DNA of 64,000 bases, taken from positions 320,001 through 384,000 of the forward strand of contig CAVTBU010000006.1 in NCBI GenBank assembly GCA_963733035.1. Reading direction: 5' to 3'. Under the pieces are notes generated by a model. It ran no database searches. It was not told the origin of the DNA and saw nothing but the letters and a program-made list of their open reading frames with translations. The position numbers were made by a program, and so were the translations under genes. Each line of letters begins with the position of its first letter. Position 1 is the stretch's first letter. Source of the stretch: Pirellulales bacterium (GTDB lineage: Bacteria; Planctomycetota; Planctomycetia; Pirellulales; PALSA-1355). Positions 1-64,000 of this stretch are shown one piece after another.

Positions 1-240
1 CTGGTACTCGCCACGTGCCACGTTGGTATCTGGCTGGGGCATATGCGTTTCGAACGCCAACTTTACCACGCGTACAACAGCTTCCCAGTTTATCATTAGC
101 CAGCCACAGCGTCATTCACCATCGCGCAGGGTTGCAGCCGCTTGGCGATTGCCAACTACCCCGATAAGCTGAACCGCGCCTGGGGCGAGCGCTCAGAGGC
201 CGACAAGCTTCTTCTTCGGATGGACGAAAGGACGGTTCCT

Positions 241-2559
241 ATGACGTGCAAGCAATTCTTGGGTCTGGCCATGCTGCTGATCTTCGCGGGATTTTTAGGC
301 TGCAATTCGAACGCAAAGAAGAGCAATCCGGAGGACGTTGCCCCCGCCGAGCAAAGCACCGAACCTACTGCCGCGGAGGAATTGCCGACGGATCAGGAAT
401 CAGCGCAGGAAAAACCGGCCGATTCGGCCAACGAAGAGCCTGGCACCGGCCAGCCCGCCGCCAAGCCCGACCATTCGCAGGAGCAAACTGGTCCCGAACT
501 GCCCCTGGGCGCGACCGCTCCCGCCAAGGAAGACAATCCGGCGGCGGAGCAAGTGGTCGACCCGGATCCGGCTGCCACGGCCGGCGTCAAGCTGATTCCT
601 CGGCAGGTGCTATTTGGCAATCCCGACAAAGCGTCGGCGCGGCTCAGCCCGGATGGCACACGGTTGAGCTATTTGGCGCCGAGCGACGGCGTGCTCAACG
701 TCTTTGTTGGTCCCGTCGATGATCCCTCGGCGGCCAAGCCAGTGACGGATGACAAGTCGCGCGGGATTCGAACCTACCTCTGGGCCTACGACAACAAGCA
801 CATCCTGTACCTGCAGGATTCCAAGGGCGACGAAGATTGGCACGTGTATAGCGTCGATCTGGACAGTGGCGAAACCAAGGATCTGACGCCGCTCGACAAA
901 GTGGCCGCGCATATCGAGGGGATCAGCGATCGGCAGCCCGGCGAGATCATCGTGGGCTTGAACGACCGCGATCCCCAGTTTCACGATCTGTACCGCGTGA
1001 ACATCGAGACGGGCAATCGCGAGCTGCTGGAAAAGAATACCCAGTTCGCCGGCTACGTCGTTGACGACGATTTCAAGGTTCGCTTCGCGTCAAAGATGAT
1101 GCCCGACGGCAGCATCCAGTATTTCGAGCCGGACGGCAGCGGGGGATGGAAAGAATACATCAACGTCGGTTCGGAAGACACGCTGACCACGTCTCTGGCC
1201 GGCTTCGACAAAACGGGCGACAAGCTCTATCTCACCGACAGCCGCGGTCGCAACACGAGCGCGCTGGTCGAGGTGGATTTGCCAAGCGGCGAGGAGAAAG
1301 TGCTCGCCTCGAACGACAAGGCCGACCTCAGCGGCGTGCTCGCACATCCGACCGAGCGAAACGTTCAGGCCGTGAGTTTCGACTACCTGCGCCCGGAGTG
1401 GGAGGTTCTCGACCCGGCGATCAAGGAAGATCTGGACTATCTCAAGACCGTGGCCGACGGCGAACTACAGGTCGCCAGTCGCACGCTGGACGACAAGAGC
1501 TGGATTGTGGCCTACGTGATGGACGACGGGCCAGTGCGCTACTATCTCTACGATCGACCGAACAAGAAGGCCGCGTTCCTATTTACCAATCGCACGGATC
1601 TAGAAGGGCAGCCGCTGGCCAAAATGCATCCGGTCGTTATCAAATCGCGCGACGGAATGGAACTGGTCAGTTACCTTACCCTTCCTATAGCTGCCGATCC
1701 TGACAACGACGGGAGGCCGAACAAGCCGCTACCCATGATACTGCTGGTACACGGTGGACCGTGGGGTCGCGACGCGTGGGGCTACGACACCGAGCACCAG
1801 TTGCTCGCCAATCGGGGCTATGCGGTCCTCAGTGTCAACTATCGCGGGTCGACCGGTTTGGGAAAGGAGTTTACCAACGCCGGCAACAAGCAATGGGCTG
1901 CCAAAATGCACGACGACCTGATCGACGCGGTCGACTGGGCCGTCGACCAGAAAATCGCTGATCCGGATCGGGTGGCCATCATGGGTGGCAGCTACGGTGG
2001 CTACGCCACGCTCGTCGGCCTGACGTTCACGCCGCAAAAGTTCACTTGTGGTGTCGACATCGTGGGACCGTCGAATCTGTTCACCTTGCTGAGCACGATT
2101 CCGCCTTACTGGGCACCGATGATCCAGATGTTCAAAGATCGCGTCGGCGATCCGACGAGCGAGGAAGGAAAGCAATTGCTCGGCGAGCGTTCGCCGTTGA
2201 ATTTCGTCGAGAAGATCGAGCGACCGCTGCTAATCGCCCAAGGGGCGAACGACCCGCGCGTGAAGCAGTCGGAAGCCGATCAGATCGTGGGCGCCATGAA
2301 AGAGAGGAAGATTCCGCTCACGTACGTGCTGTTTCCGGATGAAGGTCATGGTTTCGCGCGTCCGGAAAACAAACTGGCTTTCTATTCCGTGGCCGAGGCG
2401 TTCTTAGCCAAGCAACTCGGTGGCCGCTACGAGCCGATCGGCGAGGCATTTGAGGGTTCGACCATCACGATTCCCGACGGCGCCGATCAGATCCCCGGAG
2501 TTGCTGACGCATTGCAACAACACCAGGCGACCGCGCCGGCGACTAGCGATCAACCTTGA
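241..2559 (+). CDS. S9 family (prolyl oligopeptidase / dipeptidyl-aminopeptidase-like) serine peptidase, predicted lipoprotein
   Basis: GGSYGG nucleophile, GANDPRV (Asp) and DEGHG (His) triad motifs, preceded by a beta-propeller-like region. ATG 241 follows AAGGA and gives a signal peptide ending FLG-C, then an acidic Pro-rich linker. Confidence 0.9.
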   Translation: MTCKQFLGLAMLLIFAGFLGCNSNAKKSNPEDVAPAEQSTEPTAAEELPTDQESAQEKPADSANEEPGTGQPAAKPDHSQEQTGPELPLGATAPAKEDNPAAEQVVDPDPAATAGVKLIPRQVLFGNPDKASARLSPDGTRLSYLAPSDGVLNVFVGPVDDPSAAKPVTDDKSRGIRTYLWAYDNKHILYLQDSKGDEDWHVYSVDLDSGETKDLTPLDKVAAHIEGISDRQPGEIIVGLNDRDPQFHDLYRVNIETGNRELLEKNTQFAGYVVDDDFKVRFASKMMPDGSIQYFEPDGSGGWKEYINVGSEDTLTTSLAGFDKTGDKLYLTDSRGRNTSALVEVDLPSGEEKVLASNDKADLSGVLAHPTERNVQAVSFDYLRPEWEVLDPAIKEDLDYLKTVADGELQVASRTLDDKSWIVAYVMDDGPVRYYLYDRPNKKAAFLFTNRTDLEGQPLAKMHPVVIKSRDGMELVSYLTLPIAADPDNDGRPNKPLPMILLVHGGPWGRDAWGYDTEHQLLANRGYAVLSVNYRGSTGLGKEFTNAGNKQWAAKMHDDLIDAVDWAVDQKIADPDRVAIMGGSYGGYATLVGLTFTPQKFTCGVDIVGPSNLFTLLSTIPPYWAPMIQMFKDRVGDPTSEEGKQLLGERSPLNFVEKIERPLLIAQGANDPRVKQSEADQIVGAMKERKIPLTYVLFPDEGHGFARPENKLAFYSVAEAFLAKQLGGRYEPIGEAFEGSTITIPDGADQIPGVADALQQHQATAPATSDQP

Positions 2560-2690
2560 CGCGCGTCGCCTTGGGCGAACGACGAACGTGCGTCGCTTCG
2601 GAACTGCTAGCCTGTTGGCACAGGCATCTGCCAGTACAGGCGAGTGACGTATCGTCTGGCAAACTCTACCGGTTACGGAGATTTTTCAAG

Positions 2691-3020
2691 ATGTTCCGTT
2701 ACTTCGTCGATAAGAGGGATTGCACGCATCACCGGATTTTCCCGGGAGTGGATATCTATACGACTGTCTGCCAGCACGTAATGCTATCGCTGGTGGAAAT
2801 GCAGCCTGGGGCCGTGGTCGAGGAGCACAGCCATCCCCATGAACAGATGGGCCTGATGCTCGAAGGCGTAGCCGATTTTACGATTGGCGACCAAAAACAG
2901 CGCGTCGCCGTCGGACAGATGTGGCGCATTCCCGGCGGTGTCGTGCACTAGGTTGTGGCGCTCGATCGGCCGGTCCGCGCGTTGGACGTTTTTAGCCCAC
3001 CGCGTGAAGACTATCAGTGA
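2691..3020 (+). CDS. Cupin-domain protein interrupted by an in-frame TAG at 2949-2951
   Basis: Cupin motifs HSHPHEQ and GQMWRIPGGVVH. After the TAG the same frame reads VVALDRPVRALDVFSPPREDYQ*, a typical cupin C-terminus. GGAG precedes ATG 2691. Confidence 0.8.
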
Positions 3021-3886
3021 AGGTAGAGTTCGGAAAGCAGAAGATGAGGAATCCAGACGTCATTCTGCTGCTGGGCCAGATCGCGCGTTTCTTTCGCGTT
3101 CCTCAGGCCGCACTGCTCTTGCTGCTGGCGTCCTCGTGTGCATCGATGCCGGAGTTGCCTTGGGCGCCAGTGGCGAAGGATGCTTCGGCGGGCTTCTACG
3201 ATACGGCACGGTTGGAATACCGGCTCGACGCCGGCAAGCTTGGCCAGCCGCTCGACGTATTGCGAGTCGATGGTCGGCAGGTCAACTACGAGCAGATTGC
3301 CAGCAGTCCACTTCCTGATCGCTCGGTGGGAACGCTCGTCATTCAGCAGCCGCATCCGGCCGGACGCGAGGGATTTGCTCGCGTGACGTTCTCGATCGAC
3401 AGTGCGGAGCCGTCAACCGAAACGAGCGTTTGGAACCGATTTGTGTTGACGGATTCGTCATCCGTCAAGATTGGTGGTCAAGAGGAAGTGCATGAGATTT
3501 GGGCCATGGACCTGCCCCAAGCCGAGGCAGGCCAGTACTTCAAACTGCTGTCGATGCGGAGTTTCTACTCGGCCCCCGAGCCTGACATTGCGACAGCGCA
3601 TTTGGCCGTGACACTGGATGGCAAAGAGGTGGCAAAGAATTGGGAGTCGTTGCCTGAATTGAATGCCCTGGCTCAGCGTGTTCGTCGCGAAGGGCGCCTG
3701 GTGGCCTATCTGCGTCCCCAGGCACTGGCGGGCGAAACATCGAATGCGATCGCGAGCGTGCAGGCCTACCGTGAAATGCTGGCCAGAACGAGTTCGCCGA
3801 CCGGATCGCCGCCGCCTGCGGCATCAGGTATCCTGGCCCCCGAACCAAGCGTGGCCAGCAACCACTTGCCCTATGCCGCCCGCTAG
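3017..3886 (+). CDS. Hypothetical protein, probable lipoprotein (start uncertain)
   Basis: 289-aa ORF with LLLLLASSC lipobox-like segment. GTG start overlaps the cupin TGA (GTGA). Confidence 0.6.
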   Translation: MKVEFGKQKMRNPDVILLLGQIARFFRVPQAALLLLLASSCASMPELPWAPVAKDASAGFYDTARLEYRLDAGKLGQPLDVLRVDGRQVNYEQIASSPLPDRSVGTLVIQQPHPAGREGFARVTFSIDSAEPSTETSVWNRFVLTDSSSVKIGGQEEVHEIWAMDLPQAEAGQYFKLLSMRSFYSAPEPDIATAHLAVTLDGKEVAKNWESLPELNALAQRVRREGRLVAYLRPQALAGETSNAIASVQAYREMLARTSSPTGSPPPAASGILAPEPSVASNHLPYAAR

Positions 3887-3928
3887 GGGCGTGGCTGGCT
3901 TTTTTCCTCCGCGCAGCGGCATGCTCCC

Positions 3929-3957
3929 TTGCAAACCGCCGCGCATCTGATCACAAT
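3929..3957 (+). promoter_or_regulatory. Sigma70-type promoter of the aroF leader
   Basis: TTGCAA (3929-3934), 17 nt, CACAAT (3952-3957). The predicted +1 falls at about 3964, the A of the leader ATG. Confidence 0.6.
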
Positions 3958-3963
3958 AGCGGC

Positions 3964-4038
3964 ATGAACGACTTCCTCCGCGTGTATTTTTGGTACTTTT
4001 TTATCCCGCTGAGTCGCGGGGCCGGAGGAGGAACGTAA
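3964..4038 (+). CDS. Attenuator leader peptide MNDFLRVYFWYFFIPLSRGAGGGT (24 aa)
   Basis: Six consecutive aromatic codons TAT TTT TGG TAC TTT TTT (3985-4002), directly upstream of an intrinsic terminator and the DAHP synthase gene. Confidence 0.85.
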   Translation: MNDFLRVYFWYFFIPLSRGAGGGT

Positions 4039-4068
4039 AATTCCATCCTGAGGAAGCGACCAAAACAG

Positions 4069-4105
4069 AGCCCCGAGACTCAACCAAAGTCTCGGGGCTT
4101 TTTTT
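4069..4105 (+). terminator. Attenuator terminator upstream of aroF
   Basis: Perfect 12-bp stem AGCCCCGAGACT / AGTCTCGGGGCT, 7-nt loop, then a T-tract. Its 5' arm can alternatively pair with 4010-4022 (12 of 13). Confidence 0.9.
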
Positions 4106-4191
4106 GTTTCTACAGGCATCGTCATTCGGAGGAGCACCTACTCCTCAATGCATAACCATCAGGCCATCCAATTTTTGTACTGGAGACTCCC

Positions 4192-5205
4192 GTGATCGTT
4201 GTCATGAAGAAAGAGGCCTCGACCGCCGACGTCGAGCACATGGTCCAGCGGATTGAAACGCTGGGCCTGAAAGCCCATGTCATTGTCGGCACCGAGCGCA
4301 CCGTGATCGCCGCCGTGGGCGACGACCGCCAAGCGCATAAAGAATCTTTGGAGAGCGGCCCGGGAGTCGCCGAAGTCATGCCCATTCTTGCCCCCTACAA
4401 AGTTGCCAGCCTGGAAGTCAAACACGAACCGACAACAATCCGGGCAGGCAGTCTGACGCTCGGCAATGGTACCGTCGGCGTCATTGCCGGGCCCTGTTCG
4501 GTTGAGTCCGAAGAGCAGATTCTCGCCTGTGCGCACGCCGTCAAGAAAGCCGGTGCCACGGCCCTGCGCGGCGGCGCCTTCAAGCCGCGCACCAGTCCTT
4601 ACAGCTTTCAGGGCCTGAAGGAAGACGGCCTGAAAATGCTGGCCGCGGCGCGCGATGCGACCGGCCTGGCCGTCGTGACCGAAGTTGTTGCGACCGAGGA
4701 TGTGCCCCTGGTGGCCGAGTACGCCGACGTGCTGCAGATTGGCGCTCGCAATATGCAGAACTACCGGCTGCTCGAAGCCGTGGGCGCGACCGATTGCCCC
4801 GTGCTGCTCAAGCGCGGGCCGAGCGCCACGATCGACGAATTGCTGCTGGCTGCCGAGTACGTACTGAACGGCGGCAATCCGAACGTCATGCTCTGCGAGC
4901 GGGGCATTCGGACCTTTGAAACGCATACACGTTTCACGCTACCGCTGGCGACCGTGGTCTATCTGCATAAGAAGACGCATTTGCCGGTGGTCGTTGATCC
5001 GAGCCACGGAACGGGTCACACCTATCTGGTTCCGCAGATGGCGGCCGCCAGCGTCGCCGCCGGGGCGGACGGCCTGATTATGGAAGTGCATCCCGATCCC
5101 GAACGGGCGCTTTCCGACGGCTATCAGTCGATGAACTTCAAACAGTTTGAAGAGACCATGGAGATGTGCCGCAAAGTCGCCGCCGCGCTCGGTCGCAAGA
5201 TGTGA
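4192..5205 (+). CDS. aroF: 3-deoxy-7-phosphoheptulonate (DAHP) synthase, type I-beta, with N-terminal regulatory domain
   Basis: Motifs [52 protein letters not shown]-terminal [17 protein letters not shown] ferredoxin-like domain. GGAG before the GTG start. Confidence 0.95.
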
Positions 5206-5242
5206 TCAGATTGCCGCAGCCGATCGAACGTTTGACTTCGGG

Positions 5243-7005
5243 TCAATGAGCGGCGGGTGCCGTTTGTTCGGGGGCGATGGGGATTTCAATGAGTTCCTCG
5301 TGCACGCGTTCGCGCTCACGGTCGACTTGCTCGGCCGTGGCTCCGAGTTCGCGGAGCATGGCCGTTGCGAGTGCGAGCGCGACTTCGCCTTCGCCGGAGA
5401 AGACGAGGTCCGCGCCGGCCGATTTTACGGATCGCAACTGCGTGACGTAGCTGACGCGCGCCAGCACTCGAATCTTGGGATTGAATAGGCGCGCCAGGCG
5501 GATTACCTCCGCGCTGCCGTTGAGGTTCGAAGCGCTGAGGATCAGCGTGCCGGCCAAGTCCGCGTGCGCGCCCTTCAGCGTATCGGGCTGCGTCGCGTCG
5601 CCATAGACGGCGGCAACTCCCGCGCGGCGGGCCGACTGCACGGCTTCAAAGTTCAAGTCGATTACGGTTGGTTCGACTTCGTTCTCGCGGAGCAATCGCA
5701 CGAGCGTGCGCCCAATTGGGCCGTAACCAATGATCACGGCCCGATAAGGCGAGGGCTTCACATCCTCGGGTGGGTGGTCGTCAGTCTTGTGCGTCTTCCT
5801 GCGGCGTTTGAGCCAGTGTCGCAACCGGGCGTTGCGTAGTAGCCAACCGCCCAACGGATCGGACGAGCGATAGAGGATCGGGTTGATTGAAATCGAAACA
5901 ATTGCCGCGGCGACCAGGGCCTGTGTTCCCTCGACGGGCAACAGATCCAGTTCGCGCCCAGGGTTGCCAGAATGAACGAGAATTCGCCGATTTGCGCGAG
6001 CGCCATCGCGACTGCCAACGCGGTCTTGAGTGGATATCCAAGTGCCGCGACAATTGCCCAGGCCGCCACCGGCTTGCCGATCAGGATAATTGCCAGGGTT
6101 GCGGCGATCAGCCCCGGCATCGCCAGCAGGCTATGCGGGTTGAGCAGCATGCCCACCGAGACGAAGAACAGCACCGCGAATGCGTCGCGCATCGGCAGTG
6201 CATCCGACGCGGCCCGCAGGCTGAAGTCGCTACGGGCCACAATCATGCCGGCCAGGAATGCGCCCAGCGCCATCGATACGCCGAACACCACGGCCGAACC
6301 GACCGCAATTCCAAGCGCCACCACTAGCACCGTAAGCGTGAACAACTCGCGTGAACGTGTCAGCGCGGCGCGATGCAGAATCCACGGCACAACGCGGCCG
6401 CCGATCACAAAGACGGCGGCCACCAGCACGACGACCTTGCTTACCGCGAGGAGAAGTGTTAGCCAGAGCGGGCCTGCATCCGCGCCACCACCGAAGATGG
6501 CCGGCAGTAGCACGAGCACCAGCACCGTTAGGAGATCCTCCACGACCAACCAACCGACGGCAATGTGGCCGGTCGGCGTGTGCAGATCGCGATGGTCGCT
6601 CAACACGCGCAGCAACACCACCGTGCTGGCCACCGAAATCGCTAGCCCAAAGATCAACCCGGCCGACCAGTCCCAACCGAAGGCCCGAGTTGCCAACATG
6701 CCCAACGCGGTGGCGACCAGGCATTGCACCACGGCGCCCGGTACTGCCACTTTCCGCACGGCCAATAGTTCGTTGAGGTGAAACTCGAGGCCCACGCCAA
6801 ACATCAGCAGAATCACGCCAACTTCGGCAAGTTGCTCGGCGATCGATTGATCGGCAATGAAGCCGGGCGTGTCGGGTCCCACGACGATGCCAGCCAAGAG
6901 ATAGCCAACAATGGGCGATAGACCCAGTCGGTGCGTGATGTAGCCCAGTACAAGCGCAATCGCCAGGCCCGTAGTCAATGTCAGAATCAAATCCAAGCCG
7001 TGCAT
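5243..7005 (-). CDS. CPA2/Kef-type cation:proton antiporter (YbaL/RosB-like) with TrkA-N domain; 1-nt frameshift near 5957-5959
   Basis: Multi-TM region with LAEVGVILLMFGVGL, ISVASTVV and AQIGEFSFILA. C-terminal IIGYGPIG...YGDAT. Adding one G restores LGRELDLLPVEG. Confidence 0.85.
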
Positions 7006-7257
7006 CGGGTTTGCCTGTTGATCTCGGGGTGGCGCCGTCGAATGGAAGGAAGAACGGCCGACTATTCGCCGGTCCGTCGTCCGTCCGCGGCAATCACCAT
7101 ACAGAAAACGGAAAGGGGCACCAATCCCAGGCAAGTCAGGTCAATCCGCCTGGCACGTGCGTGCCCTGAAAGCCGCACCAGCCCGCGCGGATAAGTCGTG
7201 CCGAAGCGCAAGTCAAAGCTTGCGGAAAGTTCGGAACGCTGAACGGCGAGCGTAAGC

Positions 7258-8613
7258 TTACCTCGTCGCGGCGGCAATCACGATTCGCCCGTCCTCAATC
7301 GTGTACGTCAGTCCCAACTTGTCGCTGACGGCGCGCAGGGTCGCCAGCGCGGTCGTGTTCGAGAGACGTACACTGACGGGCGTCTTGCGGCTCTTGTCCG
7401 CCAACTTCAAAGATGTGTCATCGAACATGACTCGAACCCCGGCCACATCACCGATAAAGGCCGCAAATTGCGCAAGTGGCACGCCGGCGAATTTGACTTC
7501 CGGCAGCGAGACGCCAAGACGCTGTTCGATCTGTGCGGCTGCGACCGGCGGAGGTTCACCCGGCGAACCGTGGTCGACCATGTCATCCGTCGGTTCCGAT
7601 TCATCCGCGTCCGCCGGAGGCTCGTCGGCCGTACCGTCGGTCAAAGTTGCCGCCGATTCCGTCAACTGAGGTTCGCTCGTTGTCGCTTCGCCGATGCCTA
7701 ACGGTCGGTTGGCCGCGATCGGTTCCAGCCGCAGTGCTGGAGTCGGTTTGTCTGCCGGCGGTGCGTCGGCTAGCGGAACGGTCGTCTCGTCGGGTTCCGG
7801 ATCTTTCTGTCTGGCGGATGGCGGCGGAGCGGATTTATCGTTTGCCCCGATCTCATCCGGCAGCGCCTCAGGTGGAGACACGCTCGTAGCAGTATCTTCC
7901 TCGCCTTTAGATGCGATCGTTACGGGCTCTTTGGCCGGCGGAGCTATGTTTTTGTCTGTGTTGTTGTTGGCAGCTGTTGGCGAGGCATGCTGTTTGGCAG
8001 CAGGGGGTGCCTCGGCAACTGTTTCCGGGGCGGGTGTTTGCAACCACACGGCGAGCCAGGCAGCAGCACCCAAGGTAACGCCTGCCGAGAGTCCGCCGGC
8101 CAATACCAGCCAATCCTTCCGCACACGAGCCGCAATCGTTGACCAGCGCGAAGGTTCACCCGCGACCGCAAATGTATCGACGAAGTCGCCCGCCGAAGAC
8201 TCCTCTCCGGCGACGATTTCCGTGGGATCCGCTCCCGTCGCGATTTCGGCCGTCTGCTGCGGCGTGACGGATTGCGGCGAGGCCGGCTCGGAATCGGCCG
8301 GTTTCGACACGGTTGATTCGGCCGCCGGCTTGCGCACGGGCAATGCCGGTGGAACAACAGCCGCGGGATTCTTCTTGCTCGGCAAACTCGTTGACGACGG
8401 AACGGCTGGAATACTCGCCGTCGAAAGTTCGCCGAGGTCGGATTGCCCGCCGGACGAATCTTCAAGGCTACCGGAACGCTTCCAGCCGGGCGGCGGCACG
8501 ACTTGGACCATGCTGTTGCACTTCGGACAGCCTAGAATATCACCGATTGCCGACTCGTCTTTGACGACCAGCCGGGCCTTGCATGTCGTGCATTGGATAG
8601 TGAAGAGAGACAC
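7258..8613 (-). CDS. Membrane protein: N-terminal zinc ribbon, Pro/acidic linkers, one TM, C-terminal STN-like domain
   Basis: CTTC...CPKC at the N-terminus, TM WLVLAGG..AVWL, C-terminal LPEVKFAGVPL..LGLTYTIEDGRIVI. Confidence 0.75.
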   Translation of the reverse strand: MSLFTIQCTTCKARLVVKDESAIGDILGCPKCNSMVQVVPPPGWKRSGSLEDSSGGQSDLGELSTASIPAVPSSTSLPSKKNPAAVVPPALPVRKPAAESTVSKPADSEPASPQSVTPQQTAEIATGADPTEIVAGEESSAGDFVDTFAVAGEPSRWSTIAARVRKDWLVLAGGLSAGVTLGAAAWLAVWLQTPAPETVAEAPPAAKQHASPTAANNNTDKNIAPPAKEPVTIASKGEEDTATSVSPPEALPDEIGANDKSAPPPSARQKDPEPDETTVPLADAPPADKPTPALRLEPIAANRPLGIGEATTSEPQLTESAATLTDGTADEPPADADESEPTDDMVDHGSPGEPPPVAAAQIEQRLGVSLPEVKFAGVPLAQFAAFIGDVAGVRVMFDDTSLKLADKSRKTPVSVRLSNTTALATLRAVSDKLGLTYTIEDGRIVIAAATR

Positions 8614-8751
8614 GGCCAGCCCAATTGAGAATTGTGCGGGGTTGCGCCGCTGGAAAAAACTACCGTTGCGTAAGTTCCAGTATAGTGTCTACCCGTGGGA
8701 GTCCAGCCGGCACGTACGAATTATGCCGCTTTTTCGCGATTGCGGACGGCG

Positions 8752-11700
8752 TTAGAAGCCAGGTGGCAGCGGTTCCCCGCGTTTCTTGACGGCGGCCCGC
8801 GTGGTAATGGAAATCGTTTCGAGCCCGGCGGCGTCCGGCTTGATTTGGTAGACCAGCTTGCCGTCTGGATTGGCTAGTTTGAGTATTCTACGCAAGACGT
8901 CACTGGCGGGCTGATCACGCTCGTTCACGTCATTGAGCGATTGATTCTTGGTGATGCCTTCAAGCTGCAAGTCCCCGCCTACAATCGTGATGGGCACCCC
9001 CAGCTCGCGCGACAGCACGTCGACCGCGCGGTCGAGCGACTCGCGAGGAAAGCTGAGCGAGATCTTCTTGGCGAGTGCTTCGGCGACCGTGATGGGCGTC
9101 GCGGGTTGCGATGTCGCCTGCACTGTGGTTTGCCGCACTCCGCTGCTTTCCAGCAGCGTCAATTCGGCGCCCATCAACAGGTTGTGAGCGGCCGTCGCAG
9201 GCAGGTAGGTCGCCAGCACGACCTGACCATCGTCCACTCCCGAGCGGGTGTAATCGCGGGCCAATTGCAACATTCGCGGAAAGCGATGAATGACGAGCCG
9301 ACCATGAGGTTGCGGAAGCAGTGCCGCCACATGACTCTCGATCCGATCGGGAATCTGCTCCCAACGAGATTTCAACAGATCCATCAGTGCGACTGGCTTG
9401 CGGTCGATCGGAGCCACGGCTCGTAACTCGATATACAGCTCGTCGCCCACGTGAGCACTCAAGAGCACTCCCTGGATGCTGTCGTCGAGGAATTCGCGCA
9501 GCGGACCATGTAATCGGTCGAGATGTCCGGTGAGTAGACTGCGGCCGTCGGTCAGCAGGTAGCTGGGAGTGAAGATCAAGTTGAATTGCCGCTGGTCGTC
9601 GGAGTGCCGTAGCAGGTCTTCGATGCCGCTCCGCAGAAGTGGCTGCCCGTCGAGCTCGAGCATTTGCTTCAGCATCACCACGGGTCCGATGACGATCACA
9701 CGCTGCGACTTCCCTTCCGGCAAGTAGTATCCGCGTCCGTCACGGTGGAAGAATTCCTTTTCAGCGTGCGAACCGACCGTGGGCTTGCCCCACGCATCGA
9801 GCAGCACGTCGCGCGGCACGGCTTCGCGTAGCCGTGCGACATAGTTGGCCTGCGGTCGCAAGCTATCATCGGGCACGAAGCCAATCATCAGTTGCTCGAC
9901 GTCTGCAAGGTTCACGCCGAGCGTTTGCTGGAGATGACTCCGGGCCCGACTTCCTGCCGGTCCCAACGACGCCAGGATCTTCGGACCTTCCGGCGAGTTG
10001 AGCAGGTCGGCTGGCCGAATCGCGAGGATCAACTGAGCACCGCTGGGTAGAAACGACATGTCCAGCGGCTTTCCCAGCGTGGGCGAGGCCCATAGGGTTT
10101 CGCCATCGTCCTCCACCAACGCGTCATCGTTTGCAATTTGCTTCGTTGGCGAATTCGAAGGTGCAACACGGTTGTCGAGCGCTGATGACAAGGGCGCCTC
10201 CCGTCGCGCTGTCGTTGGGTCGCCCGAGGGGCCTGCGGCGGTTGCCTTGGTTGTCGCGTTCGAGGCATCACCGCCGAGCAGCACCCAGGCGGTGACAAGC
10301 AATGCCAGCAGGACGACGATCGCGCCGCCAGTCAGAATATATTTCAATTGTCGCGAGTTCGGTTTTGGTGTCCCCGACCCATTGCCCGATGGCGTGTCCG
10401 TCACGACGAACGGCCGCGATGCATCGACAGCTTCCTCCCTGTTCGTTGAATGTTGGTCTGCGACCACGTCGACCACGATCGCCGGTGGCGATTGCGCGTC
10501 TGGTTCCGATTTGGTTTGCTGCTGAGGGGCGGCCGACCTCGGTTCGACCGGTTGGGACGGAATCGCCGCGGCGGTCGATTTCGCAGCCGCCTTTTCATCA
10601 GATCCTGCTGGCTTCGCTGCCGGCAAGGACGTCCTCGGTCGCGACGGCTGTCGGGGACGTGGCCCTTGCTGGGGCGGCGGCTGCCAATCGGGAGCCTTCC
10701 AGGCCCCATAGCCGGGAGTGAGGCCCTGAGGGTCGACTCTCGGGGGCGTTTTGCGTCCTCCGGGTCCCGCCGCGAAGCTTGCCAACAGGTGCGCCGCTTC
10801 GTTTGCCGTTTGGCAGCGCAGCAGGGGGTCTTTTGCCAACATCTTCGCGACCAAGTCGGCAAGTTCCTCCGGCACCTTGGAATTGAGTTGGTCGAGACGC
10901 TGGGGAAATTCAGAGCGATGCCGTGCGATCTTTTGCTTCTCGCTCCCACCCGGAAACGGCACCCGACCGGCGATCAGTTCATAAAGCACACAGCCCAGTC
11001 CATAAATGTCGACCAGTGGCGTTGGCTCGGCGTTGGGCTCCGTCCATTCTGGGGCCACGTAGTCGACAAGCGGTAACTCCAGACGTTTCAGGCGGCGGGC
11101 CGGCTGCACCAAAGGGAATTGCATCAACTTGGCTGCGCCGTGGCGATCCACCCAAATGTTTCTGGGACAAATTCCGCCATGGGTCAGGTTCTGGGCGTGC
11201 AACGCCACCAGTCCCAACGCGATTTGAAATGTTATCTGGCAGGCCGTTTGCACGCTGAGCTGCTCGCGATGGACCAGTTCCGCGAGGGTTTGTCCGTCGA
11301 GTGATTCAGCCACAATAAACGACTGACCGGCTTGTCGCGTGGCTCGATAGGTGCGGCTGACATGGGGATTCTTGACGGCCGCTGCGACTTCGGCGAGTTC
11401 GGTCAGCTGCCGAAAATCGCGTGAGTCGTTGGTCAGTTGTTGGAGGAACACCAACAGCACCGGCTGGCTGCCTTCGTAGGTCGCCCGCAGGATCCTCGCC
11501 AGGCGTCCCCTTTCGATCCGCTCGACCACGACGAACGGGCCGAATACGAACGGTCCCGGGCGTCCAGCCGCGAGAACGGCGGCCTGATACTTCGTGAGCG
11601 TGCCTCGAGACACGAGCCATTGCGCCAGGCTGGGGACGTTTGCCTGCCCAGCGGACCCCTTCATGGCGGCGAACTCCGCTGCCAGCGCGCCGCACTCGTC

Positions 11701-11760
11701 ATCCGAGAGCAACTGACTGGTGCTTGCCAGCCTCCAGAAATCGTCGAGCGAGAATTGCAT
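8752..11760 (-). CDS. Hanks-type Ser/Thr kinase-fold membrane protein, catalytically degenerate, with large extracytoplasmic region
   Basis: Retains DYVAPE, DIYGLGCVLYELIAGRVPF and MLAKDPLLR. HRD is replaced by HGG and DFG by QFP. One TM segment and a C-terminal STN-like domain. Confidence 0.8.
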   Translation of the reverse strand: MQFSLDDFWRLASTSQLLSDDECGALAAEFAAMKGSAGQANVPSLAQWLVSRGTLTKYQAAVLAAGRPGPFVFGPFVVVERIERGRLARILRATYEGSQPVLLVFLQQLTNDSRDFRQLTELAEVAAAVKNPHVSRTYRATRQAGQSFIVAESLDGQTLAELVHREQLSVQTACQITFQIALGLVALHAQNLTHGGICPRNIWVDRHGAAKLMQFPLVQPARRLKRLELPLVDYVAPEWTEPNAEPTPLVDIYGLGCVLYELIAGRVPFPGGSEKQKIARHRSEFPQRLDQLNSKVPEELADLVAKMLAKDPLLRCQTANEAAHLLASFAAGPGGRKTPPRVDPQGLTPGYGAWKAPDWQPPPQQGPRPRQPSRPRTSLPAAKPAGSDEKAAAKSTAAAIPSQPVEPRSAAPQQQTKSEPDAQSPPAIVVDVVADQHSTNREEAVDASRPFVVTDTPSGNGSGTPKPNSRQLKYILTGGAIVVLLALLVTAWVLLGGDASNATTKATAAGPSGDPTTARREAPLSSALDNRVAPSNSPTKQIANDDALVEDDGETLWASPTLGKPLDMSFLPSGAQLILAIRPADLLNSPEGPKILASLGPAGSRARSHLQQTLGVNLADVEQLMIGFVPDDSLRPQANYVARLREAVPRDVLLDAWGKPTVGSHAEKEFFHRDGRGYYLPEGKSQRVIVIGPVVMLKQMLELDGQPLLRSGIEDLLRHSDDQRQFNLIFTPSYLLTDGRSLLTGHLDRLHGPLREFLDDSIQGVLLSAHVGDELYIELRAVAPIDRKPVALMDLLKSRWEQIPDRIESHVAALLPQPHGRLVIHRFPRMLQLARDYTRSGVDDGQVVLATYLPATAAHNLLMGAELTLLESSGVRQTTVQATSQPATPITVAEALAKKISLSFPRESLDRAVDVLSRELGVPITIVGGDLQLEGITKNQSLNDVNERDQPASDVLRRILKLANPDGKLVYQIKPDAAGLETISITTRAAVKKRGEPLPPGF

Positions 11761-12011
11761 GCAATGAGCGCTGCCGGGCGAGCCGGGGCATCGAACGGTA
11801 AGAGTTAGGTTCCGTTGGAAGACGCCCGCGGGACGTTTTCCCTGTTCCTACATACAAATGTACCACGATCGTCTGCAATGAGGCAAAAGCAGGCGACTTG
11901 GGTCCGCCAGGGTAAGAACGCGAAGGCGAGAACCGTGAATTCTTGCATCATTTGGCATATGCTAAAGAGGGAGCATAAGGGCTCCGATCATCCTTTCTTT
12001 CTGGCAGTTGC

Positions 12012-14605
12012 ATGGCGACAGTGCAAGAAGCCTTTCAAGTGGCATTTGCTCAACATCAGGCGGGGAAACTGCGCGAAGCCGAGGCCCTGTATCGGCAGGT
12101 CTTGGCAGCCGATCCGAATCATGCCGACGCATGGCATTTGCTGGGCCTTGTCGCGCACCAGGCTGGCCGTCCAGATTTAGCGGAACAGTGGCTTGGCCGA
12201 GCGATTGCCCTGACCGGCGATCGGGCCCTGTTTCATTCGAATTTGGGCAACATCCTGCGTATCCGTGGAAATCTTGAGCGGGCCCGGCAGTCGCTCGAGC
12301 GGGCGATTGCACTCGATCCCCAACTGGCCGACGCACACAATAATTTGGGGATCGTGCTGGTCGAACTGGGAGAAGTTTCGGCGGCGGAGGCGGCCTACCG
12401 GCAGGCCCTTTGCTTGCGGCCAGGATTTGCCGAAGCGCACAACAATCTGGGGGCCTTGCTGCACTCCCAAGACCAATTTGACGCTGCCATTGCGGAATAT
12501 CGTTTGGCGCTGGCATCTAGTCCAGGCTATTTCGATGCCCTCAACAATCTGGGCACCGCCCTCAAGGCACAGCAGCGGTTGGACGAGGCGGCCGACACCT
12601 ACTGCCAGGCGCTTGAATTGCGCCCCGGGCCGGCGAGGTGCACTTGAACTTGGGGACGGTCTACCAGGCACAGGGCCGGTTCGATGAGGCCGCCACTTGC
12701 TACCGCGAGGCGCTGCGGATCAACCCGAATTTCCCGCTCGCGTTCAATAACCTGGGCGTGGTCTTGGACGAGCAGGGGCACCACGACGAAGCCGCGGCTG
12801 CCCTGCGCCGGGCCGTCGAGCTCAAACCAGATCTAGCCGACGCGCATTTCAACCTGGGGGCCAACCGGCAGCTCAAAGGAGATATTGCCGCCGCCGCGGA
12901 GAATTATCGAAAAGCGATCGAGTGCGATTCTGGGTTTACCAAAGCGCTTGTAAGCCTGGGCCGACTCGCCGAGCGAGAAGGAGATTATCGCGAGGCCCTT
13001 CAGCTATTCGAACGAGCGCTGGCCGTCGATGCGACGTCCGTCGCGGCTCATTTGGGCCGAGCCCGCGCATGTGAAGCGCTCGGCCAGTCGGCAGAGGCGC
13101 GTCGCGGCTACGAAACGGTCCTCGAGTTGCGGCCGGATGTCACCGAGGCCTATAACAATCTGGCAATGCTACATTCGGGGCGGGGATTCCCCGATTTGGC
13201 GGAGGAATATTGCCGCCGAGGCCTCGAACGCGACCCAAAGTCACCCGCGCTGCATGCCAACCTGGCAACCACCTTGAGTCATCAGGGGCGGCAAGTGGAG
13301 GCGGTTGCCACAGCCCGCGCGGCGGTTGATCTGCACCCGGACGGCTATGTGGAATTCAGCAACTTGTTGTACGCGCTGAATTTCTTACCCGACTACGATC
13401 CGGCACAATTGTTCGAAGAGCATCTCGAGTGGGCGCGGCGGCATGCCGAGCCGCTCTCTGCCGCCGCGCTGCCGCACAATAATGAGCCGTCGCCCGACCG
13501 CCGGTTGCGGGTCGGCTATGTATCACCCTATTTTCGCGAGCACGCGGTGAATTTCTTCACCGAGCCGCTGATCACGGCGCACGATCATCGCAACTTCGAA
13601 ATCTTCCTTTATAGTGACAACCGCCACAAGGACGCCGCGACGGATCGGTTAAAGGCCGCCGCCGATGTTTGGCGGCAAACACGCTTCAGGACCGACGCGC
13701 AATTGGCGGAACTGGTGCGACAGGATCGAATTGATATTCTGGTCGACCTGACCGGACACTTGGCGGCGCATCGGTTGTTGGCCTTCGCCCGTCGCCCGGC
13801 CCCCGTGCAGGTCACTTACATCGGCTACCAGAACACCACGGGTATGTCCGCAATGGACTACCGGTTGACAGACCGGCGGGTTGATCCACCGGGACAGACC
13901 GAACGCTATCACACCGAAAAACTGGTTCACTTGCCGCGATCGTACTTCTGCTACCGCCCGGCGGACGACGTTCCGCCGGTCACTCCGCTTCCGGCGCGAT
14001 CCGCCGGCCACATCACGTTCGGCTCATTCAACAATTTCACGAAGGTAACTCCGCAGGCAATCGAGACCTGGATGCGAATCCTCGACCGCTTGCCGAAGTC
14101 CCGCTTGTTGGTGCTTGCCAATCGGGAGGGGTTCGTCGAGCGGTATTTCGAAGAGCGCGCCCTCGCGCATGGCATTGATCCGGGGCGCATCGAGGTGGCG
14201 AACAGGATGCCGCGTGCGGAATACTATCGCTTTATGCAACGGGCCGACGTGGCGCTGGATCCGTTTCCGTTCAACGGTCATACCACAACCTGCGACGCCG
14301 TTTGGCTGGGTCTGCCGTCGATTATGCTGCAGGGCGACACGTACGCCTCGAGGTATGGTTCTGGAGTGCTTGCCCCCGTGGGACTCGACCGGCAGATTAC
14401 CCGATCGGCTGACGAGTATGTCGAGCGGGCCGTGGAACTGGCCGGCGACGTCGACCAGCTTGTCGAACTACGAGCCACGCTTCGCGAGCGGATGGCGGCG
14501 TCGGTGCTGTTGGATTTTGCCGGCTTCGCCCGCGACGTCGAAGCGGCCTATCGACAGATGTGGGTGGATTACTGCGCGGGCGTGCGGGGAGGGCCACCGA
14601 CGTGA
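12012..14605 (+). CDS. TPR-repeat GT41 (SPINDLY/OGT-like) protein O-glycosyltransferase; 1-nt frameshift near 12627-12629
   Basis: Tandem TPRs, then LRVGYVSP..H, IDILVDLTGH, PAPVQVTYIGY, FGSFNNFTK and LDPFPFNGHTTTCDA. One added base joins the two ORFs (RPGAGEVHLNLG). Confidence 0.9.
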
Positions 14606-16875
14606 ACCGGGAGTCGATTCAGGCGACGCTTGATGCCGCCATCCGGTGTCACGATGCGGGCGACCTGCAGCAGGCCGAGCAGCTTTACCGCCGCGTGCTC
14701 ACTGCCGATCCGCGGCACGCGAAAGCCACCTATTTGATGGGGCTGTTAGCACATCAACTCGGCAAGCACGATCAGGCGGAGCGCGCGATCAGCAGTGCAA
14801 TTCGGCTCGACGGTGGTCAACCAACGTTCCACACGACCCTCGGTGAAGTTTATCGCAGCCTCGGTCGGCTATCCGACGCGGTCGTGTGTTATCGGCACGC
14901 GCTGCGCATGAACGGCAACAATCCCGCGGCCTATAACAATTTGGGTTCGCTGCTCCAGGCTCAGGGGGACCTGCCGGCCGCAATGGACTGCTACCGCAGT
15001 GCGATTCAACTCCAGGCGGAATATGCCGACGCCCACCACAACCTTGCGATCGCCTGGCAACAACAGGGAGACTTTGTCCAAGCGGCAGCCTCGTTTGCCG
15101 AAGCCGCGCGCATTCGACCCGATTTTCTGGCCGCGCAACTCGGACAGGCCAGCATGCTGTACGCTCAAGGTAAGAACGATGAAGCGGCGGCTCGATTCAA
15201 ACAACTCGTAGAGCAGTATCCCAACAACGCGCAATTGCATTGTGCGCAAGGGGCCGGCCTGCAGTGGGTTGGCGATCTCGAGGCGGCAGTCACGCACTAT
15301 CGACGCGCGATGGAGCTGGCACCGCACCACGCGGAAGTGCACTACAACCTGGCCGCGGCCCTGCGCGAATTCGGGCGCGATTTGGACGCCATTGCGGAAT
15401 ACGAAGCGGCGGTGAAGATCAACCCGCGCATGGCAGTCGCTTGGGCGAACCTGTCGAATACGCTACTAGGTATCGTTCGCCCCGATGAAGCGGCCGCGGC
15501 CGCCCGCAACGCGGTCGCACTGCAACCTCGATCCAGCAAGGCCGCGGGCAGCCTGGCGTCGGCGCTACAATTGCAGGGCGACATGGACGGGGCGATCGAC
15601 GCGTTCCGCCAGGCGGTCGCGATCGATCCCCACGATTCGGGTAATCACAGCAATCTGCTTTACACGCTGAATTTTCATCCGGGCTACGACGATGCGACGC
15701 TGTTTGCCGAGCACCGAAACTGGGCTGTTCAACATGCCGAACCGCTGACGGCCATGGCGGCCCCGCATGGCAACGACCGGCAACCCGAACGTCGCCTGCG
15801 AGTCGGCTACGTCTCGGCCCACTTCCGCAATCACGCGGTTGCCTATTTCAGCGAACCGTTGCTGGCGGCGCACGACAAAGCGCAAACGGAGGTTTTCTGC
15901 TACGCCGATCTCCGCCAGTCTGATGACACGACCGCTCGGTTTCGCTCGTATGCGACTGCTTGGCGCGATACCAGCCGGCTCGCGCACGATCAAATGGCCG
16001 AATTGATTCGCGAAGACGGCGTCGACATTCTGGTGGACCTGGCCGGACATATCGGGGGAAATCGGCTGCCGGTGTTTGCACGCAAGCCAGCCCCCGTCCA
16101 GGTAACTTACCTGGGTTACCAAAATACGACCGGCATGTCTGCGATGGATTACCGGCTCACCGACGCGCATGCCGATCCACCCGGCACCACCGATCCGTGG
16201 TACACCGAGCGCTTGGCGCGGCTGCCAGGAGCTTTTTTTTGCTTCCGCCCGCCGGAACCCTCTCCCCCAGTGGGGCCCCTTCCAGCTGAGCGTCGCGGGC
16301 AGATTACCTTTGCCTCGTTGAACCACGTGTTGAAATTGCGGCCCGAGAATTTTCGGGTTTGGAGCCGAATTCTGGCTCGCGTGACCAATTCTCGGCTGCT
16401 GCTGCTGGCTTATTCGCCGGGCGTGTTGGAGCGAAGTGTGCGAGATTTGTTAGCGGCCGAGGGGATCGATCCGTCGAGAATCGACGTGGTGAACAAACGG
16501 CCGCGCCAAGAATATTTGCAAATGCACAACGAAGTCGACGTGGCGCTGGACACATTTCCGTTTAATGGGCACACAACCGTCTGCGATGCGCTATGGATGG
16601 GCGTACCATCGATTATGCTAGAGGGAGGTCGCTACGCCTCGCGATTCGGTGGCAGCACGCTCTTGGGCGTGGGGCTGGGCGAATTAATTGCTCACGATCC
16701 TGACGAGTACGTCGAACTGGCCGTGGCGCTGGCAAGTGATCAGCGGCGATTGGCCGAGTTGCGGCGCGGCTTGCGGGAGCGGTTGCTCGCGTCGCCATTG
16801 GTCGATGCCCCGCAATTTGCCCGTGGCGTCGAAGCGGCCTATCGCCAAATGTGGCGAAGCTGGTGCGCATCTTGA
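14602..16875 (+). CDS. TPR-repeat GT41 (SPINDLY/OGT-like) protein O-glycosyltransferase
   Basis: TPRs plus LRVGYVSAHFRNH, VDILVDLAGH, PAPVQVTYLGY and LDTFPFNGHTT. GTG start overlaps the previous TGA. Confidence 0.9.
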   Translation: MNRESIQATLDAAIRCHDAGDLQQAEQLYRRVLTADPRHAKATYLMGLLAHQLGKHDQAERAISSAIRLDGGQPTFHTTLGEVYRSLGRLSDAVVCYRHALRMNGNNPAAYNNLGSLLQAQGDLPAAMDCYRSAIQLQAEYADAHHNLAIAWQQQGDFVQAAASFAEAARIRPDFLAAQLGQASMLYAQGKNDEAAARFKQLVEQYPNNAQLHCAQGAGLQWVGDLEAAVTHYRRAMELAPHHAEVHYNLAAALREFGRDLDAIAEYEAAVKINPRMAVAWANLSNTLLGIVRPDEAAAAARNAVALQPRSSKAAGSLASALQLQGDMDGAIDAFRQAVAIDPHDSGNHSNLLYTLNFHPGYDDATLFAEHRNWAVQHAEPLTAMAAPHGNDRQPERRLRVGYVSAHFRNHAVAYFSEPLLAAHDKAQTEVFCYADLRQSDDTTARFRSYATAWRDTSRLAHDQMAELIREDGVDILVDLAGHIGGNRLPVFARKPAPVQVTYLGYQNTTGMSAMDYRLTDAHADPPGTTDPWYTERLARLPGAFFCFRPPEPSPPVGPLPAERRGQITFASLNHVLKLRPENFRVWSRILARVTNSRLLLLAYSPGVLERSVRDLLAAEGIDPSRIDVVNKRPRQEYLQMHNEVDVALDTFPFNGHTTVCDALWMGVPSIMLEGGRYASRFGGSTLLGVGLGELIAHDPDEYVELAVALASDQRRLAELRRGLRERLLASPLVDAPQFARGVEAAYRQMWRSWCAS

Positions 16876-16896
16876 GGACTGCAACAAGAGGCAGCG

Positions 16897-17574
16897 ATGG
16901 CTGACATTGTCGAAACCCTGCAGGCCGGTTTGCAACATCACCGGGCTGGACGTTTGCCGGAGGCCGAACTGGCCTACCGTCGCGTTTTGGAAATGCATCC
17001 CCGCAACGCGCAGGCCATGCATTTGCTCGGGCTGGTCGCATTTCAGGCTGGGAAATCGGAACTGGCCCTGGAATACGTGGAGAGCGCAATCAAGTTTGAC
17101 GCTTTTCACGCGCCGTTCTGGGCAGACCTCGCGGAAATCTATGCCGCGTTGGGGCGAACCGACGATGCGGTGGCCGCCTACCGCAAGGCGCTGAACATGA
17201 ATCCCAGGATGGCAGATGCCTGGACGCACTTCGGCACGTTGCTCGAAGCGGTTGGCGAGCGCGAAGAGGGACTTGCCTGTTATCGTCGCGCGCTGGAGAT
17301 CGATCCAAAGTATGCCGGTGCCCATGCCTTCTTGGGAGTGGCCATGCAAGAAAGCGGGCAGCTTGACGAGGCCCAACAGTTGCTGGAAAGGGCCGTGCAG
17401 TTGGCGCCCGAGAATCCAGAAATCTATCTGCAGCTGGGCCGCTGTTTGCAGGCGCAGCAAAAGTGGGTGGACGCGATCGCCTGTTATCAAATGGTGCGGC
17501 GGATCGAGCCAGAACACGAAGCGGCCACGGAGCTGTATGAGCAGGCCCGGGCGGCGATTGCCACGAAGTCCTAG
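16897..17574 (+). CDS. TPR-only protein
   Basis: About six TPR repeats, same N-terminal motif as its neighbours, no catalytic domain. Confidence 0.85.
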   Translation: MADIVETLQAGLQHHRAGRLPEAELAYRRVLEMHPRNAQAMHLLGLVAFQAGKSELALEYVESAIKFDAFHAPFWADLAEIYAALGRTDDAVAAYRKALNMNPRMADAWTHFGTLLEAVGEREEGLACYRRALEIDPKYAGAHAFLGVAMQESGQLDEAQQLLERAVQLAPENPEIYLQLGRCLQAQQKWVDAIACYQMVRRIEPEHEAATELYEQARAAIATKS

Positions 17575-17625
17575 CGACATGCTCGAATTGGGCAGCTATT
17601 CGAAGCGGCCACGACGAATTCTTAC

Positions 17626-19896
17626 ATGAGCTCGATCGCCCAAATCATGCAAACGGCGCTGGCCCACCACCAGGCCGGGCGGCTGACACAGGCGGAGCAA
17701 CTCTATCGTCAGGTGCTGGCCGCCGATCCACGGCATGCCGGCGCCTTGCATCTTCTCGGGTTGACCGCCTTGCAGTCCGGCCGGCCTGGACTCGCCGTGC
17801 AAACCATCTCCGCCGCGATTCGTTTGAACGGAAACCAGGCGACCTTTCATGCCAACCTGGGTGAGGCTTATCGCGGCCTCGGCCAATTGGACGACGCCCG
17901 CCGCTCGTACCAGAAAGCGCTCAGCATCCAGCCGAATTTGGCTGCGGCCCACAATAACCTGGGCACGATCCTTCAATCGCAGGGCAACTTGTCGGCGGCG
18001 ATCGAGCACTATCGGCAGGCCATCGCGCAGCAACCCAATTACCACGACGCGTATAACAACCTGGGGACCGCTTATCAACAACAAGGCGACTGGAAGTCGG
18101 CCACCGAGTGCTTTGGGCGTGCCGTTGCAATCCAGCCGACATACGCCCGCGGACACTACAACCGGGGCGTGGCCTTGGCGACACAACAGCGGTTGGCCGA
18201 GGCCGTCGCCGCCTTCGAGCAAGCCGTTACCGCCGCCCCCGACTATGCCGAGGCCCACTACGGCCTGGCAATGTCTTTGCAGCAGCAGGGGGAAATCGAA
18301 CGGGCCGAGGCTGCCTACCGGCAAGCTTTGCTGCTGCGTCCCGCCTGGGCGGAAGTGGCAAGCAGCCTCGGTTCGCTTTATCAGATGCAAGGCGACCTCG
18401 AGCGTGCCGCGCAAATGTACGAGCAGGCCTTGGCGGCAGATCCCAACTATGGCGAGGCCCACTACAACCAGGGCACGCTTCTGAATCGGCAGGGTCAGCC
18501 GTCCAGGGCAATCGAAAAATATCGCCGGGCAATCGCCTGCAAGCCGGAATTTCCGGAAGCCCACTACAATCTGGGCACGCTGCTGCAACAGTTTGGAAGT
18601 CTCGACGAGGCCGCCGCCGCCTATCGCGAAGCAATCCGGTTGCGGCCCAACTACACCCTGGCCCACAACAATCTTGGCAACGTTTGCCGCGACCTGGGAC
18701 AAACCGATGAGGCGATCGCCTGTTACGAGCGAGCCTTGCAGTTTGAGCCGAACAGTAGCCAGACGCGGTTGAATCTTGGCTCGGCGTGGCAGGAGAAGGG
18801 GCAACTCGAACGAACCCTCGCCTGTTACGAGCAGGCCATGCAGGCAAACCCCGAAAGCGCCGAGGTGTTTAACAACCTGGGGACCGTGCTCGAGGGATTG
18901 GGGCGCGACGACGAGGCACTCGACTGTTTTGATCGTTGCGTGCAGTTGGCACCAGCGTTCGCCGAACCCCGCTACAACCGCGCACTGGTTCATCTGCGAC
19001 GGCGACAATTCTCTGAGGGCTGGGCGGAATACGGCTGGTGGCTGAAGTGTAAAGAGTATCCCAAGCGACCCTTCCACGGTCCGCTGTGGGATGGCAACAC
19101 ATTGGCCGGAGGGACTCTGTTGGTTTATGCCGAACAGGGATTTGGCGATACGATTCAGTTCGTTCGCTATCTGCCGATGGTCCGCCGTTTGGTCAAGGCC
19201 GTCGTCCTGGAGGTGCAGCCGCAACTTGTGCCGTTGTTGAAGAAGTCGGGTTTGGACGAAGTCATCGCCGCGGGCTCGCCGCTACCCGCCTACGACGCGC
19301 ACATTCCACTCATGCAGTTGCCTGCCGTGTTCGGCTCGACGGAGGAGAACCTGCCGGCCGACGTTCCCTATCTGAAGTGCGATTCGGTGCTCGCCGAAAA
19401 ATGGCAGACTCATTTGGCCGAGGTCCAAGGGTTCAAAGTCGGCGTTGCCTGGCAAGGAAATCCCAAGTACATGGCCGATTCACGGCGCTCGATTCGACTC
19501 GCGGTGTTTGCGCCTTTGGCCTCTCTGCCGGGAATTCAGCTTATTAGTCTGCAGAAGGGGCACGGCGCCGAGCAAGTGGCTGAAGTCTCAAAAGAAATGA
19601 AAATCCTGGATTTGGGGCCGCAGCTCGATGTCGATGCCGGCGCCTTCATGGATACCGCGGCGGTGATGCAGTCCCTTGATTTGGTGATCAGTTCCGATAC
19701 TTCAATCGCTCATCTGGCCGGAGCGCTCGGAATACCGACGTGGCTGGCAGTGTCGACAAATCCCGACTGGCGTTGGTTTCGCGACGGCGACCGCTCGCCC
19801 TGGTACCCTAGCTTTCGGCTGTTTCGCCAGCAAAGTGCCGGTGATTGGGGGGAGTTGTTTGCCAGGATGAAAGACGAGTTGGCGCGATTGATCTAG
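17626..19896 (+). CDS. TPR-repeat protein with C-terminal GT-B (GT9-like) glycosyltransferase domain
   Basis: TPRs plus AEQGFGDTIQFVRY, KVGVAWQGNP, LDLVISSDTSIAHLAGALG, DWRW and SPWYPS. Confidence 0.88.
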   Translation: MSSIAQIMQTALAHHQAGRLTQAEQLYRQVLAADPRHAGALHLLGLTALQSGRPGLAVQTISAAIRLNGNQATFHANLGEAYRGLGQLDDARRSYQKALSIQPNLAAAHNNLGTILQSQGNLSAAIEHYRQAIAQQPNYHDAYNNLGTAYQQQGDWKSATECFGRAVAIQPTYARGHYNRGVALATQQRLAEAVAAFEQAVTAAPDYAEAHYGLAMSLQQQGEIERAEAAYRQALLLRPAWAEVASSLGSLYQMQGDLERAAQMYEQALAADPNYGEAHYNQGTLLNRQGQPSRAIEKYRRAIACKPEFPEAHYNLGTLLQQFGSLDEAAAAYREAIRLRPNYTLAHNNLGNVCRDLGQTDEAIACYERALQFEPNSSQTRLNLGSAWQEKGQLERTLACYEQAMQANPESAEVFNNLGTVLEGLGRDDEALDCFDRCVQLAPAFAEPRYNRALVHLRRRQFSEGWAEYGWWLKCKEYPKRPFHGPLWDGNTLAGGTLLVYAEQGFGDTIQFVRYLPMVRRLVKAVVLEVQPQLVPLLKKSGLDEVIAAGSPLPAYDAHIPLMQLPAVFGSTEENLPADVPYLKCDSVLAEKWQTHLAEVQGFKVGVAWQGNPKYMADSRRSIRLAVFAPLASLPGIQLISLQKGHGAEQVAEVSKEMKILDLGPQLDVDAGAFMDTAAVMQSLDLVISSDTSIAHLAGALGIPTWLAVSTNPDWRWFRDGDRSPWYPSFRLFRQQSAGDWGELFARMKDELARLI

Positions 19897-20086
19897 CAGG
19901 TCGCGGATTCAATTTCAAATGTCGGACGACCGGCGGAGGGCAACCCAAACGTCGGCGACCTATTTTTTGTTGCTTGCGGCGCATGAGATGCTTACGATCC
20001 AAAGTGTACCAGCGGCGCGGCGTTGTTGCACTTCTTGATAACGCCCGTCCAACGCCGCGAACCGGGTGTCAGCCAATCTCGACGTC

Positions 20087-22692
20087 ATGACGACCATTGC
20101 CGAATCCTTGCAGAAGGCGTTCGAGCTACATCGCTCGGGGCGCCTCGACGAGGCCGAGCGGATGTACCGCCAGGTGCTCGCCACCGAACCCCAGAATCCG
20201 CACGCCATTCACCTGCTTGGCGTGGCCGCACACCAGCGCGGCGATCATGCGCAAGCAGCGCAGTACATCGAGCGAGCCATCGGACTCGATCCGAACCGTT
20301 TCACGTTCTATCTGGACCTGGCGACGGTGTATATTGCCTTGCGACGCATGGATCAGGCCGTGGTCGCCATGCGCACCGTGACGCAGTTGCAACCCAACTA
20401 CGCCAAGGCACACAACGATCTGGGCGTCCTGTTGGCAAACCTCTGCCGCTGGGACGAGGCGGCTACCTGTTTTCGCAATGTCCTGGCGATTCAGCCGGAT
20501 TACGGTCCGGCGCACAACAATCTGGGAAATGTGCGGAATCAGCAGGGTCGCGCGGAGGAGGCGGCCGAGTGTTTTCGGGCCGCAATCCGCCACAAGCCCG
20601 ACCTGGTGCAGGCTTACAGCAACCTTGGAAACACGCTCAAGACGCTCGGCCATGCCGACGCGGCAATCGACCAGTATCGGCGCGCGATCGAGATCTCTCC
20701 GGAGTATGTTGAGACCTACTTCAATTTGGCAATCACGCTCAAAGAGCAAGGACAGATCGACGAAGCGCTGGCCACCTATCGCGAGGCGCTTCGCATCCGC
20801 CCGAACTTTTTTGAGGCCCGCTTCAACCTCGGCAATTTGTTCAAAACCGAAGGGTTGCTTCCCGAAGCGCGCGAGGCATTTGAAATCGTAATTGGCCAGC
20901 GCCCCGATTTTGCCGAGGCCCATCATCAACTGGCGGGAGTGTTGCGGGCACAAGGGGAATCAACCCGGGCCGAGGCCGAGTTTCGCGAAGCGATTCGGCT
21001 CAAGCCGACTTTCGTCGAACCGCACGTGGCGCTGGCCAACCTGCTGCGAGATCAGGGGGCGATTGACGCGGCCATTGGCAGTTACCAGGAGGCCTTGCGG
21101 CAGCAACCCAATTCACTCGAGGCGCTCAATAATCTGGCCGTCGCGTTTCGCAACTGCGGAAGGCTCTCCGAAGCGGCCGCGAATTGCGAGCGCGTGCTTG
21201 CGCTCGATCCCGCGTGCGCCGAGGCACACTGCAACCTCGGGCTCGTGCTACAGGATCAGGGCCGTTCGGATGAGGCGCTGCCCTCGCTGCGCGAGGCCGT
21301 CCGCTTGCGACCCGATTTGGCCGCCGCGCACAATGCCCTGGGAGTGGCGCTCGAAAGCCAAGGTTTGCACGACGAAGCGCTGGTCAGCTTTCGCGAGTCG
21401 GTTCGCTTGGCCCCGCAGTTCGCGTCCGCATATAACAATCTGGGCAGCACGCTCAAGTCACTGGGTAAGGTGCGTGAGGCGATCGTGTGCTTTGAAGAGG
21501 CGCTCCGCTTAAACGCGCACCTGGCCGAAGCCCACAATGGACTCGGAACGGCCCTGTTCGAAAGTCAGCAGCAAGAAGAAGCCATTGCCGCATTTGAGCG
21601 GGCGCTGGAGCTTAAGCCCAACTATGCCGAGGCACATGGTAACATCGGGCGACTGTTGGGTGAACAGGGCAAGCACGCCGAAGCTCTGGAGCGCTTCAAT
21701 CAAGCTGCCGTCGCGGACCCCGATTCAGCTTCGGCACGTCACAATCGCGCGCTGATGTGGCTGCTGATGGGAAATTTTGCCGAAGGCTGGCCGGAGTACG
21801 AATGGCGATGGCATCAGGCAAACGTTCGCAAACGCCCGACTGGCGAAGAGTGGAACGGCGAGCCACTTGCCGGCCGAACGATCCTGCTTTACCCCGAGCA
21901 AGGTCTCGGCGATACGTTGCAGTTCATTCGCTATGCTCCGCTGGTGAAACAACGGGGCGGATCCGTGGTCGTCGGCTGCTCGCAGAACATGATTCCGTTG
22001 CTCTCCTCGTGCGGGGGCATCGACCGACTGTACAGCGAAGCCGATCGGCCGCCGACGTATGATGTCCACGCTCCGCTTTTGAGTTTGCCGAGAATCTTTG
22101 GCACAGACCTGGCAACCATTCCCGCCGACGTCCCCTACCTGTTTGCGCCGAGGAATTGGTGGAACGTTGGCGCGAGCGGTTCGCCGGTGAGCAAAGACTG
22201 AAAGTCGGTATCCAATGGCAGGGCAGCCCGACGTTCGCCTTCGACCGGCAGCGATCGATTCCGCTTGCGGAGTTCGCGCCTCTGGCCGGGATCGAGGGCG
22301 TGCGCCTAATGAGTTTGCAAAAGGGGTTCGGGAGCGAACAGCTGGCCGGTATCGAATGGCAGGTTGAGGACCTGGGGGCGACCCTCGATCTGGACGGCCG
22401 CGCGTTTTGCGAAACGGCCGCGGTCATGATGAACCTCGACCTGGTGATCACCTCGGACACCTCGATCGCACACCTGGCTGGTGCCTTGGGGGTGCCGGTT
22501 TGGGTAGCCTTGCAATTTGTCCCCGATTGGCGGTGGTTGCTGGAACGCGAGGATAGCCCCTGGTATCCTACGATGCGCCTGTTCCGCCAATCGCGGCCTG
22601 GCGACTGGAACGGCGTGTTTGCGCGGATCTGTACGGAGCTTTCGAAGTGGGCCGCGGGGCGGGCCAAACCGCACGACACGCATCGGGTGTAA
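20087..22692 (+). CDS. TPR-repeat protein with C-terminal GT9-like domain; 1-nt frameshift near 22148-22149
   Basis: TPRs plus EQGLGDTLQFIRY. The second ORF carries KVGIQWQGSP, DLVITSDTSIAHLAGALG and SPWYPT. An added C restores FAPEELVERW. Confidence 0.85.
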
Positions 22693-22732
22693 ACGCCTTT
22701 CCGTTCGGCAATCAGCATAAGGTTTCGCTGGC

Positions 22733-23200
22733 ATGGTCGAGTCCACGCAAGTTACAGGGCGCCGCAAGCTCCACTTCGACAGCTACGACGAGCTGCTCGC
22801 CGACGTTCACCAGTTGAACGGTCAGCCTACGCGCTACCTGGGCAATTGGTCGTTGGGGCAAGTGTGCGAGCATCTGGCCAAGGCGATCGAATACGCCGTC
22901 GACGGTGCACCATTCAAGGTATCCTGGTTCTTTCGAACCGTGGGGCCAATCCTGAAGAAACGCATCATCAGTCGGCCGATGAAACCGGGCTTTCGCCTGC
23001 CGAAAAGTGCCGCCGAATACTTGCCGCGAAATTCCGATGCCGCCGCCGGCATCGCGCGACTGGAGCAGGCGATCGAGCGCTATCGAAAAGCGGCCGCCGT
23101 CAAGCCACATGTCATCTTTGGTAACATGACACGCGAAGAGTACGATCAACTCAACTTCCGGCATGCGGAGATGCATTTGAGCTTCATCGTGCCCGAGTAG
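22733..23200 (+). CDS. DUF1569-like (DinB superfamily) protein
   Basis: GNWSLGQVCEHLA, PHVIFG and RHAEMHLSF His pattern. Confidence 0.75.
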   Translation: MVESTQVTGRRKLHFDSYDELLADVHQLNGQPTRYLGNWSLGQVCEHLAKAIEYAVDGAPFKVSWFFRTVGPILKKRIISRPMKPGFRLPKSAAEYLPRNSDAAAGIARLEQAIERYRKAAAVKPHVIFGNMTREEYDQLNFRHAEMHLSFIVPE

Positions 23201-23554
23201 CATTCCTGCGTCATGTGCTAGCGACACCAGCCACGTGTGGGGTTTTGTCGCCTGCCGAGCGTTGCCGCCTCGCGCAAACCGCGGCGCGGAAAGTCGCTTT
23301 GCCTGCCAGAGCAGGCAAAATTCTCGCGGAAAACGGCTGCGTCGGAGATTTTACGCGGTTTTTACACGGCCCCGACTTGCCCGTGACATCGAAATTGGTG
23401 TTCGTCTCTAGAATCGGTCGAGTGAAAGCAGGAGCGGAGTTGGTTCTTAAGAGCCGCCCCTGTCAGGAGTGCGGCGGGCACAACGAGATTCGTTGACGCT
23501 GCGGATGAACATGCGTTTTCAGCAGACGAACACCAACAGGGGAGTGCAGGGCGA

Positions 23555-24553
23555 ATGGCTACCGACTTGAGAGGGAACGACGTGCGGGAAAACGTGCGGG
23601 AAAACGACGAGGCCGACTCCTTCTGGTATGAGGACGAGGGGAGTGTGGCCGTCGCGGGGCTTCCGGTCCGCTCGCGGAAGCAACAGGATGATTTAAAGAC
23701 GATCGCCGACGTGCCCAACCTCGGTTACGATTGGCCCATCGTGGCTTGGATTGTGATCGTGCACTTGGGAGCCTTGGCGGCTCCGTTCTTTTTCACCTGG
23801 AAGGCCGTTGCGCTGTGCGCGTTCATGTGCTGGCTGACGGGTTCAATCGGCGTGTGCATGGGCTATCACCGACAACTAACCCACGGCAGTTTCCTCACCT
23901 ACAAGCCGGTCCGCTGGCTGCTGGCGTTTTTGGGCGGACTGTCGGGCGAAGGTTCGGCCCTGACCTGGGTGGCTAATCATCGCAAGCACCATTTGTTTAG
24001 CGACAAGGAAGGCGATCCGCACAGTCCGCGCAACGGCAAGTGGTGGAGCCACATGCTGTGGTTCATGCCCGACTTCGGTCGCAAGCATCACCAGGCGATG
24101 CTGGCCCGCTATGCTCCGGATCTGGCCAAGGATCCGATGATGCACTTCTTGCACAAGATGTTCCTGCCGTCGCACGTCATTTTGGGTGCGATCTTTTTCG
24201 CCATCGGCTACTTTGGCTGGAACGCATACACGGGCTGGTCATTCGTGGTCTGGGGAATGTTCGTTCGCCTGGTCTATGTGCTGCACGTCACCTGGTTCGT
24301 CAATTCGGCGACGCATTTGTGGGGCTATCGCAACTACGAAACCAGCGACGATAGCAAAAATCTGTGGTGGGTCGGTATCCTGGCCTTCGGCGAAGGCTGG
24401 CACAACAACCATCACGCCTTCCAGCGGATGGCCAAGGCAGGGCACAAGTGGTGGGAGATCGACACCACCTACTGGGCCATTCTGGGCCTGGAGAAGCTCG
24501 GCTTGGCCTGGAACGTCGTCAAAGACCCGCCGAGCCACCGCCGCCCGGCGTAA
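23555..24553 (+). CDS. Membrane-bound fatty acid desaturase (delta-9 / Ole1-DesC type)
   Basis: His boxes YHRQLTH, NHRKHH and GEGWHNNHH, plus NSATH and TM segments. Confidence 0.93.
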   Translation: MATDLRGNDVRENVRENDEADSFWYEDEGSVAVAGLPVRSRKQQDDLKTIADVPNLGYDWPIVAWIVIVHLGALAAPFFFTWKAVALCAFMCWLTGSIGVCMGYHRQLTHGSFLTYKPVRWLLAFLGGLSGEGSALTWVANHRKHHLFSDKEGDPHSPRNGKWWSHMLWFMPDFGRKHHQAMLARYAPDLAKDPMMHFLHKMFLPSHVILGAIFFAIGYFGWNAYTGWSFVVWGMFVRLVYVLHVTWFVNSATHLWGYRNYETSDDSKNLWWVGILAFGEGWHNNHHAFQRMAKAGHKWWEIDTTYWAILGLEKLGLAWNVVKDPPSHRRPA

Positions 24554-24715
24554 CCTGGTCCGATTTGCATCGAATCGCCGCTCCGCCCGCGGGTGGCACC
24601 TCGTTGTCGGTGTTGCAAAGCACCGGAGGCATCGTCAGCGATCCCATCTCAACTGGGCCCAATACGGCAATCCTTTACCCGCCGGCCAGAACTTGGCAAA
24701 CGTCGACCGCCGCAG

Positions 24716-24966
24716 TTACTCGGGCGCGAAGATCTTGCCATTTCGATATTGAGATTTTGCGTCGTGGGCGTCTACCCCGCGTGACAAAGGGTGATCGGCA
24801 TTTTCATGAACAACGAAGGTGGCCGGATCAGCGCCCTCAACGACAGCTAGCTTGTCATAGTAGTGACGACTGTACACGTGGCTGCGATCTTTTCCGTAGT
24901 AGTCGCTAAGCACCTCGAAACTAGCCACATCAATTCCTGAAACGGCTTTTCGGCCGTAATAGAAGG
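24716..24966 (-). pseudogene. 3' remnant of a DKNYY-like repeat protein, truncated by the IS3 remnant
   Basis: GIDVASFEVL..YGKDRSHVY and EGADPATFVV..DAHDAKSQYRNG repeats, with no start of its own. Confidence 0.6.
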
Positions 24967-25287
24967 CAGCCGGCGGTTCTCGTCTTCCAGCTCCTTGGGC
25001 CGCTTCAGCCGCGCGTTCTCCTTCTGCAACTCCTGCAGCTGACGCGCCATCTGTGGGTCCATCCCGCCGTACTTCGTTCGCCAACGATAGTACGTCTGCT
25101 CGCTGATCCCCAGCTGCTTGCAGACCTCGGGAACCTTCTCACCCTTCCCCAAGGCCACATCCGCTTGACGCAGCAGCCCTACGATCTGTTCGGCACTATG
25201 TCGCTTCTTCATGGTGAATCCTTTCCGGCCATATCAGCCGGCTGGATTCTCTCATATTCCCTGGATCAGTTTTCGGGAAGGGGGTCA
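24967..25287 (-). mobile_element. IS3-family (IS407-like) remnant: left end plus truncated orfA, no orfB
   Basis: OrfA HTH KQLGISEQTYYRWRTKYGGM and ENARLK (ATG 25212). Left end TGACCCCCTTCCCGAAAACTGATCCAG at 25287. Confidence 0.85.
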
Positions 25288-25441
25288 ATGCCCCCGCGGA
25301 CATCACCTAAAGTCGCGGACTCGACCTTCTCTGTCAAATTTTTGACTTGCGAAACGGCAGGCACCTGTTCTTTGACAATTCGACGACCGCGGCTCTGTCG
25401 TGTGGCCGTCCTATTTCGACAACGACCTGTGGTAACAGAAT

Positions 25442-25900
25442 TCAGTTTTCGGTCACGGACTTATGCTCTAGAGATCGCCGCCTCTTCGAAGGTGGATATG
25501 GACCACTGCCGCGCCATAGCCCACTGACTCTGTATCCAGTCTCCGCCGTACCCGCCATCGTAAATCGATAGTAGAATTGTTCCGAATTGTTTTCGCCAAC
25601 TAGAAAGATATTCATCGCCCGTTGGCCGGGAATCGGCTCGAACTCGGTCGCGACGACTGCGTCCGGATAGCCCGTCGGATGCATCTTGCCTACTATCTCC
25701 TTCAACTTCATTTCTGAACCAAAGCTTTGCCCCACCAACTTCAAGAGTGCATTCTGAAAGTCATGTTTCACAAACGCCAAGAAAGCAAACTTTTCGGCCT
25801 CTTTGCCAGCCGCATCTGGTGAATGCTTAAATGCCCGCACACCGAGCGAGCATGACTGGGATACAACAACGAGCACCAACAGCAAAAACCTTAATTTCAT
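25442..25900 (-). CDS. Hypothetical secreted protein or lipoprotein, lower GC, between IS remnants
   Basis: MKLRFLLLVLVVVSQSC signal segment; visibly more AT-rich than flanking genes. Confidence 0.6.
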   Translation of the reverse strand: MKLRFLLLVLVVVSQSCSLGVRAFKHSPDAAGKEAEKFAFLAFVKHDFQNALLKLVGQSFGSEMKLKEIVGKMHPTGYPDAVVATEFEPIPGQRAMNIFLVGENNSEQFYYRFTMAGTAETGYRVSGLWRGSGPYPPSKRRRSLEHKSVTEN

Positions 25901-26055
25901 ATCTGCACCCCAAAAAAGCAAGCTGCGCCTGACCGTTTGCGGCGCAGCCGGCAAAAAGTGAACGCGAGAGAGACCGAAGCTACGTTTCGAAGTGATCCCA
26001 AGGGGCGTCTTCGTACACTTTGCCGTGTCCAGCTCGAACATCCAATTAATATAGC

Positions 26056-26370
26056 GGCGCCGTCAACTCTCAATTGCAACAAGCGGCTGGAAAACTTCGG
26101 CGGGCGTTGGTAGGCGAGCCGTTTCCGCGGCCGGTCGTTGATCAAGTGAGTATAACGTTCCAACTCCTGCCAGGAGACATCTTGTAGGTCGGTGCCTTTG
26201 GGGACGAACTGCCGCAACAGGCCATTGGTATGTTCGTTGGTACCCCGTTGCCAGGAACAATAAGGCTTTGCAAAGTACACTTTCAGCCTCGGCCGCACAG
26301 CCAACCGGCGATGTTCCGCGAACTCTTTGCCGTTGTCGAAATTAGCCGTGCGACGCAACGACGCAGGCAA
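26056..26370 (-). mobile_element. IS30-family remnant: C-terminal transposase fragment plus right inverted repeat
   Basis: DNGKEFA, YFAKPYCSWQRGTNEHTNGLLRQF and NDRPRKRL, frameshifted into TPAEVF..VAIES. End GGCGCCGTCAACTCTCAATTGCAAC (26056-26080) resembles IS30-family IRs. Confidence 0.88.
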
Positions 26371-27161
26371 CGAGTAATTAAAGGGGACGTGAACCTTTTT
26401 ATATCCGTCGGGTCACGATACGAATCGCTAGGCCGGTCTGGATCCGTTGGGCCGGGTGATCGGCTGCTGTGGCAGAACTGCAGCGGCACGGCCGCCAGGC
26501 GTCTTCAGGACGGGTACCCGACTTGCACTCTAACGCATTCGCTCCCTGGACGGTGGCTTTGATCGTTTCGACGGCCGTAACTTTTCTCGCCGGTGCGTCG
26601 CATCTCTCTCGCATTTTTCCTGCCGTGCGTCGCGATGTAAGCCTCTTTGCGACTTTGCCTCTTTCAATCGGGCCAGCGGTTGGGCTAGCCTACGGTTGGC
26701 AAATTCTGCACAGGGGCCGCGCGGGAGGCGTCATGGTTCATACCGGGCAAATTACGAAAGCTGCGTCATATGACATGTGTCATTTTTCAGGTTACAAAAG
26801 GCGAAAGGAAAAGTGCGCACAACTTTCAGCCCGAAAAAAGGCCACTCGAAAACTTTGCGAATTCCGAACCGGGCCAACGGGCCGCCGAGCGGGCCCGTCG
26901 GCGATCGACTTGGCGGGTGGTCGAGACGCCGAAAAATGTCGCGCCCCACGCGTTTGCCATACAGCGTTCGCGGTGTGCTTGAATTCGAGCCAGCACTCGC
27001 CGCATACTTGCCGAGTGGCACGGCCACTTCCCGTTTGCTCCTCCGCGGCCGCGAACCGAAGCTCCCCCCACCTCGGCAGAGCTCACGCGGAGGGCTGGGC
27101 ACGTGCCGCACAATCGCCCCTCACCCGCGAGAATGCGAGAAATTCCGGCTCCTTTTTGCGC

Positions 27162-27189
27162 TTGCAAGAGCCCCTGGCATTGGTAAGAT
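27162..27189 (+). promoter_or_regulatory. Sigma70-type promoter for rpsO
   Basis: TTGCAA, 16 nt, TAAGAT with extended TG (TGGTAAGAT). Confidence 0.55.
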
Positions 27190-27321
27190 GACTCTCTTAA
27201 GTTTGTTTTGGTAAACCCGTTCAGAAGTAGGACAAGTTCAAGCCAGCTGGCAGTTTCGGTGCTTAGTTAGTCCACGGGAAGCACTTGGGAACGAGCCAAC
27301 GTAGAGAAGTCGCGGTTGCAG

Positions 27322-27591
27322 ATGTCCCTCACGAAAGAGCGTAAACAGGTTTTGATGGGCGATTACAAGCGTTCCGATGGCGACACCGGGTCGCCGGAGG
27401 TGCAGATCGCCATTCTAACGACCCGGGTTGGCGATCTGACGGAACACCTGCGAACGCACAAAAAGGATTACGCCAGTCGGCGGGGCCTGTTGATGATGGT
27501 GAGTCGCCGGCGTCGATTGTTGGATTACCTCAAGAAGGTCGATCCGCAACGATACCTGGATGTCATTCGTCGCCTCGAGATTCGCAAATAG
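27322..27591 (+). CDS. rpsO: 30S ribosomal protein S15
   Basis: [38 protein letters not shown]. Confidence 0.98.
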
Positions 27592-27929
27592 CGCGATTCG
27601 CAGGCAATCACGGCGCGTGCGGGGGGAATTTCCATACGCCCCTCGCTTGGTAGCCAGTTGCGGTTTCAGGCCCGCACCCTCGGACGTAACCCGCGCGCAC
27701 GAAAACTTCCCTTGCCCGGGCCACCTTGGCTGATCCGGCGGCGGGCAATTTCGAAGTTCACGCGGCGCACCGAGATTCATCTTCTCGCGTCGAGCTCCGT
27801 TGGTCCCGCAAGCTCATCTCGTCGTTCCAACAAACCGTTTCTTGCCCCCGATCGCTTCGCAGCATCCGCCCGGACGCCGCAATTGCGCCAGCCTGTTGCT
27901 TGAACGCAAAGAAGGTAAGGGACGAACAA

Positions 27930-30044
27930 GTGAAAGTTAGAGTAGAACGACAAATTGGCGGCGGCGTATTTTCAATCGAGACCGGCCAACTGGCCAAGCA
28001 AGCGGCCGGCAGCGTGCTGGTGCAGTATGGCGAAACGGTCGTGCTGTGCGCTGCGGCCGACGGCCCCCCGCGATCTGCCTTCGCGGACTTCTTCCCACTA
28101 ACGTGCGACTACCGCGAACGAACCGCCGCGGCCGGCAAGTTTCCCGGTGGCTTCCTGAAGCGTGAAGGACGCCCCACGATGAAGGAAACGCTAACCGCCC
28201 GGCTCATGGATCGGCCGATTCGGCCGATGTTCCCCGCGTGGTACCACGACGAGGTGCAGATTCAAGCCTTTGTGATGGCCAGCGATCGGCAGAATGATGG
28301 CGACGTGTTGGCGATGAACGCCGCGAGTGCCGCCCTGACTGTCTCGCCGTTGCCGTTTGACGGCCCGCTGGGCTCGGTCCGCCTCGGCCAGATCGATGGC
28401 AAGTTCGTACCGTTCCCCACGGTCGACCAGTTGGAGGAGAGTGACCTCGACATCATCGTTTCGGGCACCAAAGACGCGATCTTGATGATCGAAGGGTTTG
28501 CCCGCGAGATGCCCGAGGAGCGGATGCTCGAGGCGTTGGAAGAATCGCATAAATACGTCCGCGAGATTTGTGAGCTGCAACTGGAGTTGGCCGCGAAAGT
28601 CAACGTTGAGAAGCGACAGTACGAGGTCCCGCCTGACTCGGGTCTATTGGCCAAGCTCAACGCCAGCTATTACGACGCCTTCCGAACCGCGAAGCAAACC
28701 TCGGGTAAGCAAGCCCGGGCCGAGGCGGTTGAGGCCCTGAAGTCGCGGGCCACGGAAGAAATGATTCCCGATCCGGCGGCTGAAGACGCGATCGCGTCGC
28801 ATGATTTCTCGAAGGCGTGGCACGATTTGGAGGAGAAAGTCGTCCGCGATCTGATCCTGTCTGGCACCCGGCCCGACGGACGCGATACGAAGACCTTGCG
28901 GCCGATCGAGTGCTACGTGGACGTCTTGCCTCGCGTTCACGGCTCGGCCGTGTTCCAGCGCGGCGAGACACAAGCTTTGATCACGATTACGCTGGGTACC
29001 GGCCGTGACGAGCAACGCGTGGACGGATTGATCGACGAATACTCCAAGAAGTTCATGCTCGACTACAACTTCCCGTCGTTTTCGGTGGGCGAAGTGCGGC
29101 CGATTCGCGGGCCGGGCCGACGTGAGATTGGTCACGGGGCGCTGGCCGAGCGAAGCGTCAAGCCGATCCTGCCCGATCCGGAGGATTTTCCCTACACGAT
29201 CCGCGTCATCTCGGACATTCTGGAATCGAACGGCTCCAGTTCGATGGCCTCGGTATGCGGGGCGACGCTTGGACTGATGGCCGCCGGAGTGCCGATTACC
29301 AATCCGGTGGCAGGCATTTCCGTCGGTCTAGTGAAGGAAGAAGGCAAATGGACGCTCCTCACGGACATTCTCGGCGACGAAGACCACTTCGGCGACATGG
29401 ACTTCAAAATCTCTGGCACTCAGAACGGCATCACCGGCATTCAGCTTGACCTGAAGATCAAGGGGATCGACGCCGAGATCATCAAGGCCACGCTGGCCCA
29501 AAGCCGCGATGCCCGCATCGAGATCCTCCGCAAGATGCTCACCGCCATTCCGCGGCCGAAGGCCGAGATCTCGCCATTTGCTCCGCGGTTGCTGCGGACG
29601 CACATTCCGCCGGACAAGATCGGTGCCCTCATCGGCCCGGGCGGCAAGAATATCCGCGGAATTCAAGAATCGACCGGTGCGGTCATCGAAGTGGAAGACG
29701 ATGGAACGGTGACGATCGCCAGCTCCAACGCCGAGGGCGCGCAAATGGCCTTGGGTAAAGTCGAGGCCCTGACCGCCACCGTGCAAGTCGGTCGCATCTA
29801 CTACGGCCGTGTGACGAGCATCAAGGACTTCGGCGCGTTCGTCGAAATCATTCCCGGCAAAGATGGTCTATGCCACATCAGCGAGTTGGCGGATGGCTAT
29901 GTCAACAGCGTGGCCGACGTCTGCAGCGTTGGTGACGAAATGACGGTCAAGGTAATCGCCGTTGATGAACAAGATCGGGTCAAGCTCAGCCGCAAGCAAG
30001 CCATGCGTGAGCTCGAAGGCGAGCCGGAAGGCAGCGAGGCCTAA
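27930..30044 (+). CDS. pnp: Polyribonucleotide nucleotidyltransferase (PNPase)
   Basis: [50 protein letters not shown], plus KH and S1 domains. GTG start after AAGGGA. Confidence 0.98.
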
Positions 30045-30075
30045 TCCGCAGCCTTTGTCTCCGTCGACACTCCTT

Positions 30076-30113
30076 CGCCCCTGGGTTGTCCGCAGCCCGG
30101 GGGCGTTTTGTTT
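30076..30113 (+). terminator. Intrinsic terminator after pnp
   Basis: CGCCCCTGGGTTG / CAGCCCGGGGGCG stem followed by TTTTGTTT. Confidence 0.75.
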
Positions 30114-30201
30114 CCTTTCGTCTTTGGGTTGATAAAATGTTCCCCCCGGGGCAACTGGTCGCCGCAGCGGGCCGCCAACTTTGGCTTTTGGCTTGAATCA
30201 C

Positions 30202-30942
30202 ATGACACCTTCGCATCCCCCGACGGCCGAGGAAGTTAACAAGAAATTGATGGCGCAGTACACCGAGATCGCTGCGCTCGCCGGGGGGCTGGCACACGAA
30301 ATCAAGAACCCGCTGTCGACAATCGGCCTCAACATGGAACTGCTGGCCGAGGATTTTGCCGAGCCGCAAACGCCTCGCGACCGACGGGCGGCTGCCAAGA
30401 TTGCGGTCGTGCAGCAGGAGTGTCTGCGGCTGCAGGGCCTGCTCGACAATTTCCTCAACTTCGCCAAGGTGCGCACCGTGCGGTTCGAGGCCTCGGACCT
30501 CAATGAGGAAGTCCGTCGGGTCCTCGACTTTTTTGCCCCCAAGGCAGCCGAGGCAAAGATCGAAGTGATCAGCTATTTCGACCCGGAACTTCCCAGCGTG
30601 GTGCTCGACCGCGAGTCGTTTCATGGCGCGCTAATCAACCTGGTGCTCAATGCCCAACAGGCCATGCCGGAAGGAGGACAGTTGGTCGTGCGCACCAAGA
30701 TCATCTCGAGCGGCGTGGTTCTGGAACTGATCGATACGGGCGTCGGCATGGATGACAAGACGGCCGCTCAAATCTTTGATGCCTTCTTCTCAACTAAGCC
30801 TGGCGGCTCGGGGTTGGGATTGCCGACCGTCCGCAAGATCGTGGAAGCCCATGGCGGCAGGATCAGCGTTGAAAGCGAAGTTGGCCGCGGCACGAAGTTC
30901 GCCATTGAACTCCCGATACCAGCTCGGTTGACGGCGAATTGA
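30202..30942 (+). CDS. Histidine kinase (HisKA + HATPase) with no input domain
   Basis: [10 protein letters not shown]-box, NLVLNA N-box, DTGVGM, FFSTK and GSGLGL. Confidence 0.92.
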
Positions 30943-30998
30943 CGAGCTGCCAATGGCCCTGCTGGTACGCCCAACGGCCATTTTGTATCATCGGCCGG

Positions 30999-32402
30999 AT
31001 GGCAACGGACGCACAGACCAATCGGGCGCGCGACGAAAGTGGGCCCATTCGCGTGCTCATCGTCGACAATGAAGCGGCCCATGCGCAGGCAGTATCCGAG
31101 AGTCTGCAGCGTGTCGGCTACGATTGCACCGTGGCCACCAGTGGTCCCCAGGGTCTGAAGGCCATCAACGAAGGGTCGTTCGACATCGTGATCACGGACC
31201 TGGTGATGAACGAAGTCGACGGCCTGCAGGTACTGGCTCATACCAAGCAAAAGTTGCCCGATGCCGAAGTGATTCTGGTCACTGGGCACGGCACGATCCC
31301 CTCGGCCGTCAGCGCCATGCAACAGGGGGCGTTCAACTACTTGCTCAAGCCCCTCGACTTGAGTCAATTGCGGGCCGTGGCTGAGAGGGCTTCCGAGAGT
31401 CTGCGATTGCGGCAGCAAAATGCCGAACTCAACCGCCGGCTGGACGAACGGTTCGGCTTTGAGGGCGTGATCGGCAACAGTCGCCAGATGCACGAGGTCA
31501 TCGACCGCCTGAAGCGCATCGCTCCGACGGACGCCAGTGTACTCATCCAGGGCGCCACCGGCACCGGCAAGGAACTCGTGGCCCAGGCCATCCATCAAAA
31601 TAGCCCGCGCAAGAATAAGCCCTTTGTGGCACTCAATTGCGCTGCCCTGAGCGAGAACATTCTCGAAAGCGAACTTTTCGGTCACGTCCGCGGTGCTTTC
31701 ACCGACGCCTCGAGCGACCGGGTGGGTAAGTTTGAGTACGCCAACGGCGGCACCCTGTTTCTGGACGAAGTCGGCGACATGCCGCTGGCCACGCAGATCA
31801 AGCTGCTGCGGGTATTGGAGAACAGCGAGATTACGCGGGTCGGTTCGAACGAGAACATTCCGGTGAACGTGCGGATCCTGTCGGCCACGAACCGGAACCT
31901 CGAGGAGTCTATCGCGGCCAGTACATTCCGCAGCGACCTGTATCACCGGCTGAAGGTTGTCACGATCGATCTGCCGTGCCTGACCGCACGCAGCCAGGAC
32001 ATTCCGCTGTTGATCGAGCATTTCCTGAAGCAGTTTGCCAAGCGACACCATAAGAAAGTCGATAGTATGTCGGCGGCGGCCCGGCGGCGGTTGATGGCTT
32101 TCGAATGGCCCGGCAATGTGCGGCAACTCCGCAACGTCATCGAGAGCATGGTCGTCGTCGACTACGATGGCGTGCTCGACGTGGATGACTTGCCCAGCGA
32201 ACTAACTGGTCCGAACGACGAAGTCGAGGATGCCCGCGGAAACAACCTGGCGGGGCTGGTTGGCAAACCTCTGTCAGAAATCGAACGTCTGTTTATCGTC
32301 GAAACCCTGCAACAAACCGGCGGCAATCGCGAAGCCGCCGCCGAAATGCTAGGGATCGGACAACGCACCCTGTATCGGAAAATCAAAGAATACAACCTCT
32401 GA
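30999..32402 (+). CDS. Sigma54-dependent NtrC/AtoC-family response regulator
   Basis: Receiver (ITDLVM, KP), [41 protein letters not shown], and a Fis-type HTH. Confidence 0.95.
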
Positions 32403-32492
32403 TCCGGAGTCGTCGACGGCCGGGTCCCCAGGCCTGGGAAAAACAACCCCTGGGAGCGATCGAGATCCTCGCGACATCTTCGGCCCAGCACC

Positions 32493-34358
32493 ATGACTTA
32501 CATTCGCCAACTCCCGCCGAGCGTCATTAACAAGATCGCCGCCGGCGAGGTGATCGAGCGACCCGCGAGCGTCGTCAAGGAGTTGATGGAGAATTCCATC
32601 GATGCGGGTGCTCAGCGGATCGACGTCGCTGTGGAGCAGGGGGGAGTGGAACTGGTGCGGGTGAGTGACGACGGCCGCGGAATTGAGTCCGCGGAGTTGC
32701 CGCTGGCCGTGGCCAGTCATGCCACCAGCAAGATTGTCGATGCCGACGATTTGTTTCACGTCCAGTCGCTCGGCTTTCGCGGCGAAGCGCTGGCGTCGAT
32801 TGCCGAAGTGAGCCGGATGACGCTTCGCAGTCGGCCCGGCGAGGAATCTGCGGGTGCGGAACTCGAGATCGCTGGGGGGCATGCTTCGCCGATCGTGCCC
32901 TGCGGCTGCCCGCGCGGCACAACGATCGAAATTCGGCAGTTGTTCTACAACACGCCGGTCCGGCGCAAGTTCCTTCGTTCCACGCAAACGGAAATTGGGC
33001 ACGTCAGCGAGGCGTTTACGCGAGTGGCGCTCGCCTATCCGAAGGTCCACTGTACGCTCAAGCACAACGGACGCTCGGTTTACGATCTGCCCCCGTCTGT
33101 CGACTGGCGAGATCGGATCGCTGCCTTTTTCGGGCACGATCTGGCTGCCGATTTGATTCCCGTGTCGAGTACCGACCAGGCAGTGCAATTGGCCGGTTAC
33201 GTTGCGAGCCCGAGCCACAGCCGCTCGAACCCCCGCTTGCAATACTTGTTTCTAAACGGTCGCGCGATTCGCGATCGAGCGCTGGGGCATGCCCTCAGCG
33301 AGGCCTACCGCGGGTTGCTGTTGACCGGTCGCTATCCGATCGCTTTCCTGCGGATCGACATGCCGGCCGAAATGGTCGACGTCAACGTCCACCCCACAAA
33401 ACTCGAAGTGCGGTTTCAGGAATCGGGCAAGCTATATGGGCAATTGCTCGGCACGTTGCGCACCAAGTTCTTGTCGACCGATTTAACTGCGCGTCTCCAG
33501 CCGGTCGATCAGAACGAAGCCGCGGCCGCTATCGATCCGCAGCAGGCCGAGATCATGCGGCGTGAGCTGGTCGACTGGGCCAAAGGGCAGCTTCCGTCGT
33601 TCGGCGAAGAACTGGTTTCGCCCGCGCCGCAGACCCAGGCGAGCTTTGACGCTCAGTGGCAGCAGCCGCGTGCTCCGTTGGAATTGAGCACCCTCGATCG
33701 ATCGTGGAAAGCGGTCGAGCCCACGCATGGTGCGGCGGAGTCGGAGACCTCGCCGGAGCCCAACTTCCGGGTCGATTCGCCCTCGAGAGCGGTGAAGGCC
33801 TTGCAACTGCATAACCGCTATCTCATTACTGAGAGCGACGATGGGATGGTTGTGATCGATCAACATGCGCTGCACGAGCGGATTCTGTACGAATACTTGC
33901 GTGAAAAAGTGTTGGCCGGTGCGCTCGAATCGCAGTCGCTGTTGGTGCCCGAGCCAGTTGACTTGAGTCCGGCCGAGGCGGCGGCCGTATTGGACGCACG
34001 CGATTTGTTGGCACAGCTGGGGGTGACTGTCGAACCGTTCGGTGGCGATACGGTGCTGGTATCGAGTTATCCGGCGATGCTCGCAAACCTGCGTCCAGAG
34101 GAAGTCTTGCGAGATTTGGTCGATCACCTCCTGGCTGGCGGTAAATATCCGGAACGACGCGACATGCTTGATTCACTGTTGCACATGATTTCGTGTAAGG
34201 CGGCAATCAAGGCCGGCGACCGACTCAGTCCCGGAGAAATCGCGGCCCTGCTTGAGCAGCGGCACTTGGCCCAAGATACGCATCATTGCCCGCACGGCCG
34301 TCCGACGGCCCTGTTTTTCAGCCGCGAGGAACTGGACCGCCAATTCAAGCGGATTTAA
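32493..34358 (+). CDS. mutL: DNA mismatch repair endonuclease MutL
   Basis: IAAGEVIERP, GFRGEAL, VDVNVHPTK, DQHALHER, SCKAAIK and CPHGRP. Confidence 0.98.
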   Translation: MTYIRQLPPSVINKIAAGEVIERPASVVKELMENSIDAGAQRIDVAVEQGGVELVRVSDDGRGIESAELPLAVASHATSKIVDADDLFHVQSLGFRGEALASIAEVSRMTLRSRPGEESAGAELEIAGGHASPIVPCGCPRGTTIEIRQLFYNTPVRRKFLRSTQTEIGHVSEAFTRVALAYPKVHCTLKHNGRSVYDLPPSVDWRDRIAAFFGHDLAADLIPVSSTDQAVQLAGYVASPSHSRSNPRLQYLFLNGRAIRDRALGHALSEAYRGLLLTGRYPIAFLRIDMPAEMVDVNVHPTKLEVRFQESGKLYGQLLGTLRTKFLSTDLTARLQPVDQNEAAAAIDPQQAEIMRRELVDWAKGQLPSFGEELVSPAPQTQASFDAQWQQPRAPLELSTLDRSWKAVEPTHGAAESETSPEPNFRVDSPSRAVKALQLHNRYLITESDDGMVVIDQHALHERILYEYLREKVLAGALESQSLLVPEPVDLSPAEAAAVLDARDLLAQLGVTVEPFGGDTVLVSSYPAMLANLRPEEVLRDLVDHLLAGGKYPERRDMLDSLLHMISCKAAIKAGDRLSPGEIAALLEQRHLAQDTHHCPHGRPTALFFSREELDRQFKRI

Positions 34359-34497
34359 CCAGCGCGGTCGTCCGCGTGGGATCCCTTCGGCACTGGCTGG
34401 TTTGTCCGGCTGGAGCCGTATCACGCGGTGCCGGGCAGCCGCTATAATTGAGCTACTTGCTCTTCCATTTCCCTTGGACTGAATTCATTTTCGATTC

Positions 34498-35985
34498 ATG
34501 ATCTGCGTTAGCATTGCCCGCGGTCGCCACCGCCACATGATCGCCGAGCACCGTCATTTGGTCGAGCAAGGCGCTAAGCTCGTGGAGCTGCGGCTCGACT
34601 ATATTAACGGCGAGGTGAACCTCAAGCGATTGCTCGTCGATCGTCCTTCGCCCGTGGTGGCCACCTGTCGCCGCGAACGGGACGGCGGGAAGTGGCCCGG
34701 CAGCGAAGAACAGCGTCTGATGCTGCTGCGCAGCGCAATTGCCGAGGGCGCGGACTACGTCGATCTGGAGGACGACATTGCCGGGCAAATTCCTCGCTAT
34801 GGCAAGACCAAGCGGATCATCAGCCTGCATGACTACCGCAAGACGCCTGACGACTTGGAAGAGATCCATGCTCGGCTGGTCGACTTGGATGCCGACGTTG
34901 TCAAGCTGGCCACCATGGCCAACACGGCTCACGACAATTTGCGAATCCTGCGCCTAATCAAGAACAGCAAGGTGCCCACGGTCGGCATTTGCATGGGCGA
35001 CATTGGCACGCCGTCGCGAATCCTGGCGGGCAGATTCGGCGCGCCTTTTACATTCGCCACGTTTCATCACGAGCGCACGCTTGCGCCAGGTCAGCTCAGC
35101 TTTCAGCAAATGACGGAGATTTACCACTACGATCGGATCAACTCCGAGACGGCGGTTTTCGGCGTAATCGGCGATCCGATCGGACACAGCCTCAGCCCCG
35201 TCGTGCACAACGCAGCCTTCCGACGGATGGAGATCAACGCCGTATATGTGCCGTTCCGCGTGCCGCGCGAACAACTGTCGCAGTTTCTGGCCGATGCGCC
35301 GCAATTGGGCATCAAGGGGCTGAGCGTGACGATTCCGCACAAAGAAACCGTAACCAAAAAGCTGAGCGTAATGGATGAGAGCATGCAGGGCATCGGCGCC
35401 GCCAATACCTTGTTGTTCGGAAACGGAAAGATCACCGGCTTTAACACCGACTACCAAGCCGCCCTTAGCAGCCTCGAAGAAGCGATTGCCGAACATCACG
35501 GTCGCAAGACGGCCCTCGAACATCAAACGGCTCTGGTGCTCGGTGCTGGCGGCGCCGCCAAGGCGATTGCCTACGGACTCAAGAAACTCGGCGCGAGCGT
35601 TGTCATTGCCGGTCGCACGGCCCAACGAGCCCAGCAATTGGCCGAATCGCTAGGCTGCAAAACGGTTGACTGGGCTAATCGTTATTCGTTCATGCCCGAC
35701 GTAATCGTCAATTGCACACCAGTCGGCATGCATCCGAATGTGGACGCCACACCTTACGATCGGCATCATTTGCGCCCGTCGATGGTCGTGTTCGACACGG
35801 TTTACAACCCCGAGAACACGCTGCTGCTGAAGGACGCCCGCAAACAAAGTTGTACCGTGGTCAGCGGCGTCGAGATGTTCGTGCGTCAGGCCTGCCTGCA
35901 GTTCAAACAGTTTACCGGTCAGGAGCCGCCCGCCGATTTGATGCGCGACGTGCTCAAGCGGGCGATCGGTCCAGCACGGTACTAG
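34498..35985 (+). CDS. aroE: Bifunctional type I 3-dehydroquinate dehydratase / shikimate dehydrogenase
   Basis: N-terminal VELRLD, ATCRREREGG-like and ISLHDY. C-terminal GDPIGHSLSP, SVTIPHK, GAANT, NTDY and GAGGAA. Confidence 0.95.
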   Translation: MICVSIARGRHRHMIAEHRHLVEQGAKLVELRLDYINGEVNLKRLLVDRPSPVVATCRRERDGGKWPGSEEQRLMLLRSAIAEGADYVDLEDDIAGQIPRYGKTKRIISLHDYRKTPDDLEEIHARLVDLDADVVKLATMANTAHDNLRILRLIKNSKVPTVGICMGDIGTPSRILAGRFGAPFTFATFHHERTLAPGQLSFQQMTEIYHYDRINSETAVFGVIGDPIGHSLSPVVHNAAFRRMEINAVYVPFRVPREQLSQFLADAPQLGIKGLSVTIPHKETVTKKLSVMDESMQGIGAANTLLFGNGKITGFNTDYQAALSSLEEAIAEHHGRKTALEHQTALVLGAGGAAKAIAYGLKKLGASVVIAGRTAQRAQQLAESLGCKTVDWANRYSFMPDVIVNCTPVGMHPNVDATPYDRHHLRPSMVVFDTVYNPENTLLLKDARKQSCTVVSGVEMFVRQACLQFKQFTGQEPPADLMRDVLKRAIGPARY

Positions 35986-35998
35986 ACGGAAACTGGTG

Positions 35999-36540
35999 AT
36001 GAATCTCGTTTTGATCGGATTGCGCGGAACCGGCAAGACCACAGTCGCCCGGCTATTGGGCGAGCGTCTAGGGTGGAGTTGGTTCGATGCGGACGCCGAG
36101 ATTGAAGCCGCGGCCGGCAAGTCGATCAAACGGATCTTCGCCGATGAAGGCGAGCGGGCCTTTCGCGAATGGGAAACCAAAGTCGTCGCCGAGCTTGCAG
36201 GGCGAGAGCGGGCGATCCTGGCCTTGGGGGGGGCGCGATCGTGCGGCCTGAAAACCAGGCAGCCATTTCCAACCAGGGGAAAATTATCTGGCTGACCGCT
36301 TCGCCCGAGACCCTGTGGGCCCGGATTCAGTCCGATGCAATGACGGCAGCCCGACGGCCGAATCTGACCACCAGTGGCGGCATAAACGAGATCATCGCTA
36401 CGCTCGACGCCCGGCGGGACATCTATCGTCAGTGCGCACATTTGGAAATCGATACCGAGGGAAAAACTCCGGTCCAGGTTGCCGACGCTATCCTTGAGCA
36501 GCTGACTCTGCACGAGCCGACGTCGCGACGGTCGTGCTAA
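35999..36540 (+). CDS. aroK: Shikimate kinase; frameshift in G8 run at 36226-36233
   Basis: GLRGTGKTT P-loop, DAD and GERAFR. A G9 run would give LGGGAIV..RPNL..RRDIY. Confidence 0.9.
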
Positions 36541-36588
36541 TTACGATTCTTGTCGGCCTGACGACGGTCCTCGGGACATGGCGTACAC

Positions 36589-37875
36589 GTGAACTTTATA
36601 CTGGCTATTCCGCTTTCCATTCGCCTACTTGGGCTGGCCGTGATCGGTACGATGCTCGGTGCGGTGGTTAATTGGGCCACCTACCGCCTGGCTTGGAATC
36701 GGCGTTCTATCGGTCCCTGGACCAAGCCACTCCCGCACGCGCCACGGCGCAGTCCTACCGACTACCTGCCACTCCTGGGCTGGTTCGGTTTGCGGCGCGA
36801 GGCCCAGCTGCACGGCCGGTTTTTTTGGCTGCGTCCGCTATTGGTCGAACTGGCGTCCGGAATTGCGCTGGCGGCGCTGTACTGCTGGGAGACGCAAAAC
36901 GCTCCTCGGCTGTGGGCCTTCCAAGGCATGCCACTGCCGCCTGGCGGCTTTCTGACAGACAACCTGCCGCTGGCCGAACATCTGCGATTTCTGAGCCACG
37001 CCGCACTGTTGTTTCTGATGCTGGCCGCATCGCTGATCGACCTCGACGAAAAAACGATTCCCGACACGATTACGGTACCAGGCGCGATTGTTGCGATGGC
37101 ACTCGCGACGGCCTATCCTTGGTCGCTATTTCCTGCGGCCCACTTCGCCGCTGGCGGGCGGACGCTGCTGGAGTTTCTCAACATCGACTCACCGCATGAG
37201 TTTCCTCCGTCGCTTGCCGGATCGCAGCCATACGGGCTAGTGACCGCGATGGGGTGTTGGTCGCTGTGGTGCTTTGGGCTCTTGCCTCGGCGATGGAACG
37301 TACGGCGTGGTTGGACGACGGCCATACGAGTTTTTTTTCATCGTTTGCGCAGCGAGTCGCTCACGTATCTATTGTTCGCGCTGTGGCTCGTCGGGGCTCT
37401 ATTGATCTGGCTGGCGGCCCGTTCGCTCGCAGAAGCTCACTGGGCAGGCGTGCTGACGGCGCTGGTCGGGATGACGGCCGGCGGGGGAGTGATCTGGTGC
37501 GTGCGCATCATCGGTAGCGCGGTATTGCGAAAGGAAGCGATGGGATTTGGAGATGTGACGCTGATGGCCATGATCGGTGCCTTCTTGGGCTGGCAGGCAT
37601 GCTTGATGATTTTCTTTGTCGCACCTTTTTTTGGATTGCTTTTTGCCGTGATTACCTTCGTCCTGCACCAGGAACGCGAGATTCCCTACGGTCCGTTTCT
37701 TTGTTTGGGTGCACTGACCGTGATCCTCCGTTGGCCGTCCTTCTGGTCGGGGACGATCGGCGTTTTTGAGCTGGGCTGGCTCGTGCCGCTGATGATTATC
37801 ATGTGCTTCGTGCTGATGGCGTTGCTCCTATGGATGTACACGCTGCTGTCGCGACTATTTGGGAGGCCAGGTTAA
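36589..37875 (+). CDS. A24 prepilin peptidase
   Basis: SLIDLDEKTIPD, EAMGFGDVTLMAMIGAFLGWQ and IPYGPFL; multi-TM. Confidence 0.88.
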   Translation: MNFILAIPLSIRLLGLAVIGTMLGAVVNWATYRLAWNRRSIGPWTKPLPHAPRRSPTDYLPLLGWFGLRREAQLHGRFFWLRPLLVELASGIALAALYCWETQNAPRLWAFQGMPLPPGGFLTDNLPLAEHLRFLSHAALLFLMLAASLIDLDEKTIPDTITVPGAIVAMALATAYPWSLFPAAHFAAGGRTLLEFLNIDSPHEFPPSLAGSQPYGLVTAMGCWSLWCFGLLPRRWNVRRGWTTAIRVFFHRLRSESLTYLLFALWLVGALLIWLAARSLAEAHWAGVLTALVGMTAGGGVIWCVRIIGSAVLRKEAMGFGDVTLMAMIGAFLGWQACLMIFFVAPFFGLLFAVITFVLHQEREIPYGPFLCLGALTVILRWPSFWSGTIGVFELGWLVPLMIIMCFVLMALLLWMYTLLSRLFGRPG

Positions 37876-37959
37876 TCGCCTCGCCGAGGACAAGGCATGC
37901 TGTTTCGCAGCCTAGACTTTAGCGGATGCCAGATTCGCCAATTTAAGGAAGTCGTTTCG

Positions 37960-38466
37960 ATGTGGCTTTCCAGGACACTTCTCGACCCGTTTGGACACGA
38001 CTGCGAGCGGCTTTGCCGGGGGCGGTACGGCGTGATCGAAACCCGCTCCGGCAGACTACACGCGATTCATTTGCGGCCGTGGCCCAAAGTAATCTCGGCG
38101 CTGGAAAGCGAATGGCTGGGGCGCCGCTACCATCGCACGCATCCGGGCGACTGTTGCCTGCTGTACTTTAACCAGCCGTGGCGGTTTCCGAACTACATAG
38201 CCCTGACATTTGTGCTGTCGGGTCGCGATTGTACATTTGCCACCTTCCGTCGCGCGGTGCAAGCACTCGACGAAGTTGCCGAAGTGAAACGGACGGACGC
38301 CCTGCTATGTGACGCCTGGAATTTGCGGATTTCTGACCGGCTGTTTGCCCGCTGGGGCTGGGAGCCCCATAAACCCCAACGCTGGCACCGCAACTTCATC
38401 AAGCGATTCTATGGACACTACCCACGGGCACGGCAGCCGGAATCCGAAGAACTCGTTCGCTGCTAG
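37960..38466 (+). CDS. Hypothetical protein (start uncertain)
   Basis: Co-oriented ORF filling the gap between two genes; no family recognised. Confidence 0.6.
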   Translation: MWLSRTLLDPFGHDCERLCRGRYGVIETRSGRLHAIHLRPWPKVISALESEWLGRRYHRTHPGDCCLLYFNQPWRFPNYIALTFVLSGRDCTFATFRRAVQALDEVAEVKRTDALLCDAWNLRISDRLFARWGWEPHKPQRWHRNFIKRFYGHYPRARQPESEELVRC

Positions 38467-38632
38467 CTGCATGCTTGCGAGGTTTCCGATATGGACTTCG
38501 TGCTGGGCAAGAGTCGACAAATTGCTCTTGTGACGCGTCGGTGCTCACACTACCATTCGGCCCTCGTCATCAGGCGCGATCCTAGCGCGGCGGTCGCACA
38601 CGGACTTTCCGTCCAATTGAGTCTCGAGGAGA

Positions 38633-39466
38633 ATGAATATGCGAGTCGTCATGGGGACGACGTCGCTGATTCTGCTTTGCCTGTCGGCCGTTTCCGGCTG
38701 CGCAGAAAGCTCCCTTGCGCTCAAGAACCAGACCAAGGCGCTGCAACAGCAACAGGTTGCCATGCAGCAGCGAAACACCGAGCTGCAGAGCCGTGCTGCC
38801 TCGCTCGATCGTGACAACCAAGAGCTAGAGTCGCTGCTCGCGCAAACGCGGCAGCAGAGCAAGGTGGTCGAAGATCAGTTGGCTGCCGTACGCGAGCAGC
38901 TTTCCACCGCCACGGCGCAACTCGCCCAGGTGCGCGATGAAAAGCAGCTCACCGAGAAGCAGGCCGAAGCTCTGTTGGCTTCTGTCCGCAAACGCAAAGG
39001 CGCGCAGATTACGGCCAACAGCAGCGTGCAGAAGAACCTTCCGGCGCTGAATTTGCCCGGTACCGAGGTTCGCGTCGACGGCGACGTCGTTCGAGTCGAA
39101 CTCCCCGCCTCGAAGCTCTTTCAGCCGGGCTCCACCGTCCTGCAGCCTGTGGCCGGAGCGATGCTCGACAGCGTTGCCGCCGAACTTTCGCGGGCGTATC
39201 CCGATCAGACGATCGGTATTGAAGGCCACACTGACAACGATTTCATCCGCACGCCTGGTGTCGGAGACCACCAGCAGCTGTCGGTTGCGCGGGCCACGGC
39301 CGTGTATCAATATTTGGTGGCGCGAGGTCAGATCCCATCGAACCGCATGTTCATCGTCGGCCACGGCAGCAATCATCCGGTCGTATCGAACGCCACGGCG
39401 GCGGGCAAAGAGCGGAACAACCGCGTCGAGCTGGTTGTCTATCCGGAAAAGGTCACCAGCCGGTAA
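38633..39466 (+). CDS. OmpA/MotB-domain lipoprotein with coiled coil
   Basis: VSGC lipobox, Gln-rich coil, IEGHTD, LSVARA and NNRVE. Confidence 0.88.
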   Translation: MNMRVVMGTTSLILLCLSAVSGCAESSLALKNQTKALQQQQVAMQQRNTELQSRAASLDRDNQELESLLAQTRQQSKVVEDQLAAVREQLSTATAQLAQVRDEKQLTEKQAEALLASVRKRKGAQITANSSVQKNLPALNLPGTEVRVDGDVVRVELPASKLFQPGSTVLQPVAGAMLDSVAAELSRAYPDQTIGIEGHTDNDFIRTPGVGDHQQLSVARATAVYQYLVARGQIPSNRMFIVGHGSNHPVVSNATAAGKERNNRVELVVYPEKVTSR

Positions 39467-39612
39467 TCTCGCGACGTTTCTCGTAGCTGCCCCCAATGCG
39501 GCCAGATGGCTATAATGGTCAGGGTGCGAACCGACCCTGTCCATAGGCTGTCTTTCACGCGACATGGGTTCCGGTCGCTCCCCTTTCTAGCCGCCGCTGA
39601 GTTTTTCCCTTG

Positions 39613-40218
39613 ATGATTGCAATTATTGACTACCAGATGGGCAATCTGCGGAGCGTCCAAAAGGGGTTTGAGAAGGTCGGTTACCAAGCCACGATTACAA
39701 GCGACCCGGCCGAATTGGCCCGAGCCGACAAAGTTGTGCTGCCCGGCGTGGGGGCTTTTGGCGACGCGATGGCCGAACTACGCCGCCGCGATCTCGTCGA
39801 GCCAATCCGAGACATCGTTGCCTCGGGAACGCCCTTCTTGGGTATCTGCCTGGGCCTGCAACTGCTGTTCGACGTCAGTTTCGAAGGCGGCGAGCATCAG
39901 GGACTGGGCATCCTTCGGGGGCAGGTCGTGCGATTCGAAGTGCCGCCCGAGTTTAAAGTGCCGCACATGGGTTGGAATCAGCTCACCATCCGCCGTCCTG
40001 CGCCGTTGTTGGCGGGACTGTCGGACGGTGTCTACTGTTATTTCGTCCATTCGTACTACGTTGCGCCCAGTGACCCGTCGGTCATCGCCACCGAGACGAA
40101 CTATTCCCGGCCATTTTGCTCGATGGTCTGGCGCGATAATCTATCGGCTGCGCAGTTCCATCCGGAAAAGAGCCAGAGCGACGGCCTGCGGATGCTCAAG
40201 AACTTTGCCGAGCTTTAG
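39613..40218 (+). CDS. hisH: Imidazole glycerol phosphate synthase glutaminase subunit
   Basis: IIDYQMGNLRSV, LPGVGAF, GICLGLQ, VPHMGWN, YFVHSY and QFHPEKS. Confidence 0.97.
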   Translation: MIAIIDYQMGNLRSVQKGFEKVGYQATITSDPAELARADKVVLPGVGAFGDAMAELRRRDLVEPIRDIVASGTPFLGICLGLQLLFDVSFEGGEHQGLGILRGQVVRFEVPPEFKVPHMGWNQLTIRRPAPLLAGLSDGVYCYFVHSYYVAPSDPSVIATETNYSRPFCSMVWRDNLSAAQFHPEKSQSDGLRMLKNFAEL

Positions 40219-40271
40219 CGGCCGAACCTGGGCCGCAATATCCGTGGGCCACACATCGCGGAGAGTTTCTC

Positions 40272-43088
40272 ATGTCCAATTCAATGCGGCAGGGTGTTCT
40301 GCCTGGAATGGATTCGGCCGACCCGTCGTCAGATGGGACGTCGAGCGAGGCATCGCCACCGAGTCCACCGGCGAGTCCCGAGCGCCTGCCCGCGCCCACG
40401 TCTCTTGCAGGTGAGACCGTGTGGGTCGTCGACGCGAACTCGCTGATATTTCAGGTATTCCACGCGATCCCGGAAATGACTAGCCCGCGGGGCGAACCAG
40501 TTTCGGCGGTTTACGGCTTCACGCGTGACATGCTTTACCTGCTGGAGCAAAAGAAACCGGACTACTTGTTTATTGCATTTGACGGGCCGGAGCGCACGTT
40601 TCGCCACGAAAAATACGAAGCCTACAAGGCGACGCGAAGTGAAATCCCGGTGGATCTGGCGCCGCAATTCGAACCCATTCGCCGCCTGCTGTCGGCGTTG
40701 AACTTGCCTGTTCTGGCGTGCGAAAGCTACGAGGCGGACGACTTGTTGGCCACGTTGGCCCACCAGGTAAACGAACTTGGAGGCGATTGCTATTTGGTCA
40801 CCGGAGACAAGGACGCGCGGCAACTCATCACCGAGCGGGTGAAAGTCTACAACATCCGTAGGGATCAGGTTTACGACGCGGCCGCACTAAAGGAAGACTG
40901 GGGCGTGCGGCCCGAGCAAGTCGTCGACTTTCAGTCGCTGGTTGGTGATAGCGTTGACAACGTGCCGGGCGTACCGCTAATCGGGCCCAAGATTGCCCGC
41001 GAGTATTTGCAGCAGTACGACACGCTGGACAATCTGCTCCAGCACGCCGAAGAGTTGCCCAAGGGTAAACGCCGAGATAATCTGATCAACCTCCGTGATC
41101 AGGCTCTGCTCAGCCGCGAACTCGTGCGTCTCGAACGGCACGTTCCCATCGAGATTGACTGGAACGATGCCCGGGTAAGCGGTGTGAATAGCGCTGCGTT
41201 GACGGAATTATTCAACGAGCTGGGCTTTCACAGCTTCGCTCAAAAGTTCGCCCAGCTGCCACAGCGAAAAACCAAGACTGAGTGGGCAGCCGAATACAAC
41301 TGCATTGATAGCCCGGAGCGACTTGCCTGGCTCGTCGAGCAATTGTCAGGTCAAGCGGCGATTTCCCTCGACACGGAGACAACGCATATCCATCCCCGCT
41401 TCGCCGAGATCGTCGGCTACTCGTTTGCCTGGAACGAAGGCGAGGCATACTACGTGCCGGTCAAAACGCCGTCAGGTGAGAGCCATCTCGATCCTGCGGC
41501 CACGCTCGAGGCCCTGCGCCCCGTGCTCGAGGACACAACCGTGGCCAAGGTTGGGCAAAACCTGAAGTACGACATGATCGTGCTTCGCTCGGCCGGAGTC
41601 TGCATGGCCGGCGCGCGGTTCGACAGCATGGTGGCCAGCTACCTGCTCGATGCGGGCGAACGCAATCACGGCCTCGACGAATTGGCCATGCGTTACCTCG
41701 ATCACAACACGATCAAGATTTCTGAACTCATCGGTACCGGACGAAATCAGAAGCGGATGGATGAAGTGCCCGTCGACATCATTACGCCCTATGCCGCTGA
41801 AGACGCCGATGTCGCCCTGCGGTTGCGCAGACCACTTGCCGAGCGACTGAACGAGGCGGAACTGGTGAAATTGTTTGACGAATTGGAAATGCCGCTAGTG
41901 GAAGTGCTGGTGGAGCTGGAATACAACGGCATCAAGATCGACTGCGATGTGTTGGCTCGGTTGAGCGGCGAGTACGGCGAGGTACTCGCCCGGGTCGAGC
42001 GCGAGATCTATGAGTTGGCAGGCCGTAAGTTCAACATCGGTTCGCCCAAACAATTGGCCGAGGTGTTGTTTGAGGAGCACAAATTGCCGATTCTCAAACG
42101 CACCAAGACGGGCGGCAGTACCGATGCCGACGTGCTGGAGGACTTGGCCCGCTTGCACCCCTTGCCGGCCAAGATTATCGAGTATCGGACGTATGCGAAA
42201 CTGAAGAGCACCTACGTCGACGCGCTGCCGCAACTCGTGCACCCGCAAACCGGGCGCGTGCATGCATCGTTCAATCAGGTTGTGGCAGCCACCGGGCGGC
42301 TGAGCTCGCACGATCCGAACTTGCAGAATATTCCGGTTCGCTCTCAACGCGGGCGGGAGATTCGCGCGGCGTTTCTGCCGGGATACAAAGGTTGGAAACT
42401 GTTGGCGGCCGACTACTCGCAGATCGAATTGCGTGTGCTGGCACACTTCTCCGGCGACCCGACGCTCTGCGCATCATTCCACAATGACGAGGACATTCAT
42501 GCCCGCGTGGCCAGCGAGGTTTACGGCGTGCCGCTGGAGGCGGTTACGAGCGACATGCGGCGCAGCGCAAAGGCCGTCAACTTTGGCGTGATTTACGGTC
42601 AAAGCCCGTTTGGATTGGCCAAATCGCTAAATATCGACAAGTCGGACGCGGCGGAATTTATTGATGCGTATTTTAAGCGATATCCGGGGGTCGATCGATT
42701 TCTGACCCAGATACTGGAAGCGTGCCCAAAGACTGGGTATGTTAGTACCATCCTCGGGCGAAGGCGTGCAATTCGCGGCATTCGTCGTGTCACGTCCCGC
42801 CAGCGAAACCTTCCGGAACGCACAGCGATCAACACGGTCATCCAGGGCTCGGCGGCCGATTTGATCAAGCTGGCAATGATCAACACTTACCGTCGATTGC
42901 GCCGTGAGCACCGCACTGCGCGGATGTTGCTGCAAATTCACGACGAACTTGTTTTTGAAGTCCCACCCGACGAGCTCGAGCCAGTCAGCCGCCTGGTTGT
43001 TGAAGAGATGTCAAGCGTCATGGAATTGGCCGTGCCGTTGAAAGTCGACTTGAAAATGGGAGACAACTGGGCGGATTGCCAGACGTAA
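40272..43088 (+). CDS. polA: DNA polymerase I (start uncertain)
   Basis: 5'-3' exonuclease (YEADD, GDSVDNVPGV), LDTET 3'-5' exonuclease, and TGRLSS, ADYSQIELR, KAVNFGVIYG, QIHDE. Confidence 0.98.
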   Translation: MSNSMRQGVLPGMDSADPSSDGTSSEASPPSPPASPERLPAPTSLAGETVWVVDANSLIFQVFHAIPEMTSPRGEPVSAVYGFTRDMLYLLEQKKPDYLFIAFDGPERTFRHEKYEAYKATRSEIPVDLAPQFEPIRRLLSALNLPVLACESYEADDLLATLAHQVNELGGDCYLVTGDKDARQLITERVKVYNIRRDQVYDAAALKEDWGVRPEQVVDFQSLVGDSVDNVPGVPLIGPKIAREYLQQYDTLDNLLQHAEELPKGKRRDNLINLRDQALLSRELVRLERHVPIEIDWNDARVSGVNSAALTELFNELGFHSFAQKFAQLPQRKTKTEWAAEYNCIDSPERLAWLVEQLSGQAAISLDTETTHIHPRFAEIVGYSFAWNEGEAYYVPVKTPSGESHLDPAATLEALRPVLEDTTVAKVGQNLKYDMIVLRSAGVCMAGARFDSMVASYLLDAGERNHGLDELAMRYLDHNTIKISELIGTGRNQKRMDEVPVDIITPYAAEDADVALRLRRPLAERLNEAELVKLFDELEMPLVEVLVELEYNGIKIDCDVLARLSGEYGEVLARVEREIYELAGRKFNIGSPKQLAEVLFEEHKLPILKRTKTGGSTDADVLEDLARLHPLPAKIIEYRTYAKLKSTYVDALPQLVHPQTGRVHASFNQVVAATGRLSSHDPNLQNIPVRSQRGREIRAAFLPGYKGWKLLAADYSQIELRVLAHFSGDPTLCASFHNDEDIHARVASEVYGVPLEAVTSDMRRSAKAVNFGVIYGQSPFGLAKSLNIDKSDAAEFIDAYFKRYPGVDRFLTQILEACPKTGYVSTILGRRRAIRGIRRVTSRQRNLPERTAINTVIQGSAADLIKLAMINTYRRLRREHRTARMLLQIHDELVFEVPPDELEPVSRLVVEEMSSVMELAVPLKVDLKMGDNWADCQT

Positions 43089-43109
43089 GGGGTGCCGGAC
43101 GAGTAAAGT

Positions 43110-43778
43110 ATGAAATTGCCACAAGAACGCCCGCGCAAACGAATTCCACTAATCGGCGTGGCGGGTGGCATTGCCAGCGGAAAAAGCTTGATAACCGAAC
43201 AATTGCGGAACAAGGGTGCGGCAGTAATTGTGGCCGACATGGCCGCCCATCATGTCTTAAAATTGGAGAAGGTGAAAGCGGCTGCCCGCGAGCGGTGGGG
43301 AGAGGCAATTTTCGGCCCGGACGGCGAAATCGACCGGCCACGGCTAGGAAAAATTGTATTTGCCCCGCCCCCGGCGGGGCCCCCTGAGTTAAGATACCTG
43401 GAACAACTCGTCCACCCTCACGTTCGTCAAATCATTCGTCACGAGATCGACGAGTTAACTAGCCGGCCCCAAACACGCGCCATTGTGTTGGACGTACCGC
43501 TGTTGTTCGAATCAGGTTGGAACGAGTTTTGCGATAAGATCCTGTTTGTCGATGCCCCGCGCAATATGCGCGTCCGCCGCGCCGCCGAGCGGGGGTGGAC
43601 CGCCGAGGAGTTCGACCATCGAGAAGCCGCCCAGCAGCCGCTGGAGCGCAAGCGACAGTTGGCCGACGTGATGATCGACAACGCGGGCAGCAAAAAAGAG
43701 GCTGAAGTCCAGGTCGACCTGTTCTGGCAGTCCTTGACCGACGTCGATGACGAAGCTGAAAAACCCACGTCCAAATAG
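43110..43778 (+). CDS. coaE: Dephospho-CoA kinase
   Basis: GVAGGIASGKS, IDRPRLG, LVHP and DVPLLFE. Confidence 0.95.
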   Translation: MKLPQERPRKRIPLIGVAGGIASGKSLITEQLRNKGAAVIVADMAAHHVLKLEKVKAAARERWGEAIFGPDGEIDRPRLGKIVFAPPPAGPPELRYLEQLVHPHVRQIIRHEIDELTSRPQTRAIVLDVPLLFESGWNEFCDKILFVDAPRNMRVRRAAERGWTAEEFDHREAAQQPLERKRQLADVMIDNAGSKKEAEVQVDLFWQSLTDVDDEAEKPTSK

Positions 43779-43937
43779 CCCTTGCCGTAGCCAGTTCGTC
43801 TTCCACGAATCGCCGAATTTGACTCTACTGAACTCATCCCACGTCCGTTTTCACGGTCCGATCTTTCCGGAATCACTCCCAATACCCGCCGCTGACACCT
43901 TCCGCGTGTCGGCTAGATGACCTTTCAGGAGCTGACC

Positions 43938-45374
43938 ATGGCTGAAACTCGGAGCACTGGTGCTCGCAAAACAGCAGGGACCAAAACCCATATCCCGCCT
44001 CAGGACTTCGACGGCCGCGACGGCGAGCCGCTGAGCCTGGCCGAGGAATTGGCCGATGAAGCGGCCAGCCTGGGCGACGAAACCGATGATCGCTACGAAC
44101 AAATCAAACAGGGCGATATCCATATTGCCGAGCTGCAACGGATGACGATGCCGCAGTTGATCGAGCAGGCCCGCAAGGAAAACCTGGCGGAAATCACCGG
44201 CATCAAGAAACAGGACCTGATCTTCAAGATCCTCAAGGAGCGCGTAAAGCTCAACGGTCTGATGTTCGGCGAGGGGACGCTTGAAATCCTGCCGGACGGG
44301 TTTGGCTTCTTGCGCAGTCCCGACTATCACTATCTCTCTTGTCCGGACGATATTTACGTCTCGCCAAGCCAAATTCGCCGGTTCGGTCTGCGGACGGGAG
44401 CCACGGTTTCGGGTCAAATCCGACCGCCCAAGGAAAACGAGCGGTATTTTGCTTTGTTGCGAGTTGAGGCGATCAACTATCAGGATCCGAACCAGCTTTC
44501 CGAAAAGGTTTTCTTCGATGACCTCACGCCGCTGCATCCGGACAAGCGCGTCGTGCTGGAAACGACGCCCGAAGACGTCGCCATGCGTGTGGTTGATCTG
44601 ATCGTGCCGATCGGTTTCGGGCAGCGCGGTCTGATCGTCAGCCCGCCGCGTGCCGGCAAGACGATCCTGTTGCAAAAAATGGCCAAGAGCGTGCTCACGA
44701 ACCATCCGGAGTGCTACGTGATCATGCTGTTGATCGACGAGCGACCGGAAGAAGTGACCGACATGGAGCGCCAAGTGAAGGGCCCAAACTGTGAGGTCAT
44801 CAGTTCGACGTTCGACGAACCCGCCTCGCGGCACATTCAAGTGTCGGAAATGGTCATCGAAAAGGCCAAGCGGATGGTCGAGTATGGTTACGACGTGATC
44901 ATCTTCCTCGATTCGATTACACGGCTGGCCCGCGCCTGGAACTCGGAATGTCCGCATTCGGGCAAGATCCTTTCCGGAGGCGTCGACGCCAATGCGCTGC
45001 AGCGTCCGAAGCGGTTTTTTGGCTCGGCCCGCAAGGTGGAGGAAGGGGGCTCGCTGACGATCATTGCCACGGCCCTGATTGACACCGGCAGCAAGATGGA
45101 CGAGGTGATCTTCGAGGAGTTCAAAGGTACTGGCAACTTGGAAATCGTGCTGGATCGTCGGTTGGTGGACAAACGGATTTGGCCAGCCATTGACATCAGC
45201 CGTAGCGGTACGCGCCGCGAGGAGATGTTGATGGATCCGGAGGAATACCGCCGCATTAGTATCCTGCGCCGGGTGCTCAACGACATGAACGGGCCGGACG
45301 CGATGGAATTGCTGACCACGCGGCTCGCCAAGACCAAGACCAACGCCGAGTTCCTTATGAGCATGAAGTCGTAG
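43938..45374 (+). CDS. rho: Transcription termination factor Rho
   Basis: [41 protein letters not shown] and SGTRREE. Confidence 0.98.
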
Positions 45375-45473
45375 CGCTCGATTACTGTGCGAGACCGAGC
45401 GTTTGCAAGCCCCCGAACGACATTTTCGTTGTCGTTCCACTGGGCGCGAGTTCAAAGTCGCAAGTGGTGGCCC

Positions 45474-45944
45474 GTGGCACGCGTTTTTGAAGGTCGAGTG
45501 GGAGAAACGACCGCCGGTTCGCTGGCAGTAGTCGTTTCGCGCTATAACGAATCGATCACGCGAAACTTGCTTGCAGGCACCCTCGAAACGCTACGCGAAC
45601 ACAAAATTCTGGACGAAAACGTGGATGTCGCCTGGGTGCCCGGCGCCTGGGAGATTCCATTGGTGGCCGATCGTCTGGCCCGCAGCCAGCGCTATGTGGC
45701 CGTGATTTGCCTGGGCGCCGTTATTCGTGGCGAGACCACGCACGACCGGCACATCAACCGCGCGGTCAGTACGAGCTTGGCTGAGATCGGGTTGGCCACG
45801 AAGGTACCCGTGCTGTTTGGTCTATTGACTTGCGAAACGGTCGAACAGGCGATCCACCGGTCTGGCGGCAACGTAGGTAATAAAGGTCGGGAGTGTGCCC
45901 TGGCCGCCCTGGAAATGATCGATCTGTTAGCCAAATTGGACTAG
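45474..45944 (+). CDS. ribH: 6,7-dimethyl-8-ribityllumazine synthase
   Basis: VPGAWEIP, LGAVIRGETTH and GNKGRECA. Confidence 0.95.
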   Translation: MARVFEGRVGETTAGSLAVVVSRYNESITRNLLAGTLETLREHKILDENVDVAWVPGAWEIPLVADRLARSQRYVAVICLGAVIRGETTHDRHINRAVSTSLAEIGLATKVPVLFGLLTCETVEQAIHRSGGNVGNKGRECALAALEMIDLLAKLD

Positions 45945-46028
45945 CAACGGTTGGGAACGTGACAATTGGTGCGTTTTGCGTACCGGTCGTTTTCGACACT
46001 GAGAGACACCCCGGAGTGAATTCGGTCC

Positions 46029-46436
46029 ATGACCCGTCGGACACGCGCCCGAGAAGTGGCGCTTCAGGTACTTTATCAGGATGATTTGAATCCCCGGCAC
46101 AATCCGGCCGACGCTGAGACGTTCGTCCGCGGCCGCTTGCAGGGAGACGAACTCGTCGAGTTTGCCGGCTCGCTGATTGCCGGGGTGCGCCGCAACCGTG
46201 GCGAGCTGGACGGTCTGTTGACACAAACGGCCGATCATTGGAGTTTGGAACGGATGGCCGCCACGGATCGCAACGTACTGCGGTTGGGGGCCTACGAGAT
46301 TCTGTACGCTGAAACCCCCGGCCGCGTGGCCATCAACGAAGCGGTGGAACTGGCCAAGCGATTTGGATCGCGGCAATCGGCCCAATTCGTCAACGGCATT
46401 CTCGACCGGTTGCTCGCCGGCCACGAAAAACAATAA
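46029..46436 (+). CDS. nusB: Transcription antitermination factor NusB
   Basis: RRTRAREVALQVLY, DRNVLRL, VAINEAVELAK and FVNGILD. Confidence 0.97.
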   Translation: MTRRTRAREVALQVLYQDDLNPRHNPADAETFVRGRLQGDELVEFAGSLIAGVRRNRGELDGLLTQTADHWSLERMAATDRNVLRLGAYEILYAETPGRVAINEAVELAKRFGSRQSAQFVNGILDRLLAGHEKQ

Positions 46437-46572
46437 TAGCGGCACGCGAGCATCAGGTCCGCGCGGGCAATTAGCCCCCGACTTCGTCGGGCGGCTTTTC
46501 TTGGGCAGGACGGTTTTTCGCTGTGGTGAACGCCGCACCCCGATTCTCGAACTAAAAGCCGTAGCAGCAATC

Positions 46573-47511
46573 ATGGGACTCTTCAGCAAGATCAAGCAGG
46601 GCTTGACCAAGACCAAGCAACTGCTCAATACGGATGTTCGCGACCTGTTCAAAAGCCAGGGACGGCTGATCGACGAGGAGTTCCTCGAAGAACTGATGGC
46701 CGTCCTGATCAAGACCGACATGGGCGTGCAGTCGGCCCAGGCCATCGTTGACGAAATCGGCACGAAGTTTCGGGCTCGCGTGATGCAAATGGAGGACGTG
46801 CTGGCCACCGTCAAGCAAAAGCTCAAAGAGCTGATGGCCCAGCCGGCAGAGCCGATTCGCTTCGCGGCCAGTGGACCAACGGTGATCATGGTGGCCGGAG
46901 TCAACGGGGCCGGCAAGACGACCTCCATCGCAAAGCTCACCCATCTTTTTAAATCGCAAGGCAGGTCCGTGGTGCTCGGCGCAGGCGACACCTTTCGAGC
47001 CGCGGCCGTTGAGCAGTTAACGATTTGGGCCGGTCGATTGGGAGCCGAGATCGTCAAGGGGGAGCAGGGTGCCGACCCGGCCAGCGTGGCACACAAGGCC
47101 GTGGCCCGGGCCGTCGAAACCGGTGCCGACGTGTGCATCGTGGACACCGCCGGGCGGCTGCAGACGCAGCAGAACCTAATGCAGCAACTCACGAAAATTC
47201 ACCGCGTGATTGGCAAGCAAATTCCCGAGGCCCCACACGAAGTGATCCTGGTGCTGGATGCCACGACCGGACAGAACGGAATCAGTCAGGCACGCCATTT
47301 TACCGATGCGGTAAAATGTACCGGCATTGTTCTGGCAAAGCTTGACGGTACGGCAAAAGGGGGCGTCGTAGTGGCGATCCGTCAAAACGTGGGACTTCCA
47401 GTCAAATATGTTGGTGTTGGCGAGCGACCGGAAGACTTAACCCTTTTCCTGCCTGATGATTTCGTCGACGCATTGTTCGACGATCTGCTGGAAACTCCCG
47501 GCGCGAAGTAG
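46573..47511 (+). CDS. ftsY: Signal recognition particle-docking protein FtsY
   Basis: GVNGAGKTT, DTFRAAAVEQL, DTAGRL, DATTGQNG and KLDGTAKGG. Confidence 0.97.
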   Translation: MGLFSKIKQGLTKTKQLLNTDVRDLFKSQGRLIDEEFLEELMAVLIKTDMGVQSAQAIVDEIGTKFRARVMQMEDVLATVKQKLKELMAQPAEPIRFAASGPTVIMVAGVNGAGKTTSIAKLTHLFKSQGRSVVLGAGDTFRAAAVEQLTIWAGRLGAEIVKGEQGADPASVAHKAVARAVETGADVCIVDTAGRLQTQQNLMQQLTKIHRVIGKQIPEAPHEVILVLDATTGQNGISQARHFTDAVKCTGIVLAKLDGTAKGGVVVAIRQNVGLPVKYVGVGERPEDLTLFLPDDFVDALFDDLLETPGAK

Positions 47512-47871
47512 CCGCCGGTCCTGCGGTTTTCAGCCGAGACTCTTACCACTGGCGGCATGACGGTCCTGCCCAGCCGCCTTGGTCTCCGCGCTTCGTGACG
47601 GCTGGTCCATTGGCGCATGGCGAGGTGCACGGGCCTACTCTCAACGCAGCCGGCAAGCTTTTCCTATCCTCTTGGCGATACGCTATCTGCGGCCCGAGAA
47701 AGCGGCGTTTCTGGTCAATTCGCTTCGTTCGGCGGGTCGATAGCAGCTTTGCGGAGCCGAAGTGGAGACTAGGCGGCCATTCCCCCCCTCGCGCTGCCCG
47801 CTGAGAAATCGAAGCCCACCTGAGTGTTCCCAAAAACACTCGCACCCGTTTCAATGGATTGGAGAACGGAC

Positions 47872-49350
47872 ATGAAACTCTCGAAGTTGGCACTGGCCAG
47901 CGCCATCGCTGGCCTGCTGTCGGCCGGGACCGCCTACGCCCAGAGCGGAGTGGGGCAACCCTCTTCCGTGCAGCAGACAGCGTTTGAGTACAACAGCTAC
48001 TACGCTCAAGACTACGATGAGCGTGCTGGCGCCAAGGAACGCGGCATTGAAGGCGAAACCGACCCGATGGCTCTCCCGAGTCAACCGGATGTTTCCACCC
48101 CGGAAGCAGAAGAGAGCTTCGGCAACGGTGCCGGAACGCTCTTGAATCCGTGTTGCTGCCTCGGCGACGAATGGCGCATCTTTCAAAACGAATGCCTCGA
48201 CTGTCGCGGCATTACCGTGAACGGCTGGCTCGCGTGGAATCCATACACCTGGAACACCTCGAACCCGGCTGATCGCTTCAACGGCCCGGTCACCTGGACT
48301 GACCGTGCAAACGTCCCGACCGTGAACCAGCTCTATCTGTTCGCCGAAAAGGCGACGGACGGTACTGGTGGCTGGGACTTTGGTTGGCGCATCGACGGTA
48401 TGTACGGCACCGACGCCCGTTTCACGACGGCCTCGGGTTTGGAAACCCGCAGCTACTTCTCCTCGCCGAAGTGGAGCACGCAGCGGTTTTACGGTCCGGC
48501 GTTGCCGCAGTTCTACGTGGAAGGTGCCTACAATGACTTGAAAGTCAAAGTAGGACACTACTACGCACCGGTCGGATACGAAGTTGTGCCGACCACCGGC
48601 AACTTCTTCCCCAACCTACCTTATACCTTCCAATACGGCGAACCGTTTACGTTCACCGGCGTGCAGGCCACTTGGCAGTACTCCGAGAACGTGGCGATCG
48701 GCGGTGGTGCGATGCAAGGTTGGGACAACTTCGACAACTCCAATCCCAACACGGGTTTCAATATTACCTACGTCGAGAACTTCCAAGACGGTGCTTCGCT
48801 GGCCATTACTTCGGTGGCGAGCAATGAATTGACGCAAGCGGGAACCTACCGCAACCGCTATTTGCAAACGAACGTCTATAGCCGGCCGCTCACGCGGATC
48901 AGCGATCGTCTGAATTACGTCGCCCAGAGCGACTTTGGTTACCAGAACGACGCTTTGCTCAACGGTCATGACGCATACTGGTACGGCTTGAACCAATACC
49001 TGTTCTACAAGGTCAGCGACTGCATGACCTACGGTATCCGCGCCGAATGGTTCCGCGACCAGAACGGCTACCGTGTCGGCGGGTTCTTGGGACCAACGAC
49101 GGGCGCCCCGGGGGCTCCCCAGCGTGGTCTCTCGACCAGCCGCTACGGCTATGCCGGCAGCTTCTACGAGGTCACCATCGGTGCCAACTGGAAGTACAGT
49201 GCCAACACCACGGTTCGCCCCTATGTGCGATTCGACTGGTTCAGTGGCAGCACCGATCCGGCGGTCAACCCGACGAACCTGCGGCCCTTCGACGGTGGAT
49301 TTGGCAACAGCCAGACCCTCATCGGCGGCGACATCGTGACGATCTTCTAA
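47872..49350 (+). CDS. Outer-membrane beta-barrel porin, planctomycete BBP2-like
   Basis: Signal peptide, NQLYL, MYGTDARF, LPQFYVE, GYEVV, RAEWFRD, alternating beta pattern and terminal Phe. Confidence 0.8.
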   Translation: MKLSKLALASAIAGLLSAGTAYAQSGVGQPSSVQQTAFEYNSYYAQDYDERAGAKERGIEGETDPMALPSQPDVSTPEAEESFGNGAGTLLNPCCCLGDEWRIFQNECLDCRGITVNGWLAWNPYTWNTSNPADRFNGPVTWTDRANVPTVNQLYLFAEKATDGTGGWDFGWRIDGMYGTDARFTTASGLETRSYFSSPKWSTQRFYGPALPQFYVEGAYNDLKVKVGHYYAPVGYEVVPTTGNFFPNLPYTFQYGEPFTFTGVQATWQYSENVAIGGGAMQGWDNFDNSNPNTGFNITYVENFQDGASLAITSVASNELTQAGTYRNRYLQTNVYSRPLTRISDRLNYVAQSDFGYQNDALLNGHDAYWYGLNQYLFYKVSDCMTYGIRAEWFRDQNGYRVGGFLGPTTGAPGAPQRGLSTSRYGYAGSFYEVTIGANWKYSANTTVRPYVRFDWFSGSTDPAVNPTNLRPFDGGFGNSQTLIGGDIVTIF

Positions 49351-49393
49351 GGGAAGATCACCGGCTCATTGTTCGAGAACTTTGCAGAAACGG

Positions 49394-49430
49394 AAAGCGG
49401 GGTGGCCGATCTTGGCCACCCCGCTTTTTT
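49394..49430 (+). terminator. Intrinsic terminator after the porin gene, possibly bidirectional
   Basis: 14-bp stem AAAGCGGGGTGGCC / GGCCACCCCGCTTT plus T-run, between convergent genes. Confidence 0.88.
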
Positions 49431-49472
49431 GTTGCGCTGTGAGAGGCTTGCGGCCTCGCTCGAATTGGCAAC

Positions 49473-49862
49473 TTAGTAGTTGCCATTGATTTTCGAGCCG
49501 GCCGAACGGAACCCGTAGGAGCCGATGATTTGCCGGTTGCGCACTGAATTGGGGAAGCCGCCGACGATTGGCGTGCCGAACATTCTGGCTGTGGCCGAAT
49601 TGCCTTCCGCTACGTTGCCATCCGTGTACGAGAAGCTGCGAGTGACACCAGGTTGGTAGTCAATCCACGCATTGCCGTTCCAGACCTTCCAGTTCTTTTG
49701 CTGTGGCATCCAGTACCACCACTGGCCATTGTAGTAGCGATAGTTTGGATCCTTTGCCGCCTGGGTCGTCTTGTTGTCCTTCGATTCATCGGCCCGGGTG
49801 GTGCTCAGGCACACAATCGAAGTCACAGCCACGAGGGCCAACAATACAAAGAGCTTACGCAT
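49473..49862 (-). CDS. Small secreted Trp/Tyr-rich hypothetical protein
   Basis: Signal peptide MRKLFVLLAL..TRA, RYYNGQWWYW..WKVWNG..W segment, AGGAG upstream. Confidence 0.75.
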   Translation of the reverse strand: MRKLFVLLALVAVTSIVCLSTTRADESKDNKTTQAAKDPNYRYYNGQWWYWMPQQKNWKVWNGNAWIDYQPGVTRSFSYTDGNVAEGNSATARMFGTPIVGGFPNSVRNRQIIGSYGFRSAGSKINGNY

Positions 49863-50494
49863 GGTCCCGTTCTCCTGGTTCAAAAGAGATGTCCGCCTTG
49901 GCGCCGATCTCAGCCGACGCTCAAACTTATAGAACCGATAGTGCCGGGAGCGACTTCAAGTTCCGGCCGTTTGCATTGCGATCGCCCGGCCGCCCCCGGA
50001 CATTCATCTACAATTGTAGGCCACCAGGACCGACAAGAAGACCGCTTGTGTCCCTTTTTTGGAAGCATGATTGTTCGAGATTTGGGCATTTTTTGGCCAC
50101 CGGTCTTGGATTTCCAGGTCGCGTCCGCACCCGCGAGCATCGTGACCTCGGTCCCTAAGGCACCCAGATGTTCCCGATAAAATGCCCAATGGCAGATGCA
50201 CGGTGTCAGTGCCCGAGTATCAAGCAAATCCCTACAAATCGGCTGAGTGTGCGACCGGCTGGCTAGCGGTCATGACTGCAAGTTAGGCAGATTCCGCGAT
50301 GCGCATCGGGTGCTACGATGCTTTGCCCAAAGGCAATGCGGTGTATGTCGCGCAGTTGGGCAGAGACGGGGACGCACGCGAGCAGCTAGACCGAATCAAC
50401 CGAGATGTTCCGCGATTCGGTTGTCAACGCAAGTCTTTTGCAATCAGAGAGATGGAGTGTTCGACGGCCTTTTTTCAGAGTGACTTGCAACTCC

Positions 50495-50510
50495 TGGCAC
50501 GGTGATTGCA
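50495..50510 (+). promoter_or_regulatory. Sigma54 (-24/-12) promoter
   Basis: TGGCAC-GGTGA-TTGCA with exact GG-N10-GC spacing, upstream of a P-II gene. Confidence 0.85.
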
Positions 50511-50520
50511 ATTCTCCCCT

Positions 50521-50689
50521 GCCGCACTTGCAACCGCGAGCGTCAACGGGACCTGTGAGCCGGTTTTGCAGCGGTCGCGAGCATTGACAAGACATCGGCG
50601 AAAACTTCGGCTCTTGCCTGGGCCAGAAGGATGCCCCTTTGGCTTGGGTAGGTATCCGCCTAACCTGCCCAAGCCAGGGGCCTTTTTTA
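50521..50689 (+). ncRNA. Candidate sigma54-dependent sRNA or attenuating leader
   Basis: Starts at the predicted sigma54 +1, has two 5' hairpins and ends in a strong intrinsic terminator. No credible ORF. Confidence 0.55.
50633..50688 (+). terminator. Intrinsic terminator between the sigma54 promoter and the P-II gene
   Basis: GCCCC-tt-TGGCTTGGGTAGGT / ACCTGCCCAAGCCA-GGGGC followed by TTTTTT. Confidence 0.85.
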
Positions 50690-50861
50690 TTGGTGCCCCC
50701 GAGTTAATGTGCACTTCGCGTTTTCCTCTCGCGTATCGCCGCACCGCCTCCGCCCCGTCGCTCGTTGCTCCAACCACGTCGTGTCGTTAGAACTAAGCTA
50801 CTAGGAACGCGCAGCCGGGCAGGCGCGCGGGTGGGCCGGTTAGCCTCGGAGAATCAGTTAC

Positions 50862-51209
50862 ATGAGATTGATCATCGCCATCATTCAGCCCACGCGGCTG
50901 GAAGCGGTGAAAGCGGCACTTTCCGAGGTCGAGGTTTTTCGCTTGACCGTAATGGACGTGCAGGGCTTCGGGCGTCAAAAGGGACATACCGAGGTTTACC
51001 GCGGTCATGAGGTGACAGTAAACCTGTTGCGCAAGGTGCAACTGCAGATTGCGGTCAACGAGGAGTTCGTTGAACCGACGATTGGGGCCATCATCAAGGG
51101 AGGACGCACCGGCAAGAGCGGCGAAATTGGCGACGGCAAAATCTTTGTCCTGCCGCTCGACGATTGCATCCGTATTCGCACGGGTGAACGAGGCGGCGAA
51201 GCAATCTAA
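50862..51209 (+). CDS. glnB: P-II nitrogen regulatory protein (GlnB/GlnK family)
   Basis: GFGRQKG, YRG T-loop, K58, GEIGDGKIFV and RIRTGE. Confidence 0.95.
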   Translation: MRLIIAIIQPTRLEAVKAALSEVEVFRLTVMDVQGFGRQKGHTEVYRGHEVTVNLLRKVQLQIAVNEEFVEPTIGAIIKGGRTGKSGEIGDGKIFVLPLDDCIRIRTGERGGEAI

Positions 51210-51268
51210 AACCCCTCAGGCAGCTTCCGCCAACCGACTGCATTCCGCGAACGTGCCGGTGCGTATTG

Positions 51269-52400
51269 CTAGTGTGACGCTGGTCTGACCGCCGGTCCGC
51301 GGCGACTTGGCATCCATTTGCATAAGCCTACTCCGGCAAAATAAAGCCCCACCAGCGGCACCAGCATCATCATCATGCTATATGGGTCGCCGCCGGGGGA
51401 GAGGACCATCGCCATGATCGCCATGATGAGCACGGCAATTCGCCATTTTGACAGGTATGCCTGCACGCTGAAAACGTGGATTCGCTCCAGAAACAGCATA
51501 ACCAGCGGCAACTGAAAGCTGACACCAAAGCCCAAAGGTAATAGCAGCACGAAGCTCAGCCATTCGCTGAGCCGCGGCCGCATTTCGGTGCCCAGGGATT
51601 CAGCGATGCCGAAGAAGAAATTCAACACCGGCGGAAAAACGGCGAAGAACGCCAAGGCGGCACCCGACAGGAATAGCGCTAGTGAAAACGGCAGGAACAG
51701 GTGGATGTACCGCTTCTCATGTGGGTAGAGTCCGGCTGCCACAAACTGCCAGATGAAATAGAATACCGCGGGGCTTGAAATCACCGCCCCGGCAAGAAAG
51801 CCGGCCTTGATGTAAATGACGAACGGTTCTTGCACGCCGAGTGCGTCGAGTTTCATCCGTTCATCGTCAGCCAATGGCCGCCAGATAAACAGGCGAATCA
51901 TCGCATCCTTGGAAAACTCGCGAACTGCCGGCGATGGTTCGGCTTTATTCCGGGAATCCAGCTCGCTGTTGGGCGATGATTTGCCGCCGGCTGCTTGTGG
52001 CTCCTGCGGCGTTAGATCAATGTCGTCGAACTTGCCGGGATAACGGCTGCGCAAGGCTGCCAGCATATCTCCGGGGGCGACGTACCGCTCTTCAGGCATC
52101 AGCCCATCGGTGTAGATTAGTTGCCCGATGGCTTCTTTTATCGATTCCTCCTCTGCCAGGTCTGGAGGGAGTTGTGTTTCCAACTGTTTGACTGCTCGCT
52201 CTTGATAGAATTTCTCGAGCGCCTTCTTGAGCGGTCGCTCGATGCCACGCACGATCGGCGAAGCAAACAGCAGCCCAATCGCAAACCCGATGACGAGGGC
52301 GATAACGGCCTTGAACAGCGCCGCGCAACTCTTCCAGGTGTTCCCCGAATGTCATCGAGGTATGCTGAAATAGATCGTCTTCGTCGCGTGAATCGACCAT
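51269..52400 (-). CDS. tatC: Twin-arginine translocase subunit TatC with a large insertion; frameshift near 52318-52326
   Basis: MTFGEHLEELR, EPF..YIKA, WQFVAAGLYPHEKRY, GVSFQLP and SPGGDP. Confidence 0.9.
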
Positions 52401-52647
52401 GGAGTCACCTCGCAATCGGAAGAAATCGAATGTGCGAGGGCAGGGCAAGACGTGCCGTCGGAAAGCCACCACGATCATAACACCGTTTTCGGGCCCCGGC
52501 AACTGCGGTGCCCCGCACAGGACGGGCTGTGTGCGGGGCTTGTGGCGAATGAGCTGATAGTTGAAAATCCGCTTGCCGCGATCTGTTTTTCGTGAGGTTT
52601 GCTGGTCTCAGGAATTCCCAAATTTCTCTGCACCGCGAGGTCCGCTG

Positions 52648-53616
52648 ATGAGTGCGCTTTACCCCTTGCGCTTCCAGCCGATTTTGCGTCGATATTTGTG
52701 GGGCGGCCGCCGACTGGAATCGCTGGGCAAGCAATTGGGGCCCGAAAGCGACTATGCCGAGAGTTGGGAAATCGTGGACCGCCCGACCGATCAAAGCATC
52801 GTGCTGGCCGGCCCGTTAGCGGGAAAGACGTTGGGGGAGTTGGTCCATGAGCACGGTCAGGCGCTCTTGGGCCGTCATGCCGGTCACGAGCATTTTCCGC
52901 TGCTGTTCAAGTTTTTGGACGCCAGCGATCGGCTCTCGATTCAGGTTCATCCGAACGATGCCCGCGCGGCTCAACTTTTCCCGCCCGACCTCGGCAAGAT
53001 GGAAGCCTGGGTGATCCTGGCCACCGAGCCACACAGCTATTTGTATGCCGGCTTGCGGCGCGGCATCACGCGGCAAATGCTCGCCACGCAGCTGGATCGC
53101 CATACGATCGAACTCAGTTGCGAACGCATCGAACCTCGCGTCGGCGATTGTTTCTTTCTGCCGCCAGGCGTCGTGCATGCCATCGGTCCGGGGCTGATGG
53201 TGGCCGAAATCCAACAGGCCAGCGATACCACCTATCGCCTTTACGATTACGATCGGCGCGGACCAGACGGCGAGCGGCGTCAACTGCACGTGGACCAAGC
53301 CCTCGAGTGCATTGATTACGAGTACGGGCCGGTGGCGGCTCAGCGTCCGAAGTCGACCGATTTAGCCAACGTGCAGCGGCTCGTGGATTGTGAGAAATTC
53401 GTGCTCGATCGCGTTCGCATCCAGGGCTCGCATTGCGCCGGCGGCGACGATCGTTGCCACATTCTGGCGGTGCTCGAGGGAGTGGTCCGCGTCGCAGGAG
53501 ATCCGCTTCCCGAGGCGCTCACTATTGGCGGCGTGACCCTCTTGCCGGCCGAACTCGGTGCCATCGAGTTGCAGGCGGCCGAGGGAGCCGTCCTGCTCGA
53601 TGCCTTCCTCCCATAA
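52648..53616 (+). CDS. manA: Type I mannose-6-phosphate isomerase
   Basis: LWGG, AESW, FPLLFKFLDASDRLSIQVHP, GKMEAW, VHAIG and EIQQASDTTYRLYDY. Confidence 0.9.
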   Translation: MSALYPLRFQPILRRYLWGGRRLESLGKQLGPESDYAESWEIVDRPTDQSIVLAGPLAGKTLGELVHEHGQALLGRHAGHEHFPLLFKFLDASDRLSIQVHPNDARAAQLFPPDLGKMEAWVILATEPHSYLYAGLRRGITRQMLATQLDRHTIELSCERIEPRVGDCFFLPPGVVHAIGPGLMVAEIQQASDTTYRLYDYDRRGPDGERRQLHVDQALECIDYEYGPVAAQRPKSTDLANVQRLVDCEKFVLDRVRIQGSHCAGGDDRCHILAVLEGVVRVAGDPLPEALTIGGVTLLPAELGAIELQAAEGAVLLDAFLP

Positions 53617-53764
53617 GTGACGGTTTGGAGTTTCCGCTAGCACTTAGACGATAGCGGTCTGGGACAGAGGGGAATCCGCCTTCACGGCCGGTCGCGTGAT
53701 GCCTATAATCCCCCGCCCATCCGGCTGCGGGTCAGGCGTGGCGTCTGGGCATTGATCACACTTC

Positions 53765-54148
53765 TTGCTTCCTTTCTCGGGGTGTCCCATCGGACGGTTT
53801 GTTCGTCATGCGTGGTGGACGTCTGCGCTGGTTGCACTTCTGGCGGGTTGCAACGTCGCACCGCCGCGTCTCCTGCATCCGGGGACGGCCCTGGCACAAC
53901 AGGAGAGGGCTGAGCAGTTCGATCCGTACCCGCTTCCCGAGTTAGGACCGCCGACCGAGGCGCGTCCACGGGGCTTCTTGCTACCGCAGCCGGAAAATGA
54001 GCGGATTCAAAACGCGGAGTCTTTTCAAGAACGCTACGGCTCGCCACCACCGCCCGGTCTGTACCGGCCGCCGCGCGGCGTCCCCCGCAACGCCATCCCG
54101 TTCGTCCCGGCGCCACTGACGCAGGCACCCGCGGTATTTGTGCCATAA
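53765..54148 (+). CDS. Small Pro-rich lipoprotein (start uncertain)
   Basis: LVALLAGC lipobox; PG...Q..RA..FDPYP..GP...RPRGF segment. Confidence 0.6.
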   Translation: MLPFSGCPIGRFVRHAWWTSALVALLAGCNVAPPRLLHPGTALAQQERAEQFDPYPLPELGPPTEARPRGFLLPQPENERIQNAESFQERYGSPPPPGLYRPPRGVPRNAIPFVPAPLTQAPAVFVP

Positions 54149-54238
54149 ATCGATCGTGTGCGACGGCTGTTCGCACCGCGACTCACATGAGCTATCATTG
54201 GGGGTTTCCCTGAACCTCCCTCTGGCAGTGTTGAATCC

Positions 54239-55251
54239 ATGCCTCGACCTCGCGATAAGACAATTCAGCCGGATGCTGCGCCTGGCCACCCCGAGCGATT
54301 GCAAAAAATCCTGGCCGCCGCCGGGCTCGGAAGCCGCCGGCAGTGCGAGGAACTGATTCTTACCGGAAGGGTAGAGGTCGACCGCCAGGTCGTTGCCGAG
54401 CTGGGCGCCAAGGCCGATCCGGCCGCCCAGGAAATTCGCGTCGACGGGGTCAGCCTGCCGAAAACGCGGCTCGTCTACTTCATGGTCAACAAGCCGACCG
54501 GCGTGCTGTCGACGAACAGCGACCCGTCGGGTCGGCCGCGCGTGATCGATCTGGTGCCGTACGGCGGAAGGTTGTTTACGGTTGGTCGGCTCGACATGTC
54601 GAGCGAGGGATTGATTCTGGTCACCAACGACGGCGACCTGGCCGATCGATTGACGCATCCGCGCTATGGCGTCGAGAAAACTTATCAGGTGGAAGTAGCC
54701 GGCGAGTTGGATCGTAAACAGCTCGAACAGCTGCACAAGGGAGTGCGGTTGGCTGAAGGATTTGCTCGGGTTGTTTCGGCTCGCGTGCTCCGTCAATATA
54801 AGCAGAGTACACTTTTGGAGATCGTTCTGGCCGAAGGACGCAACCGTGAGATCCGTCGCATCCTGGCCCGCGTTGGCCACAAGGTGGAGCGGCTGAAGCG
54901 CGTGGCGATCGGACCGTTGCGATTGGCCGAGTTGCCACTGGGACAATCGCGGACTCTCGAACCGGACGAACTGCGGAGGCTCAAGCGCGCGGCTCGCGGC
55001 GAGCCCTCCGAGCGAAAGCGTTCGGCGCGCGCAAACCCAAGCAGCCTGCCGCAGCGGCCAAAGGCCAACCTAAACCGCGGACCGTGATTGGCGGCAGCCA
55101 AGCTAGCGCCACCAAGTCTGGCGGCAAGTCGCACGGCCCAAAGCCAGCCGGAGGCAAGCGCGCAAATGCTCGGAGTGGTAAGCCACGCCCGACAGTCATC
55201 GGTGCCGGCAAACCTGCGAGGAAACTCGGTCAATCGAAGCGTGGCCGCTGA
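54239..55251 (+). CDS. rluB: rRNA pseudouridine synthase (RluB/RsuA family); basic C-terminal tail apparently frameshifted at 55079-55080
   Basis: ERLQKIL S4 domain, NKPTG, VGRLDMSSEGLILVTNDG and EGRNREIRR. As written it stops at 55087; one added base gives a tail GTVIGG..PTVIG..KRGR* to 55251. Confidence 0.85.
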
Positions 55252-55372
55252 GTTACCGCGAGGTCTTTGCGGACAGGCCCTGCACGACGATCGCGGCATT
55301 GGCAATCGTCAGATCGCCCAGTAGGATGACCGAGAATCGGTTTTTTCGGCCATCGAGGCTCCGCCCGCTCCT

Positions 55373-56239
55373 ATGATGAACCCCTTGCATGCCGCGCATT
55401 ACGCTGATCGGGCTTGCACCGAGCGGGTGTGCGTGATTGAGAACGTGGAGTTGGCCCGTGATACGTACCGTTTGCGGTTCATCTGCCCGACGCTTGCCCG
55501 CCGGATCGTACCCGGCCAGTTCGTGATGCTGCGTTTGGCCGACTGCAACGATCCACTGTTGGGGCGGCCGCTGGCCCTTTACGACACCGTGCTGGATGGG
55601 AACGAGCCGGTCGGCATCGACGTTGTCTATCTCGTCCTCGGCAAGATGACGAGCCGCCTTTCTCGCCTCCTACCGGGACAGGAGTTGGAAGTCTGGGGAC
55701 CCCTAGGAAACGGCTTTCCGCCGCAGGCGACCGAGCATTTGGTGATGGTGGCCGGTGGCATCGGCCAGACGCCATTTCCGGCGCTCGCTCGTGAGCATCT
55801 GGGAGACCGCAGCTACGGCGACCCTCCGCGCAAGGTGTTGCCGGTCCAACGAGTGACACTCTGCTACGGTGCTCGCTCGGCAGATTACCTGGCCGGCATC
55901 GAGGACTTCACGCGCTTGGGTGTCGACGTGCGGACTAGTACGGACGATGGCACGGCCGGGCATCAGGGCCTCGTCACCGACCTCGTCGAGCAAGCGCTCA
56001 CGAGCACCGAGCGGACACGTGTGGTGTGCTGCGGCCCCGAGCCGATGATGGCGGCCGTGGCGCGTATCACGACTAAGTGGGGCGTGCCTTGCCAGGTATC
56101 GCTGGAAACGCCCATGGCTTGTGGCATCGGCATTTGCTTTAGCTGCGTGGCGAGAGTTCGCGACGCGGACGGCTCGTGGGACTATCGACGCACCTGCGTC
56201 GAGGGGCCGGTCTTCGACGCCGCGAAGATCGAATGGTAG
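55373..56239 (+). CDS. pyrK: Dihydroorotate dehydrogenase electron transfer subunit
   Basis: PGQFVML, GPLGNGF, AGGIG, CGPEPM, MACGIGICFSC and TCVEGPVF. Confidence 0.93.
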   Translation: MMNPLHAAHYADRACTERVCVIENVELARDTYRLRFICPTLARRIVPGQFVMLRLADCNDPLLGRPLALYDTVLDGNEPVGIDVVYLVLGKMTSRLSRLLPGQELEVWGPLGNGFPPQATEHLVMVAGGIGQTPFPALAREHLGDRSYGDPPRKVLPVQRVTLCYGARSADYLAGIEDFTRLGVDVRTSTDDGTAGHQGLVTDLVEQALTSTERTRVVCCGPEPMMAAVARITTKWGVPCQVSLETPMACGIGICFSCVARVRDADGSWDYRRTCVEGPVFDAAKIEW

Positions 56240-56264
56240 GCAATCTGACCGAAATGACCTACCG

Positions 56265-56537
56265 TTAGCCCTGCGACTTAGCCGCTTTAAGCGCCGCTGA
56301 TAGTCGCGACTTGACCCGGGCGGCCCGATTGGCATGTACCACGCCAGCGGCGGCCGCCTTGTCGATGCGTTTGGCGGTCAAGCGGAACTCGGCCTCGCCC
56401 GTCTCGACATCTCCCGCCACAATCGCGTCGCGGACCTTACGGATCTGCGTCTTGATGGTACTCTTGGCTGCCCGATTGCGATCGCGGCGGACAACGTTCT
56501 GGCGGAGGCGTTTTTTAGCGCTTTTAGTGTTGGGCAT
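56265..56537 (-). CDS. rpsT: 30S ribosomal protein S20
   Basis: MPNTKSAKKRLRQ..RNR, IDKAA..GVVHANRAARVKSRL. Confidence 0.97.
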   Translation of the reverse strand: MPNTKSAKKRLRQNVVRRDRNRAAKSTIKTQIRKVRDAIVAGDVETGEAEFRLTAKRIDKAAAAGVVHANRAARVKSRLSAALKAAKSQG

Positions 56538-56619
56538 GGGAGGCTTTGAAAGTCGGGCTTGGGAATGTTTCGGTCGCCGCGGCGGGGCCACGCTGTGGGG
56601 GCCTCTGACCGCCGGAGAA

Positions 56620-58059
56620 TCACCCTTTATGACGAATCTTGGCGATTCTGTCCAGTAGTTGTGGGACGTCCTCATAGCCAAATTCCAGCCCTGCTAGCTC
56701 ACTGAGGTGGTTTTCGGCTCGATCGAGCTCCTCCTTGCCCTGGTCGGCCTGCCCTTCGGAGAGATGCTTCTGGGCGAGCCCCAGAGACAGCTTGCCGGCC
56801 CGGTAGAGCCCTAGCTTGCGATCGTCGACCTCGCGGGTTGTAAGGGCCTCCAGAGCGGACTCGTAGTTTTGCATGGCCAGTTTGTATTGCTTGATCATCT
56901 GGAAGCACTCTCCCAGTTCCAGATGAACCTTGGCCTTCGTTTTGGGGTCGCCGAGGGCTGTCTGGAAAGATTTGATTGCCTCCTGGATTTCCCCGAGTTT
57001 CTTCAGCCGGGTTGCCAACTCGAACTTGAAGTTCAGCTTGTTCGGATAGCGCTCGCTCCGGTTGCGATAGTACTCGAGCTCGCGCGCCCGCAACTCCTTC
57101 TTGAACTTGTTATAGAGCTTCACCGCGTCGGGTGTACGCTCCTTCTCGGCCTTCTTGCGGGCAACGTCCAGTTGCGCCCGCGCAGTACGCAACTGGGCGT
57201 CTTCCAATCGCTCACGAACGACGACGTCGCCGCCGGAGGCCTCGAGCGCCTTGGCGAGTACTGTTTCTGCATCCGTGTGCCGCTCCTCGCGGGTGTGTAG
57301 ATCGGCCAGTTCGAAATACTTGCCGATGTCACCAGGATTCTTGGCCAGATGCTTTTCCAGCTTCTGTTGGGGTGTGTACTTGTTGTCGTCGCCCGTGATC
57401 TGCTCGAATTTGTCGGCGCGCACGTCCTGGCTGCTCTCGGCGTCTTCGTACTTCCCCTTGGAAATGGTTTTTTCGATGGCCAAATCCGCCAGGGCACGCC
57501 CGGCCTCTTCGTCCCCTGGCTTGGCGGTTGCCACGCGCGTCCAACAGGAGATCGCCTGGTCGAAAGCCCCTTGCGCCGCCAGCGCGCGGCCGCACTTGCG
57601 GTTAATATCGGCATCCTTCGAGTCGACGTCGAGAGCCTGCTTGAGATAGGTGAGTTGGGCCTCGCTATAGGAGAGCTCCCCGGCAGCGTCGGCCATGGTA
57701 GAGAGCGTCCAGGTGTCCCAAGGGTTGATTTTGAGACAATCCCAGCCTTTCTCAAGCACGCCTTTGTTGTCCTTGGACATGGCGGACTTCTTCAAGCTGG
57801 CTTGCGCCATCTTTTTTCCGGCGGCGCTGGTGAACCCGGCTCCCTTCTTATTGTCGTTGTACTTCTTGCCCAGGCAGGCCAGGTACTGCTTGATATAGAG
57901 CGCGTTGCCCGGATCTCCCTTGACGCACATATCGAACATGTCGATTGCGTAGTCGAACTGTCCCTGGGCGGCACTCTTGCTGCCTTGTTCGAAACACTGT
58001 TGCAAACGCCGCCGGGTGGCCGCGGAAACGGGTTGCCTGCCTGCAGTTTCGTCGGCCAT
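56620..58059 (-). CDS. TPR-repeat protein
   Basis: Helical repeats such as AFDQAISCW and HLELGECFQMIKQYKLAMQNYE. Confidence 0.8.
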   Translation of the reverse strand: MADETAGRQPVSAATRRRLQQCFEQGSKSAAQGQFDYAIDMFDMCVKGDPGNALYIKQYLACLGKKYNDNKKGAGFTSAAGKKMAQASLKKSAMSKDNKGVLEKGWDCLKINPWDTWTLSTMADAAGELSYSEAQLTYLKQALDVDSKDADINRKCGRALAAQGAFDQAISCWTRVATAKPGDEEAGRALADLAIEKTISKGKYEDAESSQDVRADKFEQITGDDNKYTPQQKLEKHLAKNPGDIGKYFELADLHTREERHTDAETVLAKALEASGGDVVVRERLEDAQLRTARAQLDVARKKAEKERTPDAVKLYNKFKKELRARELEYYRNRSERYPNKLNFKFELATRLKKLGEIQEAIKSFQTALGDPKTKAKVHLELGECFQMIKQYKLAMQNYESALEALTTREVDDRKLGLYRAGKLSLGLAQKHLSEGQADQGKEELDRAENHLSELAGLEFGYEDVPQLLDRIAKIRHKG

Positions 58060-58245
58060 CGTGGAGTCTGTATCGGAAAAGCTTGTCAGGATGTGAAGGG
58101 AACCGGTGCTCGCTTCGAAAAGTCCGCCGATATTAGGCCTATTTTGCGGCTACCGGGCAACCGTTTATTTTAGTCGCCCAGTTGCGCCGAAACAACGCGG
58201 CGTGTGCACGCAAAACCGGTGGTTTCGGTTAGACTAAGAGGCGAC

Positions 58246-58851
58246 ATGATTTTCCAGCCGCATCCACGAAGCAGACGGTCGGCCGGCGTCAGCCTGCTTG
58301 AATTGCTCATCGTGCTGGCCATTATCGCCGTTTTAATGGCACTGACACTCGTGGCCGTGCAGCACTCACGCACCGCTGCACGCCGCAGAATCTGCCAGAC
58401 CAACCTCCAGCAGATCTCGTTGGCACTGCGCACGTTCGTCGAACTCAAGCACCGCTTTCCCGATCCGGCGCCAAAGGGCAGTGCGGGCGGCTGGTCCATC
58501 GAACTGCTACCCTTTCTGGAGGAAACGAACCTGCACGACCGGTTGATGGCGAATCCCTCGCTCAGCCCCGGCCGCGGTTCGCCGCTACTGGGCCAGCGGC
58601 CGGCGGTGTTCAGCTGCCCTTCTGGGTATGAGGATGACAGCGAAGTCGAGGGCATTCCGGCGGCCCAATACACGTTCGTACCACCCGTGAATCGAGCGCG
58701 CTTGGGTAGGACGTTCCACTGCCAAGTTGGCGACCTCCCCACCGATTCCCGCTTGCCATGGGCCGTGGGTCCGGAGGTTGCATCGCTCGATAACTCTGCG
58801 AACGGGCCGCATTCGGGCGAATTCAACGTCGAGTATATCCGAGGTGACTGA
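58246..58851 (+). CDS. Type IV pilin-like protein (DUF1559 type, short)
   Basis: G|VSLLELLIVLAIIAVL, R.AARR..C..NLQQI.LA, W...LLPFLEE, FSCPS and a C-terminal H..G..N. Confidence 0.82.
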   Translation: MIFQPHPRSRRSAGVSLLELLIVLAIIAVLMALTLVAVQHSRTAARRRICQTNLQQISLALRTFVELKHRFPDPAPKGSAGGWSIELLPFLEETNLHDRLMANPSLSPGRGSPLLGQRPAVFSCPSGYEDDSEVEGIPAAQYTFVPPVNRARLGRTFHCQVGDLPTDSRLPWAVGPEVASLDNSANGPHSGEFNVEYIRGD

Positions 58852-58941
58852 GCGCCCACTACAACCGCTCGGAATCGTACGGCTCGGAATTGATGCGCTC
58901 CCCTCTCGACGCGATGGCCGCTTTGGCGGACGATAGTACGT

Positions 58942-60444
58942 ATGCCAACCGATCACGGCAAAGTCTATCTCGTCGGCGGTGGGCCCGGTGATCCGGGGCT
59001 TGTGACGCTGCGCGGCGCAGTGCATTGCGCGGCGCATGTCGTGATCTACGACTACCTGGTCAATCCGCACGTGCTGGCACACGCCCGTGCCGACGCGGAG
59101 CTCGTCTGCCTGGGGCGTCACGGTCGCGACCGTATTCTCTTGCAAGACGAGATCAACGCCGCGATGATTCGTCACGCTCGAGCCGGCAAAGCGGTTGTGC
59201 GCTTGAAGGGGGGCGACCCGATCGTGTTTGCCCACGTCAGTGAAGAAATTAGTGCCCTGGAAGATGCTGGAGTGCCGTACGAAATCGTGCCGGGGGTGAC
59301 AGCCGCGTTGGCGGTTGGCAGCTACGCCGGTATTCCACTGACGCAAGGTGACGCCGCCTCGGCCGTTGCGCTGGTCACGGGGCACGAACGCGAGGGAAAG
59401 GAGACGGCCCTCGATTACGCCGGCTTGGCCGCGTTCCCCGGGACTTTGGTGTTCTACATGGGTGTCACGACGGCCCCGCACTGGTCGGCCGCGCTGATGG
59501 TCGCGGGCAAGCCGGTCGACACGCCGGTAGCGATTGTGCGACGCTGTTCGCTGCCCGATCAACAGACGCTACTCTGCACTCTCGGCACAGTTGCCGAGGA
59601 GATTCGCAAACGGCACTTGCGTCCGCCGGCGCTGGTGGTCGTGGGTCCCGTGGCTGGCATGGCCACGCATCACGATTGGTTCGTTGAAAGACCCCTGTTC
59701 GGCAACAAGGTAGTCGTCACGCGTGCCGCGCATCAAGCACCCGAGTTGGTTGCGATGCTCGGAGAACTGGGGGCCGAAGTGCTGGTGCAGCCGGCCATCG
59801 AAATCGGCCAGCCAGATGATTGGGAAGCAGTCGATCGAGCCATCGAGCGGCTGGGCGAAATCGACTGGCTAGTGTTTTCCAGTTCGAACGGCGTGCGTAG
59901 TTTTCTCGACCGTTTGCTTACAAAAAGTGACTTGCGATTGTTGGGGAGTTTAAAGCTGGCCGCCATCGGGCCTGGCAGCGCGGAGGAACTAGCGCGGTAT
60001 CATCTGCGAGCCGATGTGGTACCGGGCGAGTATCGCGCCGAAGCTCTCGCAGACGCTCTGCGCGGCGAAGCCGAGCTTGGCAAGCGTTTTTTGCTGTTGA
60101 GGGCCAGCCGGGGAAGAGAGGTGTTGGCCGACGAGCTGACAGTTCACGGCGGCCAGGTCGAGCAGGTGGTCGTCTACACGAGTTGCGACGTACCGACCGT
60201 TGACGAAGAGATTCTACGCCTGCTGCGTGCCGACAAGGTTGATTGGGTGACAGTGACCAGTTCGGCAATTGCGCGGTCATTGGTACAGCTCTGGGGCGAA
60301 GATTTGCGCCGTGCCCGCCTGGCTTCGATCAGCCCGATCACATCGGCCGCGCTCCGCGAGTTGGGGTACGAGGTGGCCGCCGAGGCGAGCAATTACACGA
60401 TCCCCGGGCTGGTTTCCGCGATTCTCGCCGCGGCCCAGCGTTAG
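58942..60444 (+). CDS. cobA: Uroporphyrinogen-III C-methyltransferase / uroporphyrinogen-III synthase fusion
   Basis: VYLVGGGPGDPGL, VRLKGGDP, VPGVTA and FYMG. HemD part has VVVTRA, FSSSNGV, AIGPG and SISPITS. Confidence 0.95.
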   Translation: MPTDHGKVYLVGGGPGDPGLVTLRGAVHCAAHVVIYDYLVNPHVLAHARADAELVCLGRHGRDRILLQDEINAAMIRHARAGKAVVRLKGGDPIVFAHVSEEISALEDAGVPYEIVPGVTAALAVGSYAGIPLTQGDAASAVALVTGHEREGKETALDYAGLAAFPGTLVFYMGVTTAPHWSAALMVAGKPVDTPVAIVRRCSLPDQQTLLCTLGTVAEEIRKRHLRPPALVVVGPVAGMATHHDWFVERPLFGNKVVVTRAAHQAPELVAMLGELGAEVLVQPAIEIGQPDDWEAVDRAIERLGEIDWLVFSSSNGVRSFLDRLLTKSDLRLLGSLKLAAIGPGSAEELARYHLRADVVPGEYRAEALADALRGEAELGKRFLLLRASRGREVLADELTVHGGQVEQVVVYTSCDVPTVDEEILRLLRADKVDWVTVTSSAIARSLVQLWGEDLRRARLASISPITSAALRELGYEVAAEASNYTIPGLVSAILAAAQR

Positions 60445-60571
60445 TTAATTCTCCGCTCTCGGCTTGCTAGCAGGGCAGTGCCATCAGGTTTTCGTCGAGC
60501 CGGTACCCCGGGTTTGCCGAAGCTGATGAAGGCTACCCGCCAGACCATTGCCTTCCCGTGGAGATCGAGCC

Positions 60572-61360
60572 ATGAGCACCCATTCAGCGCGCGGCACCTT
60601 GACCCTATCGGTTGACCTAGAGCACGATCACATCCGCGTCGGAATTGCAGAACAACGGGCCCTGGGTACGATGGCCGACCAACTGACTGAACTGTTTGAC
60701 CGGCACAAGTTGCCGGCGGCTTGGGCAGTTACCGATCCGGCGTTGTCGGCAATACGCACAGGGATTGACATCACCGAAGGCGGCCACGAACTGGCCTTGC
60801 TCGGGGACGCGAGTTGGGTCGGTCGCGAAGCGGGACGTCGCCGTTTCGCCCGCGAACTAGCACGCCGAGTTGCACGTGCGCAAAGTGATGGACTCACGTT
60901 GCACACGCTGGCTCTCAGAACGGACCTGCCAGGCGACCATTCGGATCTGGCAATCAAAGAGGGAATCGTTGCCGTGCGCGATGCCGTGTCCATGGGCGTT
61001 CGCGCGTCACGCCGGCTGAAACCGCAATCGTTGCGGTTTGGCTTGTGGGGATTTCCCGTGACGGTATTGCTTCCGGGGACCAGTCGTTGGCTGCCCGGCG
61101 GCGGCGGCTTGTGCGCCGCACGATTCGAGATCGACAGGGCAATCACCGAGCAAGGACTGGTGCACGTGGCATTCGATGCGCCGCGCTTGGCCGAGCGCGG
61201 AGGGGCGGCACTGCGGATTGTCGAGCGATTGCTGCGGTACGCCGCGCAGCGTCGCGAGCAAGGACTACTTGACGTGAATACGATTGGCGCGATTGCCGGC
61301 AAGTTGTCGCATGAAAACCAGGGACAGCCGTCGCGGTCGATTTTGCGGCCGGCGGCCTAA
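60572..61360 (+). CDS. Degenerate polysaccharide-deacetylase-fold (NodB-like) protein
   Basis: LTLSVDLE, LFDRHKLPAAWAV and GHELAL match the fold, but the metal-binding His residues are absent. Confidence 0.55.
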   Translation: MSTHSARGTLTLSVDLEHDHIRVGIAEQRALGTMADQLTELFDRHKLPAAWAVTDPALSAIRTGIDITEGGHELALLGDASWVGREAGRRRFARELARRVARAQSDGLTLHTLALRTDLPGDHSDLAIKEGIVAVRDAVSMGVRASRRLKPQSLRFGLWGFPVTVLLPGTSRWLPGGGGLCAARFEIDRAITEQGLVHVAFDAPRLAERGGAALRIVERLLRYAAQRREQGLLDVNTIGAIAGKLSHENQGQPSRSILRPAA

Positions 61361-61464
61361 GCAGATTGATCGCGTCAATGAGAAATCGAATGCGCTCGGT
61401 GTCGAACCGCGTCGGCAAATATCCGCTCGGACAATACCGGGATTTGCAAGTGAATTGTCGGACG

Positions 61465-61647
61465 CTAGGCGAGCTCGCGATAAGTATTCCAGCTCATGTA
61501 GCCCAGCGTTGCCCCGCAGATCAGCAGCGCCACGTCCATGGCGAAGCTAGCCCGGCCGAAGGGGATCTGGATCGCCAGATCCAACCCAAACATGAGGACC
61601 AATAAGCCGGCAATCGCCATTCCTGAAATGGCAAGCACTTTGGGCAT
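61465..61647 (-). CDS. Small two-TM membrane protein
   Basis: 60 aa with two hydrophobic helices, MPKVLAISGM..FGLDL..PF..D..LGYMSW. Confidence 0.7.
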   Translation of the reverse strand: MPKVLAISGMAIAGLLVLMFGLDLAIQIPFGRASFAMDVALLICGATLGYMSWNTYRELA

Positions 61648-61836
61648 TCTCTCTGGTCCTTGGGTCGCGGTCGGCACACACACGTGTCAAAGCGCACTAT
61701 TATAGTTCACGCTTTCGGCACCGGGAACCACCGCTAAACGCGGCGTAACCCGGCGAATCGGAACGACTGTTTGCACGAACACGCAAGGCCGCCTGGGCAT
61801 TGCAACGCCCCAAGCGGTTCACCCACACTATCGGTC

Positions 61837-62994
61837 ATGAACAGCACTCACTTGCACGCTCAAAGCCCCTGGGAGAGCTTTCGCCGGCGAATGCCCGTCG
61901 CCGAGCATTGGGCCTATTTCGATCATGCGGCCGTGGCGCCGCTGCCCCGTCCGACACAACAGGCAATCGTGGAGTGGGCTCAGCAGGCCGCGACCCAGGG
62001 AGATACCGTTTGGCTTGCCTGGCAGAAGCGCGTCGAGGAATGTCGGACACTGGCCGCTCGTATGCTTGGGGCCGACGTGGCCGAAATAGCTTTAGTTCAC
62101 AGCACGAGTGAAGGAATCGGGCTAGTGGCCGAAGGATATCCCTGGCTGGCCGGTGACAATGTCGTCACGCTCGACAATGAGTTTCCCTCGAACCAGTACC
62201 CCTGGTTGAACCTCGCCACGCGCGGAGTCGAAACGCGCCGCGTGCCCGCCGACGCACACGGGCGCGTCGATCTCGCGCGGCTGGACGAAGCCTGCGATGA
62301 ACGCACACGCATCGTCTCGGTTAGTTGGGTGGGCTATGTGAGTGGTTGGCGGGCGAACCTGGACGAACTGACCGAACTGGTGCACCGCCGAGGAGCCCTG
62401 TTATTGGTCGACGCGATTCAAGGGCTCGGTGTATTTCCGCTCGACGTGCGTCAAACCCCCATCGATTTTCTGGCAGCAGACGGTCACAAATGGATGCTGG
62501 GACCGGAAGGGGCGGGGCTGTTTTACCTCCGACTCGAACACCTCGATTTGCTGCGGCCAATCGGCATCGGATGGCACAGCGTTGTGCATGCGTCGGACTA
62601 CAGCCACATCGATTTGAAATTCAAACCGAACGCGGCCCGGTACGAAGGGGGCACGCAGAACATGGTCGGTTTTCTCGGCCTCGCCGCGAGCTTGGAGCTA
62701 TTGCTCGAATTCGGCCAGCAGGCGATCGGCGAAAGAATTCTCGCGCTCACCGACCAGCTTTGCGAGCGGTTGCAACAGATCGGCGGCAAGATTTACAGCT
62801 TCCGAGAGGGGGACCACGGCTCGGGCATCGTGTCTTGTGAGTTTCCTGGCCGCGATCCGCTCGAGCTCAAACAGCGGCTTTTGAAGGCCGGCATCGTTTC
62901 CAGCGCACGGGCCGGCAAGCTTCGGCTAGCCACGCACGCCTACAACGACAAAAGTGACATTCAGCGGTTGATCGACGAACTGACTCGCGGCTAG
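61837..62994 (+). CDS. Class V PLP-dependent aminotransferase-fold enzyme
   Basis: YFDHAAVAP, STSEG, EFPSN, VDAIQ, DGHKWMLGPEG and YEGGT. Confidence 0.9.
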   Translation: MNSTHLHAQSPWESFRRRMPVAEHWAYFDHAAVAPLPRPTQQAIVEWAQQAATQGDTVWLAWQKRVEECRTLAARMLGADVAEIALVHSTSEGIGLVAEGYPWLAGDNVVTLDNEFPSNQYPWLNLATRGVETRRVPADAHGRVDLARLDEACDERTRIVSVSWVGYVSGWRANLDELTELVHRRGALLLVDAIQGLGVFPLDVRQTPIDFLAADGHKWMLGPEGAGLFYLRLEHLDLLRPIGIGWHSVVHASDYSHIDLKFKPNAARYEGGTQNMVGFLGLAASLELLLEFGQQAIGERILALTDQLCERLQQIGGKIYSFREGDHGSGIVSCEFPGRDPLELKQRLLKAGIVSSARAGKLRLATHAYNDKSDIQRLIDELTRG

Positions 62995-63075
62995 CCGCGG
63001 CTCACAGGTCGACTTTCACGATCTCGGTCTGCCGCGGCAACGGTCTCGCGCAAGGACGATCGGTGGTCGTTTGAG

Positions 63076-63501
63076 TCAGCTGGAAATCTCGCACAACGGG
63101 ATGATCGGGTTGGTCGAGCGGAGTAACTGAGCAATGGTGACGCGCGACAGTGCCGCCTCGGTTGCGGCGTATACGCCGTCGAGTTCCGCGTGCAAAGGAC
63201 AGAGTTGCCTGTGAGAGGTAAGTCCCAAGGGACAGTGGCGAATCCGCTCCAACGGCGCCACGGCATTCACCACGTCGAGGATCGTGATTTTCTCAGGAGC
63301 GTGGGCGAGCGCATAGCCACCTCCAGGGCCCGATTGTGAGCGCACAAGCTTGGCCCGCACGAGATCCTGGAGCACCTTGTGCAGATAACGTCTGGGTACT
63401 TTCGTCCGTTCGGCGAGATGATCGGCCGAGGCCGTTCGATCAGGATCGCGGCCTAGCCATACGGTAGTGCGCAGGGCGTATTCGGCAGTCTTGGGCAACA
63501 T
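63076..63501 (-). CDS. Rrf2-family transcriptional regulator
   Basis: [34 protein letters not shown] and CPLG..LCPLH. Confidence 0.93.
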
Positions 63502-63528
63502 GTTTCATTTCTCCTCGTTGTCTCCCAA

Positions 63529-63565
63529 TTCTACACCTTGACATGTAGAAATCAACCGATATAGT
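63529..63565 (+). promoter_or_regulatory. Inverted-repeat operator overlapping a sigma70 promoter
   Basis: TTCTACA-N8-TGTAGAA (63529-63550) brackets TTGACA (63538-63543). TATAGT lies at 63560-63565. Confidence 0.65.
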
Positions 63566-63627
63566 GCACGCAGAGTCGTGGCACTGTGGCAACGACATTG
63601 CAATGTACTGCTTTTCCCGACCGACCC

Positions 63628-64000
63628 ATGCGACCCTCCGAAATCATCGGAATCCTGGCAGCGACCGTGTTTCTCGTCATCTGGAGCTCAGTTTGCCTGG
63701 CGGCTGATGAAAATGAGCAACCACCGATCAAGTACAGCCAAAGCGATCCGGACAACTGCGTATCCAGGCTGCAGTCGCGCATTGACCGAGGAGAATTGCA
63801 ATTGCCGTACGATGACGATCATGGCTATCTGCGTGCGTTGCTCGCAGCGCTTGAAGTACCGGTGGAGTCGCAATTGCTCGTTTTTTCCAAGACCAGCATG
63901 CAGCGACATCGAATTTCTCCCCGAACGCCGCGAGCAATCTACTTCACCGACGATGTCTACATTGGCTTCTGCCGATCGGGCGATGTGCTGGAGGTAGCGG
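63628..64000 (+). CDS. Secreted hypothetical protein, partial (runs off the window)
   Basis: Open frame MRPSEIIGILAATVFLVIWSSVCLA|ADE..GYLRALL..SQLLVFSKTS..ISPRTPRAIYF..YIG. Absent from the ORF track because there is no stop in the window. Confidence 0.8.
   Translation, partial: MRPSEIIGILAATVFLVIWSSVCLAADENEQPPIKYSQSDPDNCVSRLQSRIDRGELQLPYDDDHGYLRALLAALEVPVESQLLVFSKTSMQRHRISPRTPRAIYFTDDVYIGFCRSGDVLEVA

Follow-up and report, generated by a model that had tools for sequence, protein, structure and literature searches.

The window, by which we mean the whole stretch of 64,000 nucleotides from a Pirellulales bacterium analysed here, carries a gene (4192–5205) whose 337-residue product was assigned by domain matches as a type I-beta DAHP synthase carrying a ferredoxin-like regulatory domain at its N terminus (PF00793 at 8.2e-79; PF18152, the N-terminal ferredoxin-like domain, at 1.4e-23), in agreement with the enzyme that the first-pass annotation had named. 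DAHP synthase catalyses the first reaction shared by the Phe, Tyr and Trp pathways, and its ferredoxin-like domain probably serves in feedback inhibition, as in the Thermotoga enzyme. This gene and the parts of the leader described below lie on the plus strand. A Shine-Dalgarno-like GGAG (4182–4185) stands 6 nt before its GTG start, and a similar motif was seen at the same position in most relatives compared, as judged by eye and uncounted. The gene upstream (3017–3886) has its own terminator-like hairpin (3882–3899). Between the two genes lies a leader ORF with 24 sense codons and a TAA stop, MNDFLRVYFWYFFIPLSRGAGGGT (3964–4038, stop codon at 4036), recognized from the sequence, the list of open reading frames and orthologous ORFs in relatives. 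Codons 8–13 (3985–4002) read TAT TTT TGG TAC TTT TTT (Tyr Phe Trp Tyr Phe Phe), an uninterrupted series of six aromatic codons in a small ORF that lies 154 nt upstream of the DAHP synthase gene. It is followed by an intrinsic terminator (4069–4105), identified by reading, folding and a terminator scan, in which a perfect, G+C-rich 12-bp stem (4069–4080 with 4088–4099) encloses a 7-nt loop (4081–4087) and precedes a T7 run ending at 4105; the terminator scan itself returned the span 4067–4101 with 14 pairs, 8 of them G-C. Segment 2, TGAGTCGCGGGGC (4010–4022), is complementary at 12 of 13 positions to 4070–4082, with a G.A at 4016/4076 as the sole mismatch, so that the 5′ arm of the terminator doubles as the 3′ strand of an antiterminator. 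The aromatic ORF, the 12-bp terminator and the 12-of-13 complementarity had all been proposed in the first-pass annotation and are present where it placed them. A second small ORF (4148–4195), whose stop overlaps the GTG of the DAHP synthase gene, had no counterpart in the other 28 orthologous upstream regions and was therefore taken as chance.

Aromatic runs of this length are rare in the genome. Six-frame translation of the whole assembly (6.65 Mb, 13.3 million residues) yielded four F/W/Y runs of at least six residues, of which only the leader run sits in a small ORF, and two of the others belong to long open frames of 979 and 337 aa. The fourth, WYFWYWF at 316920 of the same contig, 3 kb before the window, was rejected because its 112-aa frame looked antisense to a gene. 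Small ORFs with at least five aromatic residues in seven number 41 in the genome; a terminator is found 3′ of four of them, and the leader alone is located upstream of an aromatic-pathway gene.

Alignment of relatives revealed a promoter-like element upstream of the leader, consisting of TTGCAA (3929–3934), a 17-nt spacer and CACAAT (3952–3957). A generic promoter scan of 3000–5600 listed none, as the −10 hexamer falls below the match threshold of that scan, and the element emerged only when relatives were aligned. A search for TTGnnn-16..18-nAnnnT, scored at 7 or more of 12 matches and ending 5–8 nt ahead of the start codon, was positive in 35 of the 52 distinct leaders and in 26 of 5200 shuffled upstream 45-mers (0.5%). 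Because the element ends 6 nt before the leader ATG here, and the conserved promoter 6–7 nt before it, the leader mRNA is probably leaderless or near-leaderless, as far as its sequence tells.

The leader recurs in relatives. Orthologues of the DAHP synthase were found in 41 of 41 genomes searched, and among 40 relatives, 23 of 29 evaluable loci showed an aromatic small ORF (at least five of seven residues aromatic) plus a terminator upstream of the orthologous gene. Two further loci, L023 with four of seven aromatic residues and L027 with FYF, also keep the RNA motif; the aromatic leader is absent in 4 of the 29 relatives (L020, L021, L028 and L029), indicating that the control is dispensable. 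A covariance model, R1, built on 27 leaders gave one match in the present genome (132.8 bits) and detected the element in 118 of 151 genomes from the order; among high-quality genomes the figure is 93 of 119. In 20 of the 21 genomes in which both were located, the best match lay immediately 5′ of the DAHP synthase orthologue. The conservation expected by the first-pass annotation in upstream regions of relatives is thus borne out, and it extends to contigs with differing upstream sequence. Beyond these relatives, an aromatic leader with a terminator was present in 32 of 58 evaluable named loci among L032–L090, almost all titled Planctomycetota, with lineages that include Gemmataceae, Isosphaeraceae (whose leaders are Trp-rich), Planctomycetales and Phycisphaerae. 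It was found in 2 of 20 loci of other phyla, and aromatic leaders stand before DAHP synthase in a Calditrichota locus and in an unclassified bacterial locus. The Rhodopirellula-1 motif (Weinberg et al. 2010, PMC2864571 and its supplementary alignments) was considered as a candidate identity, and its sequences are unrelated, making it a different element.

Across leaders, the run keeps its aromatic character, and the exact residues and their order vary. F, Y and W are all present in the best 9-residue window of 44 of 53 leaders, and one of the three is missing in the remaining 9. Identity at codon positions 1, 2 and 3 is 0.44, 0.38 and 0.59 over codons 2–7, where N-terminal residues are not conserved, and 0.91, 0.87 and 0.83 over codons 14–23, the conserved tail. 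Third positions of the tail are thus about as conserved as first and second ones, which points to a constraint on the RNA rather than on the peptide.

Covariation in the alignment of 27 leaders supports both the terminator and the antiterminator. The terminator pairs in 93.2% of cells, with changes on both sides in 21 cells versus 7.0 in shuffled alignments, and the antiterminator pairs in 88.3% of cells, with both-side changes in 18 versus 7.6; for neither did any of 500 shuffles reach as high a count. The antiterminator proposed in the first-pass annotation is further substantiated by its covariation score (0.206 versus 0.135, 0 of 500 shuffles as high), and pair 73–166 is GC in 16 sequences, AU in 8, GU in 3 and unpaired in none. 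Antiterminator registers slid against the native one all pair in at most 49% of cells. The duplex itself is predicted at −19.3 kcal/mol versus a shuffle mean of −9.7, a value that none of 200 shuffles reached. Folding of the 151 nt surrounding the element gives z = −4.43, which none of 200 shuffles matched. In lineages whose terminator arms are quite different, a segment complementary to them is again found between the control codons and the terminator, and across 57 loci the antiterminator duplex reaches z ≤ −2 in 41. In the automated test, significant complementarity was absent in 16 of the 57 loci, which include Pirellula/Rhodopirellula-type leaders (L042, L047, L051 and L052).

Several structures could hold segment 2 away from the terminator. 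The complementarity between CCTCCG (3975–3980) and CGGAGG (4023–4028), put forward in the first-pass annotation as a protector, is real and can be extended to nine pairs with one G.U, in which the candidate 5′ strand CTTCCTCCG (3972–3980) pairs with CGGAGGAGG (4023–4031), a Shine-Dalgarno-like purine run in near-invariant columns of the leader alignment. Its candidate role as an anti-antiterminator is supported indirectly. Native duplexes average −17.0 kcal/mol versus −14.6 for cross-species combinations (0 of 5000 permutations as low), and the pairing is the minimum-free-energy structure in the same-genus leaders L002 and L006. However, the protector helices show no column-wise covariation in the 27 leaders, the position of the 5′ partner varies between species, and the window's own minimum-free-energy fold picks a different register. 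Directly 3′ of the control codons, RNAalifold predicts a small hairpin of CCCGC (4005–4009) with GCGGG (4016–4020), which would sequester the core of the antiterminator strand; it pairs in 91.9% of cells of the 27 leaders, and it shows no covariation because its pairs are invariant. A conserved GCGAC (4056–4060) can pair with GTCGC (4013–4017), does so in 85.2% of cells with no significant covariation in the same alignment, and may be a second element that sequesters segment 2.

Predicted folding with a ribosome footprint reproduced part of the expected behaviour. When the transcript was cut before the 3′ arm of the terminator, a footprint placed on Tyr1 to Tyr4 gave the antiterminator a mean pairing probability of 0.81–0.84; the value fell to 0.41 for a stall on the last Phe codon and to 0.00 for a footprint two codons beyond the run. 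In a transcript cut at 4084, the antiterminator was still favoured with no ribosome present (0.81) and reached 0.43–0.61 with a ribosome at the stop codon. In the full-length transcript, the terminator wins under every masking state. In these models, equilibrium folding alone yields no switch and the candidate protector helices are not needed, so that termination under plenty would depend on a kinetic trap or a steric block, which has to be assumed.

Overall, and in line with the first-pass annotation, we consider it probable (about 80%) that the element attenuates transcription in the classical ribosome-mediated way and induces DAHP synthase in response to a shortage of aromatic aminoacyl-tRNAs. 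Transcription would start at or beside the A of the leader ATG (3964), in which case a ribosome could load once the 5′ end emerges, and an apparently leaderless mRNA would tie ribosome loading to that event. With charged Tyr-, Phe- and Trp-tRNAs plentiful, the ribosome would pass codons 8–13 and reach the stop codon at 4036, and the 5′ half of the ORF would re-pair with the GCGGGGCCGGAGGAGG region behind the ribosome or after its release, forming the hairpin 4005–4020 and the helix 3972–3980:4023–4031. Segment 4010–4022 would thereby be held, the terminator (4069–4099) would form, and RNA polymerase would halt at the T-run. If instead one of these aminoacyl-tRNAs became scarce, the ribosome would stall on 3985–4002 and mask the 5′ strand of the protector structures, leaving segment 4010–4022 free to pair with 4070–4082 once this had been made; with the antiterminator in place no terminator would form, and transcription would enter the DAHP synthase gene.

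The strongest competing explanation also has a translated leader control the gene, through nascent-peptide or tail arrest or through a Rho-dependent or translational read-out rather than simple stalling on hungry codons. Pro-Pro-Gly is an EF-P-dependent pause motif, and the tail of many relatives encodes SPPGRG; the tail ...PxxRGAGGG and its spacing to the stop codon are conserved, the Shine-Dalgarno-like GGAGGAGG ends 5 nt upstream of the leader stop codon, and the equilibrium folds leave termination under plenty unexplained. However, the window encodes PLS instead of PPG, the third-position conservation of the tail points to RNA, the run conserves an aromatic codon class that is cognate to the pathway, and a strong intrinsic terminator is accompanied by a covarying antiterminator, all of which make this explanation unlikely. 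It is more doubtful still that the conserved RNA works as a switch that binds a ligand, in the manner of a riboswitch, or a regulatory protein, with an incidental overlapping ORF. In favour of this, about 30 nt (CCCGCCGGGTCGCGGGGCCGGAGGAGG) are nearly invariant in the 27 leaders, beyond what base pairing needs. Yet an Rfam scan of 3700–4400 with E up to 10 returned no family at its gathering score, the best leader-type scores being 23.3 bits for His_leader (RF00514, gathering 49) and 16.9 for Phe_leader (RF01859, gathering 55), and the ORF, its promoter-adjacent start, the aromatic run and the stop position are conserved in Gemmataceae, Isosphaeraceae and Phycisphaerae even though the RNA sequence there is entirely different, features that a ligand-binding RNA would not require.

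A functional aromatic-rich small peptide, or an independent sRNA ending at 4105, would fit a short transcription unit with its own promoter and terminator, but control of DAHP synthase would then play no part, and we give this slightly less credence than a binding switch: the place directly upstream of the orthologous gene is kept in nearly all genomes in which both were located, the N-terminal residues are unconserved and the aromatic order varies, and an ordinary sRNA terminator has no need of covariation with an antiterminator. Finally, a chance coincidence of a random frame with the terminator of the upstream gene, suggested by the same strand and the 183 nt from that gene's stop codon to the terminator, is hardly credible given that the upstream gene has a hairpin of its own, that a promoter-like element intervenes, that this is the genome's only small-ORF run of at least six aromatic codons, and that the comparative data contradict it, with conservation order-wide and beyond on contigs of different upstream sequence.

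As an attenuator, the element works like Phe_leader and His_leader yet is a member of neither Rfam family. Its logic is that of E. coli pheL-pheA and trpL-trpEDCBA, leader-peptide attenuators mentioned in PMC11802643, with control codons within or adjoining segment 1 and alternative 1:2, 2:3 and 3:4 pairings followed by an intrinsic terminator. Each of these E. coli leaders responds to a single amino acid and governs the operon of one branch, whereas Tyr, Phe and Trp codons are mixed here before the common first step; the E. coli DAHP synthase genes are under repressor control instead, according to the account in PMC11802643. Leader-peptide attenuation of DAHP synthase is already known in Corynebacterium. 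In C. glutamicum aroR-aroF, as described in the relevant parts of Mentz et al. 2013 (PMC4046766) and PMC11802643, a short leader ORF with Phe-Tyr-Phe precedes the DAHP synthase gene, and stalling of the ribosome when Phe is limiting raises aroF transcription (Neshat et al. 2014, in the summary given by PMC11802643); in that same summary, tyrosine availability has no effect on aroR. Aromatic leader codons before DAHP synthase are what the two systems share as so described, a likeness that is functional only, whereas the present element belongs to another phylum, has six consecutive codons including Trp, forms an RNA family conserved order-wide and apparently starts leaderless. Mycobacterial polycysteine short ORFs, as far as the bioRxiv account (10.1101/834739) covers them, are leaderless attenuators that likewise place a regulatory short ORF at the 5′ end of the transcript with codons cognate to the downstream pathway, but with cysteine codons and in Actinobacteria, where the present ORF has aromatic codons. 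The first-pass annotation did not recall a description in Planctomycetota, and our literature search agrees, having found no report of leader-peptide attenuation in this phylum; leader genes in Planctomycetes appear only as a distance statistic in the pertinent section of Korolev et al. 2016 (PMC4833913), and Seliverstov et al. 2005 (PMC1262725) contains nothing on DAHP synthase.

A bolder reading is that a single leaderless peptide serves as a three-input sensor, in which shortage of Phe-, Tyr- or Trp-tRNA opens the entry step, and that this device is ancient and phylum-wide in Planctomycetota. We hold this to be possible, at somewhat less than even odds. Induction by shortage of any one aromatic amino acid, which the first-pass annotation had put forward, goes beyond the evidence, and sensing of all three may not hold, by analogy with C. 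glutamicum aroR, where the Tyr codon has no measurable effect. If the three-input reading is true, the device may extend far beyond Planctomycetota and would have escaped earlier description because the ORF is unannotated, and lineage shifts in the codon mix, such as in the Trp-rich Isosphaeraceae, would retune which amino acid limits the pathway. The idea that the leader replaces TyrR/TrpR-type control likewise goes beyond the evidence: the Trp_repressor profile (PF01371), the only such profile searched, had no match in this 92%-complete genome.

As the mechanism is a textbook one with a precedent in Corynebacterium, the value of the element lies in its distribution and annotation and not in a new principle. 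Little is known of gene regulation in Planctomycetota, for which the element offers a testable, phylum-wide example, and it is of interest that codons for three amino acids are combined in one leader before the step that their pathways share. The attenuator would add a second layer of control to an enzyme that has a ferredoxin-like domain. The R1 family is defined well enough for inclusion in annotation pipelines. Elsewhere in the genome, no Trp or aromatic leader was found upstream of the two chorismate-binding (TrpE-like) genes, and a scan for other amino-acid-biased leaders with terminators, too noisy overall and especially for Trp, gave one usable case, for Ile/Val.

Upstream of the DAHP synthase gene at 4192-5205 (I-beta type with an N-terminal ferredoxin-like domain; PF00793, 8.2e-79; PF18152, 1.4e-23) lies an element that, judged from its sequence, is likely (probability about 0.8) a strongly conserved leader-peptide transcription attenuator of this gene, working by the classical mechanism. 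Its leader ORF (3964-4038, + strand) encodes MNDFLRVYFWYFFIPLSRGAGGGT and contains, as codons 8-13, the six consecutive Tyr/Phe/Trp codons noted in the first-pass annotation (3985-4002, + strand; TAT TTT TGG TAC TTT TTT). The other parts described there were also recovered: a perfect 12-bp terminator stem (4069-4080/4088-4099, + strand) with a 7-nt loop and T's up to 4105, reported by a terminator scan as 4067-4101 with 14 pairs, 8 of them G-C; an antiterminator in which 4010-4022 is complementary at 12 of 13 positions to the terminator 5' arm (4070-4082); and a candidate protector helix, proposed as 3975-3980 with 4023-4028, which lengthens to 9 pairs (3972-3980 with 4023-4031). Sensing of all three aromatic amino acids and the protector step are candidate features of this attenuator.

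Shuffled sequence did not reproduce the structure: the 151-nt region around the element has a folding energy of -60.4 kcal/mol (z = -4.43), which none of 200 shuffles equalled. Six-frame translation of the whole 6.65-Mb assembly (60.3% G+C) gave four runs of at least six aromatic residues, two in long open frames, one in a 112-aa frame and one in the leader ORF; the 112-aa frame was set aside, as by eye it resembled the antisense strand of a gene. Of the genome's small ORFs, 41 have 5/7 or more aromatic residues, and four of these have a terminator 3' of them; an aromatic-pathway gene lies downstream of only one, the leader ORF 3964-4038.

A promoter-like TTGCAA (3929-3934) is followed, after a 17-nt spacer, by CACAAT (3952-3957), which ends 6 nt before the leader ATG. 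This arrangement (cTTGCAA, 17 nt, CA[C/G]AAT, 6-7 nt, ATG) is repeated in relatives and, by strict criteria, occurs in 35 of 52 distinct leaders versus 26 of 5200 shuffles. The conserved spacing to the ATG indicates that the leader mRNA is probably leaderless, which would fix the start codon and explain the absent Shine-Dalgarno sequence; the structural gene, in contrast, has GGAG 6 nt upstream of its GTG start. Leaderless attenuator ORFs have been described in mycobacteria, according to a preprint (bioRxiv 10.1101/834739). The ORF upstream of the leader (3017-3886) had no Pfam match, and a weak terminator-like hairpin with T6 (3882-3899) overlaps its stop codon, as would fit a leader transcribed as a unit of its own.

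All 41 genomes searched (including 24 others of the family and 16 from other families of the order) carry a DAHP synthase orthologue. Thirty loci were fetched, one of which begins at a contig end and was left out. A small ORF (at least 5/7 aromatic) with a strong hairpin and T-run behind it was found upstream of the gene in 23 of the 29 evaluable relatives' loci and an aromatic ORF with terminator in 32 of 58 evaluable named loci (L032-L090), with 4/7 aromatic residues in 10 further ones. Among the remaining relatives' loci, two have a weaker aromatic run and retain the RNA motif (L023, LFWFSF; L027, FYF), one (L020) retains the motif with the aromatic ORF part absent, and three (L021, L028, L029) have no leader upstream of DAHP synthase. 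By record title, the 32 include Thermoguttaceae, Pirellula, Rhodopirellula, Roseimaritima, Gemmataceae, Isosphaeraceae, Planctomycetaceae and Phycisphaerae; the closest named relatives of the window are Pirellulales at 89% and 82% identity (records titled Planctomycetia and Pirellulales). In other phyla, 2 of 20 loci (L091-L110) have an aromatic leader, one from Calditrichota (HFFGFYFGYYYW) and one from an unclassified bacterium (FFFNFYWFYF), both with terminators upstream of DAHP synthase orthologues and neither with significant antiterminator complementarity in a duplex test.

We aligned 27 distinct leaders having the tail ...P-x-x-R-G-A-G-G-G in common (A1); near-invariance is seen in a stretch of about 30 nt (CCCGCCGGGTCGCGGGGCCGGAGGAGG), in a GCGAC box and in the two arms of the terminator. 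With the covariance model derived from A1 (R1), the element in the window scores 132.8 bits, and at E <= 0.001 there are matches in 118 of 151 genomes sampled evenly across the order. Among the high-quality genomes 93 of 119 are matched, as are 78 of 95 genera, usually once per genome. In 20 of the 21 genomes with both an R1 match and a located DAHP synthase orthologue, the best match immediately precedes that orthologue; the exception (G029) has only a weak match elsewhere. The element is not a member of existing Rfam leader families. L020 (G036:C493) retains the whole motif and terminator (R1 score 86 bits, ~190-277 nt upstream of DAHP synthase), and its TTGCAG box is only ~20 nt from the CCCGC box, so that the ATG and aromatic codons are missing; this locus is a natural deletion variant, with amino-acid sensing presumably lost.

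Both mutually exclusive stems covary. For the terminator, 93.2% of cells pair, with 21 two-sided changes across the 27 leaders versus 7.0 in shuffles (0/500 as high); for the antiterminator (A1 columns 71-83 with 156-168), 88.3% of cells pair, with two-sided changes in 18 cells versus 7.6 (0/500 as high). Column pair 73-166 is GC in 16 sequences, AU in 8, GU in 3 and unpaired in none, and slid registers all pair in at most 49% of cells. In 26 of 27 sequences the bases at column pair 77-162 (window G4016/A4076) do not match, so the terminator always has a slight edge in strength over the antiterminator. Lineages with very different terminator arms (GCCTCAAGGGC, GGCCCTGAAGTC, GGCCCTGGACC, GCCCGC) carry a matching complement between run and terminator. 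In 41 of 57 loci the antiterminator duplex has a z-score of -2 or lower (median -3.11); under an automated arm definition, 16 loci, including Pirellula/Rhodopirellula-type leaders, gave no significant signal. A published RNA motif, Rhodopirellula-1 (Weinberg et al. 2010, PMC2864571), is unrelated to the element. The protector side is less certain than terminator and antiterminator: 91.9% of cells pair in the CCCGC/GCGGG hairpin, whose pairs are invariant, 85.2% pair in GTCGC/GCGAC, where covariation is not significant, and the partner of the GGAGGAGG strand varies in position within the ORF 5' half among species. Even so, native 5'/3' protector strands pair more stably, averaging -17.0 versus -14.6 kcal/mol for cross-species combinations, with 0/5000 permutations as low.

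In A1, codons 14-23 show identities of 0.91, 0.87 and 0.83 at codon positions 1, 2 and 3; the aromatic codons show 0.86, 0.74 and 0.70, and codons 2-7 show 0.44, 0.38 and 0.59. As third positions are kept in four-fold degenerate Pro, Arg, Gly and Ala codons of codons 14-23, this points to constraint on the ORF tail as RNA pairing rather than peptide. In the best 9-residue window of 53 distinct planctomycete leaders, Phe is present in every leader, Tyr in 50 of them, Trp in 47, and the full set of three in 44 (mean counts F 3.3, Y 1.7, W 1.2). TTT accounts for 156 of the 210 Phe codons in leaders, compared with 38% of those in the source genome's long ORFs, reflecting either rare-codon sensitisation or a U-run used in pairing. 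Five leaders are Trp-rich rather than Phe-rich (L075, L079, L082-L084; RRWWRAWYF, GWWRSWAF, GWRWSWCF, GWWWSWAF; titled three Isosphaeraceae, one Planctomycetota, one Planctomycetales), which suggests a lineage-specific change in the amino acid chiefly read.

With the transcript ended before the terminator 3' arm and a 30-nt footprint, the mean probability of pairing between the 5' arm and 4010-4022 was 0.81-0.84 with the A site on Tyr1 to Tyr4, 0.70 on Phe5 and 0.41 on Phe6, falling to 0.23 and 0.00 at the first and second codons past the run. Stalling in the run is thus compatible with antitermination, and translation just past it blocks the antiterminator. The complete transcript did not switch, the terminator being the minimum-energy structure under every mask, as expected from a kinetic switch. 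Moreover, pairing was 0.43-0.61 at the stop codon and again 0.81 without a ribosome, so termination after full or no translation must have another basis. Either the protector would form first and leave the terminator to fold, or antiterminator pairing might be blocked sterically by a ribosome retained at the stop codon. The 1:2 and 2:3 helices likewise differ little in stability in the trp leader of E. coli. GGAGGAGG (4024-4031) is a strong Shine-Dalgarno-like run 5 nt before the leader stop, nearly invariant in relatives; speculatively, besides pairing with the ORF 5' half, it could hold the terminating ribosome via anti-SD pairing. Many relatives (for example L005, L008, L013, L014, L016-L018; A1 columns 66-74) encode Ser-Pro-Pro-Gly, versus Ile-Pro-Leu-Ser in the window. 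Pro-Pro-Gly is an EF-P-dependent pause motif, and a pause there would leave the ribosome sitting on the antiterminator strand.

Leader-peptide attenuation of DAHP synthase is established in C. glutamicum, where, in the accounts of PMC11802643 and PMC4046766, aroR (Phe-Tyr-Phe) precedes aroF and aroF transcription rises on Phe limitation, Tyr availability having no effect. In line with the first-pass annotation, our literature search found no description of such an attenuator in Planctomycetota, though comparative surveys of attenuation in subscription journals (such as those cited in PMC1262725) may mention one; as far as searched, the element is undescribed in the phylum and of a kind already known.

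In the source genome (92% complete), no Trp_repressor domain was found, and no aromatic leader lies upstream of either of its two chorismate-binding (TrpE-like) genes. A second DAHP synthase paralogue (contig 5, 508691-509697; ~50% identical) matches separately over residues 1-284 and 284-336, the reading frame changing between the two; this frameshift reflects a broken gene or else a mistake in the assembly. The only other R1 match in this genome, at a weak 31.1 bits, brought to light a different attenuator-like unit on contig 5 (517830-517978; 1483-1631 of the fetched locus L112), in which a strong terminator (AAGCCCCGAGGCC...GGCCTCGGGGCTTTTTT) stands 3' of an Ile/Val-rich leader ORF (MLVFGRLNRNVAAAIAVGVIIISEVRP). 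The gene starting 56 nt downstream (L112 1687 on) has HMGL-like, HCS_D2 and LeuA_dimer domains and appears citramalate or isopropylmalate synthase-like, indicating that leader-peptide attenuation is no one-off in this organism.

Follow-up and report, generated by a model that had tools for sequence, protein, structure and literature searches.

The window analysed here is a 64,000-nt stretch of the genome of a Pirellulales bacterium (GCA_963733035.1, contig CAVTBU010000006.1, forward strand), and all coordinates are positions within it unless a contig is named. Between a gene for a small secreted protein (49473-49883, - strand) and the gene for a P-II family nitrogen regulator lie approximately 980 nt that contain no credible open reading frame (ORF). 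This interval holds a sigma-54-type promoter and, downstream of it, a predicted RNA of ~172 nt that begins near 50521 and ends in a 19-bp terminator hairpin with a U tract (50633-50691). The features of the region are as follows:

50325-50361, + strand: upstream dyad GCCCAAAGG-N-TTGGGC, ~170 nt before the -24 element, a candidate enhancer-binding-protein site
50428-50434, + strand: position-fixed motif CGCAAGT, ~67 nt before the promoter
50495-50510, + strand: sigma-54 promoter TGGCACGGTGATTGCA, with the GG of the -24 element at 50496-97 and the GC of the -12 element at 50508-09
50521-50603, + strand: variable 5' domain of the predicted RNA, structured in the window, which holds hairpin 1 and part of hairpin 2 of the first-pass annotation
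50605-50629, + strand: P1 hairpin, CUUC-GGCUC, loop UUGCCU, GGGCC-A-GAAG
50630-50632, + strand: 3-nt linker GAU between P1 and P2 (GAY in nearly all copies)
50633-50681, + strand: P2 terminator hairpin of 19 bp, interrupted by a UU bulge and capped by the invariant loop AUCCGCCUA (50654-50662)
50682-50691, + strand: U tract CUUUUUUAUU, directly after P2
50765-50794, + strand: P-II promoter-like element (TTGCTC, 17 nt, TAGAACT) between the terminator and P-II
50862-51209, + strand: gene for a P-II family nitrogen regulator of 115 aa, with NCBIfam and Pfam matches

The first-pass annotation had described the -24/-12 promoter as perfect, and the description is borne out. The GG and GC dinucleotides lie 10 nt apart within TGGCAC-N5-TTGCW, as in sigma-54 promoters, and the element at 50495-50510 is the one exact match to this pattern in the 64-kb window, where 0.06 matches are expected and 6 of 100 shuffled sequences contain at least one. 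If the C of the GC dinucleotide (50509) is taken as -12, transcription is predicted to start near 50521. The sigma factor itself is encoded in the genome (rpoN; PF04552 match, 214 bits). The pattern by itself shows little enrichment over the whole genome (18 matches vs 14 for the reversed control), and the promoter call therefore rests on conservation: 41 of the 49 loci that carry the RNA module described below have a same-strand sigma-54 match no more than 700 nt upstream, vs 1 of 49 on the reverse-complement control, and at the remaining eight loci an amt gene lies directly upstream.

Further upstream, the dyad recurs at -159 to -171 in 9 of the 41 promoter-bearing loci, and it may be bound by an enhancer-binding protein. 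The half-site TGCCCAA is common to this dyad and to the module region. CGCAAGT belongs to a motif, YRYAAGT, that is found at -67 to -69 in ~20 of the 41 loci and also before the promoter of the paralogue on contig C6 of the same genome.

The 172-nt RNA has a folding energy of -79.3 kcal/mol (z = -4.05), and none of 200 shuffled sequences was as stable. The hairpin and terminator pairings listed in the first-pass annotation can all be read in the sequence, including those of hairpin 1 (GCCGC/GCGGU, 50521-25 with 50571-75; UGCAA/UUGCA; CCG/CGG) and the CAAGA..UCUUG pairing of hairpin 2 (50588-50616), but the layout of these two hairpins is not conserved beyond near relatives. Moreover, hairpin 2 was drawn with CUUCGGCUC (50605-13) as its 3' arm, a segment that both the minimum-energy and the conserved folds use as the 5' arm of P1. 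The 3' arm of P1 and the bases that follow it form the invariant CCAGAAGGAU. P2 reads GCCCC-UUU-GGCUUGGGUAGGU, then the loop AUCCGCCUA, then ACCUGCCCAAGCC-A-GGGGC (50633-50681), and is followed by CUUUUUUAUU; a G+C-rich hairpin with a U tract is the form of an intrinsic terminator, and termination here is predicted from that form. A simple terminator scan that allowed loops of 3-8 nt missed P2, whose loop has 9 nt.

The earlier view that there is no leader ORF also holds. The ORFs of 94-100 aa that overlap the region are not conserved, and indels of 1-2 nt in the conserved core break their frame, and we reject a coding region on these grounds. A promoter and a terminator of its own, with no coding potential, are the marks of an sRNA gene, and the region is predicted to be one.

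A covarying RNA module of the Pirellulales

A BLAST search with 50440-50700 matched 48 of 61 genomes (60 relatives and the genome itself), and the matches were almost always confined to the counterpart of 50604-50691, at 74-100% identity. Only the 3' 90 nt of the RNA are conserved. The 5' 83 nt vary between genera in both sequence and length (63-140 nt in 21 loci), and in three genera a different structured insert, absent from the window RNA, lies between the promoter and the core. A covariance model built from 45 copies of the module matched 39 of 41 relatives, all 29 high-quality genomes among them; each genome had 1-13 matches, and most had 1-6. None of 150 other genomes of the phylum was matched in a search with stricter filters, in which few candidates were scored. 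The named records that contain the core belong to Lacipirellulaceae and Pirellulales, together with one MAG that carries a Kuenenia label; strains of Aeoliella and Botrimarina are among the named isolates that have it.

The consensus consists of a P1 of 8-9 bp, the 3-nt GAY linker, and P2, in which an asymmetric internal loop separates a base helix (GCCCC/GGGGC) from a 13-bp upper helix. Copies adjacent to P-II have the invariant P2 loop YUCCGCCUA (core UCCGCCU), and CCGCC is present within this loop in all 44 P-II-linked copies. When 76 copies were fitted to the covariance model, 95.4% of the cells in P1 and P2 were paired and both sides had changed in 23 of 25 pairs, a result equalled by none of 500 shuffles. 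Such both-side changes affect 8 of the 9 pairs of P1 and 13 of 13 pairs in the upper helix of P2, which is 99% paired. An independent MAFFT alignment of 45 copies gave both-side changes in 12 of 27 pairs, again with no equal among 500 shuffles. A comparison of homologues, as the first-pass annotation had proposed, finds the module conserved and, measured against shuffled alignments, its two hairpins covarying.

Covarying positions include G-U pairs (e.g., U-G 25, U-A 15 and C-G 3 at one position), which places selection on the RNA of the + strand. Since the G-U pairs and compensatory changes are strand-specific, a DNA operator palindrome was rejected as the main constraint. Neither the window nor any of 14 related loci matched Rfam 15 at the gathering threshold, and for the window this extended to E values up to 10; the scan suggested in the first-pass annotation assigns the module to no known family, and like that annotation it does not recognise the glnA glutamine riboswitch here. 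The Rfam near-misses were terminator-like sRNAs only.

A P-II orthologue lies downstream of the module at 30 of 30 family loci and at 14 of 17 order-level loci, and for one additional copy the gene downstream is a P-II paralogue with 43% identity. At least five T residues occur in the 10 nt after P2 in 41 of the 44 P-II-linked copies, vs 12 of 30 other copies.

Copies away from P-II and complementarity to amt leaders

Two extra copies of the module are present in this genome. The one at C7:554063-554152 is placed 80 nt downstream of an amt gene with a sigma-54 promoter, and the one at C6:393555-393645 lies 415 nt after another sigma-54 promoter and faces a convergent phosphofructokinase gene. 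Across genomes, 13 of 26 copies not linked to P-II (22 loci) directly follow an Amt gene, and several (up to half) have no downstream gene on the same strand. Of 11 amt genes that end in a module, nine also show a sigma-54 match in the scanned part of their upstream sequence. The non-P-II copies display the UCCGCCU motif in the loop of P1 (CCGC is found there in 20 of 30), and their P2 loop is free to vary. In the genome designated G043, the interval between amt and P-II is taken up by ~15 tandem P2-type hairpins that repeat every 97 nt; the stems of this array covary, and every loop is ACCGCCUGG.

In the leaders of the sigma-54-type amt genes, the Shine-Dalgarno sequence is preceded, at a distance of 3-9 nt, by a box, GUCCUUCUG. 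The box is the exact complement of CAGAAGGAC in the module and matches the CAGAAGGAY stretch of the P1 3' arm and linker. It matches CAGARGGAC in all 10 amt genes for which both leader and 3' module were read, and in these genes the A/G of the module covaries with the U/C of the box (six A-U and four G-C pairs); the G-C pairs come from genera g3 and g15 only, so the covariation may go back to a single event or to two. Complementarity to the Shine-Dalgarno region is also seen in the P1 loop of the amt 3' module (in one pair, for example, CUCCGCUU with AAGCGGAG), and the order of loop, arm and linker matches that of box, spacer and Shine-Dalgarno sequence in antiparallel. In this genome, the amt 3' module and its own leader can pair through two 9-10-bp helices at -32.0 kcal/mol, compared with -16.7 +/- 3.5 kcal/mol for shuffled sequences, none of 500 of which reaches that value. 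More generally, in 12 of 17 cognate module-leader combinations the genuine leader does better than at least 95 of 100 shuffled versions. The box is uncommon: among 4450 candidate leaders TCCTTCTG is present in four, and the amt leader, which that list missed, contains it too.

The window RNA pairs with the sigma-54-type amt leader at a modest -18.6 kcal/mol, and 107 of 500 shuffles are as stable. In P-II-linked copies the two complementary sites stand in the order opposite to that of the box and Shine-Dalgarno sequence of this leader, so that both sites cannot form one continuous duplex. Furthermore, CAGAAGGAU is buried in P1, and the CAGAAGGAY stretch, which lies within that hairpin, must open before it can pair. 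Two other potential targets were rejected: the 5'UTR GGCGG boxes of this genome's sigma-54-type amt, which same-genus orthologues do not keep, and the P-II leader, where just 4-5 complementary bases were seen by eye.

A second amt clade is represented in this genome at C8:158557, where a P-II gene follows 118 nt later in an amt-glnK operon. Two (A/G)GGCGGA boxes, at -62 and -41, are conserved in the leader of this amt gene, and the two-box pattern occurs in just one of the 4450 candidate leaders of the genome, namely this one. The P2 loop of the window RNA with its closing pair, UCCGCCUAA, forms nine perfect pairs with UUAGGCGGA in the amt-glnK leader (-14.8 kcal/mol; 1 of 500 shuffles as stable). 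Box 2 retains GGCGG in 9 of 11 aligned genomes (10 genera), and matching loop-box pairs are present in distant genomes (UUCCGCCUC with GAGGCGGAA, and AUCCGCCUU with AAGGCGGA). Where the flanks vary the picture is mixed: G043 fits (ACCGCC with GGCGGU), the genome designated G013 does not, and some others fit less well. Because the loop-box pair is conserved on both sides, little covariation is on offer. Genome-wide target scans by loop complements near start codons, by seed-and-extend duplex scoring and by 11-12-mer matches were unspecific and showed no 11-mer enrichment. A conserved seed that faces a conserved target site is what is expected of a trans-acting base-pairing sRNA, and by sequence the UCCGCCU loop with the AGGCGGA boxes, and CAGAAGGAY with the GUCCUUCUG box, are such pairs.

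Possible functions of the module

What might the module do? Its conservation, structure, linkage to sigma-54 promoters and amt genes, and complementarity to amt leaders are computational observations, and we think it somewhat probable that they reflect a stand-alone sigma-54-dependent sRNA of ~172 nt whose conserved 3' module pairs with amt leaders, with P-II not primarily under its control. The sigma-54 promoter would drive the RNA, presumably when nitrogen is limiting and through the action of an enhancer-binding protein, and the RNA would end at its own intrinsic terminator. The working part would be the conserved 3' module (P1, the GAU linker and P2/terminator), which order-wide is also the 3'-end domain of amt mRNAs. 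Its P2 loop, UCCGCCUAA, would pair with the conserved (U)UAGGCGGA boxes in the amt-glnK leader, and its CAGAAGGAY stretch with the GUCCUUCUG box that closely precedes the Shine-Dalgarno sequence in the sigma-54-type amt leader. Such pairing would tune Amt synthesis, and the neighbouring P-II gene would use its own promoter and not be controlled primarily by the RNA. We infer the transcription and termination of the RNA, and likewise its pairing in the cell and the direction of regulation.

More tentatively, it is possible that across the order one module is put to three uses, as the sRNA gene beside a GlnK-like P-II gene, as the amt 3' domain and as arrays of up to ~15 hairpins between amt and P-II, and that it sets the level of Amt through all of them. 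The amt 3' domain could fold back on, or act in trans on, the ribosome-binding region of amt, and loop-loop and linear pairing with the amt-leader boxes would then set the amount of ammonium transporter.

Public sequencing runs gave at best a 0.24 share of coverage of this organism's locus, in a DNA run, and gaps in this coverage are uninformative. For close relatives, metatranscriptome contigs from four studies cover the module at a depth of 2-5. Three of the four RNA-library contigs extend 35-114 nt past the terminator, with DNA carry-over possible, and one contig of 151 nt starts near the relative's predicted +1 and ends in the U tract. The contigs are compatible, as weak evidence, with an sRNA plus some readthrough or DNA carry-over.

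The first-pass annotation had left the choice between a nitrogen-regulated sRNA and a riboswitch or protein-controlled antiterminator in front of P-II. For the latter, the terminator would be conditional: an antiterminator would form between the 5' arm of P2 and the loop and 3' arm of P1, P1 would serve as the anti-antiterminator, and a ligand or protein would decide whether sigma-54 transcripts read through into P-II. We regard such an attenuator as unlikely, although several observations speak for it. The mimicry of the terminator arm reported earlier is real, in that 50613-50630 pairs with the P2 5' arm (50635-50652) at -23.3 kcal/mol vs -12.6 kcal/mol for P1, and until the terminator 3' arm is transcribed this pairing gives the nascent RNA its minimum-energy fold; the finished RNA favours P1 plus P2 (-49.1 kcal/mol). 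Most family-level copies could form a comparable helix (-20 to -26 kcal/mol), and the P1 loop tracks the P2 arm by subfamily (UCCGCCU with GGGCGGG, CUUGCCU with GGGUAGG). Both-side changes affect five antiterminator pairs vs 2.3 expected, which 10 of 500 shuffles reach. The linkage to P-II at 30 of 30 loci and the crossing of the terminator by three of four RNA-library contigs would also fit. However, the antiterminator helix is paired in 86.6% of cells vs 86.0% in column shuffles, and its covariation score is 0.115 vs 0.114 (201 of 500 shuffles as high), so that of the two mutually exclusive helices covariation keeps the terminator, and the antiterminator equals its shuffled controls. Native P1/arm pairs bind much like foreign ones (-18.3 vs -17.6 kcal/mol; median rank 23 of 64). 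In four lineages (loci L039, L042, L054 and L055) changes in P2 were compensated in its 3' arm and not in the mimic (-12.8 to -16.9 kcal/mol), and distant copies, such as L063 and L064, keep the P1 hairpin without complementarity to P2.

The distribution of conservation also argues against an attenuator. A riboswitch would be expected to have a conserved upstream sensor and a less conserved platform, and the reverse was found: the 5' end, where an aptamer would sit, is variable, and P1 and the terminator are conserved. At the 3' ends of amt genes the module has no downstream gene to control. P-II, moreover, has a promoter-like element of its own in 38 of 44 terminator-to-P-II spacers, compared with a mean of 0.5 and a maximum of 4 in shuffled spacers, by patterns that were defined after seeing these spacers. 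TTGCYC-N17-TAGAAMT, the form in this family, accounts for 26 of the 44, and TTGAG-N17-TAnnAT, the form in distant families (TTGAGG-N17-TATAAT among them), for 12 more; judged by this likeness, 50765-50794 may be P-II's own promoter in the window. The RNA also does not look like an ANTAR-regulated leader, in agreement with the first-pass annotation, which had seen no clean dual hexaloop. ANTAR leaders have two hexaloop hairpins with A at loop position 1 and G at position 4, the second of which overlaps the terminator, whereas here P1 has the loop UUGCCU and the terminator, with its loop of 9 nt, is at the same time the second hairpin. A search with PF03861 found no ANTAR protein in this genome, although the control genomes gave no match either. 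Taken together, the null covariation of the antiterminator, the promoter-like element of P-II and the 3'-end paralogues make a P-II riboswitch unlikely and leave the riboswitch or antiterminator reading of the module weakly supported. The stand-alone sRNA is favoured because it fits all of the evidence counted against the switch. Partial, regulated readthrough into P-II may nevertheless occur.

Two further explanations compete with the stand-alone sRNA. It is improbable, in our estimation, that the module is a protein-binding decoy whose CCGCCU loop binds a regulator, with this protein titrated by the sRNA, by the amt 3' modules and by the 15-hairpin array. An invariant loop on a freely covarying stem speaks for a decoy, as do the ~15 tandem hairpins of one genome, all of which show ACCGCCUGG, since sponge RNAs are typically repetitive; the genome of the window also has 14 CsrA-family genes, and Hfq was not found in it. 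However, no candidate protein emerged, and the conserved complementary boxes in the amt leaders explain the loop without one. CsrA sponges have many GGA motifs in loops and linkers, whereas GGA is not enriched in the window RNA (2 in 172 nt) and the linker GGA is lost in several paralogues (e.g., AGAGAGAC and AGUAGAAU). With GGA sparse and unconserved, CsrA is an unlikely partner, and a CsrB/RsmZ-type sponge was rejected on the same grounds. We give even less credence to the idea that the module is an unusually conserved but plain terminator or 3'-stabilising hairpin of nitrogen-regulated transcripts, with incidental complementarity to amt. Its constant position at the 3' end of a transcription unit, the U tracts of the P-II-linked copies and the terminator-like character of the Rfam near-misses are what this idea would predict. 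Yet 18 of the 30 other copies are without a U tract, and identity of 74-100% across the order, an invariant 7-nt loop and a second hairpin held by a fixed 3-nt linker are untypical of a terminator; the amt-leader boxes are themselves conserved, and one of them covaries.

Novelty and relation to known regulatory RNAs

Full-text searches, in the portions of the literature open to them, returned no sRNA or RNA motif of such a kind for Planctomycetes. The nitrogen-linked module is apparently a new, undescribed RNA family of a known kind, namely a sigma-54-dependent riboregulator that is also embedded in 3'UTRs, and post-transcriptional control of nitrogen metabolism appears to be undescribed so far in Planctomycetes. 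The family offers a concrete, testable entry to this subject, with a defined promoter, structure, order-wide covarying alignment and predicted sites in amt leaders. Its design is a less common one, as a single module occurs both as a free-standing sRNA and within the 3' ends of its predicted target mRNAs. If the proposed function is true, the module would be an RNA-level counterpart of the control of AmtB by the GlnK protein, and it would constitute the first riboregulatory circuit described in the phylum.

Several known RNAs resemble the window RNA in part. NrsZ of Pseudomonas is a sigma-54/NtrC-dependent nitrogen sRNA, and it has in common with the window RNA a -24/-12 promoter of its own, a neighbourhood of nitrogen-metabolism genes and, in some genomes, modular repeated hairpin units. 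The window RNA differs in that it comes from another phylum, matches no Rfam family, occurs where Hfq was not found and has other predicted targets. The icaR mRNA of Staphylococcus aureus provides an example of pairing between the 5'UTR and 3'UTR of one mRNA. The amt 3' module is likewise predicted to be complementary to the Shine-Dalgarno region and adjacent box of its own mRNA, but the interaction is a predicted one here, and the module, unlike the icaR element, also exists as a separate sRNA gene. LhrC, CcsR and RoxS/RsaE are sRNAs with C-rich loops, often in tandem, from organisms that lack Hfq. The pyrimidine-rich UCCGCCU loop facing G-rich sites near ribosome-binding sites and the tandem array in one genome are reminiscent of these sRNAs, although the loop motif is another one and lies within the terminator hairpin, so the likeness is a functional analogy and not a matter of membership.

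The glutamine riboswitch (glnA RNA) and the Downstream-peptide motif are located upstream of genes for P-II, glutamine synthetase and ammonium transporters (PMC2864571). The window module occurs next to similar genes but has another architecture, shows no covariance match to E 10 and is also found at 3' ends. Among the planctomycete motifs reported by Weinberg et al. 2010, only Rhodopirellula-1 lies outside Rfam (PMC2864571); by eye, its elements AACAA..GAUGAAC..GUUAUC..ACGUU are unlike the window RNA, and it was rejected as a match. GlnZ is an sRNA of Enterobacteriaceae that is induced by nitrogen limitation and released from the glnA 3'UTR (PMC9731577). The window copy differs from GlnZ in having its own promoter and in its predicted target, which is the amt leader rather than sucA (PMC9731577). 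The two are alike in their association with the 3' end of a nitrogen-assimilation mRNA (PMC9731577), given that half of the other copies of the module are amt 3' domains.

Sites and a secreted-protein gene upstream of the promoter

Three features precede the sigma-54 (-24/-12) promoter at window 50495-50510:

47824-49350: gene for a secreted protein of 508 aa, just upstream of the intergenic region, with two terminator-like hairpins at its end (49400-49485)
50325-50361: dyad GCCCAA-N25-TTGGGC, preceding the promoter by about 170 nt, conserved at 9 of 41 loci
50428-50434: position-fixed YRYAAGT motif at about -68, present at about 20 of 41 loci

The 41 loci are those, out of 49, with a sigma-54 promoter match upstream of the module, i.e., the conserved 3' 90 nt of the RNA (window 50604-50691). 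The half-site of the dyad, TGCCCAA, is present also in the 3' arm of P2, the terminator hairpin of the module. The 508-aa secreted protein had no NCBIfam match, and it may be an outer-membrane protein.

Additional structured elements and arrangements of the module

At eight loci (L033, L035, L041, L043-L046 and L048), the interval that separates the sigma-54 promoter from the core contains a second structured element, which is conserved and lies approximately 45-190 nt upstream of the core. The element is comprised of GUGGAGGGUGGGAAG...GGGGUGUCAUGGGUUGCC...GGCAACCCGUGACACCCC, followed by U's, and displays compensatory changes. BLAST searches indicated that it is single-copy and limited to three genera (g2, g9 and g10); the copy at L048, from genus g16, was judged by eye to be divergent. 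The second element has no match in Rfam and is absent from the Pirellulales genome that supplied the window.

The module itself occurs in other arrangements near genes for ammonium transporters (amt). In the related genome G043, locus L116 carries the following array:

1400-2760, minus strand: tandem array of about 15 hairpin units with a 97-nt period, with an amt gene on one side and the P-II-linked module on the other

Every unit of this array has an extra small hairpin, GUCA-GGCG-UGAC; the loop of this hairpin and the CGCC in the large loop are complementary sequences. At L156 in genome G058, full copies of the module are found both upstream of the amt leader and downstream of the amt gene, and thus the gene is flanked by two modules.

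Observations elsewhere in the Pirellulales genome

Hfq was not found in this genome, and 14 genes of the CsrA family exceed the Pfam cut-off, which is an unusually large complement. To our knowledge, these CsrA proteins have no known partner RNAs.

Outside the window, the sigma-54-driven amt gene on contig C7 (L085; 552505-553984) has an apparent frameshift. One frame holds the start codon, a signal peptide and an Ala/Glu-rich linker (about 132 codons), while the Amt domain begins in a different frame at about 552584. The break could be an assembly error, or the gene could be a pseudogene. Identical leaders recur at C2:3063 and C4:20333, and at C2:184 together with four other places, and these recurrent leaders are probably copies of insertion sequences.
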